Translations under genes and position numbers: made by a program
The notes under the pieces: model-generated
The model's input: only the letters and a program-made list of their open reading frames with translations
What the model was told of the DNA's origin: nothing
Database searches by the model: none
DNA from: Flavobacteriaceae bacterium
Lineage (GTDB): Bacteria; Bacteroidota; Bacteroidia; Flavobacteriales; Flavobacteriaceae
DNA length: 64,000 bases
Direction: 5' to 3'
Assembly (NCBI GenBank): GCA_965660845.1
Contig: CBFIBH010000002.1
Coordinates: forward strand, 290,631 to 354,630
Part shown: positions 1-64,000 of the stretch, in pieces
Numbering within the stretch: position 1 is the stretch's first letter
Layout: the number at the start of each line of letters is the position of its first letter

Positions 1-343
1 AGTTGATAGAGATAGACTTTTACGTGCTAAAAACTTTAGAGATTTTGATGAACTTTATACTGCTCCAGTATTTGGATTTGATGGTCCAGAAGATTACTGG
101 TTAAAAGCAAGCTCAAAACCTTTTATATCTAAAATAGAAAAACCTGTATTGTTAATTTCTGCTTTAGACGATCCTTTTTTACCAAAAGATTGTTATCCTT
201 ATGAAGAAGCTGAATCTACAGATAATTTCTTTTTAGAAACACCAAAATATGGTGGTCATGTTGGTTTTATGTCGTCTTTTAAGCATTCTGAAAATAGATG
301 GTTAGAAAGAAGAATCCTAAATTTTATTGTAGAGAACTACTAG
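1..343 (+). CDS. YheT-family alpha/beta hydrolase, 5'-truncated by the window edge
   Basis: Frame open from base 2 (VDRDRLLRAKNFRDFDELYTAPVFGFDGPEDYW...LLISALDDPF...GGHVGF); DDPF and GGHVGF are the acid/His motifs of the family. Confidence 0.85.
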   Translation, partial: VDRDRLLRAKNFRDFDELYTAPVFGFDGPEDYWLKASSKPFISKIEKPVLLISALDDPFLPKDCYPYEEAESTDNFFLETPKYGGHVGFMSSFKHSENRWLERRILNFIVENY

Positions 344-395
344 TAAAAACAATATCTTTTGTTTTTAAAAGTTAATTAAAATATTAGTCAGATAT

Positions 396-1484
396 TTGTC
401 TAAATCTTTGAGTTTGCAGAAAAAGTTATCTCTTTTATTTTTACTATTTGTGTGTATAATGCACTCTCAAACTGTCCGTAATTATTCTAATGAGTTCTTA
501 AACATTGGTGTTGATGCTGCTGCATTAGGAATGAGCAAATCTGTTGTTGCTACAACAAATGATGTAAACGCAACGTATTGGAATCCTGCAGGATTAGTTA
601 ACGTTGAAGATTTTCAAGGTTCTCTAATGTATTCTTCTTATTTCGCAGGAATTGCAAACTATAATTTTGCTGCTATTGCTGCACCTATTGACAAAAAAAG
701 TGCTTGGGGTTTTTCTGTGATTCGTTTTGGTGTTGATGATATTTTGAATACAACACAGCTTATTGACAGTCAGGGAAATATTGATTTTAATAGAGTGAGT
801 TTGTTTTCTGCTGCTGATTACGCTTTTTCATTTTCTTACGCTCGAAATTTGATATTTAAAGATTTATATATTGGAGGAAGTGCAAAAGTTGTAAGAAGAA
901 TTATTGGTGACTTTGCTTCTTCATGGGGTTTTGGTTTTGATGTTGGATTACAATATGAAAGAAATGGCTGGCAATTTGGTTTAATGATTAGAGATATAAC
1001 AACTACTTATAATATTTGGAATATTAATGAAGATGAATTTGCCACTATATCAAATGCTATTCCAGGTCAAAATCAAGAACTACCAGAAACTACAGAAATT
1101 ACTAAGCCTAAAATTCAATATGGAATGGCTAAAAGATTTAGAGTAGGTCGTTTTATGCATTTATTAACTGAATTTGATGTGAATCTTAGATTTGCCAAAA
1201 CCAACGATTTAATAAGTACTAGCTTTGGAAGTATTAATCCAACATTTGGGTTTCAACTAGACTATGACAACCTTGTTTTTTTAAGAGGTGGAGTTGGAAA
1301 TATGCAAAGAATTACTGAGTTTGATGGAAGTAAATCATTAACAATCCAGCCAAATTTTGGACTAGGTTTTAAATACAAAGGAATTCAAATAGATTATGCA
1401 TTGTCTAATATTGGTAGTTTAGGAAATGCATTATTTTCTAATATTTTTTCTATTAAATTTGACTATAGTTTTTTTAGAAGGTAA
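396..1484 (+). CDS. PorV/PorQ-family outer-membrane beta-barrel protein (T9SS-associated family)
   Basis: Signal peptide, NYSNEFLNIGVDAAALGM and ATYWNPAGL motifs, alternating beta-strand pattern, aromatic C-terminus; start codon uncertain. Confidence 0.75.
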   Translation: MSKSLSLQKKLSLLFLLFVCIMHSQTVRNYSNEFLNIGVDAAALGMSKSVVATTNDVNATYWNPAGLVNVEDFQGSLMYSSYFAGIANYNFAAIAAPIDKKSAWGFSVIRFGVDDILNTTQLIDSQGNIDFNRVSLFSAADYAFSFSYARNLIFKDLYIGGSAKVVRRIIGDFASSWGFGFDVGLQYERNGWQFGLMIRDITTTYNIWNINEDEFATISNAIPGQNQELPETTEITKPKIQYGMAKRFRVGRFMHLLTEFDVNLRFAKTNDLISTSFGSINPTFGFQLDYDNLVFLRGGVGNMQRITEFDGSKSLTIQPNFGLGFKYKGIQIDYALSNIGSLGNALFSNIFSIKFDYSFFRR

Positions 1485-2648
1485 ATGAAAAAAATATTCC
1501 TATTTATACTTTTATCAGTAAGTGTTCAAACTTTTTCTCAATCCGTACAACTTTCAGTATATTCAGAAGTAAGCATATTAACTGTTGGACCTGGAGATCA
1601 ATTGTTCACGGCTTTCGGCCACACTGCAATTCGCATTAAAGATCCTTTGTTGCGTTTTGATTATGTATATAATTATGGAATGTTTGATTTTAATCAGCCT
1701 AATTTTTACCTCAATTTTGCCAAAGGAAAATTACTTTATAGTTTAGGCGCTTATCCCTACAAGAATTTTGTTACTCAAAACAACTACGAAAAGCGTTGGT
1801 TAAAAGAACAAGTTCTTGAGTTAAATCAACTCCAAAAACAAGAATTATTTGAGTATTTGAATATTAATTTAAAGCCTCAAAATAAAGATTATTTATACGA
1901 TCCTTTTTATAATAATTGCAGTACAAAAGCTTTAGAAGTAGTTTTAAATCTTTCAGATAGTATCTCAACAAATACTGAATTTATTGATAAAAAAAAATCT
2001 ATCCGTACTTTAATGAATGAAGAATTACAACAAAATAACTGGGGTAGTTTGGGTATTAATATAGCTCTTGGAAGTAAAATAGATACAAATACAGACGTGA
2101 AAGATTATATGTATCTACCAAAGTTTGTATATCTAAACTTAAAAAATACTTCTGTAACTATAAATGGAAAAGAAAAACCTTTTGTAAAAACTGAAATAAA
2201 TGTATTAGATTTTGAAGAAATTGAAATCTCTACACCAATACTAAACCCTCTTTTACTTTTTGCTTTACTTTTTGTACTAGGGTCATGGATTTCTTATAAA
2301 GATTTCAAAAGAAAAAAAATAACTAAAGCTTTTGATCTTATCCTTTTTAGTTTAATTGGAATTTCTGGACTTGGAATTGTTTATTTATCCTTTTTTTCAA
2401 ACCATTCTACCACACCTGCTAACTTAAATATTCTGTGGTGTTCTCCTCTTTCAATTTTGGTGCTATTTATCTACAAGAAGAAAAAATTTACTTTATTAAT
2501 ATTGAAGATTTTGACGATTTTATTGTTATTAGTACCTGTTTCAGAGCTTACAAGAATTCAGAATTTTAATTATACAATTTACCCTTTACTTTTATTATTA
2601 GCTATTAGATATCTAACAAATATTCAATTATTGTCCTCTAAAAAGTAA
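1485..2648 (+). CDS. DUF4105-domain membrane protein (Lnb-like lipoprotein N-acyltransferase)
   Basis: FGHTAIR, YNYGMFDF and YDPFYNNCST motifs in a periplasmic domain followed by about 4-5 C-terminal TM helices. Confidence 0.75.
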   Translation: MKKIFLFILLSVSVQTFSQSVQLSVYSEVSILTVGPGDQLFTAFGHTAIRIKDPLLRFDYVYNYGMFDFNQPNFYLNFAKGKLLYSLGAYPYKNFVTQNNYEKRWLKEQVLELNQLQKQELFEYLNINLKPQNKDYLYDPFYNNCSTKALEVVLNLSDSISTNTEFIDKKKSIRTLMNEELQQNNWGSLGINIALGSKIDTNTDVKDYMYLPKFVYLNLKNTSVTINGKEKPFVKTEINVLDFEEIEISTPILNPLLLFALLFVLGSWISYKDFKRKKITKAFDLILFSLIGISGLGIVYLSFFSNHSTTPANLNILWCSPLSILVLFIYKKKKFTLLILKILTILLLLVPVSELTRIQNFNYTIYPLLLLLAIRYLTNIQLLSSKK

Positions 2649-2749
2649 AACAGTAGTAATTGTTTTAATAATGATTTTAAAGTCTAAAAATGGGCTTTGT
2701 TGATAAAGCCAATAAAAGGTTAATTTTCTTAGCTAAGAAAAGTAGTTTA

Positions 2750-3016
2750 CTAGATTTCATTTAGTTTATAAAATTTTAAAATAGCTTTAATTGCATTATG
2801 CTGACCAAAGTTTCTACTTAATTTTAAACCTTTTACAAAGGTGTTTTTATCACATTGTTTTAAAATTTCTTGCCAAGAATCATCTGTGCTACAATCATCA
2901 ACTAAAATAATTTCAAACTCTTTAGTAAGTTCTTTTAACGCTGCAGAAGTTTGTTCAACTAACGTAGAAACCATCTTCTCTGCCATGTATACAGGACTCA
3001 CAACAGATATTCTCAT
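2750..3016 (-). pseudogene. Truncated family-2 glycosyltransferase (N-terminal 88 aa only)
   Basis: ISVVSPVY..EIILVDDCSTD..LSRNFGQHNAIKA, then family similarity is lost and a stop follows; no DxD motif or C-terminal half. Confidence 0.8.
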
Positions 3017-3717
3017 AGTTTACTGAATTTTAAGAATTTAAATGAATCTTTACCTTCATTAAATAATAAATCTAATATAGTAACTCCATGCTCAAAATCA
3101 CCATGTAACTGATTGTATTCTAAATAACCTGAGTAATCATAATAATTTACAGTAATTCTTTCTTTCGCAAAAGCTGAATCGTCCATGTAGTTTTTGGCAG
3201 CTGGACTAGTGAAATACTCTGTTGCATTAGTCTGTTTACAAATAGCAACTAACTTTTCAGTCGCATCCCCATTGATAAGTTCATAATCAGATGAAAAGGT
3301 GATTTTTGTTTTAATATTTAAAAAAGAACAGATGCTCTTTATAAAAAAAGCATTGATTTCTGAAATTGTAAAAAGGTTTTCAACTTCGCAATAAAGATCT
3401 TTAATAAAAGGAAATACTTCTTTGTAGAGTGGAGCTTTAGAATAACTGTTTTTTAAAACTTCTAAATGATTCAAATTCCATTTTGGATCAGAGATTTTTG
3501 TATCTTTTATTTTCTGGTGAAATTTACCTTTTACATCAACAGGAACAGACAACCATTTTAATCCGTTTGCAGTTTTAATTTTATTTCTATTTCTACAATC
3601 TCTTTTTGTATACTGCATGTCATCATAAAGAACAAACTCGTCAACGAATGTAATATTATCAAAATACCCTTTCCAAGGAATGTAATTTGATTGTGATATT
3701 GCTACTCGTTTAGACAA
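3013..3717 (-). CDS. WbqC-family protein (O-antigen/LPS-associated); probable TTG start at 3717 or 3726
   Basis: VAISQSNYIPWKGYFD, RNRNKIKT, WLSVPV and TILDLLFNEG motifs; overlaps the GT2 fragment by 4 nt. Confidence 0.85.
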   Translation of the reverse strand: MSKRVAISQSNYIPWKGYFDNITFVDEFVLYDDMQYTKRDCRNRNKIKTANGLKWLSVPVDVKGKFHQKIKDTKISDPKWNLNHLEVLKNSYSKAPLYKEVFPFIKDLYCEVENLFTISEINAFFIKSICSFLNIKTKITFSSDYELINGDATEKLVAICKQTNATEYFTSPAAKNYMDDSAFAKERITVNYYDYSGYLEYNQLHGDFEHGVTILDLLFNEGKDSFKFLKFSKL

Positions 3718-3825
3718 TTCTTTCAAGATTCTTGTTATTGTCTTAATATAAAAGAATTTGATAAAGTTGAACATTTTGAATCGAGTTTAATATCAACTAC
3801 TTTTACATCAATCAATCAATTTAAA

Positions 3826-5520
3826 ATGAAGCAACAAATCATTGAATGTGTACCTAATATTAGTGAGGGTTCAGACATTTTTAAAATTAATGAAATAGCA
3901 AATACTGTCAAACAAATTGAAGGTGTACAATTACTAGATATAGATCCTGGAAAAGCAACCAACAGAACCGTAATTACATTTGTTGGAGAACCCAATAAAG
4001 TAATTGATGCTGCTTTTTTATTAATAAAAAAAGCATCTGAATTGATTGACATGAGCAAACATTCTGGAGAGCATCCTAGATTTGGTGCCACAGATGTTTG
4101 TCCATTAATTCCAATTGCTAATATTTCTATGAATGAAGTTGTTGTGTATGCACACAAACTCGGTGAAAGAATTGGAAACGAATTGGGAATTTCTGGTTAC
4201 TTCTATGAAAACGCTGCCACTAAAAAAGATCGTAAAAACCTTGCAACTGTAAGAGCTGGTGAATATGAAGGATTAAAAAAGAAATTTTCTGATGCGAATT
4301 GGCAACCTGATTTTGGACCTAAAAATTATACTGAACAAGTAAAAAAATCTGGAGTAATAGCGATTTCTGCTAGAGATTTTTTAATTGCTTATAATATAAA
4401 TCTCAACACTACTTCTACTCGACGTGCCAATGCAATTGCTTTCGATATTCGAGAAGCTGGAAGAATAAAAAGAGAAGGAAATCCTATTATTGGTAAAAAA
4501 GTTTTGGATGAAAAAGGTGAACCTGTTCGAATTCCAGGAAAACTAAAAGCTGTTAAAGGTATTGGTTGGTATATAGAAGAATATGGTATAGCTCAAATTT
4601 CCTATAATTTAACTAACATTTCTATTACTTCAATGCATCAAGCTTTTGATGAAACAGTTGTTGCTGCTAATAAAAGAGGATTAAGAGTGACTGGTTCTGA
4701 ATTGGTTGGATTAGTCCCATTGAAAGCTATGTTAAATGCTGCTGATTATTTCTTGATGAAACAGCAACGATCACTTGGGATTAATGAAACTGAAAAGATA
4801 AAAATAGCCATTAAATCTCTTGGTTTGGACGATTTAAAACCTTTCAATCCAAAAGAAAGAATTATTGAATATGTAATGAATACTAATAGCAGCCAAAAAC
4901 TTATTGATTTTACAATTAAAGATTTTGCAGAAGAAACAGCCTCAGAATCTATGGCTCCAGGAGGTGGTTCTATCGCAGCATATGTTGGAGTACTTGGAGT
5001 TTCACTGGGCACAATGGTTGCAAATTTATCGGCTCATAAACCAGGTTGGGATGATCAATGGGAATATTATTCTGAATGGGCGCAAAAAGGTCAGAAATAT
5101 AAAAATGAATTATTGTTTTTAGTAGATGAAGACACAAATGCTTTTAATAAAATTATTGCTGGTTTTAGAATGCCAAAAACTACTGATAAGGAAATAGCTT
5201 CTAGAAAAGAAGCGATTGAAGAAGCAACAAAATATGCAACTGAAATTCCTTTTAAAGTTATGAAAACCGCTTTTGCCTCTATGGAAATAATGAAAGAAAT
5301 GGCTGAAAAAGGATTACAAAATTCCTTATCTGACGCTGGAGTTGGAGCATTGTGTGCTAGAACAGCTGTTATAGGAGCTTATTTCAACGTTAGAATCAAT
5401 GCTAAAGACATAAAAGATGTAACTTTTGCTAAAGAAATTTTATCAAATGCAGAAGAAGTGTATCAACAAACAGTTGCCTTAGAAAAAAAGATCATCAATT
5501 TTATTGACACTAAAATTTAA
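3826..5520 (+). CDS. ftcD: Bifunctional glutamate formimidoyltransferase / formimidoyl-THF cyclodeaminase
   Basis: IIECVPNISEG, TNRTVITF and HPRFGATDVCPLIP N-domain; SMAPGGGSIAA cyclodeaminase C-domain. Confidence 0.93.
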   Translation: MKQQIIECVPNISEGSDIFKINEIANTVKQIEGVQLLDIDPGKATNRTVITFVGEPNKVIDAAFLLIKKASELIDMSKHSGEHPRFGATDVCPLIPIANISMNEVVVYAHKLGERIGNELGISGYFYENAATKKDRKNLATVRAGEYEGLKKKFSDANWQPDFGPKNYTEQVKKSGVIAISARDFLIAYNINLNTTSTRRANAIAFDIREAGRIKREGNPIIGKKVLDEKGEPVRIPGKLKAVKGIGWYIEEYGIAQISYNLTNISITSMHQAFDETVVAANKRGLRVTGSELVGLVPLKAMLNAADYFLMKQQRSLGINETEKIKIAIKSLGLDDLKPFNPKERIIEYVMNTNSSQKLIDFTIKDFAEETASESMAPGGGSIAAYVGVLGVSLGTMVANLSAHKPGWDDQWEYYSEWAQKGQKYKNELLFLVDEDTNAFNKIIAGFRMPKTTDKEIASRKEAIEEATKYATEIPFKVMKTAFASMEIMKEMAEKGLQNSLSDAGVGALCARTAVIGAYFNVRINAKDIKDVTFAKEILSNAEEVYQQTVALEKKIINFIDTKI

Positions 5521-5987
5521 TGATTCTTTCAAAACTAAAAATCATTCCTTTTTCACCAAGTTACTCAACAGAATTTAGAGATTTAAATACTGAATGGTTA
5601 GAAAAGTATTTTTATTTAGAACCTTATGATAAAGTGGTTTTGGGAAATCCTCAAACATATATCATTGATAAAGGAGGTTATATATTTTTTGCAAAATTGA
5701 ATGAGCAAATCGTCGGAACCTTTGCCTTGATGAAACAAAAAGAATGTTTTGAATTAAGTAAAATGGCTGTTTCTCCTAAATTTCAAGGATACAAAATTGG
5801 ACAAAAACTATTGGATACATGTATTGCTTTCTCAAAAGAACAAGGTTGGAAGAAAATCATGCTGTATTCTAATACAAAACTAGAGTCAGCAATTTATTTA
5901 TACAGAAAGTATGGCTTTGAAGAAGTTCCGTTAGAGGCTGATGTTAATTACCAAAGAGCAGATATAAAAATGATGTTGAAACTATAG
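5520..5987 (+). CDS. GNAT-family N-acetyltransferase
   Basis: ELSKMAVSPKFQGYKIGQKL acetyl-CoA motif, LYRKYGF. Confidence 0.88.
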   Translation: MILSKLKIIPFSPSYSTEFRDLNTEWLEKYFYLEPYDKVVLGNPQTYIIDKGGYIFFAKLNEQIVGTFALMKQKECFELSKMAVSPKFQGYKIGQKLLDTCIAFSKEQGWKKIMLYSNTKLESAIYLYRKYGFEEVPLEADVNYQRADIKMMLKL

Positions 5988-6395
5988 AAAACTTTCTAAA
6001 GCTAATTCATAACCTTTCAATCCAAAACCAAAAATAACACCTTTTGCATTTGCAGCTATAAAGCTAGTGTGTCTAAAATCTTCTCTTGAGTGTACATTGG
6101 AGATATGCACTTCTACTACTGGAGTTTGAATAGCTTTCACAGCATCACCAATACCAACAGAAGTATGCGTGTAGGCTGCGGCATTTATAATAATACCATC
6201 ATAATCAAAACCAACTTCATGTAGTTTGTCAATGATTTCTCCTTCAATATTCGATTGATAATAAGATAAATCAATCGATGAAAATTTTGTTTTTAACTCT
6301 AAAAAATAATCTTCAAATGAGTTAGAACCATATACTTCTGGTTCTCTTTTACCTAATAAGTTAAGGTTTGGGCCGTTAATTATGATCATTTTCAT
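5982..6395 (-). CDS. aroQ: Type II 3-dehydroquinate dehydratase
   Basis: INGPNLNLLGKREPEVYG, QSNIEG, INAAAYTHTS, EVHISN. Confidence 0.97.
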   Translation of the reverse strand: MKMIIINGPNLNLLGKREPEVYGSNSFEDYFLELKTKFSSIDLSYYQSNIEGEIIDKLHEVGFDYDGIIINAAAYTHTSVGIGDAVKAIQTPVVEVHISNVHSREDFRHTSFIAANAKGVIFGFGLKGYELALESFL

Positions 6396-6420
6396 AAAAC
6401 AAATTTACAATTTATTGGAT

Positions 6421-6448
6421 AAAAAAACCGAGACTTACGTCTCGGTTT
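6421..6448 (-). terminator. Intrinsic terminator after the porin-family gene
   Basis: AAACCGAGAC-ttac-GTCTCGGTTT 10-bp stem with a U-tract on the minus strand. Confidence 0.8.
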
Positions 6449-6468
6449 GTAATATTTTTATCTCCTAA

Positions 6469-6987
6469 TTAAAACCTAAATCCTAATCCTACAGACAAAG
6501 TATTTACTTTAGCTTCTATAGTGTCATCTTTACTATGGTCATTCAATTGAAGTCCATATCTAGCTTGTAAAAACAAAGAGTCACTAAAGTCATAAGATGC
6601 TCCTAAAGCAAATTGTAAGTTCAATGAAGTAAAATCGTCTCCAAGTAATACATCTAATTGATCATCTAAATCTCCACTTGCAAATCCAAATTGAGGTCCA
6701 GCTAAAAGACTAAATCCTTCAGCAACATTTAATTTTGCTAAAGCATTGACACTAAACAAATTATAGCTAAAGTCTTCAATTGTAGAACCAGTGTAAGATA
6801 CTTCTGGTTGAATACTAAATGTATCAGATATACCTAAGTCTACAAAGGCACCGATATTAAATCCAGATCCACTTTCTCCATCAACAATAGCGTTGTTAAC
6901 ATAATTAGCAGAAACTCCAAAACCTGATTGTGCATTAGAAGTAAAAGAAAATGCAACTAATGTTAACACTAAAAATAATTTTTTCAT
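6469..6987 (-). CDS. Outer-membrane beta-barrel (porin/PorT-like) protein
   Basis: Signal peptide, SIQPEVSY, LLAGPQFG, C-terminal LGFRF. Confidence 0.82.
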   Translation of the reverse strand: MKKLFLVLTLVAFSFTSNAQSGFGVSANYVNNAIVDGESGSGFNIGAFVDLGISDTFSIQPEVSYTGSTIEDFSYNLFSVNALAKLNVAEGFSLLAGPQFGFASGDLDDQLDVLLGDDFTSLNLQFALGASYDFSDSLFLQARYGLQLNDHSKDDTIEAKVNTLSVGLGFRF

Positions 6988-7132
6988 GATAAATTGTTTT
7001 AATTGTTCAGTACAATTAGTAAAATTTTAATAAATCAAAAGAATATTTGATTAAAAACAAGATTTTAAATAGTTCACTTTAATACCACTATTTAGTATTG
7101 TTTGTTATTTTAGATAAATTTTTATCAAATAA

Positions 7133-8029
7133 ATGAACTGGATTAACTCTATTAGAGACTATACATTATTTTTGAAAATAGAAAGAGGCTTGTCTAAAAA
7201 TACTATAGAAAATTACTCTAGAGATATTTTAAAACTATCTAACTTTTTAAACGAAAATGATATTAATGTGTCTCCTTTAAAGATTGAAAAGAATCATATT
7301 CAAGAATTTATTTATCAAATAGCAAAAGAATCGAGTCCAAGAACACAAGCTAGAACTATAAGTTCTCTTCGTTCTTTTTTTGATTACTTAATCTTTGAAG
7401 ATTATAGAAAAACAAACCCTACAGACTTAATAGAATCTCCTAAATTAGGTTTAAAACTACCCGATACATTATCAGAAGAAGATATAAACAATTTAATAGC
7501 TTCGATTGATTTAAGTTTACCTCAAGGAGAGAGAAACAGAGCTATATTAGAAACTATTTACAGTTGTGGTTTAAGAGTGAGTGAATTGATTAATCTTAGA
7601 ATTTCTGATTTATTCTTTAATGAAGGATACATAAGAGTTTTAGGAAAAGGCAATAAACAAAGATTTGTTCCTATACATAAACAAGCACAAAAGTATATTC
7701 ATTTTTACTTAAATCATATTCGAAATCATGTAAAACCACAAAAAGATTTTGAAGACATTGTGTTTTTAAATAGGCGAGGGAAAAATTTATCTAGACAAAT
7801 GATTTTTATGATTTTAAAAGATTTAGCAATAAAAATAGATTTGAAAAAGAAAATAAGTCCGCATACTTTAAGACATTCTTTTGCTACACATCTATTAAAA
7901 CGTGGAGCGGATTTGAGAGCCATTCAACAAATGTTAGGTCATGAAAGTATTACTACCACAGAGATTTATGTGCACTTAGATAGAAACTACTTAAAGAAAG
8001 TAGTTGAGAAATATCATCCTAGAAAATAA
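7133..8029 (+). CDS. xerD: Site-specific tyrosine recombinase XerD
   Basis: ERGLSKNTIENY, YSCGLRVSEL, GKGNKQRFVP, SPHTLRHSFATHLL, LGHESITTTEIY. Confidence 0.9.
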   Translation: MNWINSIRDYTLFLKIERGLSKNTIENYSRDILKLSNFLNENDINVSPLKIEKNHIQEFIYQIAKESSPRTQARTISSLRSFFDYLIFEDYRKTNPTDLIESPKLGLKLPDTLSEEDINNLIASIDLSLPQGERNRAILETIYSCGLRVSELINLRISDLFFNEGYIRVLGKGNKQRFVPIHKQAQKYIHFYLNHIRNHVKPQKDFEDIVFLNRRGKNLSRQMIFMILKDLAIKIDLKKKISPHTLRHSFATHLLKRGADLRAIQQMLGHESITTTEIYVHLDRNYLKKVVEKYHPRK

Positions 8030-8077
8030 AAAATATCGCAAAAGCGAGATTTTTTATTCTATATGATTTATTGATTT

Positions 8078-9646
8078 TTATCTAGCAACATTTACAGCTC
8101 TAGTTTCTCTTATTACTGTAACTTTAACTTGTCCAGGATAGGTCATATCATTTTGTATTTTTTGAGAAATGTTATACGATAATTCTGATGCTTTAGAATC
8201 ATTTACTTTCTCGCTTTCTACCATAACACGTAATTCTCTTCCTGCTTGAATTGCATAGGCTTTCTGAACTCCACTAAATCCAAAGGCTATATCTTCTAAA
8301 TCCTTTAAACGTTGAATGTAAGAATCTAACACTTGACGTCTTGCACCTGGTCTTGCACCAGAGATTGCATCACAAACTTGGACTATTGGGGCAATCATAC
8401 TTTTCATTTCAATTTCATCGTGGTGAGCTCCAATTGCATTACAGACATCCTTTTTCTCTCCATATTTTTCTGCCCATTGCATTCCTAAAATTGCGTGTGG
8501 TAACTCACTTTCTTCTTCAGGAACTTTTCCAATATCGTGTAACAATCCAGCTCTTTTGGCAAGTTTTGCATTTAGACCTAATTCAGAGGCCATAATTCCA
8601 CATAAATTGGCAACTTCTCTAGAGTGTTGTAATAAGTTTTGTCCATAAGAAGAACGATACTTCATTCGTCCTATTACCTTTATTAATTCTGGATGCAAAC
8701 CATTAATCCCTAAGTCAATTACAGTTCTTTTTCCAACTTCTATAATCTCTTGATGAATTTGTTTTTCTGTTTTCTTAACAACTTCTTCAATTCTTGCAGG
8801 GTGAATTCTCCCGTCTGTTACTAATTTGTGCATCGACAAACGAGCAACTTCTCTTCTTACAGGATCAAAGCAAGAAAGGATGATAGCCTCTGGTGTATCA
8901 TCTACAATAATCTCTACACCTGTTGCAGATTCTAATGCTCTAATATTACGACCTTCTCTACCAATAATTCTACCTTTGACATCATCTGATTCTAAGTTAA
9001 AAACAGACACACAATTTTCAACAGCTTGTTCTACTCCAACTCTTTGTATTGTGTTTAAAACTACTTTTCTGGCTTCTTGTTCTGCGGTTAATTTTGATTC
9101 TTCAATCGTATCTTGAATAAAAGCCATTGCATCAGATTTTGCTTCTTCTTTTAAAGAGCTAACTAATTCTTTCTTGGCATCATCGACCGATAAGCCTGAA
9201 ATTTGTTCTAGCATATCCACATGACGTTTATGCATTTTCTCTAGCTCATTTTCCTTTTTTTCTAGAAATTCAAGTTTGTATTCTACTTCGCTTTCTTTCT
9301 TTTCTAGGTTTTTATTAAGCTGTTTGCTTTTATCCAATTCAGATTGAATCTGAGATTCTTTTTCTTTGGCTCTTTTTTCTACATCACCTAATTTCTTTTC
9401 TCTGTTTAAAATGACTTTTTCATGTTCAGCTTTTAGTTCTATGAACTTTTCTTTAGCCTGCAATATCTTGTCTTTTTTAAGTGCCTCTGCTTCTACTCTA
9501 GCTTCCTTCAGCATTGAATCAGCTTCTTTTTGAGTTTGGTTGAGCAGCTTTTTCCCCTTAGATTTTTCTATCGACTTGGCAATGATAAAACCAATGACAA
9601 GTCCTCCGATAACTCCCAATAAAATGGGAAGTATTAATTCATTCAT
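8078..9646 (-). CDS. rny: Ribonuclease Y
   Basis: N-terminal TM helix, coiled coil, KH domain ([16 protein letters not shown]), HD domain (LLHDIGK). Confidence 0.97.
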
Positions 9647-9676
9647 AATTTTGATTTGTGTATATATATAAAAAAA

Positions 9677-9851
9677 GCCTACATCAGCAGGTTTATATAA
9701 ACTCCATTATGACAAGTTTAGGATTAACTAGCTGATCAAGGATCCTCTGAAATAATGAAATACTTCAATATTTAAGGCTTGCTTTAGCAACTAAGACTCA
9801 TCCTTCATAATAGATTCGTGTTGAGTTTATCAAACAAATGCTAATGTAGGC
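9677..9851 (-). ncRNA. ssrS: 6S RNA (6S-Flavo type)
   Basis: Between zapA and rny; on the minus strand 5' GCCTACATTAGC pairs with 3' GCTGATGTAGGC and GTTTGATAAACTC with GAGTTTATATAAAC, giving a ~175-nt rod-like fold. Confidence 0.85.
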
Positions 9852-9881
9852 AGTAACTTACGTTTTACTATGTTAATGAAC

Positions 9882-10172
9882 TTATTCTAAATGAGTTGAC
9901 ACTTTTTCTGTTAACTCTTTTAATCTTTCTAATGCTTTTTCGTTAGAGTAATCTTCTGTTATTTCTTTTAACTCAGATTTAGCGGCAAACTGTAATGCAC
10001 ACATGGCTAATACATCTTGCTTGTCATTTACTGCATAACTCTGCTCATATTTTGCTATTAAAGCATTAATATTTGCTGCAGCTTTTCTCATTGCTTCTTC
10101 TTCTATTGTATCCTTAACACTCAGTGGATACGTTCTACCTCCTATAACAAGATTTATCTTTAGTTTACTCAT
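9882..10172 (-). CDS. zapA: Cell division protein ZapA
   Basis: IGGRTYPL, MRKAAANIN, DKQDVLAMCALQFA. Confidence 0.92.
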   Translation of the reverse strand: MSKLKINLVIGGRTYPLSVKDTIEEEAMRKAAANINALIAKYEQSYAVNDKQDVLAMCALQFAAKSELKEITEDYSNEKALERLKELTEKVSTHLE

Positions 10173-10178
10173 TAAATG

Positions 10179-10469
10179 TTATTCAGTTAACTGAACGATA
10201 CATTTATCAATCTCTCTAATTAAAGCGTTTATTTTGAGTTTTGTATCTCTTTTATATTCACTACTGCCTTCAATAGTTTTAGCAATTCTTAGAAGCTTAA
10301 GTTGTTTTGCTTGTTCTTCTAATAGTTGCTCTTTTTCTAAAAGTTGATGTAGGATTTCATTTTTACTTTTTAATAACACTTCGTTTTCTTCTTTAAGAAA
10401 ATCGTAATTAGAAACTAGCATGTCTAATTTTGTTTCTAATTCTCGAATTGCCTCATTTATGTAAGCCAT
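10179..10469 (-). CDS. Coiled-coil protein (ZapB-like) upstream of zapA
   Basis: Heptad pattern; C-terminal TKLKINALIREIDKCI; position directly upstream of zapA. Confidence 0.7.
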   Translation of the reverse strand: MAYINEAIRELETKLDMLVSNYDFLKEENEVLLKSKNEILHQLLEKEQLLEEQAKQLKLLRIAKTIEGSSEYKRDTKLKINALIREIDKCIVQLTE

Positions 10470-10604
10470 TCAACTTTTAAATTAATAACTATTTCTACAA
10501 AATTAAGATTCTAGATGACATAGAGCAACTTTTCACATTTTATTTATAAAAATTCAATCAATTCATAATAAATCAATTTCTTATTTTAGCTTAAAATCAT
10601 TGAA

Positions 10605-12299
10605 TTGAAGAAGCTTATTCCTTTTATTTTACTGGCAAATTACTGTTTTGCTCAGACTAATTATCCTAAAAATTATTTTAGAAACCCTTTAGATATTCCA
10701 ATTGTTTTAGCTGGAACTTTTGGTGAATTACGAAGCAATCATTTTCATGCAGGACTGGATATGAAAACAAAACAACGAGAAGGTTTAGATGTTCATGCAG
10801 CAGCTGATGGTTACGTTTCAAGAATAAAGGTTGCCTTATGGGGTTATGGAAAAGTTATTTATGTAACACATCCTAATGGTTATACAAGTGTTTATGCACA
10901 TTTGAAAAAATTTGGTGATGGAATAGAAGAATATGTGAAAAACGTTCAATACAGAAAAAAATCTTTTGAAACAGGAAATATTTTTCTTAGAGAAGGAGAA
11001 ATCCCTGTAAAAAAAGGTCAAGTAATTGGTTATTCTGGAAGTACTGGTGGGTTTGTTGCTCCTCATTTACATTTTGAAATTCGAGATACTAAAACCGAAA
11101 ATATTATAAATCCAATGCATTTTGGCTTAACTCCAAAAGACACCATTGTTCCTTCAATTCTGAAGTTAGTTGCTTATCCATTAGAGACCACTTCAAGAAT
11201 AAATAGATCGAAGAAGAGAACTTTATTACCACTTAGGAGAATTAAAGCTGGTCTTTATCGAACTAATAAAATAACAGCTTATGGAGATATTGGTTTTGCT
11301 ATCAATACCTCTGACCAATTGAATGCAACTTATAATAGAAATGGAGTTTATTCTATTGAAATGTTAGTGAACGGAAAAAGAGTTTATTATCACGATGTAG
11401 AAACCTTTACGTTTGCAGAGAGTAAATTTATAAATTTACATATCGACTATAATTATTATGCTCGATTTAGGTCTAGAGTTCAAAAAACATATAAGGAAGA
11501 AAACAATAAATTAAGTACCTACAAGACTCTTGTAAATAATGGAATTATCAATGTTGCTAATTCTTTAAACTATACTGTTACTATAAAAGTCAAAGATTTT
11601 GCTGGAAATTCATCTAAAGTTATGATTCCCATTTCTGGAGTGAAGAGCAATTCAATTTTTGAGAAACCTAAAGATTCAACTAATTACAAAGTTGAACATC
11701 AAAAATTTACAAAATTTATTAAAAATGGAGTTTCTATAGCTTTTCCAAAGAGAACTTTTTATGAGGATTTTTATATGGATTTTGATATGACCAAAGATTC
11801 TATGGCTATCATACACAAACCAATCATTCCTTTAGATAGAAAATACACTCTCACCTTTAATGTCAAAAATTATTCTGAGAAAGACAAAGAACATATGTAC
11901 ATAGCCAATATGAATAATAAACGCTATGCAAATTATGTAAATACTGTAAAGAAGAACGATAAGTTTTATACAACCACAAAGACTCTTGGAAAATACAAAC
12001 TCCTAAAAGATAGTATACCACCTAGAATATTCAAACCCAATTTTAGAAAAGGTGCTAATATCAACACCAAAGATTATCTTAAAATTAAAATTGAAGACAA
12101 ACAAACTGGTATCAAGGAATACAAAGCCTTCATTGATAATGAATGGGTTTTGATGGAATACAATTTAAAAAGAAAAGAACTCACCTACGATTTTAGAGAT
12201 AAAAAATTGGTAGGTAACAAACATATCTTTAAACTTGTAGTCTCAGATAATGTTGGAAATACCAATTCTTATTCTGCAACGTTTTATATAAAACCATAG
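10605..12299 (+). CDS. M23-family metallopeptidase
   Basis: GTFGELRSNHFHAGLDMK (HxxxD), YAHL, PHLHFEIR (HxH). Confidence 0.92.
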   Translation: MKKLIPFILLANYCFAQTNYPKNYFRNPLDIPIVLAGTFGELRSNHFHAGLDMKTKQREGLDVHAAADGYVSRIKVALWGYGKVIYVTHPNGYTSVYAHLKKFGDGIEEYVKNVQYRKKSFETGNIFLREGEIPVKKGQVIGYSGSTGGFVAPHLHFEIRDTKTENIINPMHFGLTPKDTIVPSILKLVAYPLETTSRINRSKKRTLLPLRRIKAGLYRTNKITAYGDIGFAINTSDQLNATYNRNGVYSIEMLVNGKRVYYHDVETFTFAESKFINLHIDYNYYARFRSRVQKTYKEENNKLSTYKTLVNNGIINVANSLNYTVTIKVKDFAGNSSKVMIPISGVKSNSIFEKPKDSTNYKVEHQKFTKFIKNGVSIAFPKRTFYEDFYMDFDMTKDSMAIIHKPIIPLDRKYTLTFNVKNYSEKDKEHMYIANMNNKRYANYVNTVKKNDKFYTTTKTLGKYKLLKDSIPPRIFKPNFRKGANINTKDYLKIKIEDKQTGIKEYKAFIDNEWVLMEYNLKRKELTYDFRDKKLVGNKHIFKLVVSDNVGNTNSYSATFYIKP

Positions 12300-12304
12300 T
12301 TCTT

Positions 12305-14764
12305 TTGAAGAAACATTTTTTCCTGCTTTTTTTCTTTTCATGTTTTTTTGTTTTTGCACAAAAAACTACACTCATCATAGGTTTTGTAAAGGATTCTAAT
12401 AAGAAACCAATGCAAGGAGTTTCTGTGAAATATAACAATATAGGAACTATAACAGATAAAAGAGGTTTTTATGAATTGCGAATTCCTCTAAAAAAAGAAG
12501 TTGAGATATCCTTTAGCTATTTAGGTTATCAAACTTTTACAAAAAAAGTAAGAGCTGTAAGTAGAAAAGTAATTCGTTTTTCTCCTGTCTTAAAACTAAA
12601 AACAGAAGTACTAGAAACTGTTGTTATTAAAAACAACAATAATAAACTTCAAGGAATTACAAAATTAGATCCAAATAAAATCAAAAGACTTCCTGGTGCA
12701 AATGCAGGTGTAGAAACACTTTTAATGACATTACCGGGAGTAAATAATAACAATGAGTTAAGTACTCAATACAACGTTCGTGGTGGTAATTTTGATGAAA
12801 ACTTAGTTTATGTTAATGGAATTGAGGTGTATAGACCCTTTTTAGTTCGTTCTGGTCAACAAGAGGGTTTGAGTTTTATAAATTCTAATATGGTTCAGAA
12901 TATTCAATTTTCTGCTGGAGGATTTCAAGCTAAATATGGTGACAAACTTTCTTCGGTTTTAGATATTACTTATAAAAAACCATCGGAGCAAAGTTTTACT
13001 GTAGAAGGAAGTCTTTTAGGTGGAAGTTTTACGTATGAGGATAATTTATTAGATGAAAAACTCAGTATTATCAATGGAATAAGATATAGAGACAATAGTT
13101 TGTTTGTGAATAGTAGACAAACAGACATCAATTTTAGACCTCAATTTACAGATATACAGTCATACGTTAGTTATGAACTTGATGAACGTTGGAAACTGAA
13201 TTTTTTAGGGAATATTTCTTTGAATGATTACAATTATCAACCTATTTCTAGGAGAACTCGTTTCGGAACTGTAGCTAATCCTATCGAGTTGATTGTTTTT
13301 TATGAGGGACAAGAAAAATATCAATATTTAACAACTTTTGGAGCTGTAAGTGCAGATTTTGAATTGAATGATGAATGGAATTTTACAGGAACCATATCAG
13401 CTTTTAATACTCAAGAAGAAGAATACTTTGATATTGCAGCTTCTTATAATTTAGGAGAAGTAGACACTGATGCTGGTTCTAGCACATTTGGAGAAGCAAA
13501 CTTTACACAAGGTTTAGGTTCTCAATTGAATCATTCTAGAAATGATTTGGATGCGTTAATCGTAAATGCTCAAATTAAAGGAAGCTATAAAAAAGATGGT
13601 AACAAGTTTGATTTTGGAATCAAATTACAAAAAGAAAATATTAAAGATAGAATTAGAGAATGGGAAGTCATAGATTCTCTAGGTTTTAATATTCCAAACC
13701 CAAACGATTTCTCAACACTAATAAATGATCAACCTTACACTCCATATGAAGGTCCAATCATTCCTTTTCAAACCATTCGATCAGAAAATGAAGTTGATAT
13801 CACTAGAATATCAGCTTTTGCTCAATACAGCGAGAAAACATTTATCAATGATCATGAAATGTGGTTTAATTTCGGAGTAAGAAGTCAGTATTGGACAGTT
13901 AATGATAATAGAGGAAATAAGAGTAAAAGAATTATTTTTAGTCCTAGAGCTCAATTTGCTATTAAACCTGATTGGGTAAAAGACATTGTATTTAGATTAT
14001 CAGCAGGAGTTTATTCTCAACCACCATTTTATAGAGAACTTCGAGATTTTAACGGTCAAGTAAATGCAAATGTACTTGCTCAAAATTCTTTTCATTTGGT
14101 TGCTGGATCTGACTACAGTTTTAAAATGTGGAATAGACCTTTTAAATTAACAACAGAGCTTTATTATAAAAGTTTAACGAATGTTAATACGTATGTTGTA
14201 GATAATGTTAGAATTCGATATCAAGCAAGAAATAATGCTGAAGCTTATGCATATGGATTGGATGCAAGACTCAATGGAGAATTTATTCCAGGAAGTGAAA
14301 GTTGGGTGAGTTTTGGATATTTAAAAACAGAAGAAAACATTAGTAATCAAGGATATATTGCCAGACCAACAGATCAACGATTAAAATTTGGTGTTTTATT
14401 TCAAGATTATGTTCCCAACCTACCAAATTTAAAAGCGTATTTAAATTTAGTTTATAACACTGGTGTTCCAGGTGGTGCTCCTGCTTATGCAAATCCTTAC
14501 GATTTTCAAAATAGATTAAGGGATTATAAAAGAGCAGATTTAGGAGTTTTATATGTAATCACTGATAGTAACAAAAGGTATAAAACTGGATGGTTAAAAG
14601 ATGTAAAAGAGTTAACAGCAGGATTAGAGTTGTTCAATATCTTTGATGTGCAAAACTCTATTACTAACACTTGGGTAAGAGATGTTTTTAGTAAAAATCA
14701 ATTTGGAATCCCTAATTTTATGACTCCTAGGGTATTAAATCTTAGATTTTCAATACAGTTTTAA
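12305..14764 (+). CDS. TonB-dependent receptor with N-terminal carboxypeptidase-regulatory-like domain
   Basis: Plug motif YNVRGGNFDENLVYVNG, SAGGFQAKYGDKLSSVLDI, C-terminal NLRFSIQF. Confidence 0.9.
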   Translation: MKKHFFLLFFFSCFFVFAQKTTLIIGFVKDSNKKPMQGVSVKYNNIGTITDKRGFYELRIPLKKEVEISFSYLGYQTFTKKVRAVSRKVIRFSPVLKLKTEVLETVVIKNNNNKLQGITKLDPNKIKRLPGANAGVETLLMTLPGVNNNNELSTQYNVRGGNFDENLVYVNGIEVYRPFLVRSGQQEGLSFINSNMVQNIQFSAGGFQAKYGDKLSSVLDITYKKPSEQSFTVEGSLLGGSFTYEDNLLDEKLSIINGIRYRDNSLFVNSRQTDINFRPQFTDIQSYVSYELDERWKLNFLGNISLNDYNYQPISRRTRFGTVANPIELIVFYEGQEKYQYLTTFGAVSADFELNDEWNFTGTISAFNTQEEEYFDIAASYNLGEVDTDAGSSTFGEANFTQGLGSQLNHSRNDLDALIVNAQIKGSYKKDGNKFDFGIKLQKENIKDRIREWEVIDSLGFNIPNPNDFSTLINDQPYTPYEGPIIPFQTIRSENEVDITRISAFAQYSEKTFINDHEMWFNFGVRSQYWTVNDNRGNKSKRIIFSPRAQFAIKPDWVKDIVFRLSAGVYSQPPFYRELRDFNGQVNANVLAQNSFHLVAGSDYSFKMWNRPFKLTTELYYKSLTNVNTYVVDNVRIRYQARNNAEAYAYGLDARLNGEFIPGSESWVSFGYLKTEENISNQGYIARPTDQRLKFGVLFQDYVPNLPNLKAYLNLVYNTGVPGGAPAYANPYDFQNRLRDYKRADLGVLYVITDSNKRYKTGWLKDVKELTAGLELFNIFDVQNSITNTWVRDVFSKNQFGIPNFMTPRVLNLRFSIQF

Positions 14765-14777
14765 AAGGTTTAAATAT

Positions 14778-15708
14778 ATGGTAAGGTACTTTTTGCTATT
14801 TATTATTGGTACTTGTATTTTTGAGTTGTCAACCAGAAAAAGAAAAAATAAATCCGCAAAAAGATTGGTGGTATTGGACGACAGAATATGATGACAAGTC
14901 ATATTTAATAGCATTTGGTGGAAATAAAGATACTCTTAAAATATCATCATTTTCAAATACTTCATTCAATTATTCATTACCTGTTAAAGGAACAATTACC
15001 AAACTAGATTGGCATCCAAATAAAAATCAAATTGCTGTTGCTACACAAGGAACTGATGTAAGCAGTTTTATTTTAGTTATAGATACAAAAGAAAAAATCA
15101 TCTTTAAAGAAATTATAGGATCCAGAGGAATTAAATGGAATTCTGATGGGTCAAAAATTGCTTTAGGTGATAATGAAGGAAATTTATACATCTATAATAA
15201 TCAAGGAAAACTTTTAGATTCAGTAATTCAAAAACAAAAAGCAATAACAGATATTAGCTGGAGCCCAAATAATGAAGTGATTATTTCAGTTGGTCATCAT
15301 GTTGGTATTTATAACTTAAAAACAAAAAAGAATACAAATATTAAACATCGAGGAAAAGATGTTTTAATGCTTTGTGTCTCCTGGCATCCTAGTGGTGAAT
15401 TTTTTGTGACAGCAGATTATGGTGATTTTGAGTATAATTATACTCCACTTTTACAATATTAGAATAAAGATGGTAACAGATTAAAAGATATACGAAGAAG
15501 TAAGGCTGAATATAGAAATATAAAATGGTCTAAAGATGGGGCGTTTTTAGCAACAGCAAGTGATGCACTTCGAATCTGGGATAAACAAGGTAAATTAATT
15601 AAAGAAATTGATTTTAAAGAAAATCTTTGTGGTTTAACTTGGTTAACAGATAACACTTTAAAAGTAACTGATAACTCTGGAAATAGTTATACAAAATCTA
15701 TCGATTAA
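14778..15708 (+). pseudogene. WD40-repeat lipoprotein disrupted by a +1 frameshift and an in-frame TAG
   Basis: ATG at 14778 is out of frame by one T (T5 at 14790-14794); TAG at 15460-15462 followed in frame by further WD repeats to TAA at 15706-15708. Confidence 0.82.
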
Positions 15709-15733
15709 TTAACTCTTCTAAAAAGAAACAAGA

Positions 15734-16191
15734 ATGGAATTAATAAGCTTAGAAACTAAAATTTTTAAAAATAAAAGTCTTCAGAAATACTATAATAACA
15801 CAAAAAAACTTATTGATTTAATTGGTGAAAGAAATTTAGATCCTGAAACAATTCTTTTACTCAATAAAGAAATTGAGCTTATAAAAAATGGGTTGAAGGA
15901 GAATGAAAAAAAAATCAAAACTATTCTCTATAAGAAAAAGTACAATTTGTTGAAAATTTAGAAAAAAGGCATAAACTGGTTCCTAAAAATTACTACAGAA
16001 ATCTGTGGTTAGTTTTAGGTATGTCTGTTTTTGGCGTACCATTTGGCTTAATGTTTGGCTTCGCTTTAAATAACCTCGCTTTTCTTGGAATAGGGTTACC
16101 AATAGGAATAGCAGTTGGAATTGCATTAGGTTCTTCTAAAGACCAAGAAGCTTTAAAAAAAGGGTTGCAATTAGATATAGAATCTTTTTAA
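15734..16191 (+). pseudogene. Small membrane protein split by a 1-nt frameshift
   Basis: ...LLKI* at 15959-15961, continues in another frame as LEKRHKLVPKNYYRNLWLVLGMSVFG...GLQLDIESF* (Gly-rich TM segments). Confidence 0.78.
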
Positions 16192-16641
16192 CTAAAGGAT
16201 TTGTGCTGTGTGATCTTTTGTTTTTACTTTAGAAATTACTTCTTCTATATTTCCAGTTTCTGAGATAACAAATGTAGTTCTGTGAATTCCATCATACTCT
16301 TTTCCCATAAATTTTTTTGGTCCCCAAACACCAAAAGCATTGATAACGTTTTTATCTTCATCTGCTAACAAAGGAAATGGTAATTCATATTTATTGATAA
16401 AGTTTTGTTGTCTTTTAGCAGAATCTGCACTAACACCTAAAACATCGTAACCTTTTGCTAAAAACGAATGATAGTTATCCCTCAAATTACAAGCTTCAGC
16501 AGTACAACCTGGAGTACTAGCTTTAGGATAGAAGAATAATACTAACTTTTTACCCGCATAATCTGCTAACTTAATAAGGTTTCCATTTTGATCTTTTGCT
16601 TCAAAATTTGGAGCTTTATCACCTGCTTTTAACGTTGTCAT
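16192..16641 (-). CDS. bcp: Thioredoxin-dependent thiol peroxidase (BCP/PrxQ)
   Basis: FFYPKASTPGCTAEACNLRD peroxidatic motif. Confidence 0.95.
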   Translation of the reverse strand: MTTLKAGDKAPNFEAKDQNGNLIKLADYAGKKLVLFFYPKASTPGCTAEACNLRDNYHSFLAKGYDVLGVSADSAKRQQNFINKYELPFPLLADEDKNVINAFGVWGPKKFMGKEYDGIHRTTFVISETGNIEEVISKVKTKDHTAQIL

Positions 16642-16674
16642 AATTTGTATTTTTGTTTTTGTAAAGATACTGAA

Positions 16675-17322
16675 ATGACAAAAGCCGAAAAAGTTTCATT
16701 TGTTATAAAAACGTTAGAAAATTTATATCCTGAAACACCTATACCATTAAATCATAAAGACCCTTATACTTTATTAATAGCTGTATTACTCTCAGCCCAA
16801 AGTACAGATGCTAGGGTAAATATTATTACTCCTCTATTATTTGAAAGAGCTGATAATCCTTATGATATGATAAAATTATCAGTAGATGAAATAAGAGAAA
16901 TTATAAAACCTGTAGGCTTATCACCGATGAAATCAAAAGGAATTTATGGGTTATCTCATATATTAATTGATAAATATGAAGGAAAAGTTCCAGCTAATAT
17001 AAAAGCATTGGAAGAATTACCTGCTGTAGGACATAAAACAGCTAGTGTTGTAATGAGTCAAGCTTTTGGAGAACCTGCTTTTCCTGTTGATACTCATATA
17101 CATAGATTGATGTATCGATGGAATTTGACAAATGGTAAAAATGTTGTTCAAACTGAGAAAGATGCAAAGAGATTGTTTCCAAAAGAATTATGGAATAAAC
17201 TTCATTTACAAATCATTTATTATGGTAGGGAATATTCTCCTGCAAGAGGATGGAATTTAGAAAAGGATATCATTACCAAGACTATTGGCAGAAAGTCAGT
17301 TATAAAAGAATACTATAAATAA
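16675..17322 (+). CDS. nth: Endonuclease III (HhH-GPD glycosylase/lyase), cysteine-free variant
   Basis: LLIAVLLSAQSTD, LPAVGHKTA (catalytic Lys), FPVDTH (catalytic Asp); ATG at 16675. Confidence 0.9.
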   Translation: MTKAEKVSFVIKTLENLYPETPIPLNHKDPYTLLIAVLLSAQSTDARVNIITPLLFERADNPYDMIKLSVDEIREIIKPVGLSPMKSKGIYGLSHILIDKYEGKVPANIKALEELPAVGHKTASVVMSQAFGEPAFPVDTHIHRLMYRWNLTNGKNVVQTEKDAKRLFPKELWNKLHLQIIYYGREYSPARGWNLEKDIITKTIGRKSVIKEYYK

Positions 17323-17352
17323 AAAAAAGCCTAAACTTGTGTTTAGGCTTTT
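17323..17352. terminator. Bidirectional intrinsic terminator
   Basis: AAAAGCCTAAAC-ttgt-GTTTAGGCTTTT between convergent nth and the small ORF/sigma unit. Confidence 0.8.
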
Positions 17353-17359
17353 CCCACTC

Positions 17360-17503
17360 TTAATTCAAATTCAATTCAATGAGAAAGTTTGACTTGGTTT
17401 TTACCACTGACAGTGATTTGGAAAAATTAATTAAAAATTGAACTGTTTCTTTATTAGGTTGCTTCTTAAATTCAGAAGACTTTTTAGTGTAAAGTTGTTT
17501 CAT
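17360..17503 (-). CDS. 47-aa small protein downstream of the ECF sigma gene (not in ORF track)
   Basis: ATG at 17503 to TAA at 17360: MKQLYTKKSSEFKKQPNKETVQFLINFSKSLSVVKTKSNFLIELNLN; ends just before the terminator. Confidence 0.72.
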   Translation of the reverse strand: MKQLYTKKSSEFKKQPNKETVQFLINFSKSLSVVKTKSNFLIELNLN

Positions 17504-17559
17504 ATAAAGTGTTTTATATTTACATATATACACAAAACGAAATCAATTTACTTTTATTG

Positions 17560-18141
17560 TTAATTTACTAATACGATGTTATTTTGCTCTATTATTTTTC
17601 TTAAATTAATAAGTGCATAACGCATTCTTCCTAGGGCTGTATTGATACTAACCCCTGTATTTTCACTTATTTCTTTAAAACTCATATCCTTATATATTCT
17701 CATAATGAGGACTTCTTTTTGTTCTTCAGGCAGTTCTGTTATAATTTCTCTTACATCAGATAATATTTGTTCTTTTATGATTTTCTTTTCAGCATTTAAT
17801 TGTCCATCACTAAGAATAGAAAAAATATCAAACTCTTCAGTATTTCGAAAAGCAGGCATTCTATTTGACTTTCTAAAATGATCTATAACTAGATTATGAG
17901 CAATTCTCATTACCCATGGTAGAAATTTTCCTTCTTCGTTGTAAGCACCACGTTTAAGAGTTTTGATTACTTTAATAAACGTATCTTGAAAAACATCTTC
18001 TGTTATGTCTTTATCCTGAATTTTGCTGTATATAAAACTATACAAACGTTGTTGATGCTTTTTTATCAACATTTCTAGGGCATACTCATCTCCCTGGATA
18101 TATTTACTAACTAGAATACTATCTGAATTGGTTACACACAT
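17560..18141 (-). CDS. ECF-type sigma-70 factor
   Basis: Region 2 (EDVFQDTFIKV..WVMRIAHNLVIDHFRK) and region 4 (LPEEQKEVL..MSFKEIS..SINTALGRMRYA). Confidence 0.92.
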   Translation of the reverse strand: MCVTNSDSILVSKYIQGDEYALEMLIKKHQQRLYSFIYSKIQDKDITEDVFQDTFIKVIKTLKRGAYNEEGKFLPWVMRIAHNLVIDHFRKSNRMPAFRNTEEFDIFSILSDGQLNAEKKIIKEQILSDVREIITELPEEQKEVLIMRIYKDMSFKEISENTGVSINTALGRMRYALINLRKIIEQNNIVLVN

Positions 18142-18295
18142 TTTGCTACTTTTTAGAAAAGCATTAGGGCTTCTCAGTTAAATGACTAAATAATTAAAAG
18201 TAGTTTTTTTCTATATGTATGTATTTGTGTGGATTAACTTAGCCCAAATATGAATATATTTTTTCTCTTAACCAAATTTTTAACAAAAATGGATT

Positions 18296-21200
18296 TTAAT
18301 CTATTATTATTTTCTTAGAATAATTATCTATTTTCAAGATATATACTCCAGTAGCTAGGTTATCAGGAATCTTGATAGTTATAGCTGACTCCTCTCTTCT
18401 TATGTCTAAATTTCTCTTTAAAATTTCAGAACCTCTAATGTCAAATAAGGTAAGTTCTTTAATTTTATTTTTAGTATTTATCGTTAAAAGCTCACCACTT
18501 TTTATTGGATTTGGGTGAATTGTTGTATTCAATAAAGATTCTTGATTCAGATTTAAAGCAGTTCCATTAAAATACTCTAATGCTCTATCAAATGCTTTAT
18601 TACCAATATATTCTCCAATTATTCTTCCGGGTATATCATCTGCAGGTGGATGAATTCCTCCCCAAATTCTAGACAAACTACATTGATCAGAAGCATCTCT
18701 ATAAGTTGCCCATTGAAGAATAACATCCATTGATGGACCTTCTTCAAAAACTAAAAACTCATTTTTCTTGGCTGTAAATTCTCCCATCCCTCCAGGAAAA
18801 TATTCACTTCCAGTTAAGTTAGTTAATATTTCAGCTGCTGCACGTGAATAAGTAGAATGACCTGATACATATCCTGCAAAAGGAGGTGTAACAAATGATG
18901 GTCTTTGATAAGGAACCCATGCTTCCCCAAGTATCCAATCAACTCCAGCAATATCTATATTCGGGTTATCTATAATAGCATGACCTTTCCATGCTTTAAG
19001 TTTTATTTTACCAATATTACCTCCATTACTTCCCTGAAGTGGATCTCCTTCTTCTATTAATTCAACATACCCATCAACCAAAGGGATTCCTTTTTCATTA
19101 TAACTTGGAAGTTCAGGATCGGAGCTTTGACCTAAAGCACACATATATCTTATGGCAGAAATTGGTCTTATATAATCATACCAACCTTTTATACTCCAAG
19201 CTGATATTGCAGAATCATGCATTGCAGCTCCTAAAGTAAAATAAGTTTTAATGTCCCATTCTAAATTGCTTAGAACATTTCCTTGACCTCCAATTTTTTT
19301 CACCAAATCTGGATGATCATTTACATGATTTAAGATTGTATACCAATGTCCTGGAGGTGTTTCAGAATCTGGACCATCAGCCCAAAATTCAGCTAAAACA
19401 CGAGTATAATCTCCTCTAGGGACTAATTGTTCTTGATATGGTTGATTCGTTATAGGGTTGATAACTCGTCCATTTCCTATATCACCTCCTAAAAATTCTT
19501 TGTAGAAATTTGGGTGATCTGAAAAATTGGTGGGTAAATTACTAAGATCAATATCTCCAATAGATCTGGGAGATATGTCCCAAATTTCATTATCTGATGG
19601 ATCTAAATGAGCACTCCAATAAGAAACCAAAGAAAACCCCCATTTATAGGATTCAGAACTTTGTGATAATGGGTCTAAGATTTCTAAAAGTGGAGGACTT
19701 CCTGGGTCTACATATACATGATAATCATCTCCATCTCTTGTGTAAGTTGTATTATCTGAATCAGTTAGTGAAAAAGGCAAAACATTTCCCCATTCAGGAC
19801 TTAGAAAATCTGGTGTTGTAGTACCAATCACATTACCAGATTGATCAATAAAAGAATTAAAACTTAAGGGTTGCCACCTGTTCGGGTCAATATCTGTACT
19901 TATACCTGACAAGTTTGTTATTAAAGGTTCATTAATTGGTGAATAATATAAATTATTATAGTCTGAAACTTCATTAGATCCGTCTTGTAAACCATAATTA
20001 ATAATTGACTGAGCTACAAAATTCCCTAATGATGCTGAATCACCAGTTGTATAATCCTCATCAGTAAAATCAATATCATAGCCTAATTGATTCATATATA
20101 AATTCATCCTAAAAAGCGTAGATTCATATCCTGGAGAATTTTGGAATCTATGTTTTAGTAATCTATAAACAGCATAAGAAAGAGCCTTATTTATAGATTC
20201 GTTGATTTCATCTTGTGGTTGGAAATTTGAAAATACATTTGTAAATCCATGAACAGAATTACCAATTAAATATGTGTTTGCATCATCATTATGAATAGCC
20301 CATATATCGTACATAGCTAGAGATGTATGAAAAAGATTCCTTGCATGAACTGTTGGTCTTGCAAAATCATTTCGTATGGCTTGTAAAAGAATTTCATTCC
20401 ATATTCTAGCTACAGAAAAGTTTTCTGAATTTGGATTGTAACTTAAATCCACATTCACTGTAATGGGTTCTGTTACACAATCTTCAGTTTCTACTAATCG
20501 AACTTGTCCTTGCTGTTCTACTCCCCACATTACAGTAAGACTTTTGGTTCCTTGACCTGAAAGTATTTCACCACCAGTAACACTCCAATTAAATGTTGAA
20601 TTTCTATCTGATGTATAAGTATATGAATCTGTAGACAAGAAATAGCTTGAGTCTGGACCTGTTATTTGATTTGGGGCTAAATAAGTACAAGATCCGTCAT
20701 TTACAGAAGCTGAACTGTTATAGTTACATGCATTTTCATCTGTACAACCGGGAATTTTAATACTGGGCGAAATATTTAATTCTGTAATTCCAGCACCTTC
20801 AGTAATTTCAAAATGCTTGTTTACATCAATATTTTCATGAATTTCTTTTACTCCATTTGGCCATTCAACTTCTATAGAATTAATATTATTGGAAGAGTTT
20901 AAACCAAAATGAAGCGGAAGAATATTTTGAGAGTAAAGTCCAATTCCAGTATTATATCTCTTTATAGTATGATTATCTGTTTTAACAGTAACTATAGAAC
21001 CTACTCCATTTTTATTTGAAGTAACACCACTTAAATAAATTTTTACCCAGTTTTTATCTATTGGCTGATTATTAAAAATAGTTTTATTTTCATAAAACAA
21101 AGGAGGTTCAAATATATTTGTGACAAATAAGTCTAAATCTCCGTCATTATCAAAATCAAAAGTAACACTGGAAGCACTGTAACCTTCATGGTTTAATCCA

Positions 21201-22330
21201 TAAACTGAAGACTGTTCTATGAAATCATTTGAACCATTGGAGTTCTGATTTACATAAAATTTATTTTCTTGTGAGTTGTTTTTGAAACCATTAGTTATAA
21301 ATATATCCTGATAACCATTGTTGTCAAAGTCCCAAAATTTGGTATCCCAAGACCAACCTGAGTCTGAAATCCCTAAAGCTGCTGAGTTATTTACATAACC
21401 TCCACCGACTTTTTCAAATAATTTATTGTCTCCTATTGTAGTAACAAAAAGCTCAAAGCTCTCATTATTATCATAGTCTGCTATGTCTATTCCCATAGCG
21501 TTGTTAGCATTATTTATATTAAAAAGTCCTGAAGTCTCAGAATAAACTTGTCCATTAGTATTACTTGTGAATAATCTATTGTCGCCTCCGTGGTCATTTA
21601 CATTATATATATCTAATAAGCCATCGTTATTAAAATCAAATGGAATTGACATAAAAGTAAAATCGTTTTCATTTGATGGAATTAATTGATTCGTAACGTC
21701 TGTAAAAGTTCCATTTCCATTGTTCTTATATAATTTATTTCCACTACAGGAAGATCTATAATCTGAAGTATATATATCTAAAAAACCGTCATTATTATAG
21801 TCAAACCAAGCTGAACTAGAATTAAAACACATATTAAGAACCTCAAATCCGGCTTCAACTGTTACGTTAGTAAAAGTGTTATTTCCATTATTTTTAAATA
21901 ATTGTAGTCTGTATGCATTTGTTAAGAAGAGATCAGGATCACCATCATTATCATAATCTCCCCATGAAGCTCCATATTTATAACCTTCATAAGAAAAATT
22001 ATCTCGATAATTTGGATCGTCTGTATGATTATCCTCATAAGGGTGAAGATTTCCTAAACCTGCAGAGATAGTTATGTCTGTGTAAGTACCGTCATTATTG
22101 TTTATAAACAATCTACTATGAGTTGTTTCATCCCCAGTGAGATCTTTAAATCTAGCAACTACAAATAAGTCAATATCATAATCACCATCAATATCTGCAG
22201 CAGCAACACCATGATTTTTTGACAAATTATTAATACCAGCTAAGGTTTCAATTCTTTGAAAAGTCTGTGAAGTCACAACAGAACAAAAACAAATAAATAT
22301 TGTCGAAAAAAATAAAATTTTAAACTTCAT
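18296..22330 (-). CDS. T9SS-secreted FG-GAP/ASPIC-UnbV + vanadium-dependent haloperoxidase fusion protein
   Basis: Signal peptide; repeated DxDxDGDxDLF; ASPIC-like NGVGSIVTV..LHFGL; K-x6-RP (KGWYDYIRP), PPFAGYVSGHS, SRIWGGIH; CTD TIHPNPIK..LATGVYILKI. Confidence 0.85.
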   Translation of the reverse strand: MKFKILFFSTIFICFCSVVTSQTFQRIETLAGINNLSKNHGVAAADIDGDYDIDLFVVARFKDLTGDETTHSRLFINNNDGTYTDITISAGLGNLHPYEDNHTDDPNYRDNFSYEGYKYGASWGDYDNDGDPDLFLTNAYRLQLFKNNGNNTFTNVTVEAGFEVLNMCFNSSSAWFDYNNDGFLDIYTSDYRSSCSGNKLYKNNGNGTFTDVTNQLIPSNENDFTFMSIPFDFNNDGLLDIYNVNDHGGDNRLFTSNTNGQVYSETSGLFNINNANNAMGIDIADYDNNESFELFVTTIGDNKLFEKVGGGYVNNSAALGISDSGWSWDTKFWDFDNNGYQDIFITNGFKNNSQENKFYVNQNSNGSNDFIEQSSVYGLNHEGYSASSVTFDFDNDGDLDLFVTNIFEPPLFYENKTIFNNQPIDKNWVKIYLSGVTSNKNGVGSIVTVKTDNHTIKRYNTGIGLYSQNILPLHFGLNSSNNINSIEVEWPNGVKEIHENIDVNKHFEITEGAGITELNISPSIKIPGCTDENACNYNSSASVNDGSCTYLAPNQITGPDSSYFLSTDSYTYTSDRNSTFNWSVTGGEILSGQGTKSLTVMWGVEQQGQVRLVETEDCVTEPITVNVDLSYNPNSENFSVARIWNEILLQAIRNDFARPTVHARNLFHTSLAMYDIWAIHNDDANTYLIGNSVHGFTNVFSNFQPQDEINESINKALSYAVYRLLKHRFQNSPGYESTLFRMNLYMNQLGYDIDFTDEDYTTGDSASLGNFVAQSIINYGLQDGSNEVSDYNNLYYSPINEPLITNLSGISTDIDPNRWQPLSFNSFIDQSGNVIGTTTPDFLSPEWGNVLPFSLTDSDNTTYTRDGDDYHVYVDPGSPPLLEILDPLSQSSESYKWGFSLVSYWSAHLDPSDNEIWDISPRSIGDIDLSNLPTNFSDHPNFYKEFLGGDIGNGRVINPITNQPYQEQLVPRGDYTRVLAEFWADGPDSETPPGHWYTILNHVNDHPDLVKKIGGQGNVLSNLEWDIKTYFTLGAAMHDSAISAWSIKGWYDYIRPISAIRYMCALGQSSDPELPSYNEKGIPLVDGYVELIEEGDPLQGSNGGNIGKIKLKAWKGHAIIDNPNIDIAGVDWILGEAWVPYQRPSFVTPPFAGYVSGHSTYSRAAAEILTNLTGSEYFPGGMGEFTAKKNEFLVFEEGPSMDVILQWATYRDASDQCSLSRIWGGIHPPADDIPGRIIGEYIGNKAFDRALEYFNGTALNLNQESLLNTTIHPNPIKSGELLTINTKNKIKELTLFDIRGSEILKRNLDIRREESAITIKIPDNLATGVYILKIDNYSKKIIID

Positions 22331-22417
22331 TTCTGTCAATTTCGAAATTGATTATAGGTTCATAATTGAGCACCAATATAATTTATATTTTGGTTAAAAA
22401 AAAGGTTTCTATACAGA

Positions 22418-22448
22418 CTTGAAAATTCAATACTTGTTGTTAATTTTG
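22418..22448 (+). promoter_or_regulatory. Bacteroidota sigma-A promoter of uvrA
   Basis: CTTG (-33, 3/4 match) - 19 nt - TAATTTTG (-7). Confidence 0.6.
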
Positions 22449-22468
22449 TCATCTACTTAAAATTCTGA

Positions 22469-25258
22469 ATGATAAAAGATTTACAAACCATAAACCCAAA
22501 AGAAAACATCATTATTAAAGGTGCAAAACTGCACAATTTAAAGGACATTGATGTTGTAATTCCAAGAAATAAATTAATCGTTATTACAGGTTTATCAGGT
22601 TCTGGGAAATCATCTTTAGCTTTTGATACTTTATATGCAGAAGGTCAAAGACGATATGTAGAAAGTCTTTCATCTTACGCAAGACAGTTTTTAGGTAAAT
22701 TACACAAACCAAAAGTAGATTATATCAAAGGTATTGCTCCTGCAATTGCTATAGAACAAAAAGTAAATTCAACAAACCCAAGATCTACTGTTGGAACCTC
22801 AACAGAAATTTACGACTACATAAAATTACTATATGCAAGAATAGGTAAGACCTACTCTCCTATTTCAGGTAAACTTGTAAAGAAACATTCAGTAAATGAT
22901 ATGGTTACTCACATAAAAACTTACAAAGAAAGAACCAAACTTCTTTTATTATCTCCCATAGAAATTGATGCTAACAAGAGTATTGAAGCTGTTTTAAACG
23001 TTTTATCACAACAAGGATATGCTAGATTAAAGTATAAAGAGAAGATTGTAAGGATTGAAGACTTTAATAAAGAAGAATATAAAAATGACTCTTTATTTTT
23101 AGTGATAGATCGTGTTATTGTTCAACACAACGAAGACTTTTTTAATCGATTGGGTGATTCAGTGCAAACTGCTTTCTTTGAAGGAAAAGGTATTTGTATT
23201 GTAGAAGACTTAGAACACAATACAGCAACTCAATTCAGTAATAAATTTGAACTAGATGGTATTTCATTTTTAGAACCCAATACTCATCTGTTTAGCTTTA
23301 ACAATCCTTATGGAGCTTGCTCAAAATGTGAAGGTTATGGAAATGTAATAGGAATTGATAATGACTTGGTAATTCCTAATACTGGCTTATCTATTTATGA
23401 TGATGCAATTTTTCCCTTTAGGACAGATTCTTACAAGCATTATAAAGATGACTTAATCGCAAATGCCTACAAATTTGATATTCCAATTCACAAACCTTGG
23501 TTTGAATTAACAGATAAACAAAAAGATTTGGTTTGGGAGGGAAACAAAAGCTTTAAGGGAATCAACGATTTATTTCAAAAACTTCAAGAAAAGAGTTATA
23601 AAATTCAGAATAGAGTGATGCTGTCTCGTTACAGAGGAAAAACAAAATGTACAGAATGTAACGGTAAAAGACTCAGAAAAGAAACCAATTATATAAAAAT
23701 TGGAAATAAAAATATTTCTGACTTGGTTACAATGTCTCTAGATGAACTAGCTGTATTTTTTAAAAATCTAGAACTAAATTCTTACGATGCTGAAATTGGA
23801 AAAAGGTTATTAAAAGAAATTAATACAAGACTACAATTTCTACAAAATGTTGGCTTAACCTATTTAACCTTAAATAGAACTTCTAATACACTTTCAGGTG
23901 GAGAAAGTCAGCGTATTAATTTGGCAACTTCTCTTTGTAGTAGTTTAGTAGGTTCAATGTATATACTAGATGAGCCTAGTATCGGTTTGCATCCAAAAGA
24001 TACCGAAAGACTTATAGGAGTTTTAAAAAACTTACGTGATTTAGGAAATACGGTCATCGTTGTAGAACACGACGAAGACATAATGAAAGAAGCAGATTAT
24101 ATAATTGATATTGGACCTGAAGCTGGTACTTATGGAGGAAAAGTCGTAGCTGAAGGAAACTATAAACATATACTATCAACCGATTCTTTAACAGCTAAAT
24201 ACTTACGAAAAGAATTGAAAATCGAAATTCCAAAGTCAAGAAGGAATTTTACAAATCACATTAAAATTGAAGGTGCAAGAGAGCATAATTTAAAAAATAT
24301 TGATGTTACTATACCTCTTAATAATTTAACAGTAATCACAGGTATATCTGGAAGTGGAAAAAGCACTTTAGTTAAAAAAATATTGTATCCAGCTCTACAA
24401 AAAAAATTAGTGGGTTATGGAGAAAAATTGGGTCAGCATACAAGTGTTTCTGGTAGCTTTGATAAACTAAAACATGTTGAGTTTATTGATCAGAATCCTA
24501 TTGGACGTTCGTCTCGTTCAAATCCTGTTACCTATATCAAAGCTTATGATGACATAAGAAGTTTACTCTCATCACAGAAACTTTCTAAAATTAGAAATTA
24601 TAAGCCTAAACATTTTTCTTTTAACGTTGAAGGTGGTCGTTGTGAAATATGTAAAGGTGAAGGTGAAGTAACCATAGAAATGCAATTTATGGCAGATGTA
24701 CATTTAGAATGTGATACTTGCAAAGGAAAGCGTTTCAAGAAAGAAGTTTTAGAAGTAAAATTTGGAGATAAAAACATCAATGATATTTTGCATCTGACAA
24801 TTGATGATGCTGTTGCTTTTTTTGCAGAGCACGAACAAACAAAAATTGCTCAAAAGCTTAAACCTCTGCAAGATGTTGGATTAGGTTATGTTCAATTAGG
24901 TCAATCTTCCTCGACTCTCTCTGGTGGTGAAGCTCAACGAATAAAACTAGCTTCATTTTTAATCAAAGGAAATACAAAAGATAAAGCCTTATTTATTTTT
25001 GATGAACCAACAACAGGTTTACATTTTCATGATATAAAAAAATTATTAGCATCTTTCAATGCGTTAATAGAAAAAGGTCATTCAATCGTGGTAATTGAAC
25101 ATAATATAGAATTGATAAAATGTGCAGATTATATTATTGATTTAGGCTTAGAAGGTGGTAAAAATGGTGGTAATTTATTGTTTCAAGGAACACCAGAAGA
25201 TTTGATAAAAAACAAAAAATCTTACACAGCTAGTTTTCTTAAAGAAAAACTTATCTAA
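22469..25258 (+). CDS. uvrA: Excinuclease ABC subunit A
   Basis: Two Walker A motifs (GLSGSGKS, GISGSGKS), two LSGGE signatures, Cys zinc fingers. Confidence 0.96.
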   Translation: MIKDLQTINPKENIIIKGAKLHNLKDIDVVIPRNKLIVITGLSGSGKSSLAFDTLYAEGQRRYVESLSSYARQFLGKLHKPKVDYIKGIAPAIAIEQKVNSTNPRSTVGTSTEIYDYIKLLYARIGKTYSPISGKLVKKHSVNDMVTHIKTYKERTKLLLLSPIEIDANKSIEAVLNVLSQQGYARLKYKEKIVRIEDFNKEEYKNDSLFLVIDRVIVQHNEDFFNRLGDSVQTAFFEGKGICIVEDLEHNTATQFSNKFELDGISFLEPNTHLFSFNNPYGACSKCEGYGNVIGIDNDLVIPNTGLSIYDDAIFPFRTDSYKHYKDDLIANAYKFDIPIHKPWFELTDKQKDLVWEGNKSFKGINDLFQKLQEKSYKIQNRVMLSRYRGKTKCTECNGKRLRKETNYIKIGNKNISDLVTMSLDELAVFFKNLELNSYDAEIGKRLLKEINTRLQFLQNVGLTYLTLNRTSNTLSGGESQRINLATSLCSSLVGSMYILDEPSIGLHPKDTERLIGVLKNLRDLGNTVIVVEHDEDIMKEADYIIDIGPEAGTYGGKVVAEGNYKHILSTDSLTAKYLRKELKIEIPKSRRNFTNHIKIEGAREHNLKNIDVTIPLNNLTVITGISGSGKSTLVKKILYPALQKKLVGYGEKLGQHTSVSGSFDKLKHVEFIDQNPIGRSSRSNPVTYIKAYDDIRSLLSSQKLSKIRNYKPKHFSFNVEGGRCEICKGEGEVTIEMQFMADVHLECDTCKGKRFKKEVLEVKFGDKNINDILHLTIDDAVAFFAEHEQTKIAQKLKPLQDVGLGYVQLGQSSSTLSGGEAQRIKLASFLIKGNTKDKALFIFDEPTTGLHFHDIKKLLASFNALIEKGHSIVVIEHNIELIKCADYIIDLGLEGGKNGGNLLFQGTPEDLIKNKKSYTASFLKEKLI

Positions 25259-25289
25259 CGAATTCTAATTCATAACTAACGAATTCTAA
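25255..25289 (+). repeat. Perfect 14-nt direct repeat with 21-bp period (candidate LytTR operator)
   Basis: CTAACGAATTCTAA at 25255-25268 and 25276-25289. Confidence 0.7.
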
Positions 25290-25319
25290 ACTACAGAATA
25301 TAATAGACTAATGTACAGC

Positions 25320-25327
25320 TACATTTG
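25320..25327 (+). promoter_or_regulatory. Sigma-A -7 element of the VIT operon
   Basis: TACATTTG matches TAnnTTTG; no TTTG at the -33 position. Confidence 0.6.
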
Positions 25328-25353
25328 GTGTATAACATCAAAATATTAGCATC

Positions 25354-27510
25354 ATGAAAAAATTCATCCTCATTAGTTTTCTGTTCATATACAGCTATGT
25401 ATCAGGACAAAAAACAGAAAGTCCTTATCTCCAAATTCAAACAAAAGGAGCTATCATTCCACTACAAAGCTCTAATGCCGATGTTGCAATTGTTGGTAAA
25501 ATTGCACATGTAACTCTAACACAAACATATCATAACCAAGGAAAAACTCCTATTGAGGCTAAGTATATATTTCCAATGTCTGCAAAAGCTGCTGTTAATG
25601 ACATGAAAATGAAAATTGGAAACAGGACCATTACAGCAATTGTATACGAAAAGAAAAAAGCTAATAAGGTTTACAAAAAAGCACTCAAAGAAGGAAAAAG
25701 AGCTAGTAAATTAGAGCAACATAGACCCAATGTTTTTCAAATGAATGTTGGCAATATTATGCTTAATGATACAGTAGAAATAAGTATTTCTTACACTGAA
25801 TTGTTAACACCAAAATCAGGTGACTATCAATTTGTTCTTCCAGGAGTTGTAGGACCTAGATTTACCGGAGAAACAAAAAAAAATGAAGACTTTTTTAATA
25901 CTGGATATACTAAAAAAGGATTGAATTCAACTTTTGATTTTAGTTTGAATGCTTGCATAGAGTCTTCGTTAGTACTTCAAAAAGTAAATTCGACATCACA
26001 TCAAATTAAAGTTAACTATCCAGATGCTACCACTGCAGAAATAGTTTTAACAGATGAAAAAAATCCTTCAAACAGAGATTTCATTGTAAACTATTCTATG
26101 AGGGGAAATGAAATTCAAGGAGGATTGCTTCTATATCAAGGAGAAGAAGAAAATTTTTTCTCTTTTATGATTGAGCCTCCAAAGAGTAACATTAAATCAG
26201 AATTACCTCCTAGAGAATATCTCTTTATTGTAGATGTTTCTGGATCTATGATGGGTTATCCGATAGAAGTTGCTAAATCATTAATGCAAAATTTATTAGG
26301 AAATCTAAATCCAGAAGATGCTTTTAATGTGTTACTTTTTTCTGCTGATAATAAAGTATTTAAACAAAAAGCCATTGAAGCTACAGAAACAAATATTAAA
26401 GAAGCATTTCAGTTTTTAAATGGAACTTTTTCTAACTATGGTCAAGGAACTAGACTTTTAAAAGCTCTAAAAAAAGGTTATCAATTACCTAAAAAATTCG
26501 AGGGAACTTCTAGAACAATGATTGTAATAACAGATGGTTATGTAGCATTAGAGAAAGAAGCTTTTCAGATGATTGGTGATAATTTAAACAAGGCCAATGT
26601 GACAACTTTCGGAATTGGAAGCAGTGTAAATAGATATTTAATTGACGGAATCTCTAGAGTTGGAAAAAGCACAAGTTTTATTGCTACAAATAAAACAGAA
26701 GCTTATGAAGTTGCAGAAAAGTTTAGAAAATACATTGCCTCTCCTCTTCTAACTCAAGTTTCGTTTTCAACAAAAGGTTTCAACACCTACGATGTAGAAC
26801 CTAAATCTATTCCAGATGTTTTTGCTGAAAGACCTTTATCAATTCATGGAAAGTTCAAAGGAAAACCCACAGGAGGTATAACCGTTTCTGGTTTTCTAGG
26901 AAAAAAGAAAGTGTCAAAAACCTATCTAGTTAAAAATGGGAGGTTAAGCAAACAAAACAAAGCATTGAAGTATTTATGGGCTCGCAATAAAATTCAAGAA
27001 CTAGGAGATTATTATCAAGCATTTGGAAATGAAAATGATATTAAAAAGCAAATTACAGAATTAGGAATTCAATACAATTTAGCTACTAAGTATACATCAT
27101 TTGTTGCTGTTGATAATGAAGTGATAAATGCTAAAGGAAAATTAAAAAAAGTAAATCAGCCTCTACCACTTCCTCAAAACGTAAACAATACAGCAATTGG
27201 AGCTGAAGCTGGAATAAAAGGAAGATCTATTTATAAAAAAAGTTACAAAGTTTCAGTTGAAGGAAACATTGAAAATTCAAAAGTCAGAGCTATAAAAATA
27301 TGGTTAAAAGGTAGCAAAAGTGTAATGATAAAGAATTGGTTAAAGTTTGGTAACAAAATCCAAATTGAGATAGACAAAAAAGGAAGGATTGTATCTATTA
27401 AAATCGATAAAAATGGAATTTGGAAAAATGTATCAATTCAAAAGTCAGGACTTTATCAGCTACCTAACCATATACAACTGGATAGTAAACTATCTATCAT
27501 TATCAAATAA
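25354..27510 (+). CDS. Exported VIT (inter-alpha-trypsin) + von Willebrand A domain protein
   Basis: Signal peptide; VIT (VTLTQTYHN..PIEAKYIFP..FQMNVGNI); MIDAS DVSGS (D294)..T..TDG; NLATKYTSFVAVD. Confidence 0.9.
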   Translation: MKKFILISFLFIYSYVSGQKTESPYLQIQTKGAIIPLQSSNADVAIVGKIAHVTLTQTYHNQGKTPIEAKYIFPMSAKAAVNDMKMKIGNRTITAIVYEKKKANKVYKKALKEGKRASKLEQHRPNVFQMNVGNIMLNDTVEISISYTELLTPKSGDYQFVLPGVVGPRFTGETKKNEDFFNTGYTKKGLNSTFDFSLNACIESSLVLQKVNSTSHQIKVNYPDATTAEIVLTDEKNPSNRDFIVNYSMRGNEIQGGLLLYQGEEENFFSFMIEPPKSNIKSELPPREYLFIVDVSGSMMGYPIEVAKSLMQNLLGNLNPEDAFNVLLFSADNKVFKQKAIEATETNIKEAFQFLNGTFSNYGQGTRLLKALKKGYQLPKKFEGTSRTMIVITDGYVALEKEAFQMIGDNLNKANVTTFGIGSSVNRYLIDGISRVGKSTSFIATNKTEAYEVAEKFRKYIASPLLTQVSFSTKGFNTYDVEPKSIPDVFAERPLSIHGKFKGKPTGGITVSGFLGKKKVSKTYLVKNGRLSKQNKALKYLWARNKIQELGDYYQAFGNENDIKKQITELGIQYNLATKYTSFVAVDNEVINAKGKLKKVNQPLPLPQNVNNTAIGAEAGIKGRSIYKKSYKVSVEGNIENSKVRAIKIWLKGSKSVMIKNWLKFGNKIQIEIDKKGRIVSIKIDKNGIWKNVSIQKSGLYQLPNHIQLDSKLSIIIK

Positions 27511-27544
27511 GAAAAGTCATTATTAATCTAAAAAACAAAGTATT

Positions 27545-28633
27545 ATGAAAAAAACAATTAAAAAAGCAAGTTTAGTAATGGGAGTATTACTAATTGCTAC
27601 AACATTTACAAACTGCAATAAAAATAAAGTAAAGCAAAATCAGACAATTGCAGCTATAAATACTACAGAAAATGTTGTCCCAGTTATACAAAAAGTTGAA
27701 ACTAGACAGCCAGTAGTTTTTATTACAGGAATAGATAAAGGAAAGAATACTTTTTATAAAAGTGCTCGAAACTATTTTCTAGAAAAAAATTATGAAGTTG
27801 TTGATTATACTTTTTCTATAGAAGAGATTTTAACATGGTTAACTAAAAATCATCAAAATAAAAATTATGGAGATATTCATATTGTTGCACACAGCAATCC
27901 ATGGAGAGGTTTGTCTTTAGAAACTGTAATTAAAGGAGAACGAGTTACAGCAGAATCATTAAGAAAAACCTTAACTCAAGGAAAGTTGCCAGAATTGAAC
28001 AAAGGAATTACAACAAATACCAAGATTGTATTTCATTCTTGTGGTTTAGGTTCTAATAAAGAGCTAATGAATACTTTAAAAGATGCTTTTGTAGGTGATG
28101 AAGTACCTTCTGTAGTTGCATCGCCTTATTACAATGTATTCGGTGGTGAGTTTTCAGATCATTATTTAGCAAAACCTTATTACGTTTTCTATCCAACTGC
28201 ACAATCACCTGGAATGGTAGATTTATCAAAAGAGATTGCGAGAAAATACCCAGAAGAAAAAGATATTGTTTGGTATGATGCTTTAAATAATCAAAAGGAA
28301 AGATATATAGGAGATGTTTATACTTTTAAATTCAATATTCCTATTCAATGGGAATTTGATTATACAAATTCTGATGATACTATTCCTTCATTTAAAATAC
28401 CAGAAGAAATTATGGATTGGATCTCAGAGGACGAGCAATTATCTAAAGTGATGGGGAAATTCAATATTCCGTTAGAGAAGTTTAGATGGAAATCTTATAC
28501 CAAAGGAAACAAGCTAATTATTAAAGGAAAAACAACTGTTGTTTGTGTTTTAAAACCATTAATAAAACCATATGGTGATTTACAACACATTGAACCTGAT
28601 GTTAATAATTTAAGATTGTATGCATTAAGATAA
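27545..28633 (+). CDS. Lipoprotein of unknown function, putative clan-CD-like His/Cys fold
   Basis: Lipobox-like TFTN-C24; IHIVAH116S and IVFHSC166G. Confidence 0.7.
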   Translation: MKKTIKKASLVMGVLLIATTFTNCNKNKVKQNQTIAAINTTENVVPVIQKVETRQPVVFITGIDKGKNTFYKSARNYFLEKNYEVVDYTFSIEEILTWLTKNHQNKNYGDIHIVAHSNPWRGLSLETVIKGERVTAESLRKTLTQGKLPELNKGITTNTKIVFHSCGLGSNKELMNTLKDAFVGDEVPSVVASPYYNVFGGEFSDHYLAKPYYVFYPTAQSPGMVDLSKEIARKYPEEKDIVWYDALNNQKERYIGDVYTFKFNIPIQWEFDYTNSDDTIPSFKIPEEIMDWISEDEQLSKVMGKFNIPLEKFRWKSYTKGNKLIIKGKTTVVCVLKPLIKPYGDLQHIEPDVNNLRLYALR

Positions 28634-28712
28634 TTTTTTGGAATGTTATTTGTTTTAGTTGAGAAAGTAACTGCTTGTGATGAGCAGTTACTTTTATGTA
28701 TGTTTGTTAACC

Positions 28713-31670
28713 ATGAAAATCTGTAAACTGATTACATTTTGCTTTGCTCTAATTTGCTTTTCCTTAAATGCACAAAATAGTGAATGGCAAAACTTTGGAA
28801 TAAAAGAAGGTTTGCCACAATCTAATATTTCTAGTATTGTTCAAGACAGTATTGGATATATTTGGTTAGGAACTCAAGGAAGTGGATTGGTTCGTTTTGA
28901 TGGCAAAGATTTTAAAATACTCAATGAAAAAGACAGTTTACTTTCAGGTTTTATAAACGATTTAGTGTTCAAAAAAGACTCTCTTTTCATAGCAACCAAC
29001 CAAGGACTGAGTGTTATGTCAAATGGTACAATAAAATCCTTCAGAACACCAAAAATTAATAAAATAATTCCGCTACAGAATCAGTTTTTTTTAGCAACAG
29101 ATTCAGGAATTTATCAATGGAAAGGAACTTATATCATACCATTAAAAATAGATTATAAGGTTGATTTGAATGTGGTAAATGATTTGATTTTTCATCAAAA
29201 TTCATTTTACATAGCAACAAACAAAGCATTATGGCAAACCAATACTTTGATAAAATCTACAAACTCAGAAAAAATATCCAATGGTAAGTTTACTTCTTTC
29301 TTGAAAATTCAGAACAAATTGTATGCAAACAATAAATTATCTGGAATTTACGAGGTAAGGAAGAAACAACTTCTATTAAAAAAGAAAACGAATAGTATTG
29401 AAGAAATACAATTGATTGAGAATGAAATCTTAATGCTTACTTCAAACGAAGGAATAAAAAAAAGTGATTCAGAATTCAAAAATACACAACTAGTTCATTC
29501 GGAATTAAAATCAGATAAAATTCAAGATATTTTTAAAGATAAAACCAACTCTATCTGGATTGCCAGTGCAAACAGAGGTTTGTTCAAATTCACCAAAAAC
29601 AACTTTGAACATTTCACAACCAAAAAAGGATTATCTAACAATAAAATCAATGCCTTAGTTCCACATGGAGAAAATCTATGGATTGCCTCAGGAAACAAGG
29701 GAATTCAAAAGAAAATTGGTGCCCATTTTATTAATTTAGGAATAGAAGAATTACAAAATACAACGGTTAATTCAATAGCTATTGATTCTAGTAATAATAT
29801 TTGGTTAGGAACAGAAAGTAAAGGGTTATTACTTTTAAAATATAAAAGTCAAAAGGATAGTATAAAAAATACAGCAGAAGAGATTTTAGATACATTATCA
29901 TCATCCTATCAATTTATCAATCTTGCAATACAACTTCCTAATATTGGAAAATCTATTCAATCTATTTATGAAAAGGATTCTAAAGTTTGGATTGCTGATG
30001 GAAGGTTTATACATGAATTAACTACCAAAAACGGAATAATTCTAAAAACAAAAATCTTTGGTAAAAATCAAGGTTTTAAAGACACCAAAATCAATAGTTT
30101 TTTTTACAGAAAAAATAAACTTTGGTACTCTTCATCGGCTGGTAATTTAGGTTATATAAAAGATCGTAATCTAATTGATTATTATCAACCATTAGGTTTT
30201 AAAACATCGATCAATTGTATTTCAGAAAAAAACGGATACTTATTTCTAGGGACTTCAAATCGTGGTGTTTGGTTAGTATCAGTCAACAATCCAAAAGATG
30301 CTTTTCAACTCAAAGGAATTAAAAAATTAAATTCTCAATATGTAAATCAATTATTATTCGATGCTTCTGGAGATTTGTGGGTTGGAACAGAAAAAGGTTT
30401 GAACAAAGTAATTCTTAACAAGAATTCGATTAAAGACGTTTTTTATTTTTCAAAAAATGATGGTTTTTTGGGTGTAGAAACAACTCAAAACTCAATTGCT
30501 CTAACTAAAGATCAGAATTTATGGTTTGGAACCAACAATGGTTTAACAAAACTAGTAAATCTTCAAACTAAAAACTCGACTATCAAACCTACAGTTTTTA
30601 TTGAAAACTTGGAGGTTTTATACAACAAGATTGATACAGTAAATGTGAATTCCTATTCTAAAACACTCAATCTAAAAGCAAATCAAAACTCATTATCATT
30701 TGAATATAAAACTGTTGATATAGACAATCCAAATGAAATACAATACCAATGGAGACTGAATGAAAATGTTTCTTCTTGGACTAGTAAAAATTCAATCGAT
30801 TTTGCCAACTTAAGTTCTGGTTCTTATACGTTTGAAGTAGTTTCTATGAATAGAAACTCTGTTAAGAGCAAAACCAAACGTTTTCAATTTTATATTCATA
30901 AACCCTGGTATTTACAAAACTGGTTTTTGATTTCATCAGCAGTAATTGGAACTTTTTTAATTGTGTTTATTGTGTTTAGTTACACTCAGAAGTTAAAAAG
31001 AAAAGCAAAAGCAGAAATCCAAATATTAAAAACAAAAAACCAACTGATTGCACTAGAACAAAAAGCATTACAATTACAGATGAATCCTCACTTTGTTTTC
31101 AATGTGTTGAATAGCATAAAGGCTTTTGGATCTAATGGAAAGTTAGAGTCAATGAATACAATTATCAATGAATTTGCAACCTTATTAAGAGGTGTTTTGC
31201 TAAATTCTAGAGAAGAGTTTGTAACACTGAAAAGTGAAATTGATATTCTAAAAAGTTATCTGAAAATTGAAGAAAAGCTGCAAAACAAATCATTTACTAT
31301 TATAATAGACATAGAATTAGATTACTTTGATTCTGAGGAAGTTTTAATCCCTTCTATGATACTTCAACCATTTATCGAAAACAGTATCAAACATGCATTT
31401 AAAATTGAAAACAGAGAAAATAAGATAAAAATTCAGTTAGATTTGAAAGAGAAATTTATGTATTGTTCAATAAGTGATAATGGTGTTGGTTATAAAACCT
31501 CTCAAAAAAATAAAAATAAACAGCATAAATCGGTAGCAATAAACGTTACTAAAGAAAGATTAGAGAGTTTAATTCAATATCCGAATTTTAGCATCAAAGA
31601 AATTAAAGAAAACCAAGAAGTAAAAGGTACTTGTGTTAGTTTTCATATGCCGTATCAAACAGATTTTTAA
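28713..31670 (+). CDS. LytS-type sensor histidine kinase with Reg_prop beta-propellers and Y_Y_Y domain
   Basis: EGLPQSNISSIVQDSIGYIWLGT repeats, TM helix, LQMNPHFVFNVLNSI, QPFIENSIKH, DNGVG; probable ATG 28713. Confidence 0.92.
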   Translation: MKICKLITFCFALICFSLNAQNSEWQNFGIKEGLPQSNISSIVQDSIGYIWLGTQGSGLVRFDGKDFKILNEKDSLLSGFINDLVFKKDSLFIATNQGLSVMSNGTIKSFRTPKINKIIPLQNQFFLATDSGIYQWKGTYIIPLKIDYKVDLNVVNDLIFHQNSFYIATNKALWQTNTLIKSTNSEKISNGKFTSFLKIQNKLYANNKLSGIYEVRKKQLLLKKKTNSIEEIQLIENEILMLTSNEGIKKSDSEFKNTQLVHSELKSDKIQDIFKDKTNSIWIASANRGLFKFTKNNFEHFTTKKGLSNNKINALVPHGENLWIASGNKGIQKKIGAHFINLGIEELQNTTVNSIAIDSSNNIWLGTESKGLLLLKYKSQKDSIKNTAEEILDTLSSSYQFINLAIQLPNIGKSIQSIYEKDSKVWIADGRFIHELTTKNGIILKTKIFGKNQGFKDTKINSFFYRKNKLWYSSSAGNLGYIKDRNLIDYYQPLGFKTSINCISEKNGYLFLGTSNRGVWLVSVNNPKDAFQLKGIKKLNSQYVNQLLFDASGDLWVGTEKGLNKVILNKNSIKDVFYFSKNDGFLGVETTQNSIALTKDQNLWFGTNNGLTKLVNLQTKNSTIKPTVFIENLEVLYNKIDTVNVNSYSKTLNLKANQNSLSFEYKTVDIDNPNEIQYQWRLNENVSSWTSKNSIDFANLSSGSYTFEVVSMNRNSVKSKTKRFQFYIHKPWYLQNWFLISSAVIGTFLIVFIVFSYTQKLKRKAKAEIQILKTKNQLIALEQKALQLQMNPHFVFNVLNSIKAFGSNGKLESMNTIINEFATLLRGVLLNSREEFVTLKSEIDILKSYLKIEEKLQNKSFTIIIDIELDYFDSEEVLIPSMILQPFIENSIKHAFKIENRENKIKIQLDLKEKFMYCSISDNGVGYKTSQKNKNKQHKSVAINVTKERLESLIQYPNFSIKEIKENQEVKGTCVSFHMPYQTDF

Positions 31671-32416
31671 TGAAAAAGTTAACCTGCTTATTGGTGGATG
31701 ACATTCCTGATATCTTAGAAATGTTGGAAAAAGACGTGAAAAGACTTTTTCCAAATATTGAAGTTATTGGAAAAGCAATGAGTGTTGTTGAAGCTGCTAA
31801 GGAACTTCGTAAGCAACAACCTGACATTTTGTTCTTAGATATTATGTTAGGAGATGGAACTGGATTTGATGTATTAGAAATACATCCAAATCTTTCTTCT
31901 AGAATCATTTTTGTCACCGCAAGTGATGAGTATGCAATCAAAGCTTTCAAGTTTGCAGCGATTGATTATGTTTTAAAGCCTTATTCTGATACTGATTTAC
32001 TGTCTGCTGTAAACAAAGCAATCAATCAAATACAGCCAAACACAAAACAATATGAGGTTTTACAAGAGACATTAAAAACAACTAAAACTCCACAAAAAAT
32101 TTCCTTGAATACACAAGAGAAGATTATTGTAGTTTCTTTAGATGACATTATCAGGTGTGAGTCTGATAATAACTACACAATATTTTATCTAAGTAATGGA
32201 GAAAAAATATTAGTAGCAAAAACCTTGAAAACCTATGCAGATTTATTAAAAGACTCTGGGTTTATTAGAGTTCATCAAAGTCATTTAGTGAATAAGAAGT
32301 TTATTAAAGAGTTTATTAAATCTGATGGAGGATATTTGTTACTGACAAATAAAAAAACAATTCCAGTATCTGTAAGAAAAAGAGCCGAAGTAATTGAGAC
32401 TATTCAAAAATTTTAA
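31670..32416 (+). CDS. LytTR-family response regulator
   Basis: REC domain (LFLDIML, FVTA, DYVLKP) plus LytTR (ESDNNYT, FIRVHQSHLVN); shares a base with the kinase stop codon. Confidence 0.95.
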   Translation: MKKLTCLLVDDIPDILEMLEKDVKRLFPNIEVIGKAMSVVEAAKELRKQQPDILFLDIMLGDGTGFDVLEIHPNLSSRIIFVTASDEYAIKAFKFAAIDYVLKPYSDTDLLSAVNKAINQIQPNTKQYEVLQETLKTTKTPQKISLNTQEKIIVVSLDDIIRCESDNNYTIFYLSNGEKILVAKTLKTYADLLKDSGFIRVHQSHLVNKKFIKEFIKSDGGYLLLTNKKTIPVSVRKRAEVIETIQKF

Positions 32417-33348
32417 AAAGGCAAATCTGAAATATCTACATTCCCTCCAGATATAATAATTCCGACTTTTTTATCTTTAAATAACTCTGTTTCTTTTAAT
32501 ACTGCAGCTACAGAAACAGCACTGGAAGGTTCAATTATAATTTTCATTCGTTCCCAAACCAATTTCATCGCTGATATAATTTCTTCTTCTGAAACAAGTA
32601 TAATTTGTGAAACATGTTTTTGAATAATTGGAAAATTATGGTTTCCTAAATTAGTTCGTAATCCGTCTGCAATAGTATTTGCAGCTAAGTTGGTTTCAAT
32701 TCTTCCAGTTTGTAAAGAACGATAAGCATCATCTGCTTCTAAAGGTTCAGCTCCAACAATTTTAGTATTGGGAGAAAACTCTTTTGCAAACAAACATGTG
32801 CCTGAAATCAAACCTCCACCACCAACGGGACAAACAATATAATCAAAGTCACTTTCTTCTTTCATCAACTCATAGGCTGCTGTTCCTTGACCGTAAATAA
32901 CCTCTATTTGATTTGAAGGGTGAATAAAAGTAGCATGTAATTCGCCTTCTATTTTTTTTGATTCTCTTTCTCTAGCTTCAATTGTAGGTTCACATTCTGT
33001 GATAATTCCTTCATAAGCAACTGTTCCAGCTTTTTTAGCTTTGGGAGCATTTGTTGGCATTACAATATATGCTGGTATCTCTAAGTTTTTTGCCGCTAAA
33101 GAAACAGCTTGAGCAAAATTCCCAGAAGAATGAGTTACAACTCCTTTACTTCTATCATGATTTGATAAACTCAGAATTGCATTTGTAGCTCCACGTATTT
33201 TATAGGATCCAGACTTTTGAAAATTTTCACATTTCAAGAATATATTACACTCAGCAATATAATTCAACAAACGAGATTTTAATACTGGAGTTTTATGAAT
33301 ATGTGGTTGAACTAAATTATAGACGTTTTGTAGGTCTTTTGCATTCAT
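32413..33348 (-). CDS. PLP-dependent serine/threonine dehydratase (serine racemase-like)
   Basis: KCENFQKSGSYKIRGA, HSSGNFAQA, PVGGGGLISG, ISGGNVD. Confidence 0.9.
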   Translation of the reverse strand: MNAKDLQNVYNLVQPHIHKTPVLKSRLLNYIAECNIFLKCENFQKSGSYKIRGATNAILSLSNHDRSKGVVTHSSGNFAQAVSLAAKNLEIPAYIVMPTNAPKAKKAGTVAYEGIITECEPTIEARERESKKIEGELHATFIHPSNQIEVIYGQGTAAYELMKEESDFDYIVCPVGGGGLISGTCLFAKEFSPNTKIVGAEPLEADDAYRSLQTGRIETNLAANTIADGLRTNLGNHNFPIIQKHVSQIILVSEEEIISAMKLVWERMKIIIEPSSAVSVAAVLKETELFKDKKVGIIISGGNVDISDLPF

Positions 33349-33401
33349 AAAACTAGTTTTCGTAAAAGTAGTAAAGGCTTTTTACATAAAAAAGGCTCCA
33401 C

Positions 33402-33430
33402 AAAAAAAGCCTTTCATTTCTGAAAGGCTT
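33402..33430 (-). terminator. Intrinsic terminator of tRNA-His
   Basis: AAGCCTTTCA-tttc-TGAAAGGCTT with a U-tract on the minus strand. Confidence 0.8.
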
Positions 33431-33439
33431 GTATTTTTG

Positions 33440-33514
33440 GGTGAAAGACCGGGTTCGAACCGGCGACCTCCGGAACCACAATCCGGCGCTCTAACCAGCT
33501 GAGCTACAATCACC
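33440..33514 (-). tRNA. tRNA-His (GTG), with G-1 and C73; CCA not encoded
   Basis: GGTGATTG-TA-GCTC-AGCTGGTTA-GAGC-G-CCGGA-TT(GTG)GT-TCCGG-AGGTC-GCCGG-TTCGAAC-CCGGT-CTTTCAC-C. Confidence 0.95.
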
Positions 33515-33530
33515 ATGTAACTTGCGAGTG

Positions 33531-33538
33531 CAAATGTA
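33531..33538 (-). promoter_or_regulatory. Sigma-A -7 element of tRNA-His
   Basis: TACATTTG on the minus strand, 16 nt upstream of G-1. Confidence 0.65.
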
Positions 33539-33567
33539 CTTTATTTAATTATTTTTGAAAAATAATT

Positions 33568-34284
33568 TTAAATTAAATTGTCTAAAGAATCAACAGCTAC
33601 AAAACGTTCAGTAGTAAATCCTTCAGCATAATCAACTCCAATTAATCTTCCTAAATCTTTTGCTCTATATTCTATACTATCCGTAAAGTTTTTGCTCGAA
33701 ATAGGGGTTTCTGGCTCTTTACTGTTAGCATCAAAAAATTGAGATTCATAAGCCATAACAGCTTCTATTTTTTTGTTCATAAAATTAGAAACATCAATCA
33801 CGAAATCTGGTTGAATATTTTTCCATTGTATATAATGATATACATGCTTAGGACGCCATTTTTCTTGAGTTTTATCATCTAAATACGTTGTAATTTTCTG
33901 TAAACCACTTAAGAAACAAGCATCTGACACAAGTTTACTTCCTTTTCCATGATCTATATGTCTATCGTCAATTGCATTACAAAGAACTATTTCTGGTTTG
34001 TATTTTCTTAACAATTGAATGATTGCTAATTGATGATTCTTATCATTTATAAAAAAACCATCAGCAAAGCCTAAATTGATTCTTACTTCTACATCAAGAA
34101 TCTCAGCAGCATTAGTTGCTTCTTTATCTCTAATTTCAGCAGTTCCTCTCGTTCCTAATTCTCCTCTAGTTAAATCTACTATACCAACTTTTTTTCCTAA
34201 AGAGACTTCTTTTGCAATTGTTGCTGCACAGCCTAATTCAACATCATCTGGATGTGCTCCGAAGGCTAATATGTCTAATTTCAT
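33568..34284 (-). CDS. bshB1: Bacillithiol biosynthesis deacetylase (PIG-L family)
   Basis: ILAFGAHPDDVEL, LTRGELGTRG, DRHIDH, YAEGF. Confidence 0.88.
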   Translation of the reverse strand: MKLDILAFGAHPDDVELGCAATIAKEVSLGKKVGIVDLTRGELGTRGTAEIRDKEATNAAEILDVEVRINLGFADGFFINDKNHQLAIIQLLRKYKPEIVLCNAIDDRHIDHGKGSKLVSDACFLSGLQKITTYLDDKTQEKWRPKHVYHYIQWKNIQPDFVIDVSNFMNKKIEAVMAYESQFFDANSKEPETPISSKNFTDSIEYRAKDLGRLIGVDYAEGFTTERFVAVDSLDNLI

Positions 34285-34528
34285 ATTCAAAATTTCAAAA
34301 ACTTGATTTCAAAAACACTCTTATCATTTAAGAGTATGTAAATATAAAACAATCTTATTACCATCTTTTGTATCTATTTCGATTTCGTATTTCGATTTTA
34401 GGAACCAGAATGTCAAAAAGTTAGATATCTCATAAAAATTAATACTCTCGTATATCCATGATAAATATCATAAAAATCATCTTAAAAGTGAGGTAAGTTT
34501 ACATTGTTATTATGAAAATAATATCCGA

Positions 34529-35095
34529 ATGACATTAATGATAACTATACTACTTATTACAATTATCCTATTTATTTGGGGTAAATTCTCTCCAGATATT
34601 GTCGCTTTAATTTCCATGATTGCATTGTTTACAACTGGAATTCTGAATTTAGATGAAGTATTAAGTGGTTTTAGTAATCCAACAGTAATTATGATAGCAT
34701 CTCTCTTTATTATAGGAGAGGGATTGTCACAAACAGGTTGGACAGCATTAGCAGGTAAAAAGCTTTTAGAATTGGCTAATAAGAGTGAAAGTAAACTCTT
34801 AATGATTATAACTTTAGGTGCTGGTTTATTATCTGGAGATGTTAGTAATACAGGAACAGTTGCTACTTTATTACCAGCAATAGTATCTTCTGCTTGGAGT
34901 ATAGGTACAATGCCTTCTAAAATTTTAATGCTAATGGCTTTTGGTTCCAACACAGGAGCTTATGTTAGTAAATCTATTCAATTGGCACATTCATTCCATT
35001 TGAATTTTGAAAAATTTGCAAGTGAAGCTTCTACAGAAATAATAGAAGGTGGACCACTAATTGACGAACATCATCAATTAAATGACCATGTTTAA
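34529..35095 (+). pseudogene. SLC13-family permease N-terminal fragment fused in frame to an unrelated 45-aa tail
   Basis: LSGFSNPTVIMIASLFIIGEGL..SNTGTVA..AFGSNTG, then an abrupt switch to a hydrophilic sequence. Confidence 0.75.
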
Positions 35096-35102
35096 TTAGG
35101 TT

Positions 35103-35134
35103 AAGATGGGTTGTGAAAGCAACCCATCTTTTTA
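35103..35134 (+). terminator. Intrinsic terminator after the chimeric ORF
   Basis: AAGATGGGTTG-tgaaag-CAACCCATCTT followed by TTT. Confidence 0.8.
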
Positions 35135-35136
35135 TT

Positions 35137-35795
35137 ATGAAACAACGACTACTCCTACTCTCTTTATTATTATCACTATCTCTTTTCTCACAAACAGAAA
35201 CTGAAAAAATGCTGGGTTCTTGGTATATGTATCATGGAAATCATTACATATCTAATAATCTTCTATTTCAATCTGGATTTCAAATAAGAACTTATAATGT
35301 TATAGAAAATCACAATCTTACTCTTGGTTATGTTGGAATTGGTTTTAAGACAAATTCTAAACTTTTATTTACTGTAAAATATGGTTATTTAGAGATTGAT
35401 AGAAGCATTGAATTCAACGATGAACCCAATGCAATTGAACATCGAATTATAGAAGATGTTGCACATTCATTTCAATTAAAAAAGCATAAGTTTTCTCAAA
35501 GAATTCGATTAGAGCATCGATTTATTCATTTTAAAGATGCTGATATAGAACAGCATCGACTTCGATACAGAATTAGATATCAATATCCAATTTTTAAAAG
35601 AATCACATTTGATTTAAATAATGAGTTCTTTTTTAAAAACAAAGGAAAATCATATGTTTAAAATAGATTTTATGCCGGTTTTAGTTTCAAAACAACAAAT
35701 GTGTTTACTTTTACTATTGGCTATATAGAGCAATACATAAATGAATTGCATTTAACAGATTACAATTTGGAATTGTCATAACCACTGGTAAATAA
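35137..35795 (+). pseudogene. DUF2490-family outer-membrane protein with a nonsense codon and a frameshift
   Basis: GSWYMY..EHRIIE..QRIRLEHRF..RLRYR; TAA at 35659-35661 followed in frame by NRFYAGF; later 1-nt loss before RLQFGIVITTGK*. Confidence 0.78.
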
Positions 35796-35800
35796 TAAAC

Positions 35801-36946
35801 TTATTTACTGGAGTGAATTGCTTGTTCTATGTCTTCAATTAAGTCTTCAGGTTCTTCGATTCCTGTTGAAAAACGAATCAATCCATTTCTTATTCCTCTT
35901 GATAATCGTTCTTCTTCTGATAATAAAGCATGTGTAGTTTGAACAGGGCTAACTGTTGTGCTTTCTAAACCAGCTAAACTCATAGAAGGTTTAATCAATC
36001 CTAAGTTTCTTTGAAAGCTCATCGGATCTATTCCTTCTTTTAACTCAAAAGATAACATTGCTCCAAAACCTTTCATTTGTTGTTTGGCTATTTCATGATT
36101 TGGATGGGATTCTAAACCTGGATAATATACTCGATCTACAAAAGAATGATTTTCTAAATAATCAGCTATAATCTTAGCATTTTTTGTCTGTTCTTTCACG
36201 CGCAAATTGAGTGTCTTCATGCTTCTTTCTAATAACCAAACAGTGTAATCACTTAAATTTCCTCCATAATTAATGGATGTGTTCCATATTTGTTCAATAT
36301 ATTTTTCTGAGGCTGCTAAGGCACCAGCACTAATATCAGAGTGACCTCCTAAATATTTTGTTGCAGAATGCGCAATAATATCAATTCCAAATTCTGCTGG
36401 ATTTTGATTGATTGGTGAAGCGAATGTATTATCAATCATTGTTAAGATTCCATTCTCTTTAGCCAAATTAGAAACAGCTTTCAAATCTGTAATTCCTAAC
36501 AAAGGGTTTGAAGGAGTTTCAACATAAATGATTTTGGTGTTACTTTGAATTAATTCTTTGAAATCATTTACATCGTGACTTTCAGTAAATGTATATTCTA
36601 TTCCAAATTTTTCAAATTCCTTGACTACAAAATTATAGGTTCCACCATATATAACTTGTTGTAAAATTACATGGTCACCAGATTTTAAAAAAGCTAACAT
36701 GGCATGACTTATAGCTGCCATACCAGAACTGTATATCAAAGCACTCTCTGTATGCTCTAACATTGCAATCTTTTTTGCCAATAAAGCTTGATTGGGTGTG
36801 TTAAAATACCTTGGATATCGTTTTACATCTACATCATCAAAAGCATAAGATGTTGCTACATAAATAGGAGAAACAGCTCCTTTAAACTGTTCGTCTTTTA
36901 CTTCTCCAACATGGGTACAGATAGAATTAATTCCTAATTTTTTCAT
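35801..36946 (-). CDS. Cys/Met metabolism PLP enzyme (cystathionine gamma-lyase/synthase family)
   Basis: YSSGMAAI, VETPSNP, IDNTFASP, HSATKYLGGHSD, LIRFSTGIE. Confidence 0.92.
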   Translation of the reverse strand: MKKLGINSICTHVGEVKDEQFKGAVSPIYVATSYAFDDVDVKRYPRYFNTPNQALLAKKIAMLEHTESALIYSSGMAAISHAMLAFLKSGDHVILQQVIYGGTYNFVVKEFEKFGIEYTFTESHDVNDFKELIQSNTKIIYVETPSNPLLGITDLKAVSNLAKENGILTMIDNTFASPINQNPAEFGIDIIAHSATKYLGGHSDISAGALAASEKYIEQIWNTSINYGGNLSDYTVWLLERSMKTLNLRVKEQTKNAKIIADYLENHSFVDRVYYPGLESHPNHEIAKQQMKGFGAMLSFELKEGIDPMSFQRNLGLIKPSMSLAGLESTTVSPVQTTHALLSEEERLSRGIRNGLIRFSTGIEEPEDLIEDIEQAIHSSK

Positions 36947-36991
36947 AGATCAAAAATATAGAAATAATAGATAAGGTAGATTGATAGATAT

Positions 36992-37864
36992 TTATTTCTT
37001 ATTCAAAAAATACATAACAATTACATGAGGAATTGTAATTGCAGCTAAGAAAGCAAAGAATAATGTAACAAATCTCACCTCTATTATTGTAGTCAAGTAA
37101 TAAATTAAGATAAGACCAGATATAGAAATTATCCAGTTTAAAGAGGAAGATTTGAAGTAACTGATTAAATTCTTTCTATCTAGATTTCCATATAAAGTTT
37201 CTATTTGGTCTTTTAATGAAGGAATAGAATGCCATAAAATAAAGTAAATAGCAAAAGCCCATAACAAAGAAGCCATCTTAAAAAGAAGAGTAAATAAAAG
37301 TATTAAGAAAAGTTCTTGGATGTAATTTATTCTATTCGAAAATTTTTTATGACTCAAAGAAGTTAAAAGTGGAGTTCCAATAAGACCAATCAATAGAAAG
37401 ATTGAAAAATAATTATCGTTTAACTGAACATTTGTTAGTTCATAGATTATTTGTGTAGTATCCTCCAAATTGAAATAAAATAGGAGTCCAAAAATTAAAA
37501 TACCGTAATGAATATATAATAATGTAGTTAAGTTATTCGGAGTTTTAATTTGACTATAAAAATGTTGTTCTCCAAAATGATAACAGCTAAATAAAATAAA
37601 AAGCATAAGAGCTGGAAATGCAAATTGATAAAATGCTAAAGACATAAAACCAATGATACATATATATAGCATCAAAAACTTTTTATTAGAAGCGTCTGAC
37701 TTTTTTGTTAAAAAATTGATTAATGAGATATCGTTTGCTCCGTGTAAAATCCCAACAGTTAGGATAAAGAAATAAGCAAGATAATCTTCGTAAATGGAGT
37801 TTATTTGAATCGTTAACCAAAGTAGAAAAACTGTACCTACTAAACTGAATATTGAGATTTTCAC
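36992..37864 (-). CDS. blh: Brp/Blh beta-carotene 15,15'-dioxygenase
   Basis: GILHGAND, YHFGE, WHSIPS, ITIPH His motifs; multi-TM; divergent from the rhodopsin gene. Confidence 0.93.
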   Translation of the reverse strand: MKISIFSLVGTVFLLWLTIQINSIYEDYLAYFFILTVGILHGANDISLINFLTKKSDASNKKFLMLYICIIGFMSLAFYQFAFPALMLFILFSCYHFGEQHFYSQIKTPNNLTTLLYIHYGILIFGLLFYFNLEDTTQIIYELTNVQLNDNYFSIFLLIGLIGTPLLTSLSHKKFSNRINYIQELFLILLFTLLFKMASLLWAFAIYFILWHSIPSLKDQIETLYGNLDRKNLISYFKSSSLNWIISISGLILIYYLTTIIEVRFVTLFFAFLAAITIPHVIVMYFLNKK

Positions 37865-37937
37865 AATTTAAAAATACAAAAAATATAGTTTGTTTATTTT
37901 TTTTAAGAAATATTTAAACATATATTATTTTATTTTC

Positions 37938-37945
37938 TATATTTG
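37938..37945 (+). promoter_or_regulatory. Sigma-A -7 element of proteorhodopsin
   Basis: TATATTTG, with TTTA at 37913-37916 as a near-consensus -33 element. Confidence 0.6.
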
Positions 37946-37970
37946 ATTCAACAATTTAAAACTAATAAAA

Positions 37971-38714
37971 ATGAATTTACTAATTAACATGTTCGCAGAT
38001 GTGAGCAAAATTGCAACAGACGACTACGTTGGTTTTACATTCTTTGTAGGATGTATGGCAATGATGGCTGCTTCGGCTTTCTTCTTTTTATCAATGAATA
38101 ACTTTGATAGAAAGTGGAAAACCTCTATTCTAGTATCAGGTTTAATTACTTTCATTGCAGCAGTACATTACTGGTACATGAGAGACTATTGGGCTTCAAA
38201 TGCTGAATCTCCTACTTTCTTTAGATATGTAGATTGGGTATTGACAGTTCCATTAATGTGTGTTGAGTTTTACTTAATACTTAAAGTTGCTGGTGCAAAA
38301 AAATCTTTAATGTGGAAATTAATCTTCTTATCTGTAGTAATGTTAGTTACTGGATACTTTGGAGAAGCTGTTTACACAACTGGAACTGGTCCTGCTTTAT
38401 GGGGATTTGTATCTGGAGTTGCTTATTTCGGAATCGTATATTTAATTTGGTTCGGAGAAGCAAAAAAATTAGCAGAACAAGCTGGTGGTGCAGTATTAAC
38501 AGCTCACAAAACATTATGTTGGTTCGTTCTTGTAGGTTGGGCTATTTACCCATTGGGTTACATGGCTGGAACTGAAGGATGGTATAGCTTCATTGGTGAG
38601 TGGGGTTTAAACATGGATGTTATTTATAACATTGGTGATGCTGTAAACAAAATTGGTTTTGGATTAGTAGTATATGCAGCAGCAGTTGCATCTAACTCAA
38701 CTTCAAAAGCATAA
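37971..38714 (+). CDS. Proteorhodopsin (DTE proton pump, Met at spectral tuning site, predicted green-absorbing)
   Basis: H66, R85-Y-V-D88-W-x-x-T92-x-P-L-M96-x-x-E99, and DAVNK retinal-binding Lys. Confidence 0.97.
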   Translation: MNLLINMFADVSKIATDDYVGFTFFVGCMAMMAASAFFFLSMNNFDRKWKTSILVSGLITFIAAVHYWYMRDYWASNAESPTFFRYVDWVLTVPLMCVEFYLILKVAGAKKSLMWKLIFLSVVMLVTGYFGEAVYTTGTGPALWGFVSGVAYFGIVYLIWFGEAKKLAEQAGGAVLTAHKTLCWFVLVGWAIYPLGYMAGTEGWYSFIGEWGLNMDVIYNIGDAVNKIGFGLVVYAAAVASNSTSKA

Positions 38715-38738
38715 ATAAGTTCTCTGAAAAAGAAAAAC

Positions 38739-38769
38739 AAAAGCCTCTCAAATTTGAGAGGCTTTTTTT
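38739..38769. terminator. Bidirectional terminator between proteorhodopsin and MATE genes
   Basis: AAAAGCCTCTCAAATTTGAGAGGCTTTT perfect inverted repeat with T-tract. Confidence 0.85.
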
Positions 38770-40166
38770 ATACCTGTATGTTTTTCCATTTTCCTTTTTT
38801 AAACCATATAATTCCAATAATTGCAATTAAAACTTCTGCTATGGTAATAAACCAAAATATTCCTTCAGGTCCAAAATCTAACCAAATTGCAGATGCATAT
38901 GCTAAAGGAAGCTGAAACATCCAAAAACATATAAAGTTTATCCATGTTGGTGTTTTAGTATCCCCTGAACCATTGAAAGCATTAATTACAACCATTCCAT
39001 AAGCATAAGCAATATATCCTATTGCCATAATCTGTAAACATAAAGCTCCATATTTTACAACATTTGGTTGACTACTAAACCAACTTAAAAAAGTAGGTGC
39101 AAATACAATGTAGATTATAGAAACTATTCCCATAAAAATAGCACAATATTTACTTGTTTTCCAAACAGACAACTCTGCCCTTTCAGGTTTTTTTGCTCCT
39201 AAATTTTGACCAACTAATGTTGCAGCTGCATTACTCATTCCCCAAGCAGGTATTAAAGTAAATATCATAATTCTTATAGCAATCGTATAACCTGCTAAAA
39301 CTTCACTTCCAAAAGTTACCATCATTAGCATTAAAAAAAACCAACTGGACGTTCCAATAAAAAATTGAAAAATTCTACCTAAAGAAATCTTAATCAAATT
39401 GATCATTACCTCTATATGCAATTTAATGTCTTTCAAGGCTATTTTTATGTAAGAATTTCCTTTAAAAAGAATAATTAACTGTGCAATTACTGCTACTCCT
39501 CTACCCGTTGTTGTTGCTATTGCAGCTCCTTCTACTCCGTATGCAGGAATTGGTCCTAATCCAAAAATAAGTATCGGATCTAATATCAAATTCAAACTAT
39601 TAGACAAAATCAATGTCCACATAGCAATAGATGCGTTTCCTGCTCCTCTAAAAATTGCATTGATTAAAAACAATAACATAACAGTTATGTTTCCAACCAA
39701 AAGAACTTTTGTATAACCAAAACCTTCCTCTATTAAATCAGTTTCTGCACCCATTAACCCAAGAATTTTCTTTGGATAGAAAATTCCAATGACACAAATA
39801 ATTGAAGCCACAAAAACACCAAGAAGAATAACTTGGACAGCTGCTTTTCTTGCTCCTACTGGATCTTTCTCTCCTGTTCTTCTTGCTACAATAGCTGTTG
39901 CTCCCATGCTCAAACCTATTGCAACTGTATACACCAATGTTAAAACAGATTCTGTTAAAGCTACTGTTGCTACAGCGTTTACACTAACTCTAAAAACAAA
40001 AATTATATCTACTAAAGCAAAAATAGATTCCATTAACATCTCTAAAATCATAGGAATAGAAAGCATAAAAACAGCTTATTTTATACTTCCAGTTGTAAAA
40101 TCGTTTTGTTTGCCTTTGACAGCTTCTATAAAGAGTGAAAAAATTGATTTGATTGTTTTGTGACAT
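38768..40166 (-). pseudogene. MATE efflux transporter with a 5' frameshift and a nonsense codon (ORF 38768-40066 remains open)
   Basis: ATG at 40166 out of frame; reading FIEAVKGKQNDFTTGSIK*AVFMLSIPM has TAA at 40076-40078; 12-TM MATE body. Confidence 0.7.
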
Positions 40167-40340
40167 GATAATTTAGGTCTAAAATAAATGATGAATCAAA
40201 AACTATAAATTACAGTTTTAGATTTGTGTGGAGTCTTAATAAATAAAGACTGAAAAATGGATGGGTTTTTAAACAATCATAAAACAAATATGCAAAAGTT
40301 TTAAGAAACGAAACCCAAATAAATTAAATATCTTCGCTAT

Positions 40341-41093
40341 ATGATATCAGTAACGCTTATTGGCAGTGGTAATGTAGCTTATCATTTGGCACATCATTTT
40401 TTAAAGCGCAGCCAAATTTGCTTAAAGCAAATCTATACTAGAAACACCAAGGATTTAAGGTATTGGAAAGACAAAGTTTCTACGACAAATAGTTTGGAGT
40501 TATTAGAAGAAAGTGATGTCACAATTTTAGCAGTTTCAGACGATTCAATTCAGGAGGTATCTAAACATGTAAAAAATTCTTTTGTAGTTCATACATCTGG
40601 AGGAAAATCTGTAAATGAACTAAAAAACACTACAAATAAAGGAGTTTTTTATCCGCTACAAACTTTCTCCAAACATAAAGAAGTATCACTTTCTGAGGTT
40701 CCATTTTGTTTAGAAGCTGAAAATAACAAAGATTTACAATTACTAAAAAGGATTGTAAAATCTTTAGATTCTAATTGGTTTGAAATTAATTCTGAACAAA
40801 GGAAACATCTTCATGTTGCAGCAGTTTTTGCTAATAATTTTAGCAACCACATGTATACATTAGCAAAAGATATTTGTCAGAAGCATAATGTTCCGTTTCA
40901 AATTTTATTTCCATTGATTCAAGAAACTTCTCAAAAAATCGTTGATTTATCCCCTGAAAAATCACAAACTGGACCAGCGGTTAGAAATGATAAAAAAACG
41001 ATTGAAAAACATGTAAATTTGCTCTCAGAAAAGCAAAAAGAAATATACAAACTCATCACAGAATCTATCCAAAATCATGGAAAAAAGCTTTAA
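40341..41093 (+). CDS. Rossmann-like and DUF2520 domain protein
   Basis: IGSGNVA, VHTSG, FYPLQTFSK, LHVAAVFANNF, QTGPAVRND. Confidence 0.88.
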   Translation: MISVTLIGSGNVAYHLAHHFLKRSQICLKQIYTRNTKDLRYWKDKVSTTNSLELLEESDVTILAVSDDSIQEVSKHVKNSFVVHTSGGKSVNELKNTTNKGVFYPLQTFSKHKEVSLSEVPFCLEAENNKDLQLLKRIVKSLDSNWFEINSEQRKHLHVAAVFANNFSNHMYTLAKDICQKHNVPFQILFPLIQETSQKIVDLSPEKSQTGPAVRNDKKTIEKHVNLLSEKQKEIYKLITESIQNHGKKL

Positions 41094-41604
41094 ACAATTC
41101 TTATCTAATATTACTACAGTTATTTTAGATGTAGATGGTGTATTAACCAATAGTTTGGTAACTATAACTACAGATGGTCAATTGCTTCGTCAAATGAATA
41201 TCAAAGATGGTTATGCATTAAAAACTGCTGTTGATGCTGGTTTGAGAATTTGTATAATATCTGGAGGAAAAAATGATGGAGTAAAAACCAGACTTGAAAA
41301 CCTAGGGATTCAAGATGTCTATTTAGGAATACATGATAAGATTGAAAAATATCACGAGATATTAGATGGCTATCAACTTACCAAAGAAGAAGTAGCATAC
41401 ATGGGTGACGACATTCCAGATGTTCCTGTTATGCAATTGGTGGGTTTACCTTGTTGTCCAAATGATGCAGTACAAGAAGTAAAAGGAATATCTAAATATA
41501 TCTCTCACAAAAAAGGTGGTGAAGGCTGTGTTCGTGATATTTTGGAACAGATTTTGAAAGTACAAGGAAAATGGAATACTAATTTTAGTGCTAAATATGA
41601 TTAA
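41077..41604 (+). CDS. kdsC: KdsC-family HAD phosphatase
   Basis: DVDGVLT, NIKDGY, ISGG, YMGDDIPD, GGEGCVRD. Confidence 0.85.
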   Translation: MEKSFKQFLSNITTVILDVDGVLTNSLVTITTDGQLLRQMNIKDGYALKTAVDAGLRICIISGGKNDGVKTRLENLGIQDVYLGIHDKIEKYHEILDGYQLTKEEVAYMGDDIPDVPVMQLVGLPCCPNDAVQEVKGISKYISHKKGGEGCVRDILEQILKVQGKWNTNFSAKYD

Positions 41605-41617
41605 AAGAAAATAGATT

Positions 41618-42046
41618 ATGAAAAAAACACTTTTATTTTTCTTCGCATTACTACTAACTGCAAACTCTTTCTCTCAAACAATTTTTGGAAAATGGAATTC
41701 ATTTGATGAAGAGACTAACAAAATAGAATCTACCATAGAAGTTTATAAAAAAGACGGAAAAGCATTTGCTAAAATTATCTCTATAACTGACCCTGCAAGA
41801 CAAACAGCTACATGTTTAGAATGTAAAGGAAAACGTAAAAATGAACGAATTTTAGGCATGGATATTCTCACGGGTTTGGAAGAAGATGGTGACGAATGGT
41901 CTGGTGGAAAAATTTTAGATCCTAAAAACGGAAAAGAATACAAATGTTATATCAAACTACTTGATAAAAACACCTTAAAACTTCGAGGTTATATTGGAAT
42001 TTCTTTGCTAGGAAGAACTGCGATTTGGAAACGAGCTGAAAATTAA
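41618..42046 (+). CDS. DUF2147-family exported protein
   Basis: Signal peptide, WSGGKILDPKNGKEYKC, LRGYIGISLLGRTAIWKR. Confidence 0.88.
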   Translation: MKKTLLFFFALLLTANSFSQTIFGKWNSFDEETNKIESTIEVYKKDGKAFAKIISITDPARQTATCLECKGKRKNERILGMDILTGLEEDGDEWSGGKILDPKNGKEYKCYIKLLDKNTLKLRGYIGISLLGRTAIWKRAEN

Positions 42047-42684
42047 TTCTTCTTCTCTAACATAGGCACAAAAGCAAAATCACCCAACTCATGTTTTTCA
42101 AATTCTTTTGGTGATTTTCTAAGAAACTGTGTCATAATTTGAGTAGAATCTCCTACTGGAATTAACAACATTCCTCCTACTTTTAACTGAGCTAACAAAG
42201 GTTTCGGAACAAATGGTGCTCCAGCTGTCACAATAACCTTATCAAAAGGAGCTTTTTCTTGTAAGCCTTTGTATCCATCTCCAAAAATAAATTTTTTGGC
42301 TTTGTAACCTAATTTTGGCAAAAACATAGATGTTTTTTTAAAGAGCACATGCTGTCTTTCTATGGTATAAACTTCAGCTTTTAATTCTAACAAAACTGCT
42401 GTTTGATATCCAGAACCTGTACCTATTTCTAAAACTTTATCACCTTTTTTAATCTCCAAAGTTTGCGATTGAAAAGCAACTGTATACGGTTGAGAAATTG
42501 TTTGTTCTGCTGCTATTGGAAACGCTTTGTCTTTATACGCATGATCTTCAAAAGAAGAATCTATAAACAAATGACGAGGAATTCTTCGAACAGCTTGTAA
42601 CACATTCTTATCTGTAATCCCTTTCTTCTCTAATAGATTAGCTAACTGATTTCTAAGTCCTTGATGTTTGGCAGTATCTTTCAA
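42043..42684 (-). CDS. pcm: Protein-L-isoaspartate O-methyltransferase
   Basis: QTISQPYTVA, VLEIGTGSGYQTA, APFDKVIVTAGA. Confidence 0.95.
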   Translation of the reverse strand: MKDTAKHQGLRNQLANLLEKKGITDKNVLQAVRRIPRHLFIDSSFEDHAYKDKAFPIAAEQTISQPYTVAFQSQTLEIKKGDKVLEIGTGSGYQTAVLLELKAEVYTIERQHVLFKKTSMFLPKLGYKAKKFIFGDGYKGLQEKAPFDKVIVTAGAPFVPKPLLAQLKVGGMLLIPVGDSTQIMTQFLRKSPKEFEKHELGDFAFVPMLEKKN

Positions 42685-42790
42685 AGATGCATGATTTTAA
42701 GCGTTCTAAAAGTAGAATAAATTCAAAACAATTCCTATAAAATTGTATCTTTGTTATCGCTAAACTTTAGCGTCTTCAAAATTTTATTTT

Positions 42791-43759
42791 ATGCTAAAAG
42801 CTGCTGTTTTAGGTGCAGGTCATCTTGGAAAAATTCACTTAAAGTTATTACAACAATCCAACAGATTTGAGTTGGTTGGTTTTTACGATCCATCCAAAGA
42901 AAACACAGAAAGTGTTGTGAATGAATTTGGTTATCATGCTTTCAATTCTATTGATGAATTGATTGATGCTACAGATGTTGTTGACATTGTAACTCCTACT
43001 CTATCTCATTTTGACTGTGCAAAAAAAGCAATCAATAAAGGGAAACATATCTTTATTGAAAAACCTATCACAAAAACAGTGCTAGAAGCTGAAGCTATCA
43101 GGACCTTAGCAAGTCAAAAGCATGTTAGAGGTCAAGTTGGTCACGTAGAACGTTTTAATCCAGCATTTACAGCTGTTAAAGATGCGATTGATACTCCAAT
43201 GTTTATTGAAGCGCACAGATTGGCAGAATTTAATCCCAGAGGAACCGATGTTCCAGTCGTTTTGGATTTAATGATTCATGATATTGACATTATCTTAAGC
43301 GTTGTAAAATCTGAAGTTCGTGATGTTCATGCTAGCGGAGTTTCCGTAATTTCTGACACACCAGATATTGCCAATGCAAGAATTGAATTTGAAAATGGCT
43401 GTGTTGCAAATTTAACAGCTAGTAGAATCTCAATGAAAAATATGCGTAAATCTCGTTTCTTTCAAAGAGATGCTTACATTTCAGTTGACTTTTTAGAGAA
43501 AAAAGCTGAAGTGGTTAAAATGAAAGATGCACCAGAAAACCCTGGAGATTTTGATATGATATTACAAAATGCAGAAGGAATCAAAAAACAAATCTATTTT
43601 GACAATCCAGAGGTATCTCCAAACAATGCCATTTTAGACGAATTGGAAACTTTTGCAGATGCTATAGAAAATGATACAACTCCTATTGTTTCTCTGGAAC
43701 AAGCAACCAATGCTCTTCGAGTTGCTCAACAAATAATCGATTGTTTCGATACAAAATAA
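42791..43759 (+). CDS. Gfo/Idh/MocA-family oxidoreductase
   Basis: LGAGHLGKIH, HIFIEKP, QVGHVERFNPA, DLMIHDID. Confidence 0.9.
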   Translation: MLKAAVLGAGHLGKIHLKLLQQSNRFELVGFYDPSKENTESVVNEFGYHAFNSIDELIDATDVVDIVTPTLSHFDCAKKAINKGKHIFIEKPITKTVLEAEAIRTLASQKHVRGQVGHVERFNPAFTAVKDAIDTPMFIEAHRLAEFNPRGTDVPVVLDLMIHDIDIILSVVKSEVRDVHASGVSVISDTPDIANARIEFENGCVANLTASRISMKNMRKSRFFQRDAYISVDFLEKKAEVVKMKDAPENPGDFDMILQNAEGIKKQIYFDNPEVSPNNAILDELETFADAIENDTTPIVSLEQATNALRVAQQIIDCFDTK

Positions 43760-43783
43760 ATATACAAACAAATCAAAATACTT

Positions 43784-44671
43784 ATGAAGAATATAGCTGT
43801 TATTGGAGCTGGAACAATGGGGAACGGAATTGCACATACATTTGCGCAATTTGGATACAATGTTCAATTGATAGATATTTCTCAGGCTGCTTTAGATAAA
43901 GGAATTGCTACAATTACCAAAAATCTAGATAGAATGGTTTCCAAAGAAAAGATTTCTGAAGCTGACAAACAATCAACATTACAAAATATAACAACATACA
44001 CAGATGTAAAAGAAGGTGTTCAGTATGCTAGTTTGGTTGTTGAAGCAGCCACAGAAAACTTAGATTTAAAATTAAAAATCTTTAAAAATTTAGATGAAGT
44101 TTGCCCTGATGATACCATTTTAGCAACCAACACTTCTTCAATTTCAATTACTCAAATTGCTGCGGTGACAAATAGACCAGACATGGTTATTGGAATGCAT
44201 TTTATGAATCCAGTTCCAATTATGAAATTGGTAGAAATCATTAGAGGTTACAATACTTCTGATGAAGTGATGAATTTCACTGTAGATTTAACAAAGAGAA
44301 TCAATAAAATTCCTGTAGAAGTTAATGATTATCCTGGTTTTGTTGCCAATAGAATTTTAATGCCAATGATCAATGAATCTATTGAAACTCTTTACAATGG
44401 AGTTGCAGGAGTTTCAGAAATTGATACTGTTATGAAATTAGGAATGGCTCATCCAATGGGACCATTACAATTAGCAGATTTTATTGGATTGGATGTTTGT
44501 TTGTCTATTTTAGAAGTTATGTATGAAGGATTTAAGAATCCTAAATATGCTCCGTGTCCTTTATTAGTAAACATGGTAAGAGCTGGTAAATTAGGTGTTA
44601 AATCTGGAGAAGGTTTTTACGATTATTCTGAAAGCAGAAAAGCAGAACATGTTTCTAAACAGTTTGCTTAA
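43784..44671 (+). CDS. 3-hydroxybutyryl-CoA dehydrogenase
   Basis: IGAGTMGNGIA, ATNTSSISI, GMHFMNPVP, HPMGPL. Confidence 0.93.
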   Translation: MKNIAVIGAGTMGNGIAHTFAQFGYNVQLIDISQAALDKGIATITKNLDRMVSKEKISEADKQSTLQNITTYTDVKEGVQYASLVVEAATENLDLKLKIFKNLDEVCPDDTILATNTSSISITQIAAVTNRPDMVIGMHFMNPVPIMKLVEIIRGYNTSDEVMNFTVDLTKRINKIPVEVNDYPGFVANRILMPMINESIETLYNGVAGVSEIDTVMKLGMAHPMGPLQLADFIGLDVCLSILEVMYEGFKNPKYAPCPLLVNMVRAGKLGVKSGEGFYDYSESRKAEHVSKQFA

Positions 44672-45302
44672 AAAGTATATTTTACTAGGTTTTCTTTTTT
44701 GGTTAACCCTTGGGTATTCTCAAAATCAAAAAAGAGAACCTTTTCAATTAGAAAAGATTGGATTTCAGATAAGTCAATTAAACGAACAAAACTTTTTATT
44801 TGATGATCCCGATTATTTCTTAACCGGTACAACGGTAAAGTTTCAACTATTTTACCCTCTAAAGGATATAGGAAACTGGGATTTTAATTTAGTAGTTCAG
44901 CCTCAAGTTCAATTGCTACAACATCGATTAGACAATCCGTCTTTTATTCAACCAATTGATTATCCTAATAATTTTTTAGATCTAAGAGAGCGTTTAGTTC
45001 AAAAAAGAAATATGTCGTTATATGGTTTTGATTTGGGAATTCAATTACGAAGAAGACTTTTAAAAAATACATTCTTTGAGTTTACAGCTAGTTTAGGATT
45101 AGCCTATATAGATTCTGATACAGAAAGATTAGCATTAGGATTTACTTTTACAGAAGGTTTATCTTTTGGATTGGCAAAAGCATTTACAGATTGTGAAATC
45201 TATTTAGGTGGTAGTCTACACCACATCTCTAATTTTAATATTCAGGAACCCAATAGCGGTTATAATTTACTAGGTTGGGAACTAAGTTTTAGACTCCTAT
45301 AA
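44649..45302 (+). CDS. PagL-like acyloxyacyl hydrolase (lipid A 3-O-deacylase family)
   Basis: Signal peptide, beta-barrel pattern, HISN..PNSGYN; probable ATG 44649. Confidence 0.72.
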   Translation: MFLNSLLKKYILLGFLFWLTLGYSQNQKREPFQLEKIGFQISQLNEQNFLFDDPDYFLTGTTVKFQLFYPLKDIGNWDFNLVVQPQVQLLQHRLDNPSFIQPIDYPNNFLDLRERLVQKRNMSLYGFDLGIQLRRRLLKNTFFEFTASLGLAYIDSDTERLALGFTFTEGLSFGLAKAFTDCEIYLGGSLHHISNFNIQEPNSGYNLLGWELSFRLL

Positions 45303-45304
45303 AT

Positions 45305-45334
45305 AAAAAAAGGGAGCTTTTAGCTCCCTTTTTT
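45305..45334. terminator. Bidirectional intrinsic terminator
   Basis: AAAAAAGGGAGCT-ttt-AGCTCCCTTTTTT between convergent genes. Confidence 0.82.
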
Positions 45335-45351
45335 ATGAATCAAATATATGA

Positions 45352-46461
45352 TTATTTATCGTCATTGTTGTCTTTAGAAGCTTTGTTCCAAACCTTGATT
45401 TCATCTTCAAAAGTAATTCCATTCTTTACTTCTATGTTAATACCGTCAGAAACACCTACTTCAATTTCTTTCTTCTCCCATGTTCCTTCTCCTGTTTTAA
45501 CTTCTACATAAGGTTTTTCTGTTTTTTTGTCAAAACGCAACAATGCTTCTCTAATTGATAAGACACTGTCTTTTTTCACTAAAACAATATCTGCATTCGC
45601 ACTGTAATTTGCTCTCACAAAATATTCATTGTCTAAAGTGATATTCGCTTTGATAGTAAACTGAACTGCTCCTCCTTCTTCTGTTCCTTTTGGAGCGATA
45701 AAGTTAAGTTTCGCTGGGAATTTCTTCTCTTCAATCGCACCTAAAGATACTTCTATATCTGTACCGTTGATTAATCTTCCAACTTCAGATTCATCTACTT
45801 TTCCTTCAAAAATCATTTTACTCATATCTGCAATAGATGCAATCGTTGTTCCTGCATTAAAATTATTACTCTGAATAACCTGATCTCCTTCTTTAACAGG
45901 AATTTCCAAAACAGTACCAGAGATTTGAGCTCGAATATCTGTGTTTGCCATTCCACCTTCTCCTGCAGAACCACTTTTAATAATTTTGTAATCGTTTTGA
46001 GCATTGATTAATTCTTGTTTTGCTTGATTAAAAGTTAATTCAATCTGTTCAAAAGCTTGAGCAGAAACTACTCCTTTATCGTACAAACCTTTATTTCTTT
46101 TGTACTGAATTTCTGAGTTTTTTAAACGAATCTTTGCATTATCTACTCTTCCTCTAGCACTCAACAAAGCTTGCTCATTAGGGATTACTTTTACCGTAGC
46201 AATTAAATCTCCTCTTTTTACTTTATCACCTTCTTCTAAGAAGATTTTATCAATGATACCTGTAATTTGAGGTTTGATTTCTATCTCTTCCAATGGAACC
46301 ACTTTTCCTGTTGCAACAGATTTTTTTACAATTGTTGATTTGTATGCCTTTTCTGTTTTGAAAGTTTTTGGCTCTTCACTGTTTTTCTTTTTAAGCCATA
46401 ATACTACAACTATGAAAATTACTACTACTATTCCGATAATAATTTTTGCTCTTTTACTCAT
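45352..46461 (-). CDS. Periplasmic adaptor (MFP, MacA-like)
   Basis: N-terminal TM anchor, IEIKPQITGII, IRAQISGTV, EVGVSDG. Confidence 0.9.
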   Translation of the reverse strand: MSKRAKIIIGIVVVIFIVVVLWLKKKNSEEPKTFKTEKAYKSTIVKKSVATGKVVPLEEIEIKPQITGIIDKIFLEEGDKVKRGDLIATVKVIPNEQALLSARGRVDNAKIRLKNSEIQYKRNKGLYDKGVVSAQAFEQIELTFNQAKQELINAQNDYKIIKSGSAGEGGMANTDIRAQISGTVLEIPVKEGDQVIQSNNFNAGTTIASIADMSKMIFEGKVDESEVGRLINGTDIEVSLGAIEEKKFPAKLNFIAPKGTEEGGAVQFTIKANITLDNEYFVRANYSANADIVLVKKDSVLSIREALLRFDKKTEKPYVEVKTGEGTWEKKEIEVGVSDGINIEVKNGITFEDEIKVWNKASKDNNDDK

Positions 46462-46508
46462 GGTAATTAATTAAATATATGTGTTCGTTTTGGTTATTGA
46501 TAATCTTT

Positions 46509-47747
46509 TTACTCGTCTCTTAAAGCGTCTATAGGTTTTATTAATGTTGCAACATATGCAGGTATTAATCCTATTAATGTTCCTAAAATAATAAGCACTA
46601 AAAATGCAATTAAGATAATTGGAATATTTACTGTTGGATTTACAAGTGTTGGATCTGGACCAGAACCTAACCATTTGTCTAAACCAAATAGTACGAATCC
46701 TCCAAAAATAATTCCTAACATTCCTGCAATCGTTGTTAAGAAAACCGATTCTAAAACAACTTGTCTTCTAATCTCAACTGGTTTTGCGCCAATAGCTCTT
46801 CTTATTCCTATTTCTTTTGTTCGTTCTTTAACAGTGATTAATAATATATTTCCGATGGCAAAAACCCCCGCAATTAAGGTTGCAATTCCAACAAACCATG
46901 TTAGAAACTGCATTCCTGTTAAGAATCCTGTTATTTTACCTATTTCTACTGCTAAATTTGCACTTCCAAAAGCTTTTTTGTCCTCTGGATCTACTTTGTG
47001 AATATTTTTAAGTGTTAGCAACATATCTTGTTCTAACTGTTCAATATCAACACCTTCTTTAGCGGTAATCATCATCCAACTAATTCTATTGACTCTATTG
47101 TAAACTTGTTGAAACGTAGAAAAAGGTACATAAGCTGCTTGACCATCAAAATTGATGTTTCCTCTTTTGTAAACTCCAATAACTTTGTATGCGATATTTC
47201 CTATTTCAACCAACTCACCTATTGGATATTCATCTTTATCAAACAATTGTTTGTAAATCTCTTCTTCAATAACACAAACTTTTGATTTTAAACTGATGTC
47301 ATTTCCATTTAAAAAACGTCCATAGATTAAATCCTTTTTTTGAACATCATCTAACAATGGTAAATCTCCAGAAATATTGAAAGATCCAGATTTAAAACCT
47401 CTTGTAATATTGCTATTTGTTTGACTTCTGGGTGCTATAAACTTTATGTCGTCATAAGCTTCTTGAAGCTTAGCAACATCATTGGTTGTCAATCTAACAT
47501 TTCTTCCTTTTTGAAATCCTTTAAAAGGTAGTTCAGTTCTTTGCGACCACATAAAAACACTGTTGGTTGCAAAATTTCCGAAGATATTTTTGAAGTTATT
47601 TTCTAATCCTCTTGAAGCTCCTAACAAAGCGACCAATAAGAAAATCCCCCAAAGAACCCCAATAATAGTTATGATGGTTCTGGTTTTGTTTTTACGAATT
47701 CCTCCGTAAATTTCTTGCCATGTATCTGAATCGAATAAAAATCTCAT
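46509..47747 (-). CDS. ABC transporter permease (MacB/FtsX family)
   Basis: MacB periplasmic core, ERTKEIGIRRAIGA, IKPIDALRDE. Confidence 0.92.
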   Translation of the reverse strand: MRFLFDSDTWQEIYGGIRKNKTRTIITIIGVLWGIFLLVALLGASRGLENNFKNIFGNFATNSVFMWSQRTELPFKGFQKGRNVRLTTNDVAKLQEAYDDIKFIAPRSQTNSNITRGFKSGSFNISGDLPLLDDVQKKDLIYGRFLNGNDISLKSKVCVIEEEIYKQLFDKDEYPIGELVEIGNIAYKVIGVYKRGNINFDGQAAYVPFSTFQQVYNRVNRISWMMITAKEGVDIEQLEQDMLLTLKNIHKVDPEDKKAFGSANLAVEIGKITGFLTGMQFLTWFVGIATLIAGVFAIGNILLITVKERTKEIGIRRAIGAKPVEIRRQVVLESVFLTTIAGMLGIIFGGFVLFGLDKWLGSGPDPTLVNPTVNIPIILIAFLVLIILGTLIGLIPAYVATLIKPIDALRDE

Positions 47748-47749
47748 GA

Positions 47750-48982
47750 TTAATCTGCGCTTAAGGCTTCTACGGGTTTAATTTTTGCTGCTTTTCTAGC
47801 TGGAACCAATGCTGCCATCAATCCTGCTAGTATCAATACTATTGTAGCTCCGATAACTAAGCCACCACTTACACTAGGGTCTTTTATAAAATAATCTTCT
47901 TCCAAACTATTACCAATAGCTCCTAATATGTAAGTTCCTAAAGTAAGTCCTAAATATCCTGCTATTGTTGTTATGAGTACAGATTCTTGAACTACCATTC
48001 CTACAATAGAAGAAGGTGTAGCTCCTAGAGCTTTACGAATTCCAAATTCTTTTGTTCTTTCTTTGATCACAAAAATCATGATATTACTAATACCAATTAT
48101 ACCTGCGATTAGAGTTCCTGAACCGATAAATATGACTAGAAATCCTAGTGCGAACATAAAAATTCCAACTCCCTTATTTGCCTCTGCCATATTTCTAACA
48201 AATAGAGCATTTTGATCGTCCGGGTGAATATCTAGTTGTTTTTTTAAATCTCTTTCCATACGATTTCCAAAAGCTATCGCTTCATCTAAACTCAATTTAG
48301 GATTGTACCCAATATTAATCTCGTTTATATAATCATTATTTCCATACAATTTTTGAGCTGTAGTTACTGGAATATAAGAGAGTCTTTCTTCATTATCTCC
48401 ACCATCATCAGAAAAAATACCAATAACTTTGTATGAAATACCGTTCACATTTAAACGTTTACCTAATGCTGGTTTTTCTCCAAATAAATCTGCTTTTACT
48501 AATCGTCCAATCACAATTACTTTTGATTCTTGATTGATATCTAATTCGTTTATATATCGACCTTCATTCATGATCGTTTTCTCCAAAAATTGGTGATCTG
48601 GATGAGCAGCTATTAAATTGTAATTATCTTGTTTATTTTTATGTGAAATACTGAAATTCTTATAAATACGAGCGGTCATAAATTCTATTTTATCCTCGTA
48701 TTTTTCAGCTACATAATCGTAGTCTTTATTTTTTAATTGAATTCTTCTTCCAGATTGTAACCCTTTATAGGGTTTACTAGTTTTCCAAACTCTAACAAAA
48801 ACAGAGTTGGCTGCATCATCAATAAAAGCAACAGCAAATGTGTTTTCTAGTCCATTGACAATACCAAACAATAATGTAAACAACAGAATTGCGAAGGCAA
48901 CCGTAAAACCAGACATTACAGAACGTAGTTTGTTCTTATTAATACTTTGAAATATTTCTCTCCAACGGTCTAAGTCAAACAT
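47750..48982 (-). CDS. ABC transporter permease (MacB/FtsX family)
   Basis: ERTKEFGIRKALGA, IKPVEALSAD. Confidence 0.92.
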   Translation of the reverse strand: MFDLDRWREIFQSINKNKLRSVMSGFTVAFAILLFTLLFGIVNGLENTFAVAFIDDAANSVFVRVWKTSKPYKGLQSGRRIQLKNKDYDYVAEKYEDKIEFMTARIYKNFSISHKNKQDNYNLIAAHPDHQFLEKTIMNEGRYINELDINQESKVIVIGRLVKADLFGEKPALGKRLNVNGISYKVIGIFSDDGGDNEERLSYIPVTTAQKLYGNNDYINEINIGYNPKLSLDEAIAFGNRMERDLKKQLDIHPDDQNALFVRNMAEANKGVGIFMFALGFLVIFIGSGTLIAGIIGISNIMIFVIKERTKEFGIRKALGATPSSIVGMVVQESVLITTIAGYLGLTLGTYILGAIGNSLEEDYFIKDPSVSGGLVIGATIVLILAGLMAALVPARKAAKIKPVEALSAD

Positions 48983-48984
48983 AA

Positions 48985-49689
48985 TTAAACTAAAGTTGAA
49001 TTTTCTTTAATAGCAGCATTAGATGTATCACTAATAATGATTCCATCTTTTAATCTCACAACTCTTTTGGTTTGAGCTGCTACTTCTTCTTCGTGAGTAA
49101 TTACAAAGACAGTCATACCTTCATTATTAATATCTTTTAAAAGATCCATCACAGAATCTGTGGTAGTTGAATCTAACGCTCCTGTTGGCTCATCTGCTAA
49201 AACAACTTTTGGTTTTGTTACCAAAGCTCTTGCAATAGCTACACGTTGTTTTTGTCCACCAGACAATTCATTTGGCAAGTGATTTGCCCAATCTTTTAAT
49301 CCAACTTTTTCTAGATAATCTAAAGCAATTTTAGAACGTTCTTTCCTGCTAACTCCTTGATAATATAAAGGCAGAGAAACATTTTCTAAAGCTGTTTTGT
49401 AGGATATTAAATTAAACGATTGAAATACAAATCCTAAAAATTTGTTACGTAAAACAGCTGCTTTGGTTTCATTTAAATTATGTATCAATTGATCATTCAA
49501 ATAATAATTTCCTTCATCATGCACGTCTAACAAACCTACTATATTTAATAAGGTAGATTTCCCAGAACCAGAAGATCCCATAATGGAAACAAATTCTCCT
49601 TCTTCTATTAATAAGTCAATACCTTTTAAAACATGTAAAGAATCGTCACCCATAGGGTAAGATTTGTGAAGTTTCTCTATTCGAATCAT
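48985..49689 (-). CDS. ABC transporter ATP-binding protein (MacB/LolD type)
   Basis: GSSGSGKST, LSGGQKQR, LADEPTG. Confidence 0.95.
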   Translation of the reverse strand: MIRIEKLHKSYPMGDDSLHVLKGIDLLIEEGEFVSIMGSSGSGKSTLLNIVGLLDVHDEGNYYLNDQLIHNLNETKAAVLRNKFLGFVFQSFNLISYKTALENVSLPLYYQGVSRKERSKIALDYLEKVGLKDWANHLPNELSGGQKQRVAIARALVTKPKVVLADEPTGALDSTTTDSVMDLLKDINNEGMTVFVITHEEEVAAQTKRVVRLKDGIIISDTSNAAIKENSTLV

Positions 49690-49795
49690 CGTGTTGGTTA
49701 ATTTAATTTTTTCAAAAGTAGCTAATCAAAATATCCTCGATTATTAATTGTATGTTAAAAGAATGACAATTCTTGATAAGCAATTACGAACATAA

Positions 49796-49821
49796 GACGT
49801 CTCTGTTTTTATATTGTTACA
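49796..49821 (-). promoter_or_regulatory. Candidate ECF-sigma promoter of the ABC/MFP operon
   Basis: Minus strand TGTAAC-N16-CGTC, about 105 nt upstream of the ATG. Confidence 0.55.
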
Positions 49822-49869
49822 CGTTTTTTGTTTTTTTATGTGATATCTTTGTAAAAGATTCATTTTTTT

Positions 49870-50289
49870 ATGGAAATTCAGATAGAGAAAGGCAAAAAAA
49901 TTATTCTTTTTGATGGTGTTTGCAACCTGTGTAACTCATCTGTTAACAAACTGATTAAGTGGGATAAAAAAGATATTTTTTTATTTGCTTCACTTCAATC
50001 TGATTATGGACAAAAATTAATCTCCAATCTAAATATAGATACTTCAGAAATTGATTCCATTATTTTGTATGAACCAGGAGTTTCTTATGATATAAAGTCT
50101 ACAGCCATTTTAAAAATTACAAATACATTAGGTGGTTTCTGGAAATTGATGTCTGTCTTTTTTATTCTACCAGCTGGTTTTCGAAATATCATCTATGATT
50201 TCATTGCTAGAAATAGATACAAATGGTACGGAAAAAAAGAAAGCTGTATGATTCCGACTCCAGAACTAAAAGCAAAGTTTTTAGATTGA
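49870..50289 (+). CDS. DCC1-like thiol-disulfide oxidoreductase (DUF393)
   Basis: LFDGVCNLCN, YDFIARNRYKWYG. Confidence 0.92.
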   Translation: MEIQIEKGKKIILFDGVCNLCNSSVNKLIKWDKKDIFLFASLQSDYGQKLISNLNIDTSEIDSIILYEPGVSYDIKSTAILKITNTLGGFWKLMSVFFILPAGFRNIIYDFIARNRYKWYGKKESCMIPTPELKAKFLD

Positions 50290-50951
50290 TGAAATTTCCT
50301 ACCCAAGTTAACTGTGTTATTTTTGACATGGATGGAGTCATTATAGATTCTGAAGAATTACATAAAAGAGCGTATTACGAAACATTTCACTCCATCGGTG
50401 TTACTGTTTCTGGTGAACTCTATAAAACTTTAACAGGCTCTTCAACAGTGAATGCCTTTCAAAAATTGGTTACACATTTTGAATTAGATTTGAATCCCGA
50501 ACAGTTGGTTTTACAAAAAAGAAAACGATATGTAGAGTTTTTTGAAAATGACCCTAATTTGCAATTGGTTCAAGATGTTGAAGATTTAATTCAATATTTA
50601 TACAACAAAAAAATCACATTGGTTTTAGCCTCTTCTTCGGCGATGGTGAACATCAATCGTGTTTTTGATCGTTTTAATTTGCATAAATATTTTACCGCTA
50701 AAATTAGTGGAGCCGATTTAAAAGCATCCAAACCCAATCCTGAAATTTTTGAAAAAGCGGCAGTTTTAGGAAACACATCTAAAAAACATTGTCTGGTGAT
50801 TGAAGATTCTGATAATGGAGTAAAAGCTGCCAACGATGCAGGTATTTATGTTGTAGGATATCACAACCCTTTAGCTGATGACCAAACGTTAGAAAATGCT
50901 AATTATAGAATTCGTAATTTTATGGAATTAAAAGAATTATTGGAAAACTAA
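50289..50951 (+). CDS. HAD-family phosphatase (beta-PGM-like)
   Basis: FDMDGVIIDSE, LASSS, SKPNPEIF, IEDSDNG; ATG at 50289. Confidence 0.9.
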   Translation: MKFPTQVNCVIFDMDGVIIDSEELHKRAYYETFHSIGVTVSGELYKTLTGSSTVNAFQKLVTHFELDLNPEQLVLQKRKRYVEFFENDPNLQLVQDVEDLIQYLYNKKITLVLASSSAMVNINRVFDRFNLHKYFTAKISGADLKASKPNPEIFEKAAVLGNTSKKHCLVIEDSDNGVKAANDAGIYVVGYHNPLADDQTLENANYRIRNFMELKELLEN

Positions 50952-50983
50952 AATTGAACTCATTAACACATAATTGCTAAAAA

Positions 50984-51451
50984 ATGAAACTCTCGGAAAT
51001 TAAAGACATTTTAAGACAACAAAATACCATCTCCTTTGAATTGCCTAATGGTGATTTAGTTCCCAATCACTTTCATGTAACTGAAGTAGGAAAAATTACC
51101 AAACATTTTATAGACTGTGGTGGAACTGTTAGAAGTGAAGAAGTTGTTAATTTTCAACTTTGGAATGCTGATGATTATGATCACCGTTTACACCCAGAAA
51201 AGTTGATAAATATTATTGAGCTTTCTGAAAAAATCTTAGGAATTGAAGATTTAGAAATTGAAGTAGAATACCAAGCAGAAACGATTGGAAAATTTGGTCT
51301 TGAGTTTAATGGAACTCATTTCTTACTAACCACAAAACAAACAGATTGTTTAGCTAAAGACAATTGTGGCATTCCGGCACAAAAACCGAAAATGAAACTC
51401 TCAGAATTGCAAGCATCTAACCTATGCCAACCTGGGAGTGGTTGTTGCTAA
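50984..51451 (+). CDS. DUF6428-like protein with Cys-rich C-terminus
   Basis: VPNHFHVTEVG, FIDCGG, FQLW, VEYQ, C-terminal CQPGSGCC. Confidence 0.72.
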   Translation: MKLSEIKDILRQQNTISFELPNGDLVPNHFHVTEVGKITKHFIDCGGTVRSEEVVNFQLWNADDYDHRLHPEKLINIIELSEKILGIEDLEIEVEYQAETIGKFGLEFNGTHFLLTTKQTDCLAKDNCGIPAQKPKMKLSELQASNLCQPGSGCC

Positions 51452-51469
51452 TTTGGATTATAAAAACTT

Positions 51470-52630
51470 CTATTTCAAATTTTCTAAAATAAAATCTACT
51501 GTTTTGTTTTTATTGTTGTTCACAGCATAAGAGTCTGTTATATGATTGGAATTGACAGCGTATTTTTTATCTATCATATATTTAATATCGTTAACAAACT
51601 CTAAAGAAACCTTACCTGTAAGTAATAAGCTTAAGTTTTTACCTTCTTTATGATGGTAATCGTAAATTTTCTTTAAGCCAGTTAAATACAAATAATCTTT
51701 AGTAAAACCTCCTCCTCTATGTGCTCTTACAGCTACATAAAATGCTTGTTCTCTGTCTAAATCATAGGCATTATGTAAGAGTCTAAAGGTTCTAGAAAAC
51801 GAGTATCCTTTGGCCAAACTATCCACAGCAATCACTCTATATGCTAATTCTTTTAAACGCTTTATCGTTAAGTTTCCTGACATATACTCACTATAAACAG
51901 CCAAACCTTCTTGTGTTTCTTCGTTGTTTGGAAAACCATGAGAAAATATTTTTAACGGATGTAAAACTCCGTTCATGGTGGTGACCATATGCACACCAAT
52001 TTCGTGATTGGTTAAAATATTTATTTGATTTTCAGAAAATGTGTGATTTTCATTCAGCACCAACGATTTTATGGAGTTAGAAACCATTGCAATCGCTCCC
52101 ATTGTTTTGGAATATTTAATTTCATAGCTGAAATCGTAATTTTTAGAATATTCTCTAAAAAATTGCTCTGATTCTTTTGCTGAATATTTAGGCTGAAAGA
52201 TATCAGAATTTTCATCTTCACTTTCAAAATGCAATATAAACTTTGCATTCTCTACATCTTGTTCAGTTGGTGTTCCGAAAGAACGTAAACTGTTGTAATA
52301 GAAACGTTTTCCTTTCCCTACAGTTTCTATACATTGAATCAAGCCTGAATAGAAATAGATAATATCTTCATAAAAATCTCGTAGAACGTCGTCTTCTATT
52401 TTGCTAATAGACAACTTGAAGAATTCTTTATGAAGATTGAATTTATCAAAGTCTCTTTTAGGATATTTAAAAAGAGGATCTGTCAAATATTTAGAATTAA
52501 AGAACTTCTCCTTTTCAGATTCTATATTCACAGGATTCACATAATTTAAAAGCTCGATTTTTTTTACAAGCTCGTCAATTTGTGCATCAATTTCAAAAAG
52601 GATTTTATTCTTAACAGAAGTTGGTTTCAT
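51470..52630 (-). CDS. QEGLA-motif metallopeptidase (DUF1704/MATCAP-like)
   Basis: HEIGVH (HExxxH), TQEGLA, RGGGFTKDYLY. Confidence 0.88.
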   Translation of the reverse strand: MKPTSVKNKILFEIDAQIDELVKKIELLNYVNPVNIESEKEKFFNSKYLTDPLFKYPKRDFDKFNLHKEFFKLSISKIEDDVLRDFYEDIIYFYSGLIQCIETVGKGKRFYYNSLRSFGTPTEQDVENAKFILHFESEDENSDIFQPKYSAKESEQFFREYSKNYDFSYEIKYSKTMGAIAMVSNSIKSLVLNENHTFSENQINILTNHEIGVHMVTTMNGVLHPLKIFSHGFPNNEETQEGLAVYSEYMSGNLTIKRLKELAYRVIAVDSLAKGYSFSRTFRLLHNAYDLDREQAFYVAVRAHRGGGFTKDYLYLTGLKKIYDYHHKEGKNLSLLLTGKVSLEFVNDIKYMIDKKYAVNSNHITDSYAVNNNKNKTVDFILENLK

Positions 52631-52663
52631 TATAATTCTAAATCAAAAAAAGGAGAGGCAAAT

Positions 52664-53494
52664 TTAAACTTTATGCTTGGTATAAAAAGCTTCTGCGTGT
52701 TTTTTTAATTCCTTTTTTAGATAATTTTCTACAGCAAACACAACCTCTGGATACATGATTTGTTTTAGTTCATCACAATACACTTTTGCAATTTCTGTAG
52801 CCAAAACCAAAGTATTATTAAAATTCTGAGTGATAAACTTTAAAAAGTATCCATTTCCTTGAAAGGTGTCGTTCACTTTTGCTGTTTGCGGAATTCCATT
52901 AGGTAAAGACATCTTTTCTAATGAATGTCTCCAAGTTTCAATTTCAAACTCAAATCGTTCTTGATCAATATTTGATGTTCCTAAGTTCCAAGTAGGAACT
53001 TCTCTTGTCCATCGTTTCCAATTGTATGAATGCATATCATAGATAATACAAACTCCAAACTTTTCTTCTAGCTTAGAAATTAACGCATGTACAACTTTGT
53101 AAAAATTATGGTGTTTGGAAAGGCTCTTATCTTTCATTTCTTCTGATAAAGGATTCTGCCAGAGTTTTTTACCCCAAGCATCTTCGTAGATGGCAGAATC
53201 TGGAGCTCTGTTTAAATCGTATTCAAAACGAGAATCTAAACCAGCAATAACAATTGGATGTGTTTGCACCATTTCTTTTGTTGCAGGATCTTCTTCATAC
53301 CACCGTTCATATTCGGTATGCATACAATTGCTCCACAACTCTTGTCTAAATTGATGTCCGTCATGAACAGCTCCACATGCATAATGAACGTATTCTTCTA
53401 TTTTTAACGTAAAAGAATAATCTTGAGATACTGCATGAAACACTTCTTGATTATTAATTTTTTGAATGATTTGCTCTACAGATAATCTTTCCAT
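52664..53494 (-). CDS. N-formylglutamate amidohydrolase family protein
   Basis: AVHDGH, RWYEEDP, SRFEYDLNR, YDMHS; probable ATG 53494. Confidence 0.85.
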   Translation of the reverse strand: MERLSVEQIIQKINNQEVFHAVSQDYSFTLKIEEYVHYACGAVHDGHQFRQELWSNCMHTEYERWYEEDPATKEMVQTHPIVIAGLDSRFEYDLNRAPDSAIYEDAWGKKLWQNPLSEEMKDKSLSKHHNFYKVVHALISKLEEKFGVCIIYDMHSYNWKRWTREVPTWNLGTSNIDQERFEFEIETWRHSLEKMSLPNGIPQTAKVNDTFQGNGYFLKFITQNFNNTLVLATEIAKVYCDELKQIMYPEVVFAVENYLKKELKKHAEAFYTKHKV

Positions 53495-53495
53495 A

Positions 53496-54530
53496 TTAAG
53501 CATCATCAACCATTTTTTTGAGATCTGTTTTTCTTTGAAAAGCAGCATTTCTTTCTAAAACTTTGCTTTCCATAAAATCAACAACTTTTTCTTGAATTTT
53601 TGTTTTATATACTTTATTCATGTATGTAATTCCACCTGGACTCATCACATTGACTTCTACAAGTTTTCCACCAATTACATCAATACCAACAAAATATAGT
53701 CCGTCATTCATTAATCTTGGACCTATTTTGGCGCATAACTTCTTCTCTTCTGGAGTTAATTTATGCCTACTTACCGTTCCTCCTGCAGATACATTAGATC
53801 GATGATCTTTTTCACCTGGAATTCTTCTCATAGCACCAATTGGAACACCATTTAAAATTAAAATTCGAACATCTCCTTGATCTGCACCTTCAATATATTC
53901 TTGAAGGATTACATAATCTGAAGAACCATCCTTTTTATGAATGTAAAAATCTAACAAAGAGTTGATATTTCCCATCGCAGATTTTTCAATTAAAATGACA
54001 CCTGATCCACCAAAACCATCTAGTGGTTTTAAAATCATTTTATCAGAATCAGATTCTTCTATTACCTGAATTAAATAATTTTTATTCTTTGATACATGTG
54101 TAACAGGAATAATCTCATTATTTGGATCTTCAAAAACAGCTGTGTATAATTTATTGTTTGCTTCTCTCATTCCTCTTACTGAATTGATGATAAAAACATC
54201 ATCCTTTACCGAGTCTAAAAAGTTTAACATCAAAGGATCTAAAGGTGGTTCTGCTCTCATAAAAATCACATCAAAACCAGCTAAAGGAAGCATTTCTTCT
54301 CTTGTTGTAGTTTTTTTATAAAATGATTTTATACTCGTTGGAACTTTTTCGTGTCTATTTAAAAGAGTACAAAAAGCACTGGTAACACTGTTTCTAATGG
54401 TTAAATTTGAAGGTGTACAAATTGCAACTCCATGACCTCTTTTGGCACATTCATGAATTAAGGTTAGTGAAGTATCATTTTCTGGAGATTTTATATTTTC
54501 CCACGGATACATTAAAAAGCAAACATTCAT
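53496..54530 (-). CDS. Glutathione synthetase (GshB)-like ATP-grasp ligase
   Basis: FMRAEPP, ANNKLY, LKPLDGFGGSGV, GDVRILILNG, RSNVSAGG, GIDVIG..EVNVMSP. Confidence 0.85.
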   Translation of the reverse strand: MNVCFLMYPWENIKSPENDTSLTLIHECAKRGHGVAICTPSNLTIRNSVTSAFCTLLNRHEKVPTSIKSFYKKTTTREEMLPLAGFDVIFMRAEPPLDPLMLNFLDSVKDDVFIINSVRGMREANNKLYTAVFEDPNNEIIPVTHVSKNKNYLIQVIEESDSDKMILKPLDGFGGSGVILIEKSAMGNINSLLDFYIHKKDGSSDYVILQEYIEGADQGDVRILILNGVPIGAMRRIPGEKDHRSNVSAGGTVSRHKLTPEEKKLCAKIGPRLMNDGLYFVGIDVIGGKLVEVNVMSPGGITYMNKVYKTKIQEKVVDFMESKVLERNAAFQRKTDLKKMVDDA

Positions 54531-54542
54531 AATCTTATAATT

Positions 54543-55871
54543 TTATTTTCCTTTTACATTTTCGTAATTATCATCCCAGTTTTTGGGTTTAGGGTCGTGT
54601 AACTTATCTAAAGACTTTGCAACCATCATAGAAACTGTTGCGTCTCCGGTAACATTCACTACTGTTCTACACATGTCTAAAGGTCTATCAACTGCAAAGA
54701 TAAGAGCTATTCCTATAGGCAACAATTCTGCTGGAAAACCAATTGTTTCCAATACAATAACTAACATAACTATTCCAGCACTAGGTACTGCAGCACTTCC
54801 AATAGATGCCAACACAGATGTACCTACAATAACTAATTGATTGGTAAACGTTAATCCTTCTGGCCAAAGAACTTGCATAATAAAAACAGCTGCAATTCCT
54901 TGATACAAACTTGTTCCATCCATATTAACTGTTGCTCCTACTGGCAATACAAAACCTGAAACTTCTTTGTCAACTCCTAAATGTTCTTCAACTCTTTCCA
55001 TAGTTACTGGTAAAGTAGCAGCACTGGAGCTCGTTGAAAACGCTAATAATTGTGCTGGACTTATTTGTTTTAAAAACCATAATGGCGACTTTTTTACAAA
55101 AATACTTACAAGAAGAAGATAGAATCCTATCAATAAAACAAGACCTCCAAAAACACAAACTGCATACCATAAAAGCTTGACTAAAATTTCTGAATCATCA
55201 AATGATATGATAACATTTGCTAATAATGCAAAAACAGCATAGGGAGCAAATAACATTATCAAATCAACCATTTTCATGACCACTTCATTGAGTGAATCAA
55301 AGAAACTCATCAGTGGTTTTGCCTTTTTTTCTTCAATAAGAAGCAGACAAATACCCACAAATAAAGCAAAGAATATAACCTGTAGCATTGAAGCATCCGT
55401 TAAAGATTTAAAAATATTACTAGGAAAAATATCTACCAGAGGTTGTAAAGGTCCTGCATCTTGTTGAGCACTTGCTTTTTGTAATTTATCTGTAACTCCT
55501 GCATCATTAGCGTATTTTAGTTTAATTTTTTCAATAGTGTCTGCTGGCATACCATTTCCTGGTTTTATAGTATTTACAATACTTAAACCTATAATAACAG
55601 CAACCAAAGTAGTAATCATGTAAATAACTATGGTTCGTAACCCCATTGATTTAATTTTAGAAATATCTTTTAAATCTGATATTCCTTTAATTAAAGACGC
55701 TAAGATTAATGGTACAGCAATTAACTTTAAAAGATTGATGAATATTTTTCCGAATGGAGCAATCCAATCTGTGACAAATTGTTGACCATCAGAAGAATTC
55801 ATAATAAAACCAAAAATGATTCCTAAAACCATTCCGATAATAATTTTCCAATGCAATGCTAGTTTTTTCAT
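54543..55871 (-). CDS. Dicarboxylate/amino acid:cation symporter (DAACS, GltP-like)
   Basis: FSTSSSAATLP, GATVNMDGT, SIGSAAVP. Confidence 0.93.
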   Translation of the reverse strand: MKKLALHWKIIIGMVLGIIFGFIMNSSDGQQFVTDWIAPFGKIFINLLKLIAVPLILASLIKGISDLKDISKIKSMGLRTIVIYMITTLVAVIIGLSIVNTIKPGNGMPADTIEKIKLKYANDAGVTDKLQKASAQQDAGPLQPLVDIFPSNIFKSLTDASMLQVIFFALFVGICLLLIEEKKAKPLMSFFDSLNEVVMKMVDLIMLFAPYAVFALLANVIISFDDSEILVKLLWYAVCVFGGLVLLIGFYLLLVSIFVKKSPLWFLKQISPAQLLAFSTSSSAATLPVTMERVEEHLGVDKEVSGFVLPVGATVNMDGTSLYQGIAAVFIMQVLWPEGLTFTNQLVIVGTSVLASIGSAAVPSAGIVMLVIVLETIGFPAELLPIGIALIFAVDRPLDMCRTVVNVTGDATVSMMVAKSLDKLHDPKPKNWDDNYENVKGK

Positions 55872-55978
55872 TCAGTTTGTTTCAAATTTTCTGGTCTGAA
55901 AGGTAAAAAAAAATCTCCTAGTTTATCCTTATTAATTTGGAAGAAAGTTCTTTAAATTTGCTGCTTGAAATGAATTGA

Positions 55979-56290
55979 ATGGATAAACTAAAAGAACGCT
56001 GGGGTATTACATCCAATGTTCAGATTTTTTTAATCTTGTTAGTCTTTGCTATCAATGGATCTTTCGCTGCTTGGGTAGCAAATCCTGTTACAGAATTTAT
56101 AGGTATAAATAGGGAAACTACAAATGGATTTATATATTGGCCTTTACGTATATTGTTGATATTTCCTATTTATCAATTAACTCTCCCCATTGTTGGTTTT
56201 GTATTTGGTCAGTTTAAATTCTTTTGGAATTTTGAAAAGAAGTTTTTAGCTAGATTAGGTTTAGGGTTTTTGTTTAAATCAAAAGATTAG
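55979..56290 (+). CDS. DUF6787-like small membrane protein
   Basis: LKERWGI..VFAINGS..FGQFKFFWNFEKK. Confidence 0.72.
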   Translation: MDKLKERWGITSNVQIFLILLVFAINGSFAAWVANPVTEFIGINRETTNGFIYWPLRILLIFPIYQLTLPIVGFVFGQFKFFWNFEKKFLARLGLGFLFKSKD

Positions 56291-56294
56291 TTGC

Positions 56295-56933
56295 ATGAAA
56301 TTTGATGAATTTCTATCTTCTGTTGATTTATTGCGAACCATTCCATTAGGTGGCCAAAAAGCTCAATTTAAATTAGCTCCAGCTTTACGATTGGATTATG
56401 ATGAGATTAAGATTCATGCCAATCAACCTAAAAGAGCTGCAGTTTTAAGTCTTTTTTACCCAAACAAAGAGAATGATACTTGTATTTTACTAACAGAAAG
56501 AGCTAGTTACAAAGGCACTCACTCTGCACAGATAAGCTTTCCTGGTGGAAAAATTGACTCGACAGATTCAAATCTTGAAGAAACTGCTTTGAGAGAGACT
56601 TTTGAAGAAATTGGAGTTAGAGGAGAAAGCATTCATATTGTGAGAGAAATTACAGATGTTTACATTCCTCCTAGTAATTTTTTAGCAACACCTTTTTTAG
56701 CATATTCAACCGTAAAACCAAACTTTATTACCAATTACGAAGTAGAACAAACTATAGAAATTAAAGTTTCAGATTTATTAGATGATACTAATATTTCTGA
56801 AGTTTTAATGAACACTTCTTACATGGATAATTATCCTGTACCCTGCTTTAAATTAAACAATTATATTGTTTGGGGTGCAACAGGTATGGTGTTAAGTGAA
56901 ATCAAAGAAATGTTTAAGCAACTTTCTTTCTGA
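56295..56933 (+). CDS. Nudix CoA pyrophosphatase
   Basis: QISFPGGK..LEETALRETFEEIG Nudix box, VWGATG. Confidence 0.9.
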   Translation: MKFDEFLSSVDLLRTIPLGGQKAQFKLAPALRLDYDEIKIHANQPKRAAVLSLFYPNKENDTCILLTERASYKGTHSAQISFPGGKIDSTDSNLEETALRETFEEIGVRGESIHIVREITDVYIPPSNFLATPFLAYSTVKPNFITNYEVEQTIEIKVSDLLDDTNISEVLMNTSYMDNYPVPCFKLNNYIVWGATGMVLSEIKEMFKQLSF

Positions 56934-56968
56934 GAGTTTTGTAAATTAGCCGCTCTAGTAGACCAACT

Positions 56969-57778
56969 ATGCCATTATTTAAAAGAAATCCATTTGGACA
57001 TATATTATTAGTAAAGAAATGGTTAATCCGGATTTTAGGAGCTATTTCTCATGGTAGATATAGAAGTTTTAACAACCTTCATATAGAAGGTTCAGAGATT
57101 ATTAGACAATTACCTGAAAGAAAAGTGTTGTTTATTTCTAATCATCAAACCTATTTTGCTGATGTAGCTGCAATGCTTCATGTTTTTAATGCAGCTTTAA
57201 AAGGAAGAGATGATAATATTAAAAATGTTGGCTACTTATGGCAACCAAAACTTAATATCTATTACATAGCTGCTGGAGAAACAATGCGATCTGGGTTTTT
57301 ACCCAAAGTATTTGCTTATACAGGTTCTATTTCTATTGATAGAACTTGGAGAAGTGCCGGTGAAAATGTGAATCGTCAGGTAAAAATGTCTGATATTTCT
57401 AATATTGGAACCGCACTAGATGACGGTTGGGTCATTACATTTCCACAAGGAACTACAACTCCTTTTAAACCGATTCGTAGAGGAACAGCTCACATTATAA
57501 AAACCTACAAACCTATCGTAATACCAATTGTAATAGATGGTTTTAGACGTTCTTTTGATAAAAAAGGTTTGATGATTAAAAAAAGAAATGTTTTACAATC
57601 TATGGTTATTAAACAACCCTTAGAGATAGATTATGATAATGAATCTATTGATGAGATTGTGACTAAGATTGAATATGCTATTGAACAGCATTCTTCCTTT
57701 TTAAAGGTTCATACTCCAGAAGAGTATGCTAAAATTGAAGAAGAATTAAATAAAAAAAGAGAGTTCTGGAATTTGTAA
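56969..57778 (+). CDS. Lysophospholipid (1-acyl-sn-G3P-type) acyltransferase
   Basis: SNHQTYFAD (HxxxxD), TFPQGT. Confidence 0.88.
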   Translation: MPLFKRNPFGHILLVKKWLIRILGAISHGRYRSFNNLHIEGSEIIRQLPERKVLFISNHQTYFADVAAMLHVFNAALKGRDDNIKNVGYLWQPKLNIYYIAAGETMRSGFLPKVFAYTGSISIDRTWRSAGENVNRQVKMSDISNIGTALDDGWVITFPQGTTTPFKPIRRGTAHIIKTYKPIVIPIVIDGFRRSFDKKGLMIKKRNVLQSMVIKQPLEIDYDNESIDEIVTKIEYAIEQHSSFLKVHTPEEYAKIEEELNKKREFWNL

Positions 57779-57814
57779 AACCCAAAACTCCCATTACTAT
57801 CAAAAACATATTCA

Positions 57815-58279
57815 TTAGCCTAACCAAGAATTCAACATCCAAATTGTTTTTTCTTGTTCAGAAATAAAGTCGCTCATCATGGCGTTTGTTCCTTCATCAT
57901 TAGCTTCGTCTGATAAATCTAAAATTTCTCTTTCAATTTTCAGTAAAGTTGATAAAGACTCTACTATCAATGAAATAGCCTCTTCATCTTTAGCAACATT
58001 TTTTGCGATAGGAACTTTTGCTATTGCTATATAATCAGAAAACGTATGGAATGGAACTCCTTGTAATGTAAGAATTCGTTCTGCAGTCATGTCTACTTTA
58101 TCCTGTGCATCTGTATATAATTCCTCAAATTTTAAATGTAATTCAAAGAAGTTCTTTCCTTTTATATTCCAGTGTAAACCACGTAAACTCTGATAATATA
58201 TTTGAAAATTTCCTAATAAATCATTTAATTGATTAGTTAACTCTTTTGTTTGTTTTGTATCTAAACCTAGTATATTCAT
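57815..58279 (-). CDS. dps: Dps DNA protection protein
   Basis: HWNIKGKNFFELHLKFEELY..DMTAER ferroxidase signature, KTIWML. Confidence 0.95.
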   Translation of the reverse strand: MNILGLDTKQTKELTNQLNDLLGNFQIYYQSLRGLHWNIKGKNFFELHLKFEELYTDAQDKVDMTAERILTLQGVPFHTFSDYIAIAKVPIAKNVAKDEEAISLIVESLSTLLKIEREILDLSDEANDEGTNAMMSDFISEQEKTIWMLNSWLG

Positions 58280-58303
58280 TTTTTTTTATTTTTAAAATCT
58301 ATA

Positions 58304-58360
58304 CAAATTTAGTTTTAAATTATTTTTTCTTATCATAGTTTTTATCAATAGATTTAATAT
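58304..58360. promoter_or_regulatory. dps -7 element and candidate OxyR operator in the divergent dps/oxyR spacer
   Basis: TAAATTTG on the minus strand (58304-58311); ATAG-N7-CAAT-N7-ATAT at 58335-58360. Confidence 0.55.
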
Positions 58361-58381
58361 CTTTATCAAAATTTACTATAC

Positions 58382-59323
58382 ATGACAATCACCCAATTAA
58401 AATATGTTCTATCTGTTGCAGAACATGGTAACTTTACGGTGGCAGCAGAACATAGTTTTGTAACGCAACCCACATTGAGTATGCAGATTCAAAAATTAGA
58501 GGACGAATTAGATGTACAAATATTCAATCGTGCTAAAAAACCAATAGAATTAACCGATGTTGGAAAAAAAGTTGTTGAACAAGCTAAAATTATTGTTGAT
58601 GAGAGCACTCGAATTACAGATATAGTACATCAACACAAAGGATTTATTGGTGGTGAATTTAGATTAGGTATTATTCCGACAGTGATGCCAACTTTACTTC
58701 CTATGTTTCTAAATAATTTTACTCATAAATATCCAAAGGTCAAATTAATTATAGAAGAATTAACTACTGAGGAAATCATTAGAAAACTTACAGATGGTTA
58801 TATTGATGCTGGATTAGCTGCTACTCCACTAGAAAATGATGCTATCAAAGAACGTCCTTTGTATTACGAACCCTTTGTTGGCTTGATTCCAGAAGGTCAT
58901 CGATTGTTTTCTCAAAAAAAAATAGATGTAGATGAATTAGAAATGGATGACATCCTTTTATTAGAAGATGGACATTGTTTTAAAGATAGTGTGATTAATC
59001 TTTGCAGAAGCTACAAAACAGATAATAAAAAGGGGTTTCAATTAGAAAGTGGAAGTTTTAACACGCTTGTAAAACTATCCAAAGAGGGCTTAGGAATGAC
59101 GCTTCTTCCCTATTTACAAACTTTAGATTTGAATGAAAGTGACAAAAAGCACTTAAGAGAATTTAATTCTCCTCCACCAGCAAGAGAGGTAAGTTTAATT
59201 TATCATAAATCTCAATTGAAAATGCAACTAATTGAAGCATTGAAAACCACCATTGATGGTATTGTAAGAGGTGCTATTTCATTTAGTGATGTGAAAATTA
59301 TTTCCCCACTTCAAAAGAAATAA
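58382..59323 (+). CDS. oxyR: H2O2-sensing LysR regulator OxyR
   Basis: LysR HTH; LEDGHCFKDSVINLC with both redox cysteines (C-x8-C); divergent from dps. Confidence 0.92.
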   Translation: MTITQLKYVLSVAEHGNFTVAAEHSFVTQPTLSMQIQKLEDELDVQIFNRAKKPIELTDVGKKVVEQAKIIVDESTRITDIVHQHKGFIGGEFRLGIIPTVMPTLLPMFLNNFTHKYPKVKLIIEELTTEEIIRKLTDGYIDAGLAATPLENDAIKERPLYYEPFVGLIPEGHRLFSQKKIDVDELEMDDILLLEDGHCFKDSVINLCRSYKTDNKKGFQLESGSFNTLVKLSKEGLGMTLLPYLQTLDLNESDKKHLREFNSPPPAREVSLIYHKSQLKMQLIEALKTTIDGIVRGAISFSDVKIISPLQKK

Positions 59324-59351
59324 AAAAAGGCAGCCAATTGGCCGCTTTTTT

Positions 59352-59353
<2 letters not shown>
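59324..59353. terminator. Probable bidirectional terminator (imperfect stem)
   Basis: AAAAAAGGCAGCC-aatt-GGCCGCTTTTTT between convergent genes. Confidence 0.6.
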
Positions 59354-61070
<1,717 letters not shown>

Positions 61071-61193
61071 TTAAATTCAATTTGATATTTTCAGCTTTTA
61101 AATAAAAAATCGTCTTCTTTTCTTTTAACAAGGTATTAACAGGGAAAGGAATATTGATATTTATTTTTGTAATATAAAACACGTTAGAATAGT

Positions 61194-62573
61194 TTGATGA
61201 TAGAAAGATTACGTACACTATTTTTTTTACCCTTAATCGTATTTGTTTTTGGTTGCAATAATCAGCCTGAAACGAATGAAACTTACTTTGGTGGAAAAAT
61301 AATGAATCCTAAGTCAGATCATGTTATTCTATATTCTCAGGAAAAAGCTATTGATACATTTTTTCTTGATCAAAACAACAGTTTTCTAGAGAAATTAGAT
61401 GTTCAAGAAGGTTTATTTTATTTTAAACACGGACCAGAACATCAATATGTGTATTTAGAGCCTAAAGACAGTATATTAATTAGACTAAATACTTGGAATT
61501 TTGATGAGTCTTTAGTTTTTAGTGGTAAAGGAGCAGACAGAAACAACATGTTGATTGATTGTTTTACTGATGCTGAAAAAGATAAAAGAAAGTTTTACAA
61601 ACTATATAAATTAGAACCGAAAGAGTTTACATCTAAAGTTCAAAAGATTGAAAAGTTAAAAATGGAACGTTATGAACAATTTTTAACTAGAAATAAAAAT
61701 GAAACTCAACAATTCAAAGAGGTTCTTAAAATGGCTTTGCTTTATCCTATTTACAGTAAAGTAGAAGATTATCCTTTGGCTAGAAGAAGAGGTTCTAGAA
61801 CATTAAGACTCAACGAGCTTGACTCAACTTTTTACAGTCATCGTTCCATAATAGATATCAATAAAGATTCTATTATGTTTTTTAATGCTTACAGAAACTA
61901 TGTAATAAGTCATTTATACAACACTGTTTTTTCTGAAGGTAATGACATTGATTCTGAAGACTTTACCATCCAATTATTAGACAAAGTAGACAACAATATT
62001 AACAATAGAGAAACAAAAAATGCTTTGTTGCGTCAAATAGCGATAGGACATTTTTATAGAAAATCTACTTGTAATGTAAATAAAAACGCCTTTAATTCCT
62101 TCTTCAAAATGAGTACAAGCGAAGAGGATAAAAAACTGGTTAATAACCTATTGGATGATATTAAAAACCTTCACAAAGGAAATAAAGTGAGTCCTTTTGA
62201 AATAATTGATTACAATAAGGTAACTCACAATATTAGTTCAGTTATTAGAGGTAAAAAATCAGTTGTATATTTTTGGAATCCAGTTTACATGAGTAAAGAT
62301 TATGTAGCTTCAAAAGTAAACTACTTCAGAAAAAAATATCCAGAATTAAACTTTGTAGGTGTCAAGATAAATAATGGTAAAGTAAATAGAATAAAAGGGC
62401 TAGACATTAAATCTCAATTTTATCTAACAGACAAAAGCGAAGCCAATAAATTTTTAACTAGTCAAATGCCAAGAACTATTTTAGTTGACAAAAATGGAAT
62501 AGTAATTAATGGTTATGCTTCACTCTCTTCTCAAAATATTTACCAACAAATTGGAGAATTAGCAAAGTACTAA
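61194..62573 (+). CDS. Lipoprotein with a degenerate C-terminal thioredoxin-like (TlpA-like) domain
   Basis: Lipobox FVFG-C; VVYFW...PRTILVDKNGIV; no CxxC. Confidence 0.65.
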   Translation: MMIERLRTLFFLPLIVFVFGCNNQPETNETYFGGKIMNPKSDHVILYSQEKAIDTFFLDQNNSFLEKLDVQEGLFYFKHGPEHQYVYLEPKDSILIRLNTWNFDESLVFSGKGADRNNMLIDCFTDAEKDKRKFYKLYKLEPKEFTSKVQKIEKLKMERYEQFLTRNKNETQQFKEVLKMALLYPIYSKVEDYPLARRRGSRTLRLNELDSTFYSHRSIIDINKDSIMFFNAYRNYVISHLYNTVFSEGNDIDSEDFTIQLLDKVDNNINNRETKNALLRQIAIGHFYRKSTCNVNKNAFNSFFKMSTSEEDKKLVNNLLDDIKNLHKGNKVSPFEIIDYNKVTHNISSVIRGKKSVVYFWNPVYMSKDYVASKVNYFRKKYPELNFVGVKINNGKVNRIKGLDIKSQFYLTDKSEANKFLTSQMPRTILVDKNGIVINGYASLSSQNIYQQIGELAKY

Positions 62574-62595
62574 ACTCTCTTTCATTAATTTAAGT

Positions 62596-62603
62596 TACAT
62601 TTG
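62596..62603 (+). promoter_or_regulatory. Sigma-A -7 element of the DEAD-box helicase gene
   Basis: TACATTTG, 78 nt upstream of the ATG. Confidence 0.65.
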
Positions 62604-62681
62604 CCGCTCTTAAGAATTTAGTAAAGTCGATTTTAGGTAACGATTTACAGGTGGGCGTCTGTGAATCATAAAAAACACAGT

Positions 62682-64000
62682 ATGTCAACATTCAAAGCTT
62701 TAGGGCTAAACGATGCAATAATTAAAGCATTAACAGATTTAGGTTACGAGAAACCTACTACTATTCAAGAAAAAGCAATTCCACAAATTTTATCTTCTTA
62801 TCAAGATGTAAAAGCTTTTGCACAAACAGGAACTGGAAAAACAGCAGCATTTAGTTTGCCTATTTTAGAGCAAATCATAGCAGACAATTCAAATACACAA
62901 GCAATTATTTTATCACCTACTCGTGAGCTAGCAGTTCAAATAGGAAAAAATATTGCTGAATTTTCTAAGTATTTAGACAAAACAAAAGTTGTTACTGTTT
63001 ACGGTGGAGCAAACATTGATGAACAGATTAAAAAATTAAAAAGAGGTGCTCATATTGTAGTTGGAACTCCAGGAAGAACACTTGATTTAATTAACAGAAG
63101 AGCCTTAAAACTACAAAACATTAATTGGTTGGTTTTAGATGAAGCTGATGAGATGTTAAACATGGGTTTTAAAGAAGAAATTGATAAAATTTTAGGAGTA
63201 ACACCAGAAGAAAAACAAACACTTTTGTTTTCTGCAACATTTCCAAAAGAAGTAGAATCTATTGCTAAAAATTACATGACAACTCCAATAGAAATAACTT
63301 CTGGGGAAAAAAATGTAGGATCAGAAAACGTTCAACATGAATTTTATTTGATAAACGATAGATCTCGATATTCAGCATTAAAAAGAATTGCAGATATCAA
63401 TCCAAATATTTATGCCATCATTTTTTGTAGAACTCGAAGAGAAACTCAAGAGGTTGCTGATAAATTAATAACCGATGGTTATAGTGCAGATTCTTTACAT
63501 GGTGATTTATCACAAGCACAAAGAGACTCTGTAATGGAGAAGTTTCGTCAAAAGAACATTCAGATGTTGGTAGCAACAGATGTTGCTGCAAGAGGTTTGG
63601 ATGTAGATAATTTAACTCATGTAATCAATCATAAATTACCAGACCAAATTGAAAACTACACGCATAGAAGTGGTAGAACAGGAAGAGCTGGTAAACAAGG
63701 TATTTCTATTGCTTTGGTTACTCAAAGAGAAAAAGGCAGACTCTCTCCTATTGAAAGAAAAATCAAAAAGAAATTTGTTCAAACTGCAATTCCTACAGGT
63801 GAAGAGGTTTGTCAAAAACAATTGATGCACTTAATAGATAGAGTAAAAGCTATTGATGTAAATACCTCAGAAATTGAAAGTTTCTTACCTAAAATTTACG
63901 AAAAACTAGAAGGTTTAGACAGAGAAGAATTAATTCAACGATTTGTATCTCTTGAGTTTAACTCATTTCTATCCTATTATGAAAATGCTAAAGATTTAAA
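62682..64000 (+). CDS. DEAD-box RNA helicase (DeaD/CsdA-like), 3'-truncated by the window edge; missing from the ORF track
   Basis: ATG 62682 MSTFKALGL; AQTGTGKT, SPTRELA, LDEADEML, FSAT, HRSGRTGRAG. Confidence 0.95.
   Translation, partial: MSTFKALGLNDAIIKALTDLGYEKPTTIQEKAIPQILSSYQDVKAFAQTGTGKTAAFSLPILEQIIADNSNTQAIILSPTRELAVQIGKNIAEFSKYLDKTKVVTVYGGANIDEQIKKLKRGAHIVVGTPGRTLDLINRRALKLQNINWLVLDEADEMLNMGFKEEIDKILGVTPEEKQTLLFSATFPKEVESIAKNYMTTPIEITSGEKNVGSENVQHEFYLINDRSRYSALKRIADINPNIYAIIFCRTRRETQEVADKLITDGYSADSLHGDLSQAQRDSVMEKFRQKNIQMLVATDVAARGLDVDNLTHVINHKLPDQIENYTHRSGRTGRAGKQGISIALVTQREKGRLSPIERKIKKKFVQTAIPTGEEVCQKQLMHLIDRVKAIDVNTSEIESFLPKIYEKLEGLDREELIQRFVSLEFNSFLSYYENAKDL

Follow-up and report, generated by a model that had tools for sequence, protein, structure and literature searches.

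The window analysed here is a stretch of 64,000 nucleotides from a marine flavobacterium, and at positions 27545 to 28633 of its plus strand it holds an intact open reading frame with an ATG start, which encodes a predicted lipoprotein of 362 amino acids. Judging from the comparison of homologous sequences, this lipoprotein probably carries a cysteine-protease-type His-Cys active site, and its gene follows one that encodes an exported VIT-VWA protein. The explanation towards which we lean, with moderate conviction, is that the lipoprotein is a dedicated peptidase or transpeptidase that acts on its VIT-VWA partner and that it has, in addition, a second, non-catalytic role. The features of the window on which the analysis is based are the following:

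25354..27510 (+), gene for an exported VIT + VWA protein of 718 amino acids (Pfam VIT, 9e-33; VWA_3, 2e-13)
27545..28633 (+), open reading frame of the His-Cys lipoprotein, 362 amino acids, with His116 and Cys166
27545..27616 (+), signal peptide and lipobox, predicted from sequence; codon of Cys24 at 27614-27616
27707..28144 (+), dyad-bearing N-terminal alpha/beta domain, DUF4347-like, approximately residues 55-200 (AF2 model; sub-threshold in Pfam)
27890..27892 (+), codon of His116, putative general base; His in 54 of 59 representatives
28040..28042 (+), codon of Cys166, putative nucleophile; 54 of 59 representatives have Cys here, between strand 160-164 and helix 172-181
28145..28630 (+), family-specific C-terminal alpha+beta domain, residues 201-362 (AF2 model)
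28663..28695 (+), terminator-like hairpin with a stem of 15 pairs and then a T-rich tail (consensus match only)
28677..31670 (+), LytS-type histidine kinase with a beta-propeller (Reg_prop/Y_Y_Y), from Pfam; the ATG at 28714 is the likelier start
31670..32416 (+), presumed LytTR-type response regulator, 248 amino acids, assigned by orthology to neighbors with Response_reg and LytTR domains

Signal Peptide, Location and Domain Organization

The N-terminus of the protein, MKKTIKKASLVMGVLLIATTFTN-C24, reads as a signal peptide followed by a lipobox, in agreement with the first-pass annotation of this stretch, which had named the product a hypothetical lipoprotein. Cys24 is invariant in an alignment of 24 close homologs; the Asn at position -1 is atypical for a lipobox, and the lipobox Cys is absent from many distant members of the family. 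Surface lipoproteins of Bacteroidota carry an export signal of acidic residues after the lipid-bearing Cys. The residues that follow Cys24 are basic (CNKNKVK) and lend no support to the surface location that had been assigned to the protein. Together with the tails of the VIT-VWA partners (TonB_C-like or with an inner-membrane anchor, both periplasmic features), they indicate that the lipoprotein most likely resides in the envelope and faces the periplasm.

The AF2 model of the full-length protein, built from 59 family representatives (mean pLDDT 91.7, pTM 0.82), begins with a signal helix at the N-terminus and continues with an alpha/beta domain and a C-terminal alpha+beta domain (200-362). 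The elements predicted for the alpha/beta domain are, in order, b57-60, a70-80, b84-86, a92-101, b110-114, b122-126, a136-144, b160-164, a172-181, b189-192 and b196-199. The C-terminal domain has conserved residues of its own (W243, P266, W315 and C334); neither Pfam nor the PDB sequences held a match to it, and no structure resembled it significantly in fold. The 534 homologs of the lipoprotein are without exception labeled ‘hypothetical’, with no Pfam family assigned to any of them, and an exhaustive search of 1.8 billion representatives yielded 280 family clusters at 50% identity. Scans of the window protein against Pfam and NCBIfam found no sortase family at E ≤ 1; a match to protein-glutamine glutaminase (NCBIfam, E 0.025) was limited to the signal-peptide region and was set aside.

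Conservation and Joint Loss of the His-Cys Pair

His116 lies in the motif DIHIVAH-S and Cys166 in KIVFHSC-G, 50 residues apart, and the hydrophobic strands that had been read from the sequence in front of both residues are present in the AF2 model (strands 110-114 and 160-164), which gives the order that is characteristic of clan CD. Cys166 is placed by the same model at a strand-to-helix junction (helix 172-181). The first alignment comprised the 24 close homologs, with 53–78% identity, from Tenacibaculum, Polaribacter and other marine Flavobacteriaceae; in it H116 and C166 are variable and H112 and H164 are invariant, a pattern that at first sight goes against the dyad. D64 also stays invariant in the dyad-less copies of this close clade.

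The picture given by the family as a whole is different. Among 59 full-length representatives (20–58% identity), the pair H116 and C166 is complete in 54 and entirely missing from the other five, and neither residue is ever found alone. N118, G122 and G169 are also conserved in at least 90% of these proteins, whose consensus is V-x-H-G-N-x-W-x-G ... C-G-L-G-x-N. Position 117 is G in 33 of the 59 and S in 23, and position 165 is G, A or S, followed by Cys-[G/A]; the window protein has H-S and S-C-G. A pair kept in at least 90% of a family as divergent as this one is, as far as the alignment can tell, no chance feature. The alternative dyad formed by H112 and H164 was rejected, given that position 112 is N in 42 of the 59 representatives and position 164 is H, Q or Y.

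The relation between the two residues was followed further in 150 homologs, of which 68 carry the complete pair and 81 no part of it; a lone Cys occurs once (P0086, Q/C) and a lone His never. The two are thus kept or lost jointly in 149 of 150. In a tree of these proteins, built without the His116 and Cys166 columns, the state of the dyad changes approximately 11–12 times, and for 6–7 of these changes the well-supported branches leave no alternative. Among the independent contrasts there are six in which Cys follows His, none in which it goes the opposite way and one in which it is unchanged (sign test, p = 0.03). This repeated joint loss implies that the two residues serve one function, which, by the evidence of these sequences, has been abandoned repeatedly within Flavobacteriaceae with the rest of the protein still under selection.

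Fold of the N-Terminal Domain and its Relationship to DUF4347

The window protein scores below the gathering cut-off of Pfam DUF4347 (PF14252; 24.6 bits), with 17.1 bits at full length and 19.5 for the domain alone, and the sub-threshold match spans residues 91-178, the His-to-Cys core. A member of the same family, P0127 (40% identity to the window protein, E 6e-73), passes the threshold over the same core with 36.1 bits (E 6.9e-9). For this reason the N-terminal domain is best classified, by sequence, as a divergent branch of DUF4347 in which the window protein itself has no formal membership, and the DUF4347 likeness noticed at first reading was well founded. No DUF4347 was found in the control genomes. 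The protein P0270, with an eCIS core, had been considered as a bridge to DUF4347 and was rejected, as its fragment gave no match to the Pfam model.

DUF4347 had no function attached to it until recently. One of its proteins is PA0256 of P. aeruginosa (PMC8262886), which was renamed Tce1 in 2026, when it was solved inside the Hcp3 ring (PDB 9QPE, where it is chain G; PMC13323088). Tce1 and Tce2 are cargo of the T6SS and are described as C80-like putative cysteine proteases, their protease activity being inferred; the aligned C80-type dyad of Tce1 consists of H186 and C240, and that of Tce2 of H65/C115, which have the 50-residue spacing of the window protein, and the C115S change in Tce2 abolishes its toxicity in yeast (PMC13323088).

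Structural comparison, which had also been suggested as a check, gave a divided answer. In the AF2 model, strands do precede both residues, and Foldseek searches of the PDB with the isolated N-terminal domain (pLDDT 93) gave nothing at E < 0.001. The best E-value, 0.02, belongs to flavodoxins, so the topology of the modeled domain, which may be called flavodoxin/caspase-like, is generically flavodoxin-like. Tce1 (9QPE_G) has the top TM-score (0.53/0.47; E 0.2, not significant), caspase-3 appears at rank 4 (E 0.032, TM 0.38, not significant) and the Bacteroides C11 peptidase ‘iotapain’ at rank 11 (TM 0.48, not significant); flavodoxins score as well as these clan CD structures. With the whole protein as query, the top 50 PDB matches included no clan CD structure and contained spurious methyltransferase alignments (TM 0.14). 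Profiles of the N and C-terminal domains found only noise among PDB sequences (e.g., Ras, endoglucanase; E > 0.2), and that of the N-terminal domain found no named clan CD family in PDB sequences or Pfam. The earlier idea of a divergent clan CD cysteine peptidase stands as regards the order of His and Cys, agrees in part with the motifs of the family (H-G in 33 of 59, H-S in 23) and lacks a significant clan CD match in Foldseek; clan CD membership in the strict structural sense is unproven by these models.

Domains of this type may also occur in other settings. The only viral structure matched at E < 0.001 in BFVD is A0A8S5MXG5 (2.9e-4, 150 columns), an uncharacterized phage protein of Myoviridae sp. 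ctWaE18 that may carry a related alpha/beta domain. An eCIS protein of 1130 amino acids (L009:7258-10650, genome G310) combines eCIS_core (DUF4157) with a domain of this His-Cys type (IAHGN ... RGCRIGRN), and its match to the family profile (E 1e-10) indicates that the domain is also used in putative contractile-injection cargo.

The VIT-VWA Partner: Adjacency, Fusions and Tails

VIT-VWA proteins occur widely in bacteria and are similar to the heavy chains of the inter-alpha-trypsin inhibitor of mammals. In the window, the VIT-VWA gene lies upstream of the His-Cys gene and is separated from it by 34 nt; it is the sole VIT match in the source genome, and its product scores 370 bits against TIGR03788 (‘marine proteobacterial sortase target’), below the cut-off of that model. 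The terminator-like hairpin located after the His-Cys gene (28663-28695) suggests, as a sequence feature, that the two genes form one transcription unit. A search for RNA evidence found marine metagenome DNA runs only.

This arrangement is widely conserved. GTDB species genomes were scanned and yielded 136 loci; the 80 that were retained come from Bacteroidales (rumen and gut MAGs included), Saprospiraceae, Chitinophagales, Cyclobacteriaceae, Flavobacteriales, Chlorobiota and one Desulfatiglandales bin. His and Cys are both present in 79 of these 80 loci. Sufficient upstream sequence is available for 75 loci, and in 69 of these the gene immediately upstream, on the same strand, encodes a VIT-VWA homolog. 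The same holds for all nine other intact-dyad loci examined, among which two genomes of another family have the same four-gene order as the window. Distant members of the family have the VIT-VWA gene and no kinase nearby, from which it follows that the conserved core is the pair formed by the VIT-VWA and His-Cys genes. In one clade an unknown ORF of 187 amino acids (L014:3893-4456) lies between the two.

In several lineages the two proteins are fused (P0126, P0156, P0164, P0189, P0192 and others, with 25–44% identity to the window protein), with a complete VIT-VWA protein in front and the His-Cys domain attached at its C-terminal end. The fusions P0189 and P0192, as well as L092, have between the two halves a TM helix, a basic cluster and a second hydrophobic segment that ends in a lipobox Cys; to judge by these segments, signal peptidase II may split products of the P0189/P0192 type into an anchored VIT-VWA protein and a lipoprotein.

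Haft and Varghese showed that the sorting signals at the C-terminal ends of bacterial VIT-VWA homologs are interchangeable: a dedicated Gram-negative sortase, encoded next door, accompanies LPXTG, exosortase goes with PEP-CTERM, and rhombosortase with GlyGly-CTERM (PMC3237569). The pair formed by a VIT-VWA target and a class GN sortase was confirmed here on a Rhizobium plasmid. The VIT-VWA core of the Bacteroidota proteins closes with a conserved segment, QPLPLPxGVxNxAVG, and the tails that come after it are highly variable: a small domain of approximately 100 residues in the window protein; a TonB_C-like sequence (PEFPGG...YP..A...GI.G.V.V.F.V..DGS...KWKPG) in gut and rumen Bacteroidales, as read in the upstream ORFs of L062, L070, L076-L078, L083, L086, L091, L093, L094, L096, L098 and L099; a TM helix with an Arg/Lys cluster in Saprospiraceae (L049, L050, L057, L061 and L104); and, in the fusions, the His-Cys domain itself, directly joined. 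No conserved short sorting motif or cleavage site was found in the tails compared.

The motif QPLPLPxG was considered as an equivalent of the LPXTG sortase motif and rejected on two grounds: the Rhizobium target has KLPLNLPDG, a linker of approximately 90 residues and then LPQTA, a TM segment and RRR, and the motif is also present in a VIT-VWA/SusC fusion of Pontibacter that has no His-Cys partner. This fusion (L106:4001-8695, Pontibacter sp. G13, plasmid NZ_CP134698.1) is a protein of 1564 amino acids that joins an N-terminal VIT-VWA region, 41% identical to that of the window, to a SusC/RagA TonB-dependent outer-membrane receptor, with no His-Cys gene nearby; its architecture hints that VIT-VWA proteins of Bacteroidota work with TonB-dependent transport.

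Loss of the Dyad and Loss of the Partner

In all eight dyad-defective copies examined, a VIT-VWA gene is not adjacent:

P0074, dyad K/S, Polaribacter, VIT-VWA not adjacent
P0082, dyad Y/N, Tenacibaculum, VIT-VWA not adjacent
P0009, dyad D/K, VIT-VWA not adjacent
P0029, dyad N/Q, VIT-VWA not adjacent
P0059, dyad K/S, VIT-VWA not adjacent
P0086, dyad Q/C, VIT-VWA not adjacent
L102, dyad R/S, Saprospiraceae, VIT-VWA not adjacent
G055, dyad E/P, complete genome from the window's own genus, VIT-VWA not adjacent

The combined counts for the loci examined are:

Intact dyad: VIT-VWA adjacent, 78; not adjacent, 5
Defective dyad: VIT-VWA adjacent, 0; not adjacent, 8

The association between the state of the dyad and the adjacency of VIT-VWA is strong (Fisher, p = 1.5e-8, with loci counted without phylogenetic correction). 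Three sister contrasts set an intact copy with VIT-VWA against defective copies without it: the window against P0059, P0013 against P0009 and P0029, and P0031 against P0082. In the complete genome G055, no VIT domain was found anywhere. P0086, which has lost the VIT-VWA neighbor and the His and has kept the Cys, looks like an intermediate as far as its sequence goes. The five intact copies without an adjacent VIT-VWA gene are all from Saprospiraceae.

The Neighboring Kinase and Regulator

The hairpin at 28663-28695 overlaps the listed GTG start of the kinase ORF, and the ATG at 28714 (MKICKL...) is, from the sequence, the more likely start. The propeller kinase lies downstream in every Flavobacteriaceae homolog examined, dyad-less ones included. 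The dyad-less Flavobacteriaceae copies are conserved in sequence and still precede the propeller kinase and the LytTR regulator, which points to a second, non-catalytic role of the lipoprotein scaffold linked to this sensor. Two variations of the neighborhood were observed: a gene for a MauE-like membrane protein of approximately 370 amino acids lies between uvrA and the module in many Flavobacteriaceae relatives (L016, L018, L019, L020, L021 and L008) and is absent from the window, and some Flavobacteriaceae relatives have a metallophosphoesterase gene inserted between kinase and regulator.

Proposed Mechanism and Alternative Explanations

According to the mechanism that we propose, the N-terminal domain would be a divergent DUF4347-type (C80/clan-CD-like) hydrolase that uses His116 and Cys166, followed by a C-terminal domain unique to the family. 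Cys166, activated by His116, would cleave the VIT-VWA protein or transfer it to another acceptor, and the bond attacked would be located beyond QPLPLPxGVxNxAVG, within the variable C-terminal tail or the anchor region. In the fusion proteins the reaction would take place in cis, as in C80 domains, and in the operon pairs in trans; its functional analogs in other phyla would be sortase, exosortase and rhombosortase, the enzymes by which VIT-VWA homologs are processed there. The protein of Flavobacteriaceae would serve, moreover, as a scaffold with a second, non-catalytic role tied to the propeller kinase, and this role would account for the persistence of the dyad-less copies. An enzyme-substrate pair is the simplest explanation for the fusions and for the loss of the dyad along with VIT-VWA. 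A bolder version, which we offer tentatively as possible and still doubtful, is that the family constitutes a fourth, Bacteroidota-specific class of VIT-VWA processing or sorting enzyme, after the class GN sortase, exosortase and rhombosortase; it would be DUF4347/C80-like, would mature or release VIT-VWA proteins from variable anchors (TM helix, TonB_C-like or small beta domain) and would have been turned repeatedly into a dead co-factor of the kinase once VIT-VWA was lost.

Another way of looking at these data is to consider that the protein is a true hydrolase or transferase whose substrate is an envelope molecule other than VIT-VWA (for instance, a different protein, a peptide from peptidoglycan or a signal to which the propeller kinase responds), and that VIT-VWA is only a docking or regulatory partner, for example one that presents a ligand through its MIDAS site. 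The failure to find a cleavage site in the very variable VIT-VWA tails, the link of the module to a sensor kinase in Flavobacteriaceae and the five copies with a dyad and no adjacent VIT-VWA all fit this explanation, which we nevertheless regard as rather unlikely, since the fusions and the coupled losses are explained most simply by an enzyme and its substrate, and the distant members have VIT-VWA with no kinase nearby. It is also conceivable that H116 and C166 bind a metal or make up a redox site, and that the domain which carries them is a generic flavodoxin-like one with no relationship to the peptidases of clan CD. Flavodoxins do have the best Foldseek E-values, and joint loss would also be expected for two ligands that share one site; however, only two ligands co-vary, with D64 invariant in the dyad-less copies, the Cys sits at a Gly-flanked strand-helix junction that is typical of a nucleophile, and the domain is homologous to DUF4347, whose members align their His and Cys with the C80 dyad, which leaves this the most improbable of the explanations considered.

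A different question is whether the copy in the window is catalytic at all. The 81 of 150 homologs that lack the dyad are still highly conserved, and the window protein has H-S instead of H-G; it could thus be a pseudoenzyme, as are most orthologs from Tenacibaculum and Polaribacter, and serve as a scaffold or adaptor without catalysis, with H116 and C166 kept by recent ancestry only. Such a fate is decidedly improbable, given that both residues are kept by the window protein and by its three nearest relatives, that D64, N118, G122 and G169 are kept as well, that the VIT-VWA gene is found upstream, the state that accompanies an intact dyad elsewhere, and that H-S is shared by 23 of the 59 family representatives.

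The partnership with VIT-VWA and the repeated conversion of this His-Cys family into pseudoenzymes were not found in the literature searched. An uncharacterized family of at least 280 sequence clusters gains a testable putative active site (C166/H116) and a candidate substrate next door, and DUF4347, so far known from effectors and giant adhesins, is extended into envelope housekeeping. The repeated pairing with a private processing enzyme is among the few clues to the function of VIT-VWA proteins; to this pattern the family would add a new type of enzyme, across a phylum that includes marine, gut and rumen Bacteroidota. The 11–12 occasions on which His and Cys were lost jointly, linked as they are to the loss of the partner gene, offer a natural experiment in which an enzyme becomes a pseudoenzyme and keeps a second job.

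Comparison with Known Systems

The closest likeness is to DUF4347 as represented by Tce1 and Tce2, which share with the window protein an alpha/beta domain in which His is followed by Cys approximately 50 residues later (H65/C115 in Tce2, H116/C166 here); both sides are read as cysteine hydrolases. Whereas the known proteins are secreted effectors or parts of giant adhesins, the window protein is a putative periplasmic lipoprotein, adds a unique C-terminal domain of 160 residues and is tied to its VIT-VWA partner; the majority of its close orthologs appear to be pseudoenzymes. With clan CD in general (caspases, C14; clostripain-like, C11; legumain, C13; gingipain, C25; C80) the family shares the order of His and Cys, each after a hydrophobic strand; its consensus with H-G and [G/A/S]-C-G agrees in part with the clan CD motifs, the window protein itself having H-S. 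The architecture of the VIT-VWA fusions recalls the cis-autoprocessing of C80. The difference lies in the lack of a significant sequence or structure match and of an identifiable P1 pocket in the window protein.

As regards the enzymes that sort VIT-VWA proteins (class GN sortase with LPXTG, TIGR03784/TIGR03788; exosortase with PEP-CTERM; rhombosortase with GlyGly-CTERM), the likeness is that one enzyme gene lies beside one target gene; sortase also has a His-Cys pair, and some Bacteroidota partners likewise end in a TM helix and a basic cluster. Most Bacteroidota partners, in contrast, end in a folded domain of approximately 100 residues or in a TonB_C-like domain, with no TM anchor, and the fold and sequence of these enzymes are unrelated to those of the window protein, so that the relation is one of analogy only. 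Taken together, these comparisons place the lipoprotein, by its sequence, outside both the formal DUF4347 family and the sortases, and portray it as dedicated-sortase-like in its genomic logic.

Follow-up and report, generated by a model that had tools for sequence, protein, structure and literature searches.

What does a ligase named glutathione synthase do in an operon together with two hydrolases? The question is raised by a 64,000-nucleotide stretch of DNA from a Flavobacteriaceae bacterium (GenBank assembly GCA_965660845.1, contig CBFIBH010000002.1, positions 290,631 to 354,630; hereafter, the window), in which an SDF symporter, a GshB-like ATP-grasp ligase, an FGase-fold amidohydrolase, and a MATCAP/DUF1704 zinc peptidase are encoded in this 5'-to-3' order, all on the minus strand (Table 1). 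Such an operon, widely and very probably wrongly annotated as "glutathione synthase", pairs the ligase with two hydrolases across distant bacteria. The carrier in the present case is a marine Flavobacterium.

Table 1. Coordinates of the operon, its upstream region, and two marker genes in the window
Feature	Position	Strand	Remarks
SDF/DAACS-family Asp/Glu cation symporter	54543..55871	-	442 aa, operon gene 1; PF00375
GshB-like ATP-grasp amidoligase ("T-ligase"), NF009110 (PRK12458) subfamily	53496..54530	-	344 aa; GSH-S_N + GSH-S_ATP
FGase-fold metallohydrolase (N-acyl-glutamate amidohydrolase-like)	52664..53494	-	PF05013; longest ORF 52664-53548, 294 aa
MATCAP/DUF1704 ("QEGLA") gluzincin-type zinc peptidase, presumed carboxypeptidase	51470..52630	-	386 aa; PF08014
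Divergent intergenic region, flanked by the symporter gene and a DUF6787 gene	55872..55978	.	107 nt; from sequence and ORF layout
ftcD	3826-5520		TIGR02024, 348 bits vs cutoff 221
bshB1	33568-34284		TIGR04001, 308 bits vs cutoff 182

A first-pass annotation of this DNA had proposed that the four genes form a reversible system for the ligation of an amino acid, mislabelled as glutathione synthesis. Its family assignments were correct by profile search, the motifs that it quoted (EVNVMSPGG, RAEPP, HExxxH, and QEGLA) are present in the translated ORFs, and bshB1 and ftcD are encoded in the window as it had stated. The start of the FGase-like protein, placed at 53548 in the longest ORF, most likely lies at an ATG further inside, at 53494 (residue M19), because all of the fused homologues begin or align from residue 19. 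The genes are then separated by 12, 1, and 33 nt, in agreement with the range of 1-33 nt given earlier; since the four genes also lie on one strand, with no minus-strand terminator-like site predicted within the block, they are assigned to one operon. The divergent intergenic region is presumed to be the promoter region of the operon; a sigma-70 scan is uninformative for Bacteroidota, and the Rfam search of this region gave zero matches. No rhodanese gene is present in the window, nor was a GshA-like protein seen among the window ORFs scanned, the latter as the first-pass annotation had noted.

The ligase was matched by the GSH-S_N (E 1e-23) and GSH-S_ATP (E 3e-53) profiles, and its automatic name is due to NF003573, a "glutathione synthase" equivalog, the cutoff of which is passed (284 bits vs 272). 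It nonetheless stays under the cutoff of the GshB equivalog TIGR01380 (glut_syn; 235 bits vs 299) as well as of the rimK_fam profile TIGR00768 (96 bits vs 143) but exceeds that of NF009110 (451 bits vs 408). Indeed, NF009110 was the best profile for all of the ligases found with the two hydrolases (397-501 bits), TIGR01380 giving just 199-240 bits. The three-domain ATP-grasp architecture is shared with E. coli GshB (PDB 1gsa), to which the ligase is 32% identical, while the identity is 58% to a Photobacterium ligase adjoining an FGase::MATCAP fusion. In E. coli numbering, the catalytic K160, R210, R225, R233, D273, E281, and N283 are kept, and the ligase holds every residue needed for ATP-grasp chemistry (i.e., ATP, Mg2+, and acyl-phosphate formation). 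In contrast, D9, F91, T99, E124, K209, T280, T285, and T288, all of which are invariant in six canonical GshBs, are replaced; the motifs EVNVMSPGG (53631-53657) and RAEPP (54243-54257) correspond to EINVTSPTC and RKDPP of E. coli GshB. At two of these positions (K209 to V/I and T288 to G), the new residue is the one seen in RimK glutamate ligases ("D-[IV]-R" and "SPG"), and the ligase belongs to the ATP-grasp enzymes of the RimK/GshB clade. Compared with GshB, furthermore, the ligase is longer by two insertions and by about 20 aa at the C-terminus. GshB was matched at E 4e-38 and RimK structures at E about 1e-12, and the GshB-type N-domain is kept. The ligase is hence classified as a member of a subfamily that is separate from GshB and travels with two hydrolases.

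As for the hydrolases, the FGase-like protein scored 48.8 bits on PF05013 (cutoff 28.9), and the motifs AVHDGH, YDLNR, and YDMHSYN, in which the His, Asp-x-Asn-Arg, and Asp-x-His-Ser elements typical of the family are kept, are invariant among 31 homologues. Its AF2 model (pLDDT 93.8) shares the fold of the FGase structures 2q7s and 2odf (TM 0.65-0.75), although the sequences are just 14-15% identical, and is more distantly similar to the bacterial CCP-type M14 carboxypeptidases 4a37 and 4b6z (TM about 0.4), while it falls outside the M14 family by sequence. HutG was considered as its identity and rejected, the score on TIGR02017 being 16 bits vs a cutoff of 279; unlike HutG, it lacks a hut context and has a MATCAP-type peptidase as its fusion partner or neighbor. 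The peptidase matched MATCAP PF08014 at E 1.4e-91 but stayed under the cutoff of TIGR02421 (291 bits vs 338.65). The kinship to MATCAP that had been recognized earlier was borne out by human MATCAP (PDB 7z5g; E 3.6e-7), in which HEIGTH and EEGLA align with HEIGVH (51989-52006) and QEGLA (51899-51913) of the peptidase and an R..RGGG.TKD..YL.G motif is common to both. The residues H209, E210, H214, E241, R302, G307, G308, D312, and K340 are invariant in 23 diverse homologues. Both hydrolases retain their putative metal-binding and catalytic residues.

Are these genes neighbors by chance? In Flavobacteriaceae, the genes for the FGase-like and MATCAP-like proteins are direct neighbors in 80/80 loci, and the ligase gene is upstream of the hydrolase genes in 70/70; the cluster is ubiquitous in this family, in line with the first-pass annotation, which had called it common in Flavobacteria. 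In other Flavobacteriales (Sanyastnella, Crocinitomicaceae, and others), the hydrolases are a single ~665-aa FGase::MATCAP fusion, the gene of which overlaps the ligase gene, and Photobacterium has the ligase gene and the fusion in the same arrangement. The order in Rhizobiaceae is FGase, pseudo-FGase::MATCAP, and ligase, with overlapping genes; in a set of 80 environmental loci, the ligase gene comes last in 63/64, and 50/56 have a free-standing FGase gene on the upstream side. Among the 150 best family representatives, 34 are active-type FGase::MATCAP fusions, while 62 more carry an N-terminal domain similar to the FGase-like protein (HHalign probability 99.4%) without the His/Asp motifs. 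The clustering is far beyond chance. The conserved core is therefore an ancient, co-inherited triad of the ligase, the FGase-fold amidase, and the MATCAP-type zinc carboxypeptidase; however the genes are arranged, every system comes to a single active FGase domain, a single MATCAP domain, and a single ligase. The two hydrolases, either fused or paired via a pseudo-FGase domain, probably constitute one functional unit, a point missed by the first-pass annotation. The AF2 model of the fusion (pTM 0.67) does not establish that the two heads share a fixed interface. Also, solo MATCAP-like genes in Vibrio sp. HDW18 and Pseudoalteromonas and a solo T-ligase in Ensifer adhaerens indicate that parts of the module can work apart.

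The symporter matched PF00375 at E 4.5e-125 and is GltP-like, yet its 260 bits are well under the equivalog cutoff of 638. Among solved structures, an "aspartate transporter" (9bgz) is the closest at E 4e-91, with GltTk and GltPh next, and the motifs SSAATLP, NMDGT, and DRPLDMCRTVVNVTGD are kept; these include the Asp and Arg that, in GltPh/EAAT work, define carriers of acidic amino acids. A symporter gene precedes the module on the same strand in 63/70 Flavobacteriaceae loci, but none of the loci examined outside this family has one. It is an accessory specific to Flavobacteriaceae and lies outside the core module; of the four-gene system proposed earlier, therefore, the co-conservation of the triad stands but the membership of the symporter does not.

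The ligase is very probably not what its label says. The evidence against glutathione synthesis is indirect: bshB1 is present in the window; the thiol reported for Polaribacter MED152 is N-Me-bacillithiol, and complete gshA-gshB sets have been reported outside Bacteroidetes only (PMC6282198). The module is found both in GSH organisms (Photobacterium and Rhizobiaceae) and in bacillithiol organisms (Flavobacteria), and it links the ligase to two hydrolases but not to gshA. In the GSH organisms, the ligase is a second, differently regulated paralog. Indeed, the gshB (SMc00419) mutant of Sinorhizobium meliloti 2011 has no GSH (PMC7063052) despite an intact triad including the ligase paralog on pSymB, which speaks against GSH synthesis by the paralog, given that it is expressed under the conditions used. 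Photobacterium damselae likewise has a canonical gshB besides the ligase paralog; at 1% vs 3% NaCl, the paralog was up 38-fold and the fusion 27-fold (PMC10308900), which points to co-regulation of the two, whereas the canonical gshB fell slightly (-1.6-fold). We thus infer that the module is not the glutathione synthetase of the cell. It should be noted, nonetheless, that the passing of the NF003573 cutoff by the ligase counts against this explanation.

We consider instead, with a probability of roughly one half, that the ligase and the two-headed hydrolase run a regulated build-and-break cycle. The ligase would activate a carboxylate group on an acidic acceptor, for which a short peptide or a small metabolite of the N-acyl or gamma-glutamyl type is the most likely candidate, and would join an amino acid to it, with L-glutamate or L-aspartate as the most probable choice. 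Trimming of the C-terminal residue would then fall to the MATCAP-type head and cleavage of the remaining acyl-to-glutamate amide bond to the FGase-type head; the net outcome might be a cytoplasmic cycle of store and release, or write and erase, under regulation. In Flavobacteriaceae, the symporter, encoded first in the operon, could supply or recapture the amino acid. The link to amino acids is drawn from the Asp/Glu-type binding residues of the symporter and from AsnC/Lrp-type regulators, which adjoin the module in three loci. In animals, the NAAG cycle is composed of the ATP-grasp enzymes RIMKLA/B, which add Glu to an N-acyl amino acid, glutamate carboxypeptidase II, which removes the C-terminal Glu, and aspartoacylase, a carboxypeptidase-fold deacylase that takes off the N-acyl group. 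By analogy, the triad may follow the same logic of ligation, trimming, and deacylation, though with other hydrolase families, and the animal genes are unclustered. Building and breaking within one operon seems futile unless regulated, which counts against the cycle; alternatively, the hydrolases may process a precursor or proofread.

Among other explanations, an unlikely but conceivable one is a code on protein tails, in which the ligase extends some bacterial protein at its acidic C-terminus by Glu (or Tyr or another residue), much as TTL/TTLL do on tubulin, and the MATCAP-type head and the FGase/CCP-like head take the addition off again. Eukaryotic MATCAP and its paralogs act on C-terminal tails of proteins, and the tubulin-tail enzymes (TTL/TTLL, MATCAP/TMCP, and CCP) resemble the triad in the PF08014 peptidase with its zinc site HExxxH...E, in the use of an ATP-grasp ligase, and possibly in the modelled CCP-like fold of the FGase-like protein. 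The two RimK-like residues and the match to RimK structures point in the same direction, as does RimABK, a precedent for a ligase and a trimming protease in one operon: RimK reportedly poly-glutamylates ribosomal protein S6, and a peptidase from the same operon reverses the modification. The triad ligase is, however, far closer to the small-molecule enzyme GshB, including its N-domain, than to RimK, and is not TTL-like; where RimABK has a retropepsin, its partners are a MATCAP-type and an FGase-type hydrolase. There is no tubulin, a protein substrate is hypothetical, and neither an S6-like target nor an acidic-tailed candidate was found in or beside the module in any lineage examined. Also, the substrates of characterised FGase-family enzymes are small N-acyl amino acids, and the nearby regulators are of the amino-acid-sensing type. 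Distinctly improbable is a polyamine or osmotic role, where the ligase links a polyamine or another amine to glutamate or a glutamyl peptide, or condenses glutamate at falling salinity into peptides of lower osmotic activity, and the hydrolases reverse it. The low-salt induction in P. damselae occurred alongside polyamine genes, but this is one study of one species; genes for arginine decarboxylase, agmatinase, and a deoxyhypusine-synthase-like protein adjoin the module, but in just two related loci (L082 and L179) of 181. A type III PLP decarboxylase gene adjoins the solo MATCAP-like gene in Pseudoalteromonas, and glutathionylspermidine synthetase/amidase, an ATP-grasp-type ligase with its own amidase, is a precedent.

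Taking the annotations literally, as a glutathione synthetase, HutG for histidine catabolism, and an unrelated peptidase in chance proximity, is hardly credible. Although the NF003573 and PF05013 scores are above their thresholds, both TIGR01380 and TIGR02017 fail, hut genes are not adjacent, ftcD in the window gives a formimino-glutamate route, and gshA is unseen in the window and unreported in Bacteroidetes; the co-inheritance and fusion data contradict this reading, adjacency and fusion being kept across three phylum- or class-level lineages. Somewhat less remote, yet still rather improbable, is thiol or sulfur chemistry, namely that the ligase makes or extends a Cys peptide or conjugate (a GSH analogue or a compound related to bacillithiol or gamma-Glu-Cys) which the hydrolases recycle. 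GshB is the nearest characterised relative of the ligase, with the NF003573 cutoff passed, but the eight replacements, the GSH-less S. meliloti mutant, and the span of the module over GSH and bacillithiol organisms argue otherwise. A 3-mercaptopyruvate-sulfurtransferase-like rhodanese is encoded between the ligase and the FGase genes in 67/80 Flavobacteriaceae loci but is missing from the window and from the module in all non-Flavobacteriaceae loci, while a single locus among 181 (L175) has bshC and a DinB_2-family gene downstream of the fusion, with an overlap of 4 nt. The rhodanese and the bshC adjacency hint at sulfur or thiol chemistry outside the build-and-break cycle that we prefer.

A literature search found no biochemical study of the ligase/hydrolase module, consistent with the earlier remark that the cluster is biochemically unexplained. 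The recurrent rhodanese had no explanation in the earlier model, and another rhodanese is encoded near the module in L176.

Four minus-strand ORFs in 51470-55871 encode, in the order of transcription, a symporter, a GshB-like ATP-grasp ligase, an FGase-like amidohydrolase, and a MATCAP-like peptidase. In its listed form, the FGase-like ORF runs into the ligase gene, but all of the fused homologues (i.e., those with the FGase and MATCAP domains in a single protein) begin at its residue 19, which hence places the start most likely at ATG 53494. The intergenic gaps are then 12, 1, and 33 nt. No minus-strand terminator-like site was predicted inside the four-gene block, no Rfam family was matched within 50900-56400, and none of the four proteins matched any known anti-phage defence model in PADLOC. 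Hits of a promoter scan with the sigma-70 model, which does not apply to Bacteroidota, were outnumbered by those in shuffled controls. The host is a Polaribacter-like marine member of Flavobacteriaceae with its best named relatives at 85% identity, and the window sequence was present only in marine metagenome DNA runs.

Features of the module and its neighbors; positions are those of the window unless preceded by the handle (L) of a fetched relative locus
Feature	Location	Strand	Family match or occurrence
SDF symporter, 442 aa	54543-55871	-	PF00375, E 4.5e-125
GshB-like ligase, 344 aa	53496-54530	-	PF02951 and PF02955 (both prokaryotic glutathione synthetase domains)
FGase-family protein	52664-53548 as listed; start probably ATG 53494	-	PF05013, 48.8 bits vs gathering score 28.9
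MATCAP/DUF1704 protein, 386 aa	51470-52630	-	PF08014, E 1.4e-91
DUF6428 protein	50984-51451	+	
HAD-hydrolase ORF with overlapping DCC1-like ORF	49870-50951	+	
Brp/Blh beta-carotene dioxygenase gene with 247-aa membrane protein	36992-38714		TIGR03753, 146 bits (dioxygenase)
Dps-like gene with LysR/OxyR-like regulator	57815-59323	divergent	
Pseudo-FGase::MATCAP with separate active-type FGase gene	L084:6257-8143, L087:5254-7152, L094-L173		Rhizobiaceae, many environmental bacteria
Fusion without ligase	L083:6149-8140		Vibrio sp. HDW18
Solo MATCAP-like gene	L085:6968-8248		Pseudoalteromonas
Extra solo triad-type ligase	L180:5001-6047		Ensifer adhaerens
Two-domain rhodanese (example)	L001:5972-6805		Flavobacteriaceae
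ORF of about 108 aa (example)	L001:6810-7136		Flavobacteriaceae
AsnC/Lrp-type regulator adjoining ligase	L082:1642-5977, L179:934-4979, L178:4407-4883		
Fusion followed by bshC and DinB_2-family gene	L175:7019-9086		
Ligase-fusion pair beside HamA and helicase	L174:1-3666		

In terms of the ligase, the first-pass annotation had proposed that its assignment to glutathione synthesis is a mislabel, which is very probably correct. The best model of this protein is NF009110 (451 bits with a cutoff of 408; residues 1-344 aligned to the 349-position model), and its score against TIGR01380, the GshB equivalog, is 235 bits and thus under the cutoff of 299. It also stays below the cutoff of TIGR00768, the family of RimK alpha-L-glutamate ligases (96 bits, cutoff 143), but passes just over that of NF003573, a “glutathione synthase” equivalog (284 bits, cutoff 272), so that pipelines name ligases of this type glutathione synthase, as is indeed seen in public records. 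When five ligases from triads (namely, sets of ligase, FGase-like, and MATCAP-like genes) of Flavobacteriales and Rhizobiaceae were scanned, NF009110 was the top model for all of them (397-501 bits), including those of Rhizobiaceae and Sanyastnella, and its cutoff was passed by four of the five; the TIGR01380 scores were merely 199-240 bits. We then aligned ten triad ligases with six canonical GshBs, which were from E. coli, S. meliloti (SMc00419), Tistrella, Acinetobacter, Legionella (where gshB adjoins gshA), and Paracoccus, and found three groups that are mutually about 30% identical. The ATP-grasp catalytic residues (K160, R210, R225, R233, D273, E281, and N283 in the E. coli GshB numbering) and the Gly-rich loop are kept throughout; in contrast, D9, F91, T99, E124, K209, T280, T285, and T288 are invariant in all six canonical GshBs and replaced in the window ligase and every triad ligase aligned. 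These eight positions would lie on the substrate side, and the residues at the K209 and T288 positions in the triad ligases are those of RimK glutamate ligases. The divergent motifs quoted earlier for the window ligase, RAEPP and EVNVMSPGG versus RKDPP and EINVTSPTC of E. coli GshB, were also confirmed. Judged from its sequence, therefore, the window protein belongs to a separate subfamily of ATP-grasp ligases, is competent for catalysis, and is very probably not a canonical glutathione synthetase.

The physiology is consistent, if indirectly, with no role of the triad ligase as the canonical glutathione synthetase. As the first-pass annotation had noted, no GshA was found among the ORFs scanned within the 64-kb window. 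According to PMC6282198, the organisms with a complete gshA-gshB set were limited to Proteobacteria, Cyanobacteria, one actinobacterium, and eukaryotes, with none in Bacteroidetes, and Polaribacter MED152 contains N-methyl-bacillithiol. In Sinorhizobium meliloti 2011, a mutant of the chromosomal gshB had no GSH by HPLC (PMC7063052); pSymB of this strain carries an intact triad. Also, in Photobacterium damselae at low salt (1% vs 3% NaCl), the canonical gshB on chromosome I was changed by -1.6-fold, whereas the ligase paralog A0J47_RS17020 on chromosome II was 38-fold up and its adjoining fusion gene 27-fold up (PMC10308900).

As for the peptidase, the MATCAP-like protein covers 363 of the 365 model positions of PF08014 and aligns through the zinc site with human MATCAP (7z5g, E 3.6e-7), a catalytically dead crystal form with the Glu in HEIGTH changed to Gln. 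The HEIGVH and QEGLA motifs, which were read correctly in the first-pass annotation, align with HEIGTH and EEGLA of the human protein, and the R..RGGG.TKD..YL.G motif also falls within this alignment. H209, E210, H214, and E241 match the human active site and are invariant in 23 diverse homologues, from which an active metallopeptidase, presumably a carboxypeptidase, would be expected. Against the “QEGLA” hypothetical equivalog TIGR02421, the window protein scores 291 bits, under the cutoff of 338.65, and the S. meliloti homologue passes with 351 bits. The founder MATCAP removes the C-terminal Tyr of tubulin; to our knowledge, trimming of the tubulin tail is the sole function known for MATCAP, and we know of no such tail substrate in bacteria.

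The FGase-like protein has no PDB relatives by sequence, and its AF2 model (pLDDT 93.8) is similar to the structural-genomics FGase proteins 2q7s and 2odf (TM 0.65-0.75) and more distantly to bacterial CCP-type M14 carboxypeptidases. Among 31 homologues, H44, D87, N95, R96, D153, and H155 are invariant and would be metal ligands; the family-type His, Asp-x-Asn-Arg, and Asp-x-His-Ser motifs are likewise invariant. An identity as HutG in histidine catabolism was rejected (TIGR02017, 16 bits with a cutoff of 279; no adjacent hut genes). The ftcD gene elsewhere in the window covers formimino-glutamate; both ftcD and bshB1 are encoded there, as had been claimed. Judged from the sequences, none of the three core proteins has a signal-peptide-like N-terminus, and the chemistry of the triad is hence presumably cytoplasmic.

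A search with the MATCAP-like query against 1.84 billion cluster representatives gave 2084 clusters with E <= 1e-3, of which 338 reached E <= 1e-30. The best 150 of the 2084 clusters can be categorized into three classes: namely, fusions of about 665 aa (34 clusters), proteins with a pseudo-FGase N-terminus (62 clusters), and unfused proteins or fragments (54 clusters). Pfam reads FGase plus MATCAP in the fusions, the N-terminal 270 residues of which match the window FGase-like protein (E 1e-24 to 1e-101). In the second class, the N-terminal domain of about 235 aa is matched to the FGase-like domain with 99.4% HHalign probability but is considered a pseudo-enzyme because the His and Asp-x-His motifs are missing. 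One fusion was modelled by AF2 (pLDDT 85, pTM 0.67, linker of low confidence), and physical packing of its two hydrolase heads would be plausible.

Gene order was read in four independent samples. For the locus search, a closer set of sequences (A2) replaced the diverse alignment of 23 (A1), which had proved too divergent; the Flavobacteriaceae sample comprised the best 80 loci of a genome-collection scan (57-85% identity), and for distant loci, we used plasmid/chromid records, looked up exact proteins, and scanned metagenomes. In all of the 80 Flavobacteriaceae loci, the MATCAP-like gene comes immediately after the FGase-like gene. Of the 70 loci with enough sequence, all have a ligase gene on the same strand upstream, and 63 have the symporter gene there. 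In eight loci of the fused type (Sanyastnella, Crocinitomicaceae, other Flavobacteriales-type, and one labelled Arenicella), the ligase gene always overlaps or abuts the fusion gene, and the symporter is absent from all eight. The chromid of Photobacterium sp. GJ3 encodes a ligase 58% identical to that of the window, its gene overlapping that of a 665-aa fusion, and P. damselae has the same layout. In Pararhizobium and on S. meliloti pSymB, where the genes lie at about 1,122,900-1,126,740 in strain 1021, the overlapping genes are ordered as FGase, pseudo-FGase::MATCAP, and ligase; a metagenome scan for this architecture gave 80 loci, with the ligase downstream in 63 of the 64 that had room for it and a separate active-type FGase gene upstream in 50 of 56. 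The exceptions were Vibrio sp. HDW18, whose hdfR-DUF413 locus is syntenic except that the fusion has no ligase; Pseudoalteromonas, with a MATCAP-like gene by itself next to bet genes and a gene for a type III PLP decarboxylase; and Ensifer adhaerens, with an extra solo copy of the ligase. These aside, the ligase, the active FGase-type domain, and the MATCAP domain are each present once in every architecture; the ligase is genetically welded to the metallohydrolase pair, and the pair itself is welded together. The four-gene cluster had been described as common in Flavobacteria; across lineages, the conserved unit is the triad, and the symporter is restricted to Flavobacteriaceae.

This Flavobacteriaceae-specific symporter can be placed with the SDF/DAACS acidic amino-acid transporters; its best solved relative is the aspartate transporter 9bgz, with DRPLDMCRTVVNVTGD aligned to IDRILDMARTTVNVTGD and the substrate-site Asp and Arg kept; it scores 260 bits against the GltP equivalog, under the cutoff of 638, and its exact substrate can hence only be inferred. 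Between the ligase and FGase genes, 67 of the best 80 Flavobacteriaceae loci have a two-domain rhodanese resembling 3-mercaptopyruvate sulfurtransferase (NF008557, 208 bits, below the cutoff of 250). This gene is missing from the window, having been either lost or never there; direct contact of the ligase and FGase genes, as in the window, is a minority arrangement (7/70). In 39 of the best 80 loci, the rhodanese gene is succeeded by a conserved ORF of about 108 aa, which is joined to it as a 387-aa protein in L032 and L041. The ORF had no Pfam or NCBIfam matches, and a TerB-like label for it was therefore dropped; a “faint” TerB hit was seen on a separate downstream ORF of L174 only.

Considering these results together, we assign a probability of about 0.5 to a mechanism in which the ligase would activate a carboxylate as an acyl-phosphate and extend an acidic acceptor by an amino acid (Glu or Asp being the most probable). 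In this mechanism, the C-terminal residue would be taken off by the MATCAP head and the remaining acyl-glutamate bond hydrolyzed by the FGase head. The substrate would be a small molecule or short peptide, favored by the GshB-type N-domain, the known substrates of the FGase family, and the amino-acid-type regulators and transporter; indeed, an AsnC/Lrp-type regulator gene directly adjoins the ligase gene in three loci. Pairing of a ligase with a hydrolase has precedents in RimABK, glutathionylspermidine synthetase/amidase, cyanophycin synthetase with its hydrolases, and the animal NAAG cycle. A code on protein tails like that of RimK/RimB or TTL/MATCAP appears unlikely beside the features pointing to a smaller substrate. 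The eukaryotic tubulin-tail toolkit consists of a GshB/TTL-type ATP-grasp ligase, the MATCAP carboxypeptidase, and a deglutamylase of the carboxypeptidase fold, and it is a speculative and rather improbable idea that the triad is the prokaryotic counterpart, possibly the source, of this toolkit; it would then act reversibly on the acidic C-terminus of some bacterial protein, writing and erasing Glu or a different residue according to ionic or amino-acid status, with the pseudo-FGase::MATCAP fusions acting as heterodimeric erasers.

A thiol-linked role could be read from the rhodanese gene and from the single locus in which bshC, encoding the cysteine-adding enzyme of bacillithiol, comes after the fusion gene with an overlap of 4 nt, together with a DinB_2-family gene. 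This adjacency is, however, confined to one locus among 181, and the rhodanese in the operon is left unexplained by every model proposed; we regard such a role as improbable. Still a little less probable is a polyamine or osmotic conjugate, with which the low-salt induction would be consistent, but the adjacent polyamine cluster (arginine decarboxylase, agmatinase, and deoxyhypusine-synthase-like genes) is confined to L082 and L179. Both the polyamine and bshC links were checked across all fetched loci and limited to one or two lineages each. That the annotations are literally right (glutathione synthetase, HutG, and an unrelated peptidase) is barely credible in view of the TIGR01380 score, the HutG score, and the genetic welding of the three genes, notwithstanding the NF003573 match.

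The literature that we searched contained no functional study of QEGLA/DUF1704/TIGR02421, PRK12458, bacterial MATCAP, or an FGase with ATP-grasp, and it gave no source for the NCBI name “flavohemoglobin expression-modulating.” The parts thus belong to known families, but this triad, its fusions, the pseudo-enzyme variant, and the substrate appear uncharacterized in that literature. Thousands of genomes label the ligase “glutathione synthase” and its partner “N-formylglutamate amidohydrolase,” and these labels lead to wrong inferences such as a low-salt glutathione response in P. damselae and glutathione synthesis in bacillithiol-using Flavobacteria. The interest of the module lies in this widespread mis-annotation, in its conservation in Bacteroidota and Alpha- and Gammaproteobacteria together with strong salinity regulation in a fish pathogen, and in bacterial MATCAP relatives within tractable hosts; it is genetically tractable because of its place on pSymB of the model symbiont S. 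meliloti. A bacterial substrate, once found, would show the role of the MATCAP peptidase family before tubulin existed, and the module could bring to light a novel metabolite that contains glutamate or a novel reversible modification of bacterial proteins.

Several neighbors were also noted. Upstream of the ligase in P. damselae are a gene for a 56-aa hypothetical protein and a DUF413/maoP-like gene (A0J47_RS17005/A0J47_RS17015), which were up 18.6-fold and 9-fold at low salt, respectively, and the divergent HdfR regulator was down 2.3-fold (PMC10308900). Despite the 9-fold co-induction, DUF413/HdfR in Vibrionaceae was rejected as a part of the module and read as an ordinary hdfR-maoP locus. 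In L174, the ligase-fusion pair lies in a variable island beside HamA and helicase genes (Hachiman-like defence genes) and a DNA methyltransferase gene. Convergent with the MATCAP-like gene of the window, with 18 nt between the stop codons, is the gene for a DUF6428 protein ending in CQPGSGCC, which adjoins the module in only two of 80 related loci. Next to it, the listed HAD-hydrolase ORF overlaps a DCC1-like thiol-disulfide oxidoreductase ORF by 67 nt, and its real start is probably an internal Met since family alignments begin near residue 23-30. Farther away, the Brp/Blh beta-carotene dioxygenase gene lies beside that of a membrane protein that is proteorhodopsin-like by eye and had no NCBIfam match; pairing of Brp/Blh with proteorhodopsin is typical of marine Flavobacteria. 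The Dps-like gene and the LysR/OxyR-like regulator gene are located 2-3 kb upstream of the operon, with synteny of the two kept in several Polaribacter-like relatives (L005, L006, and L027).
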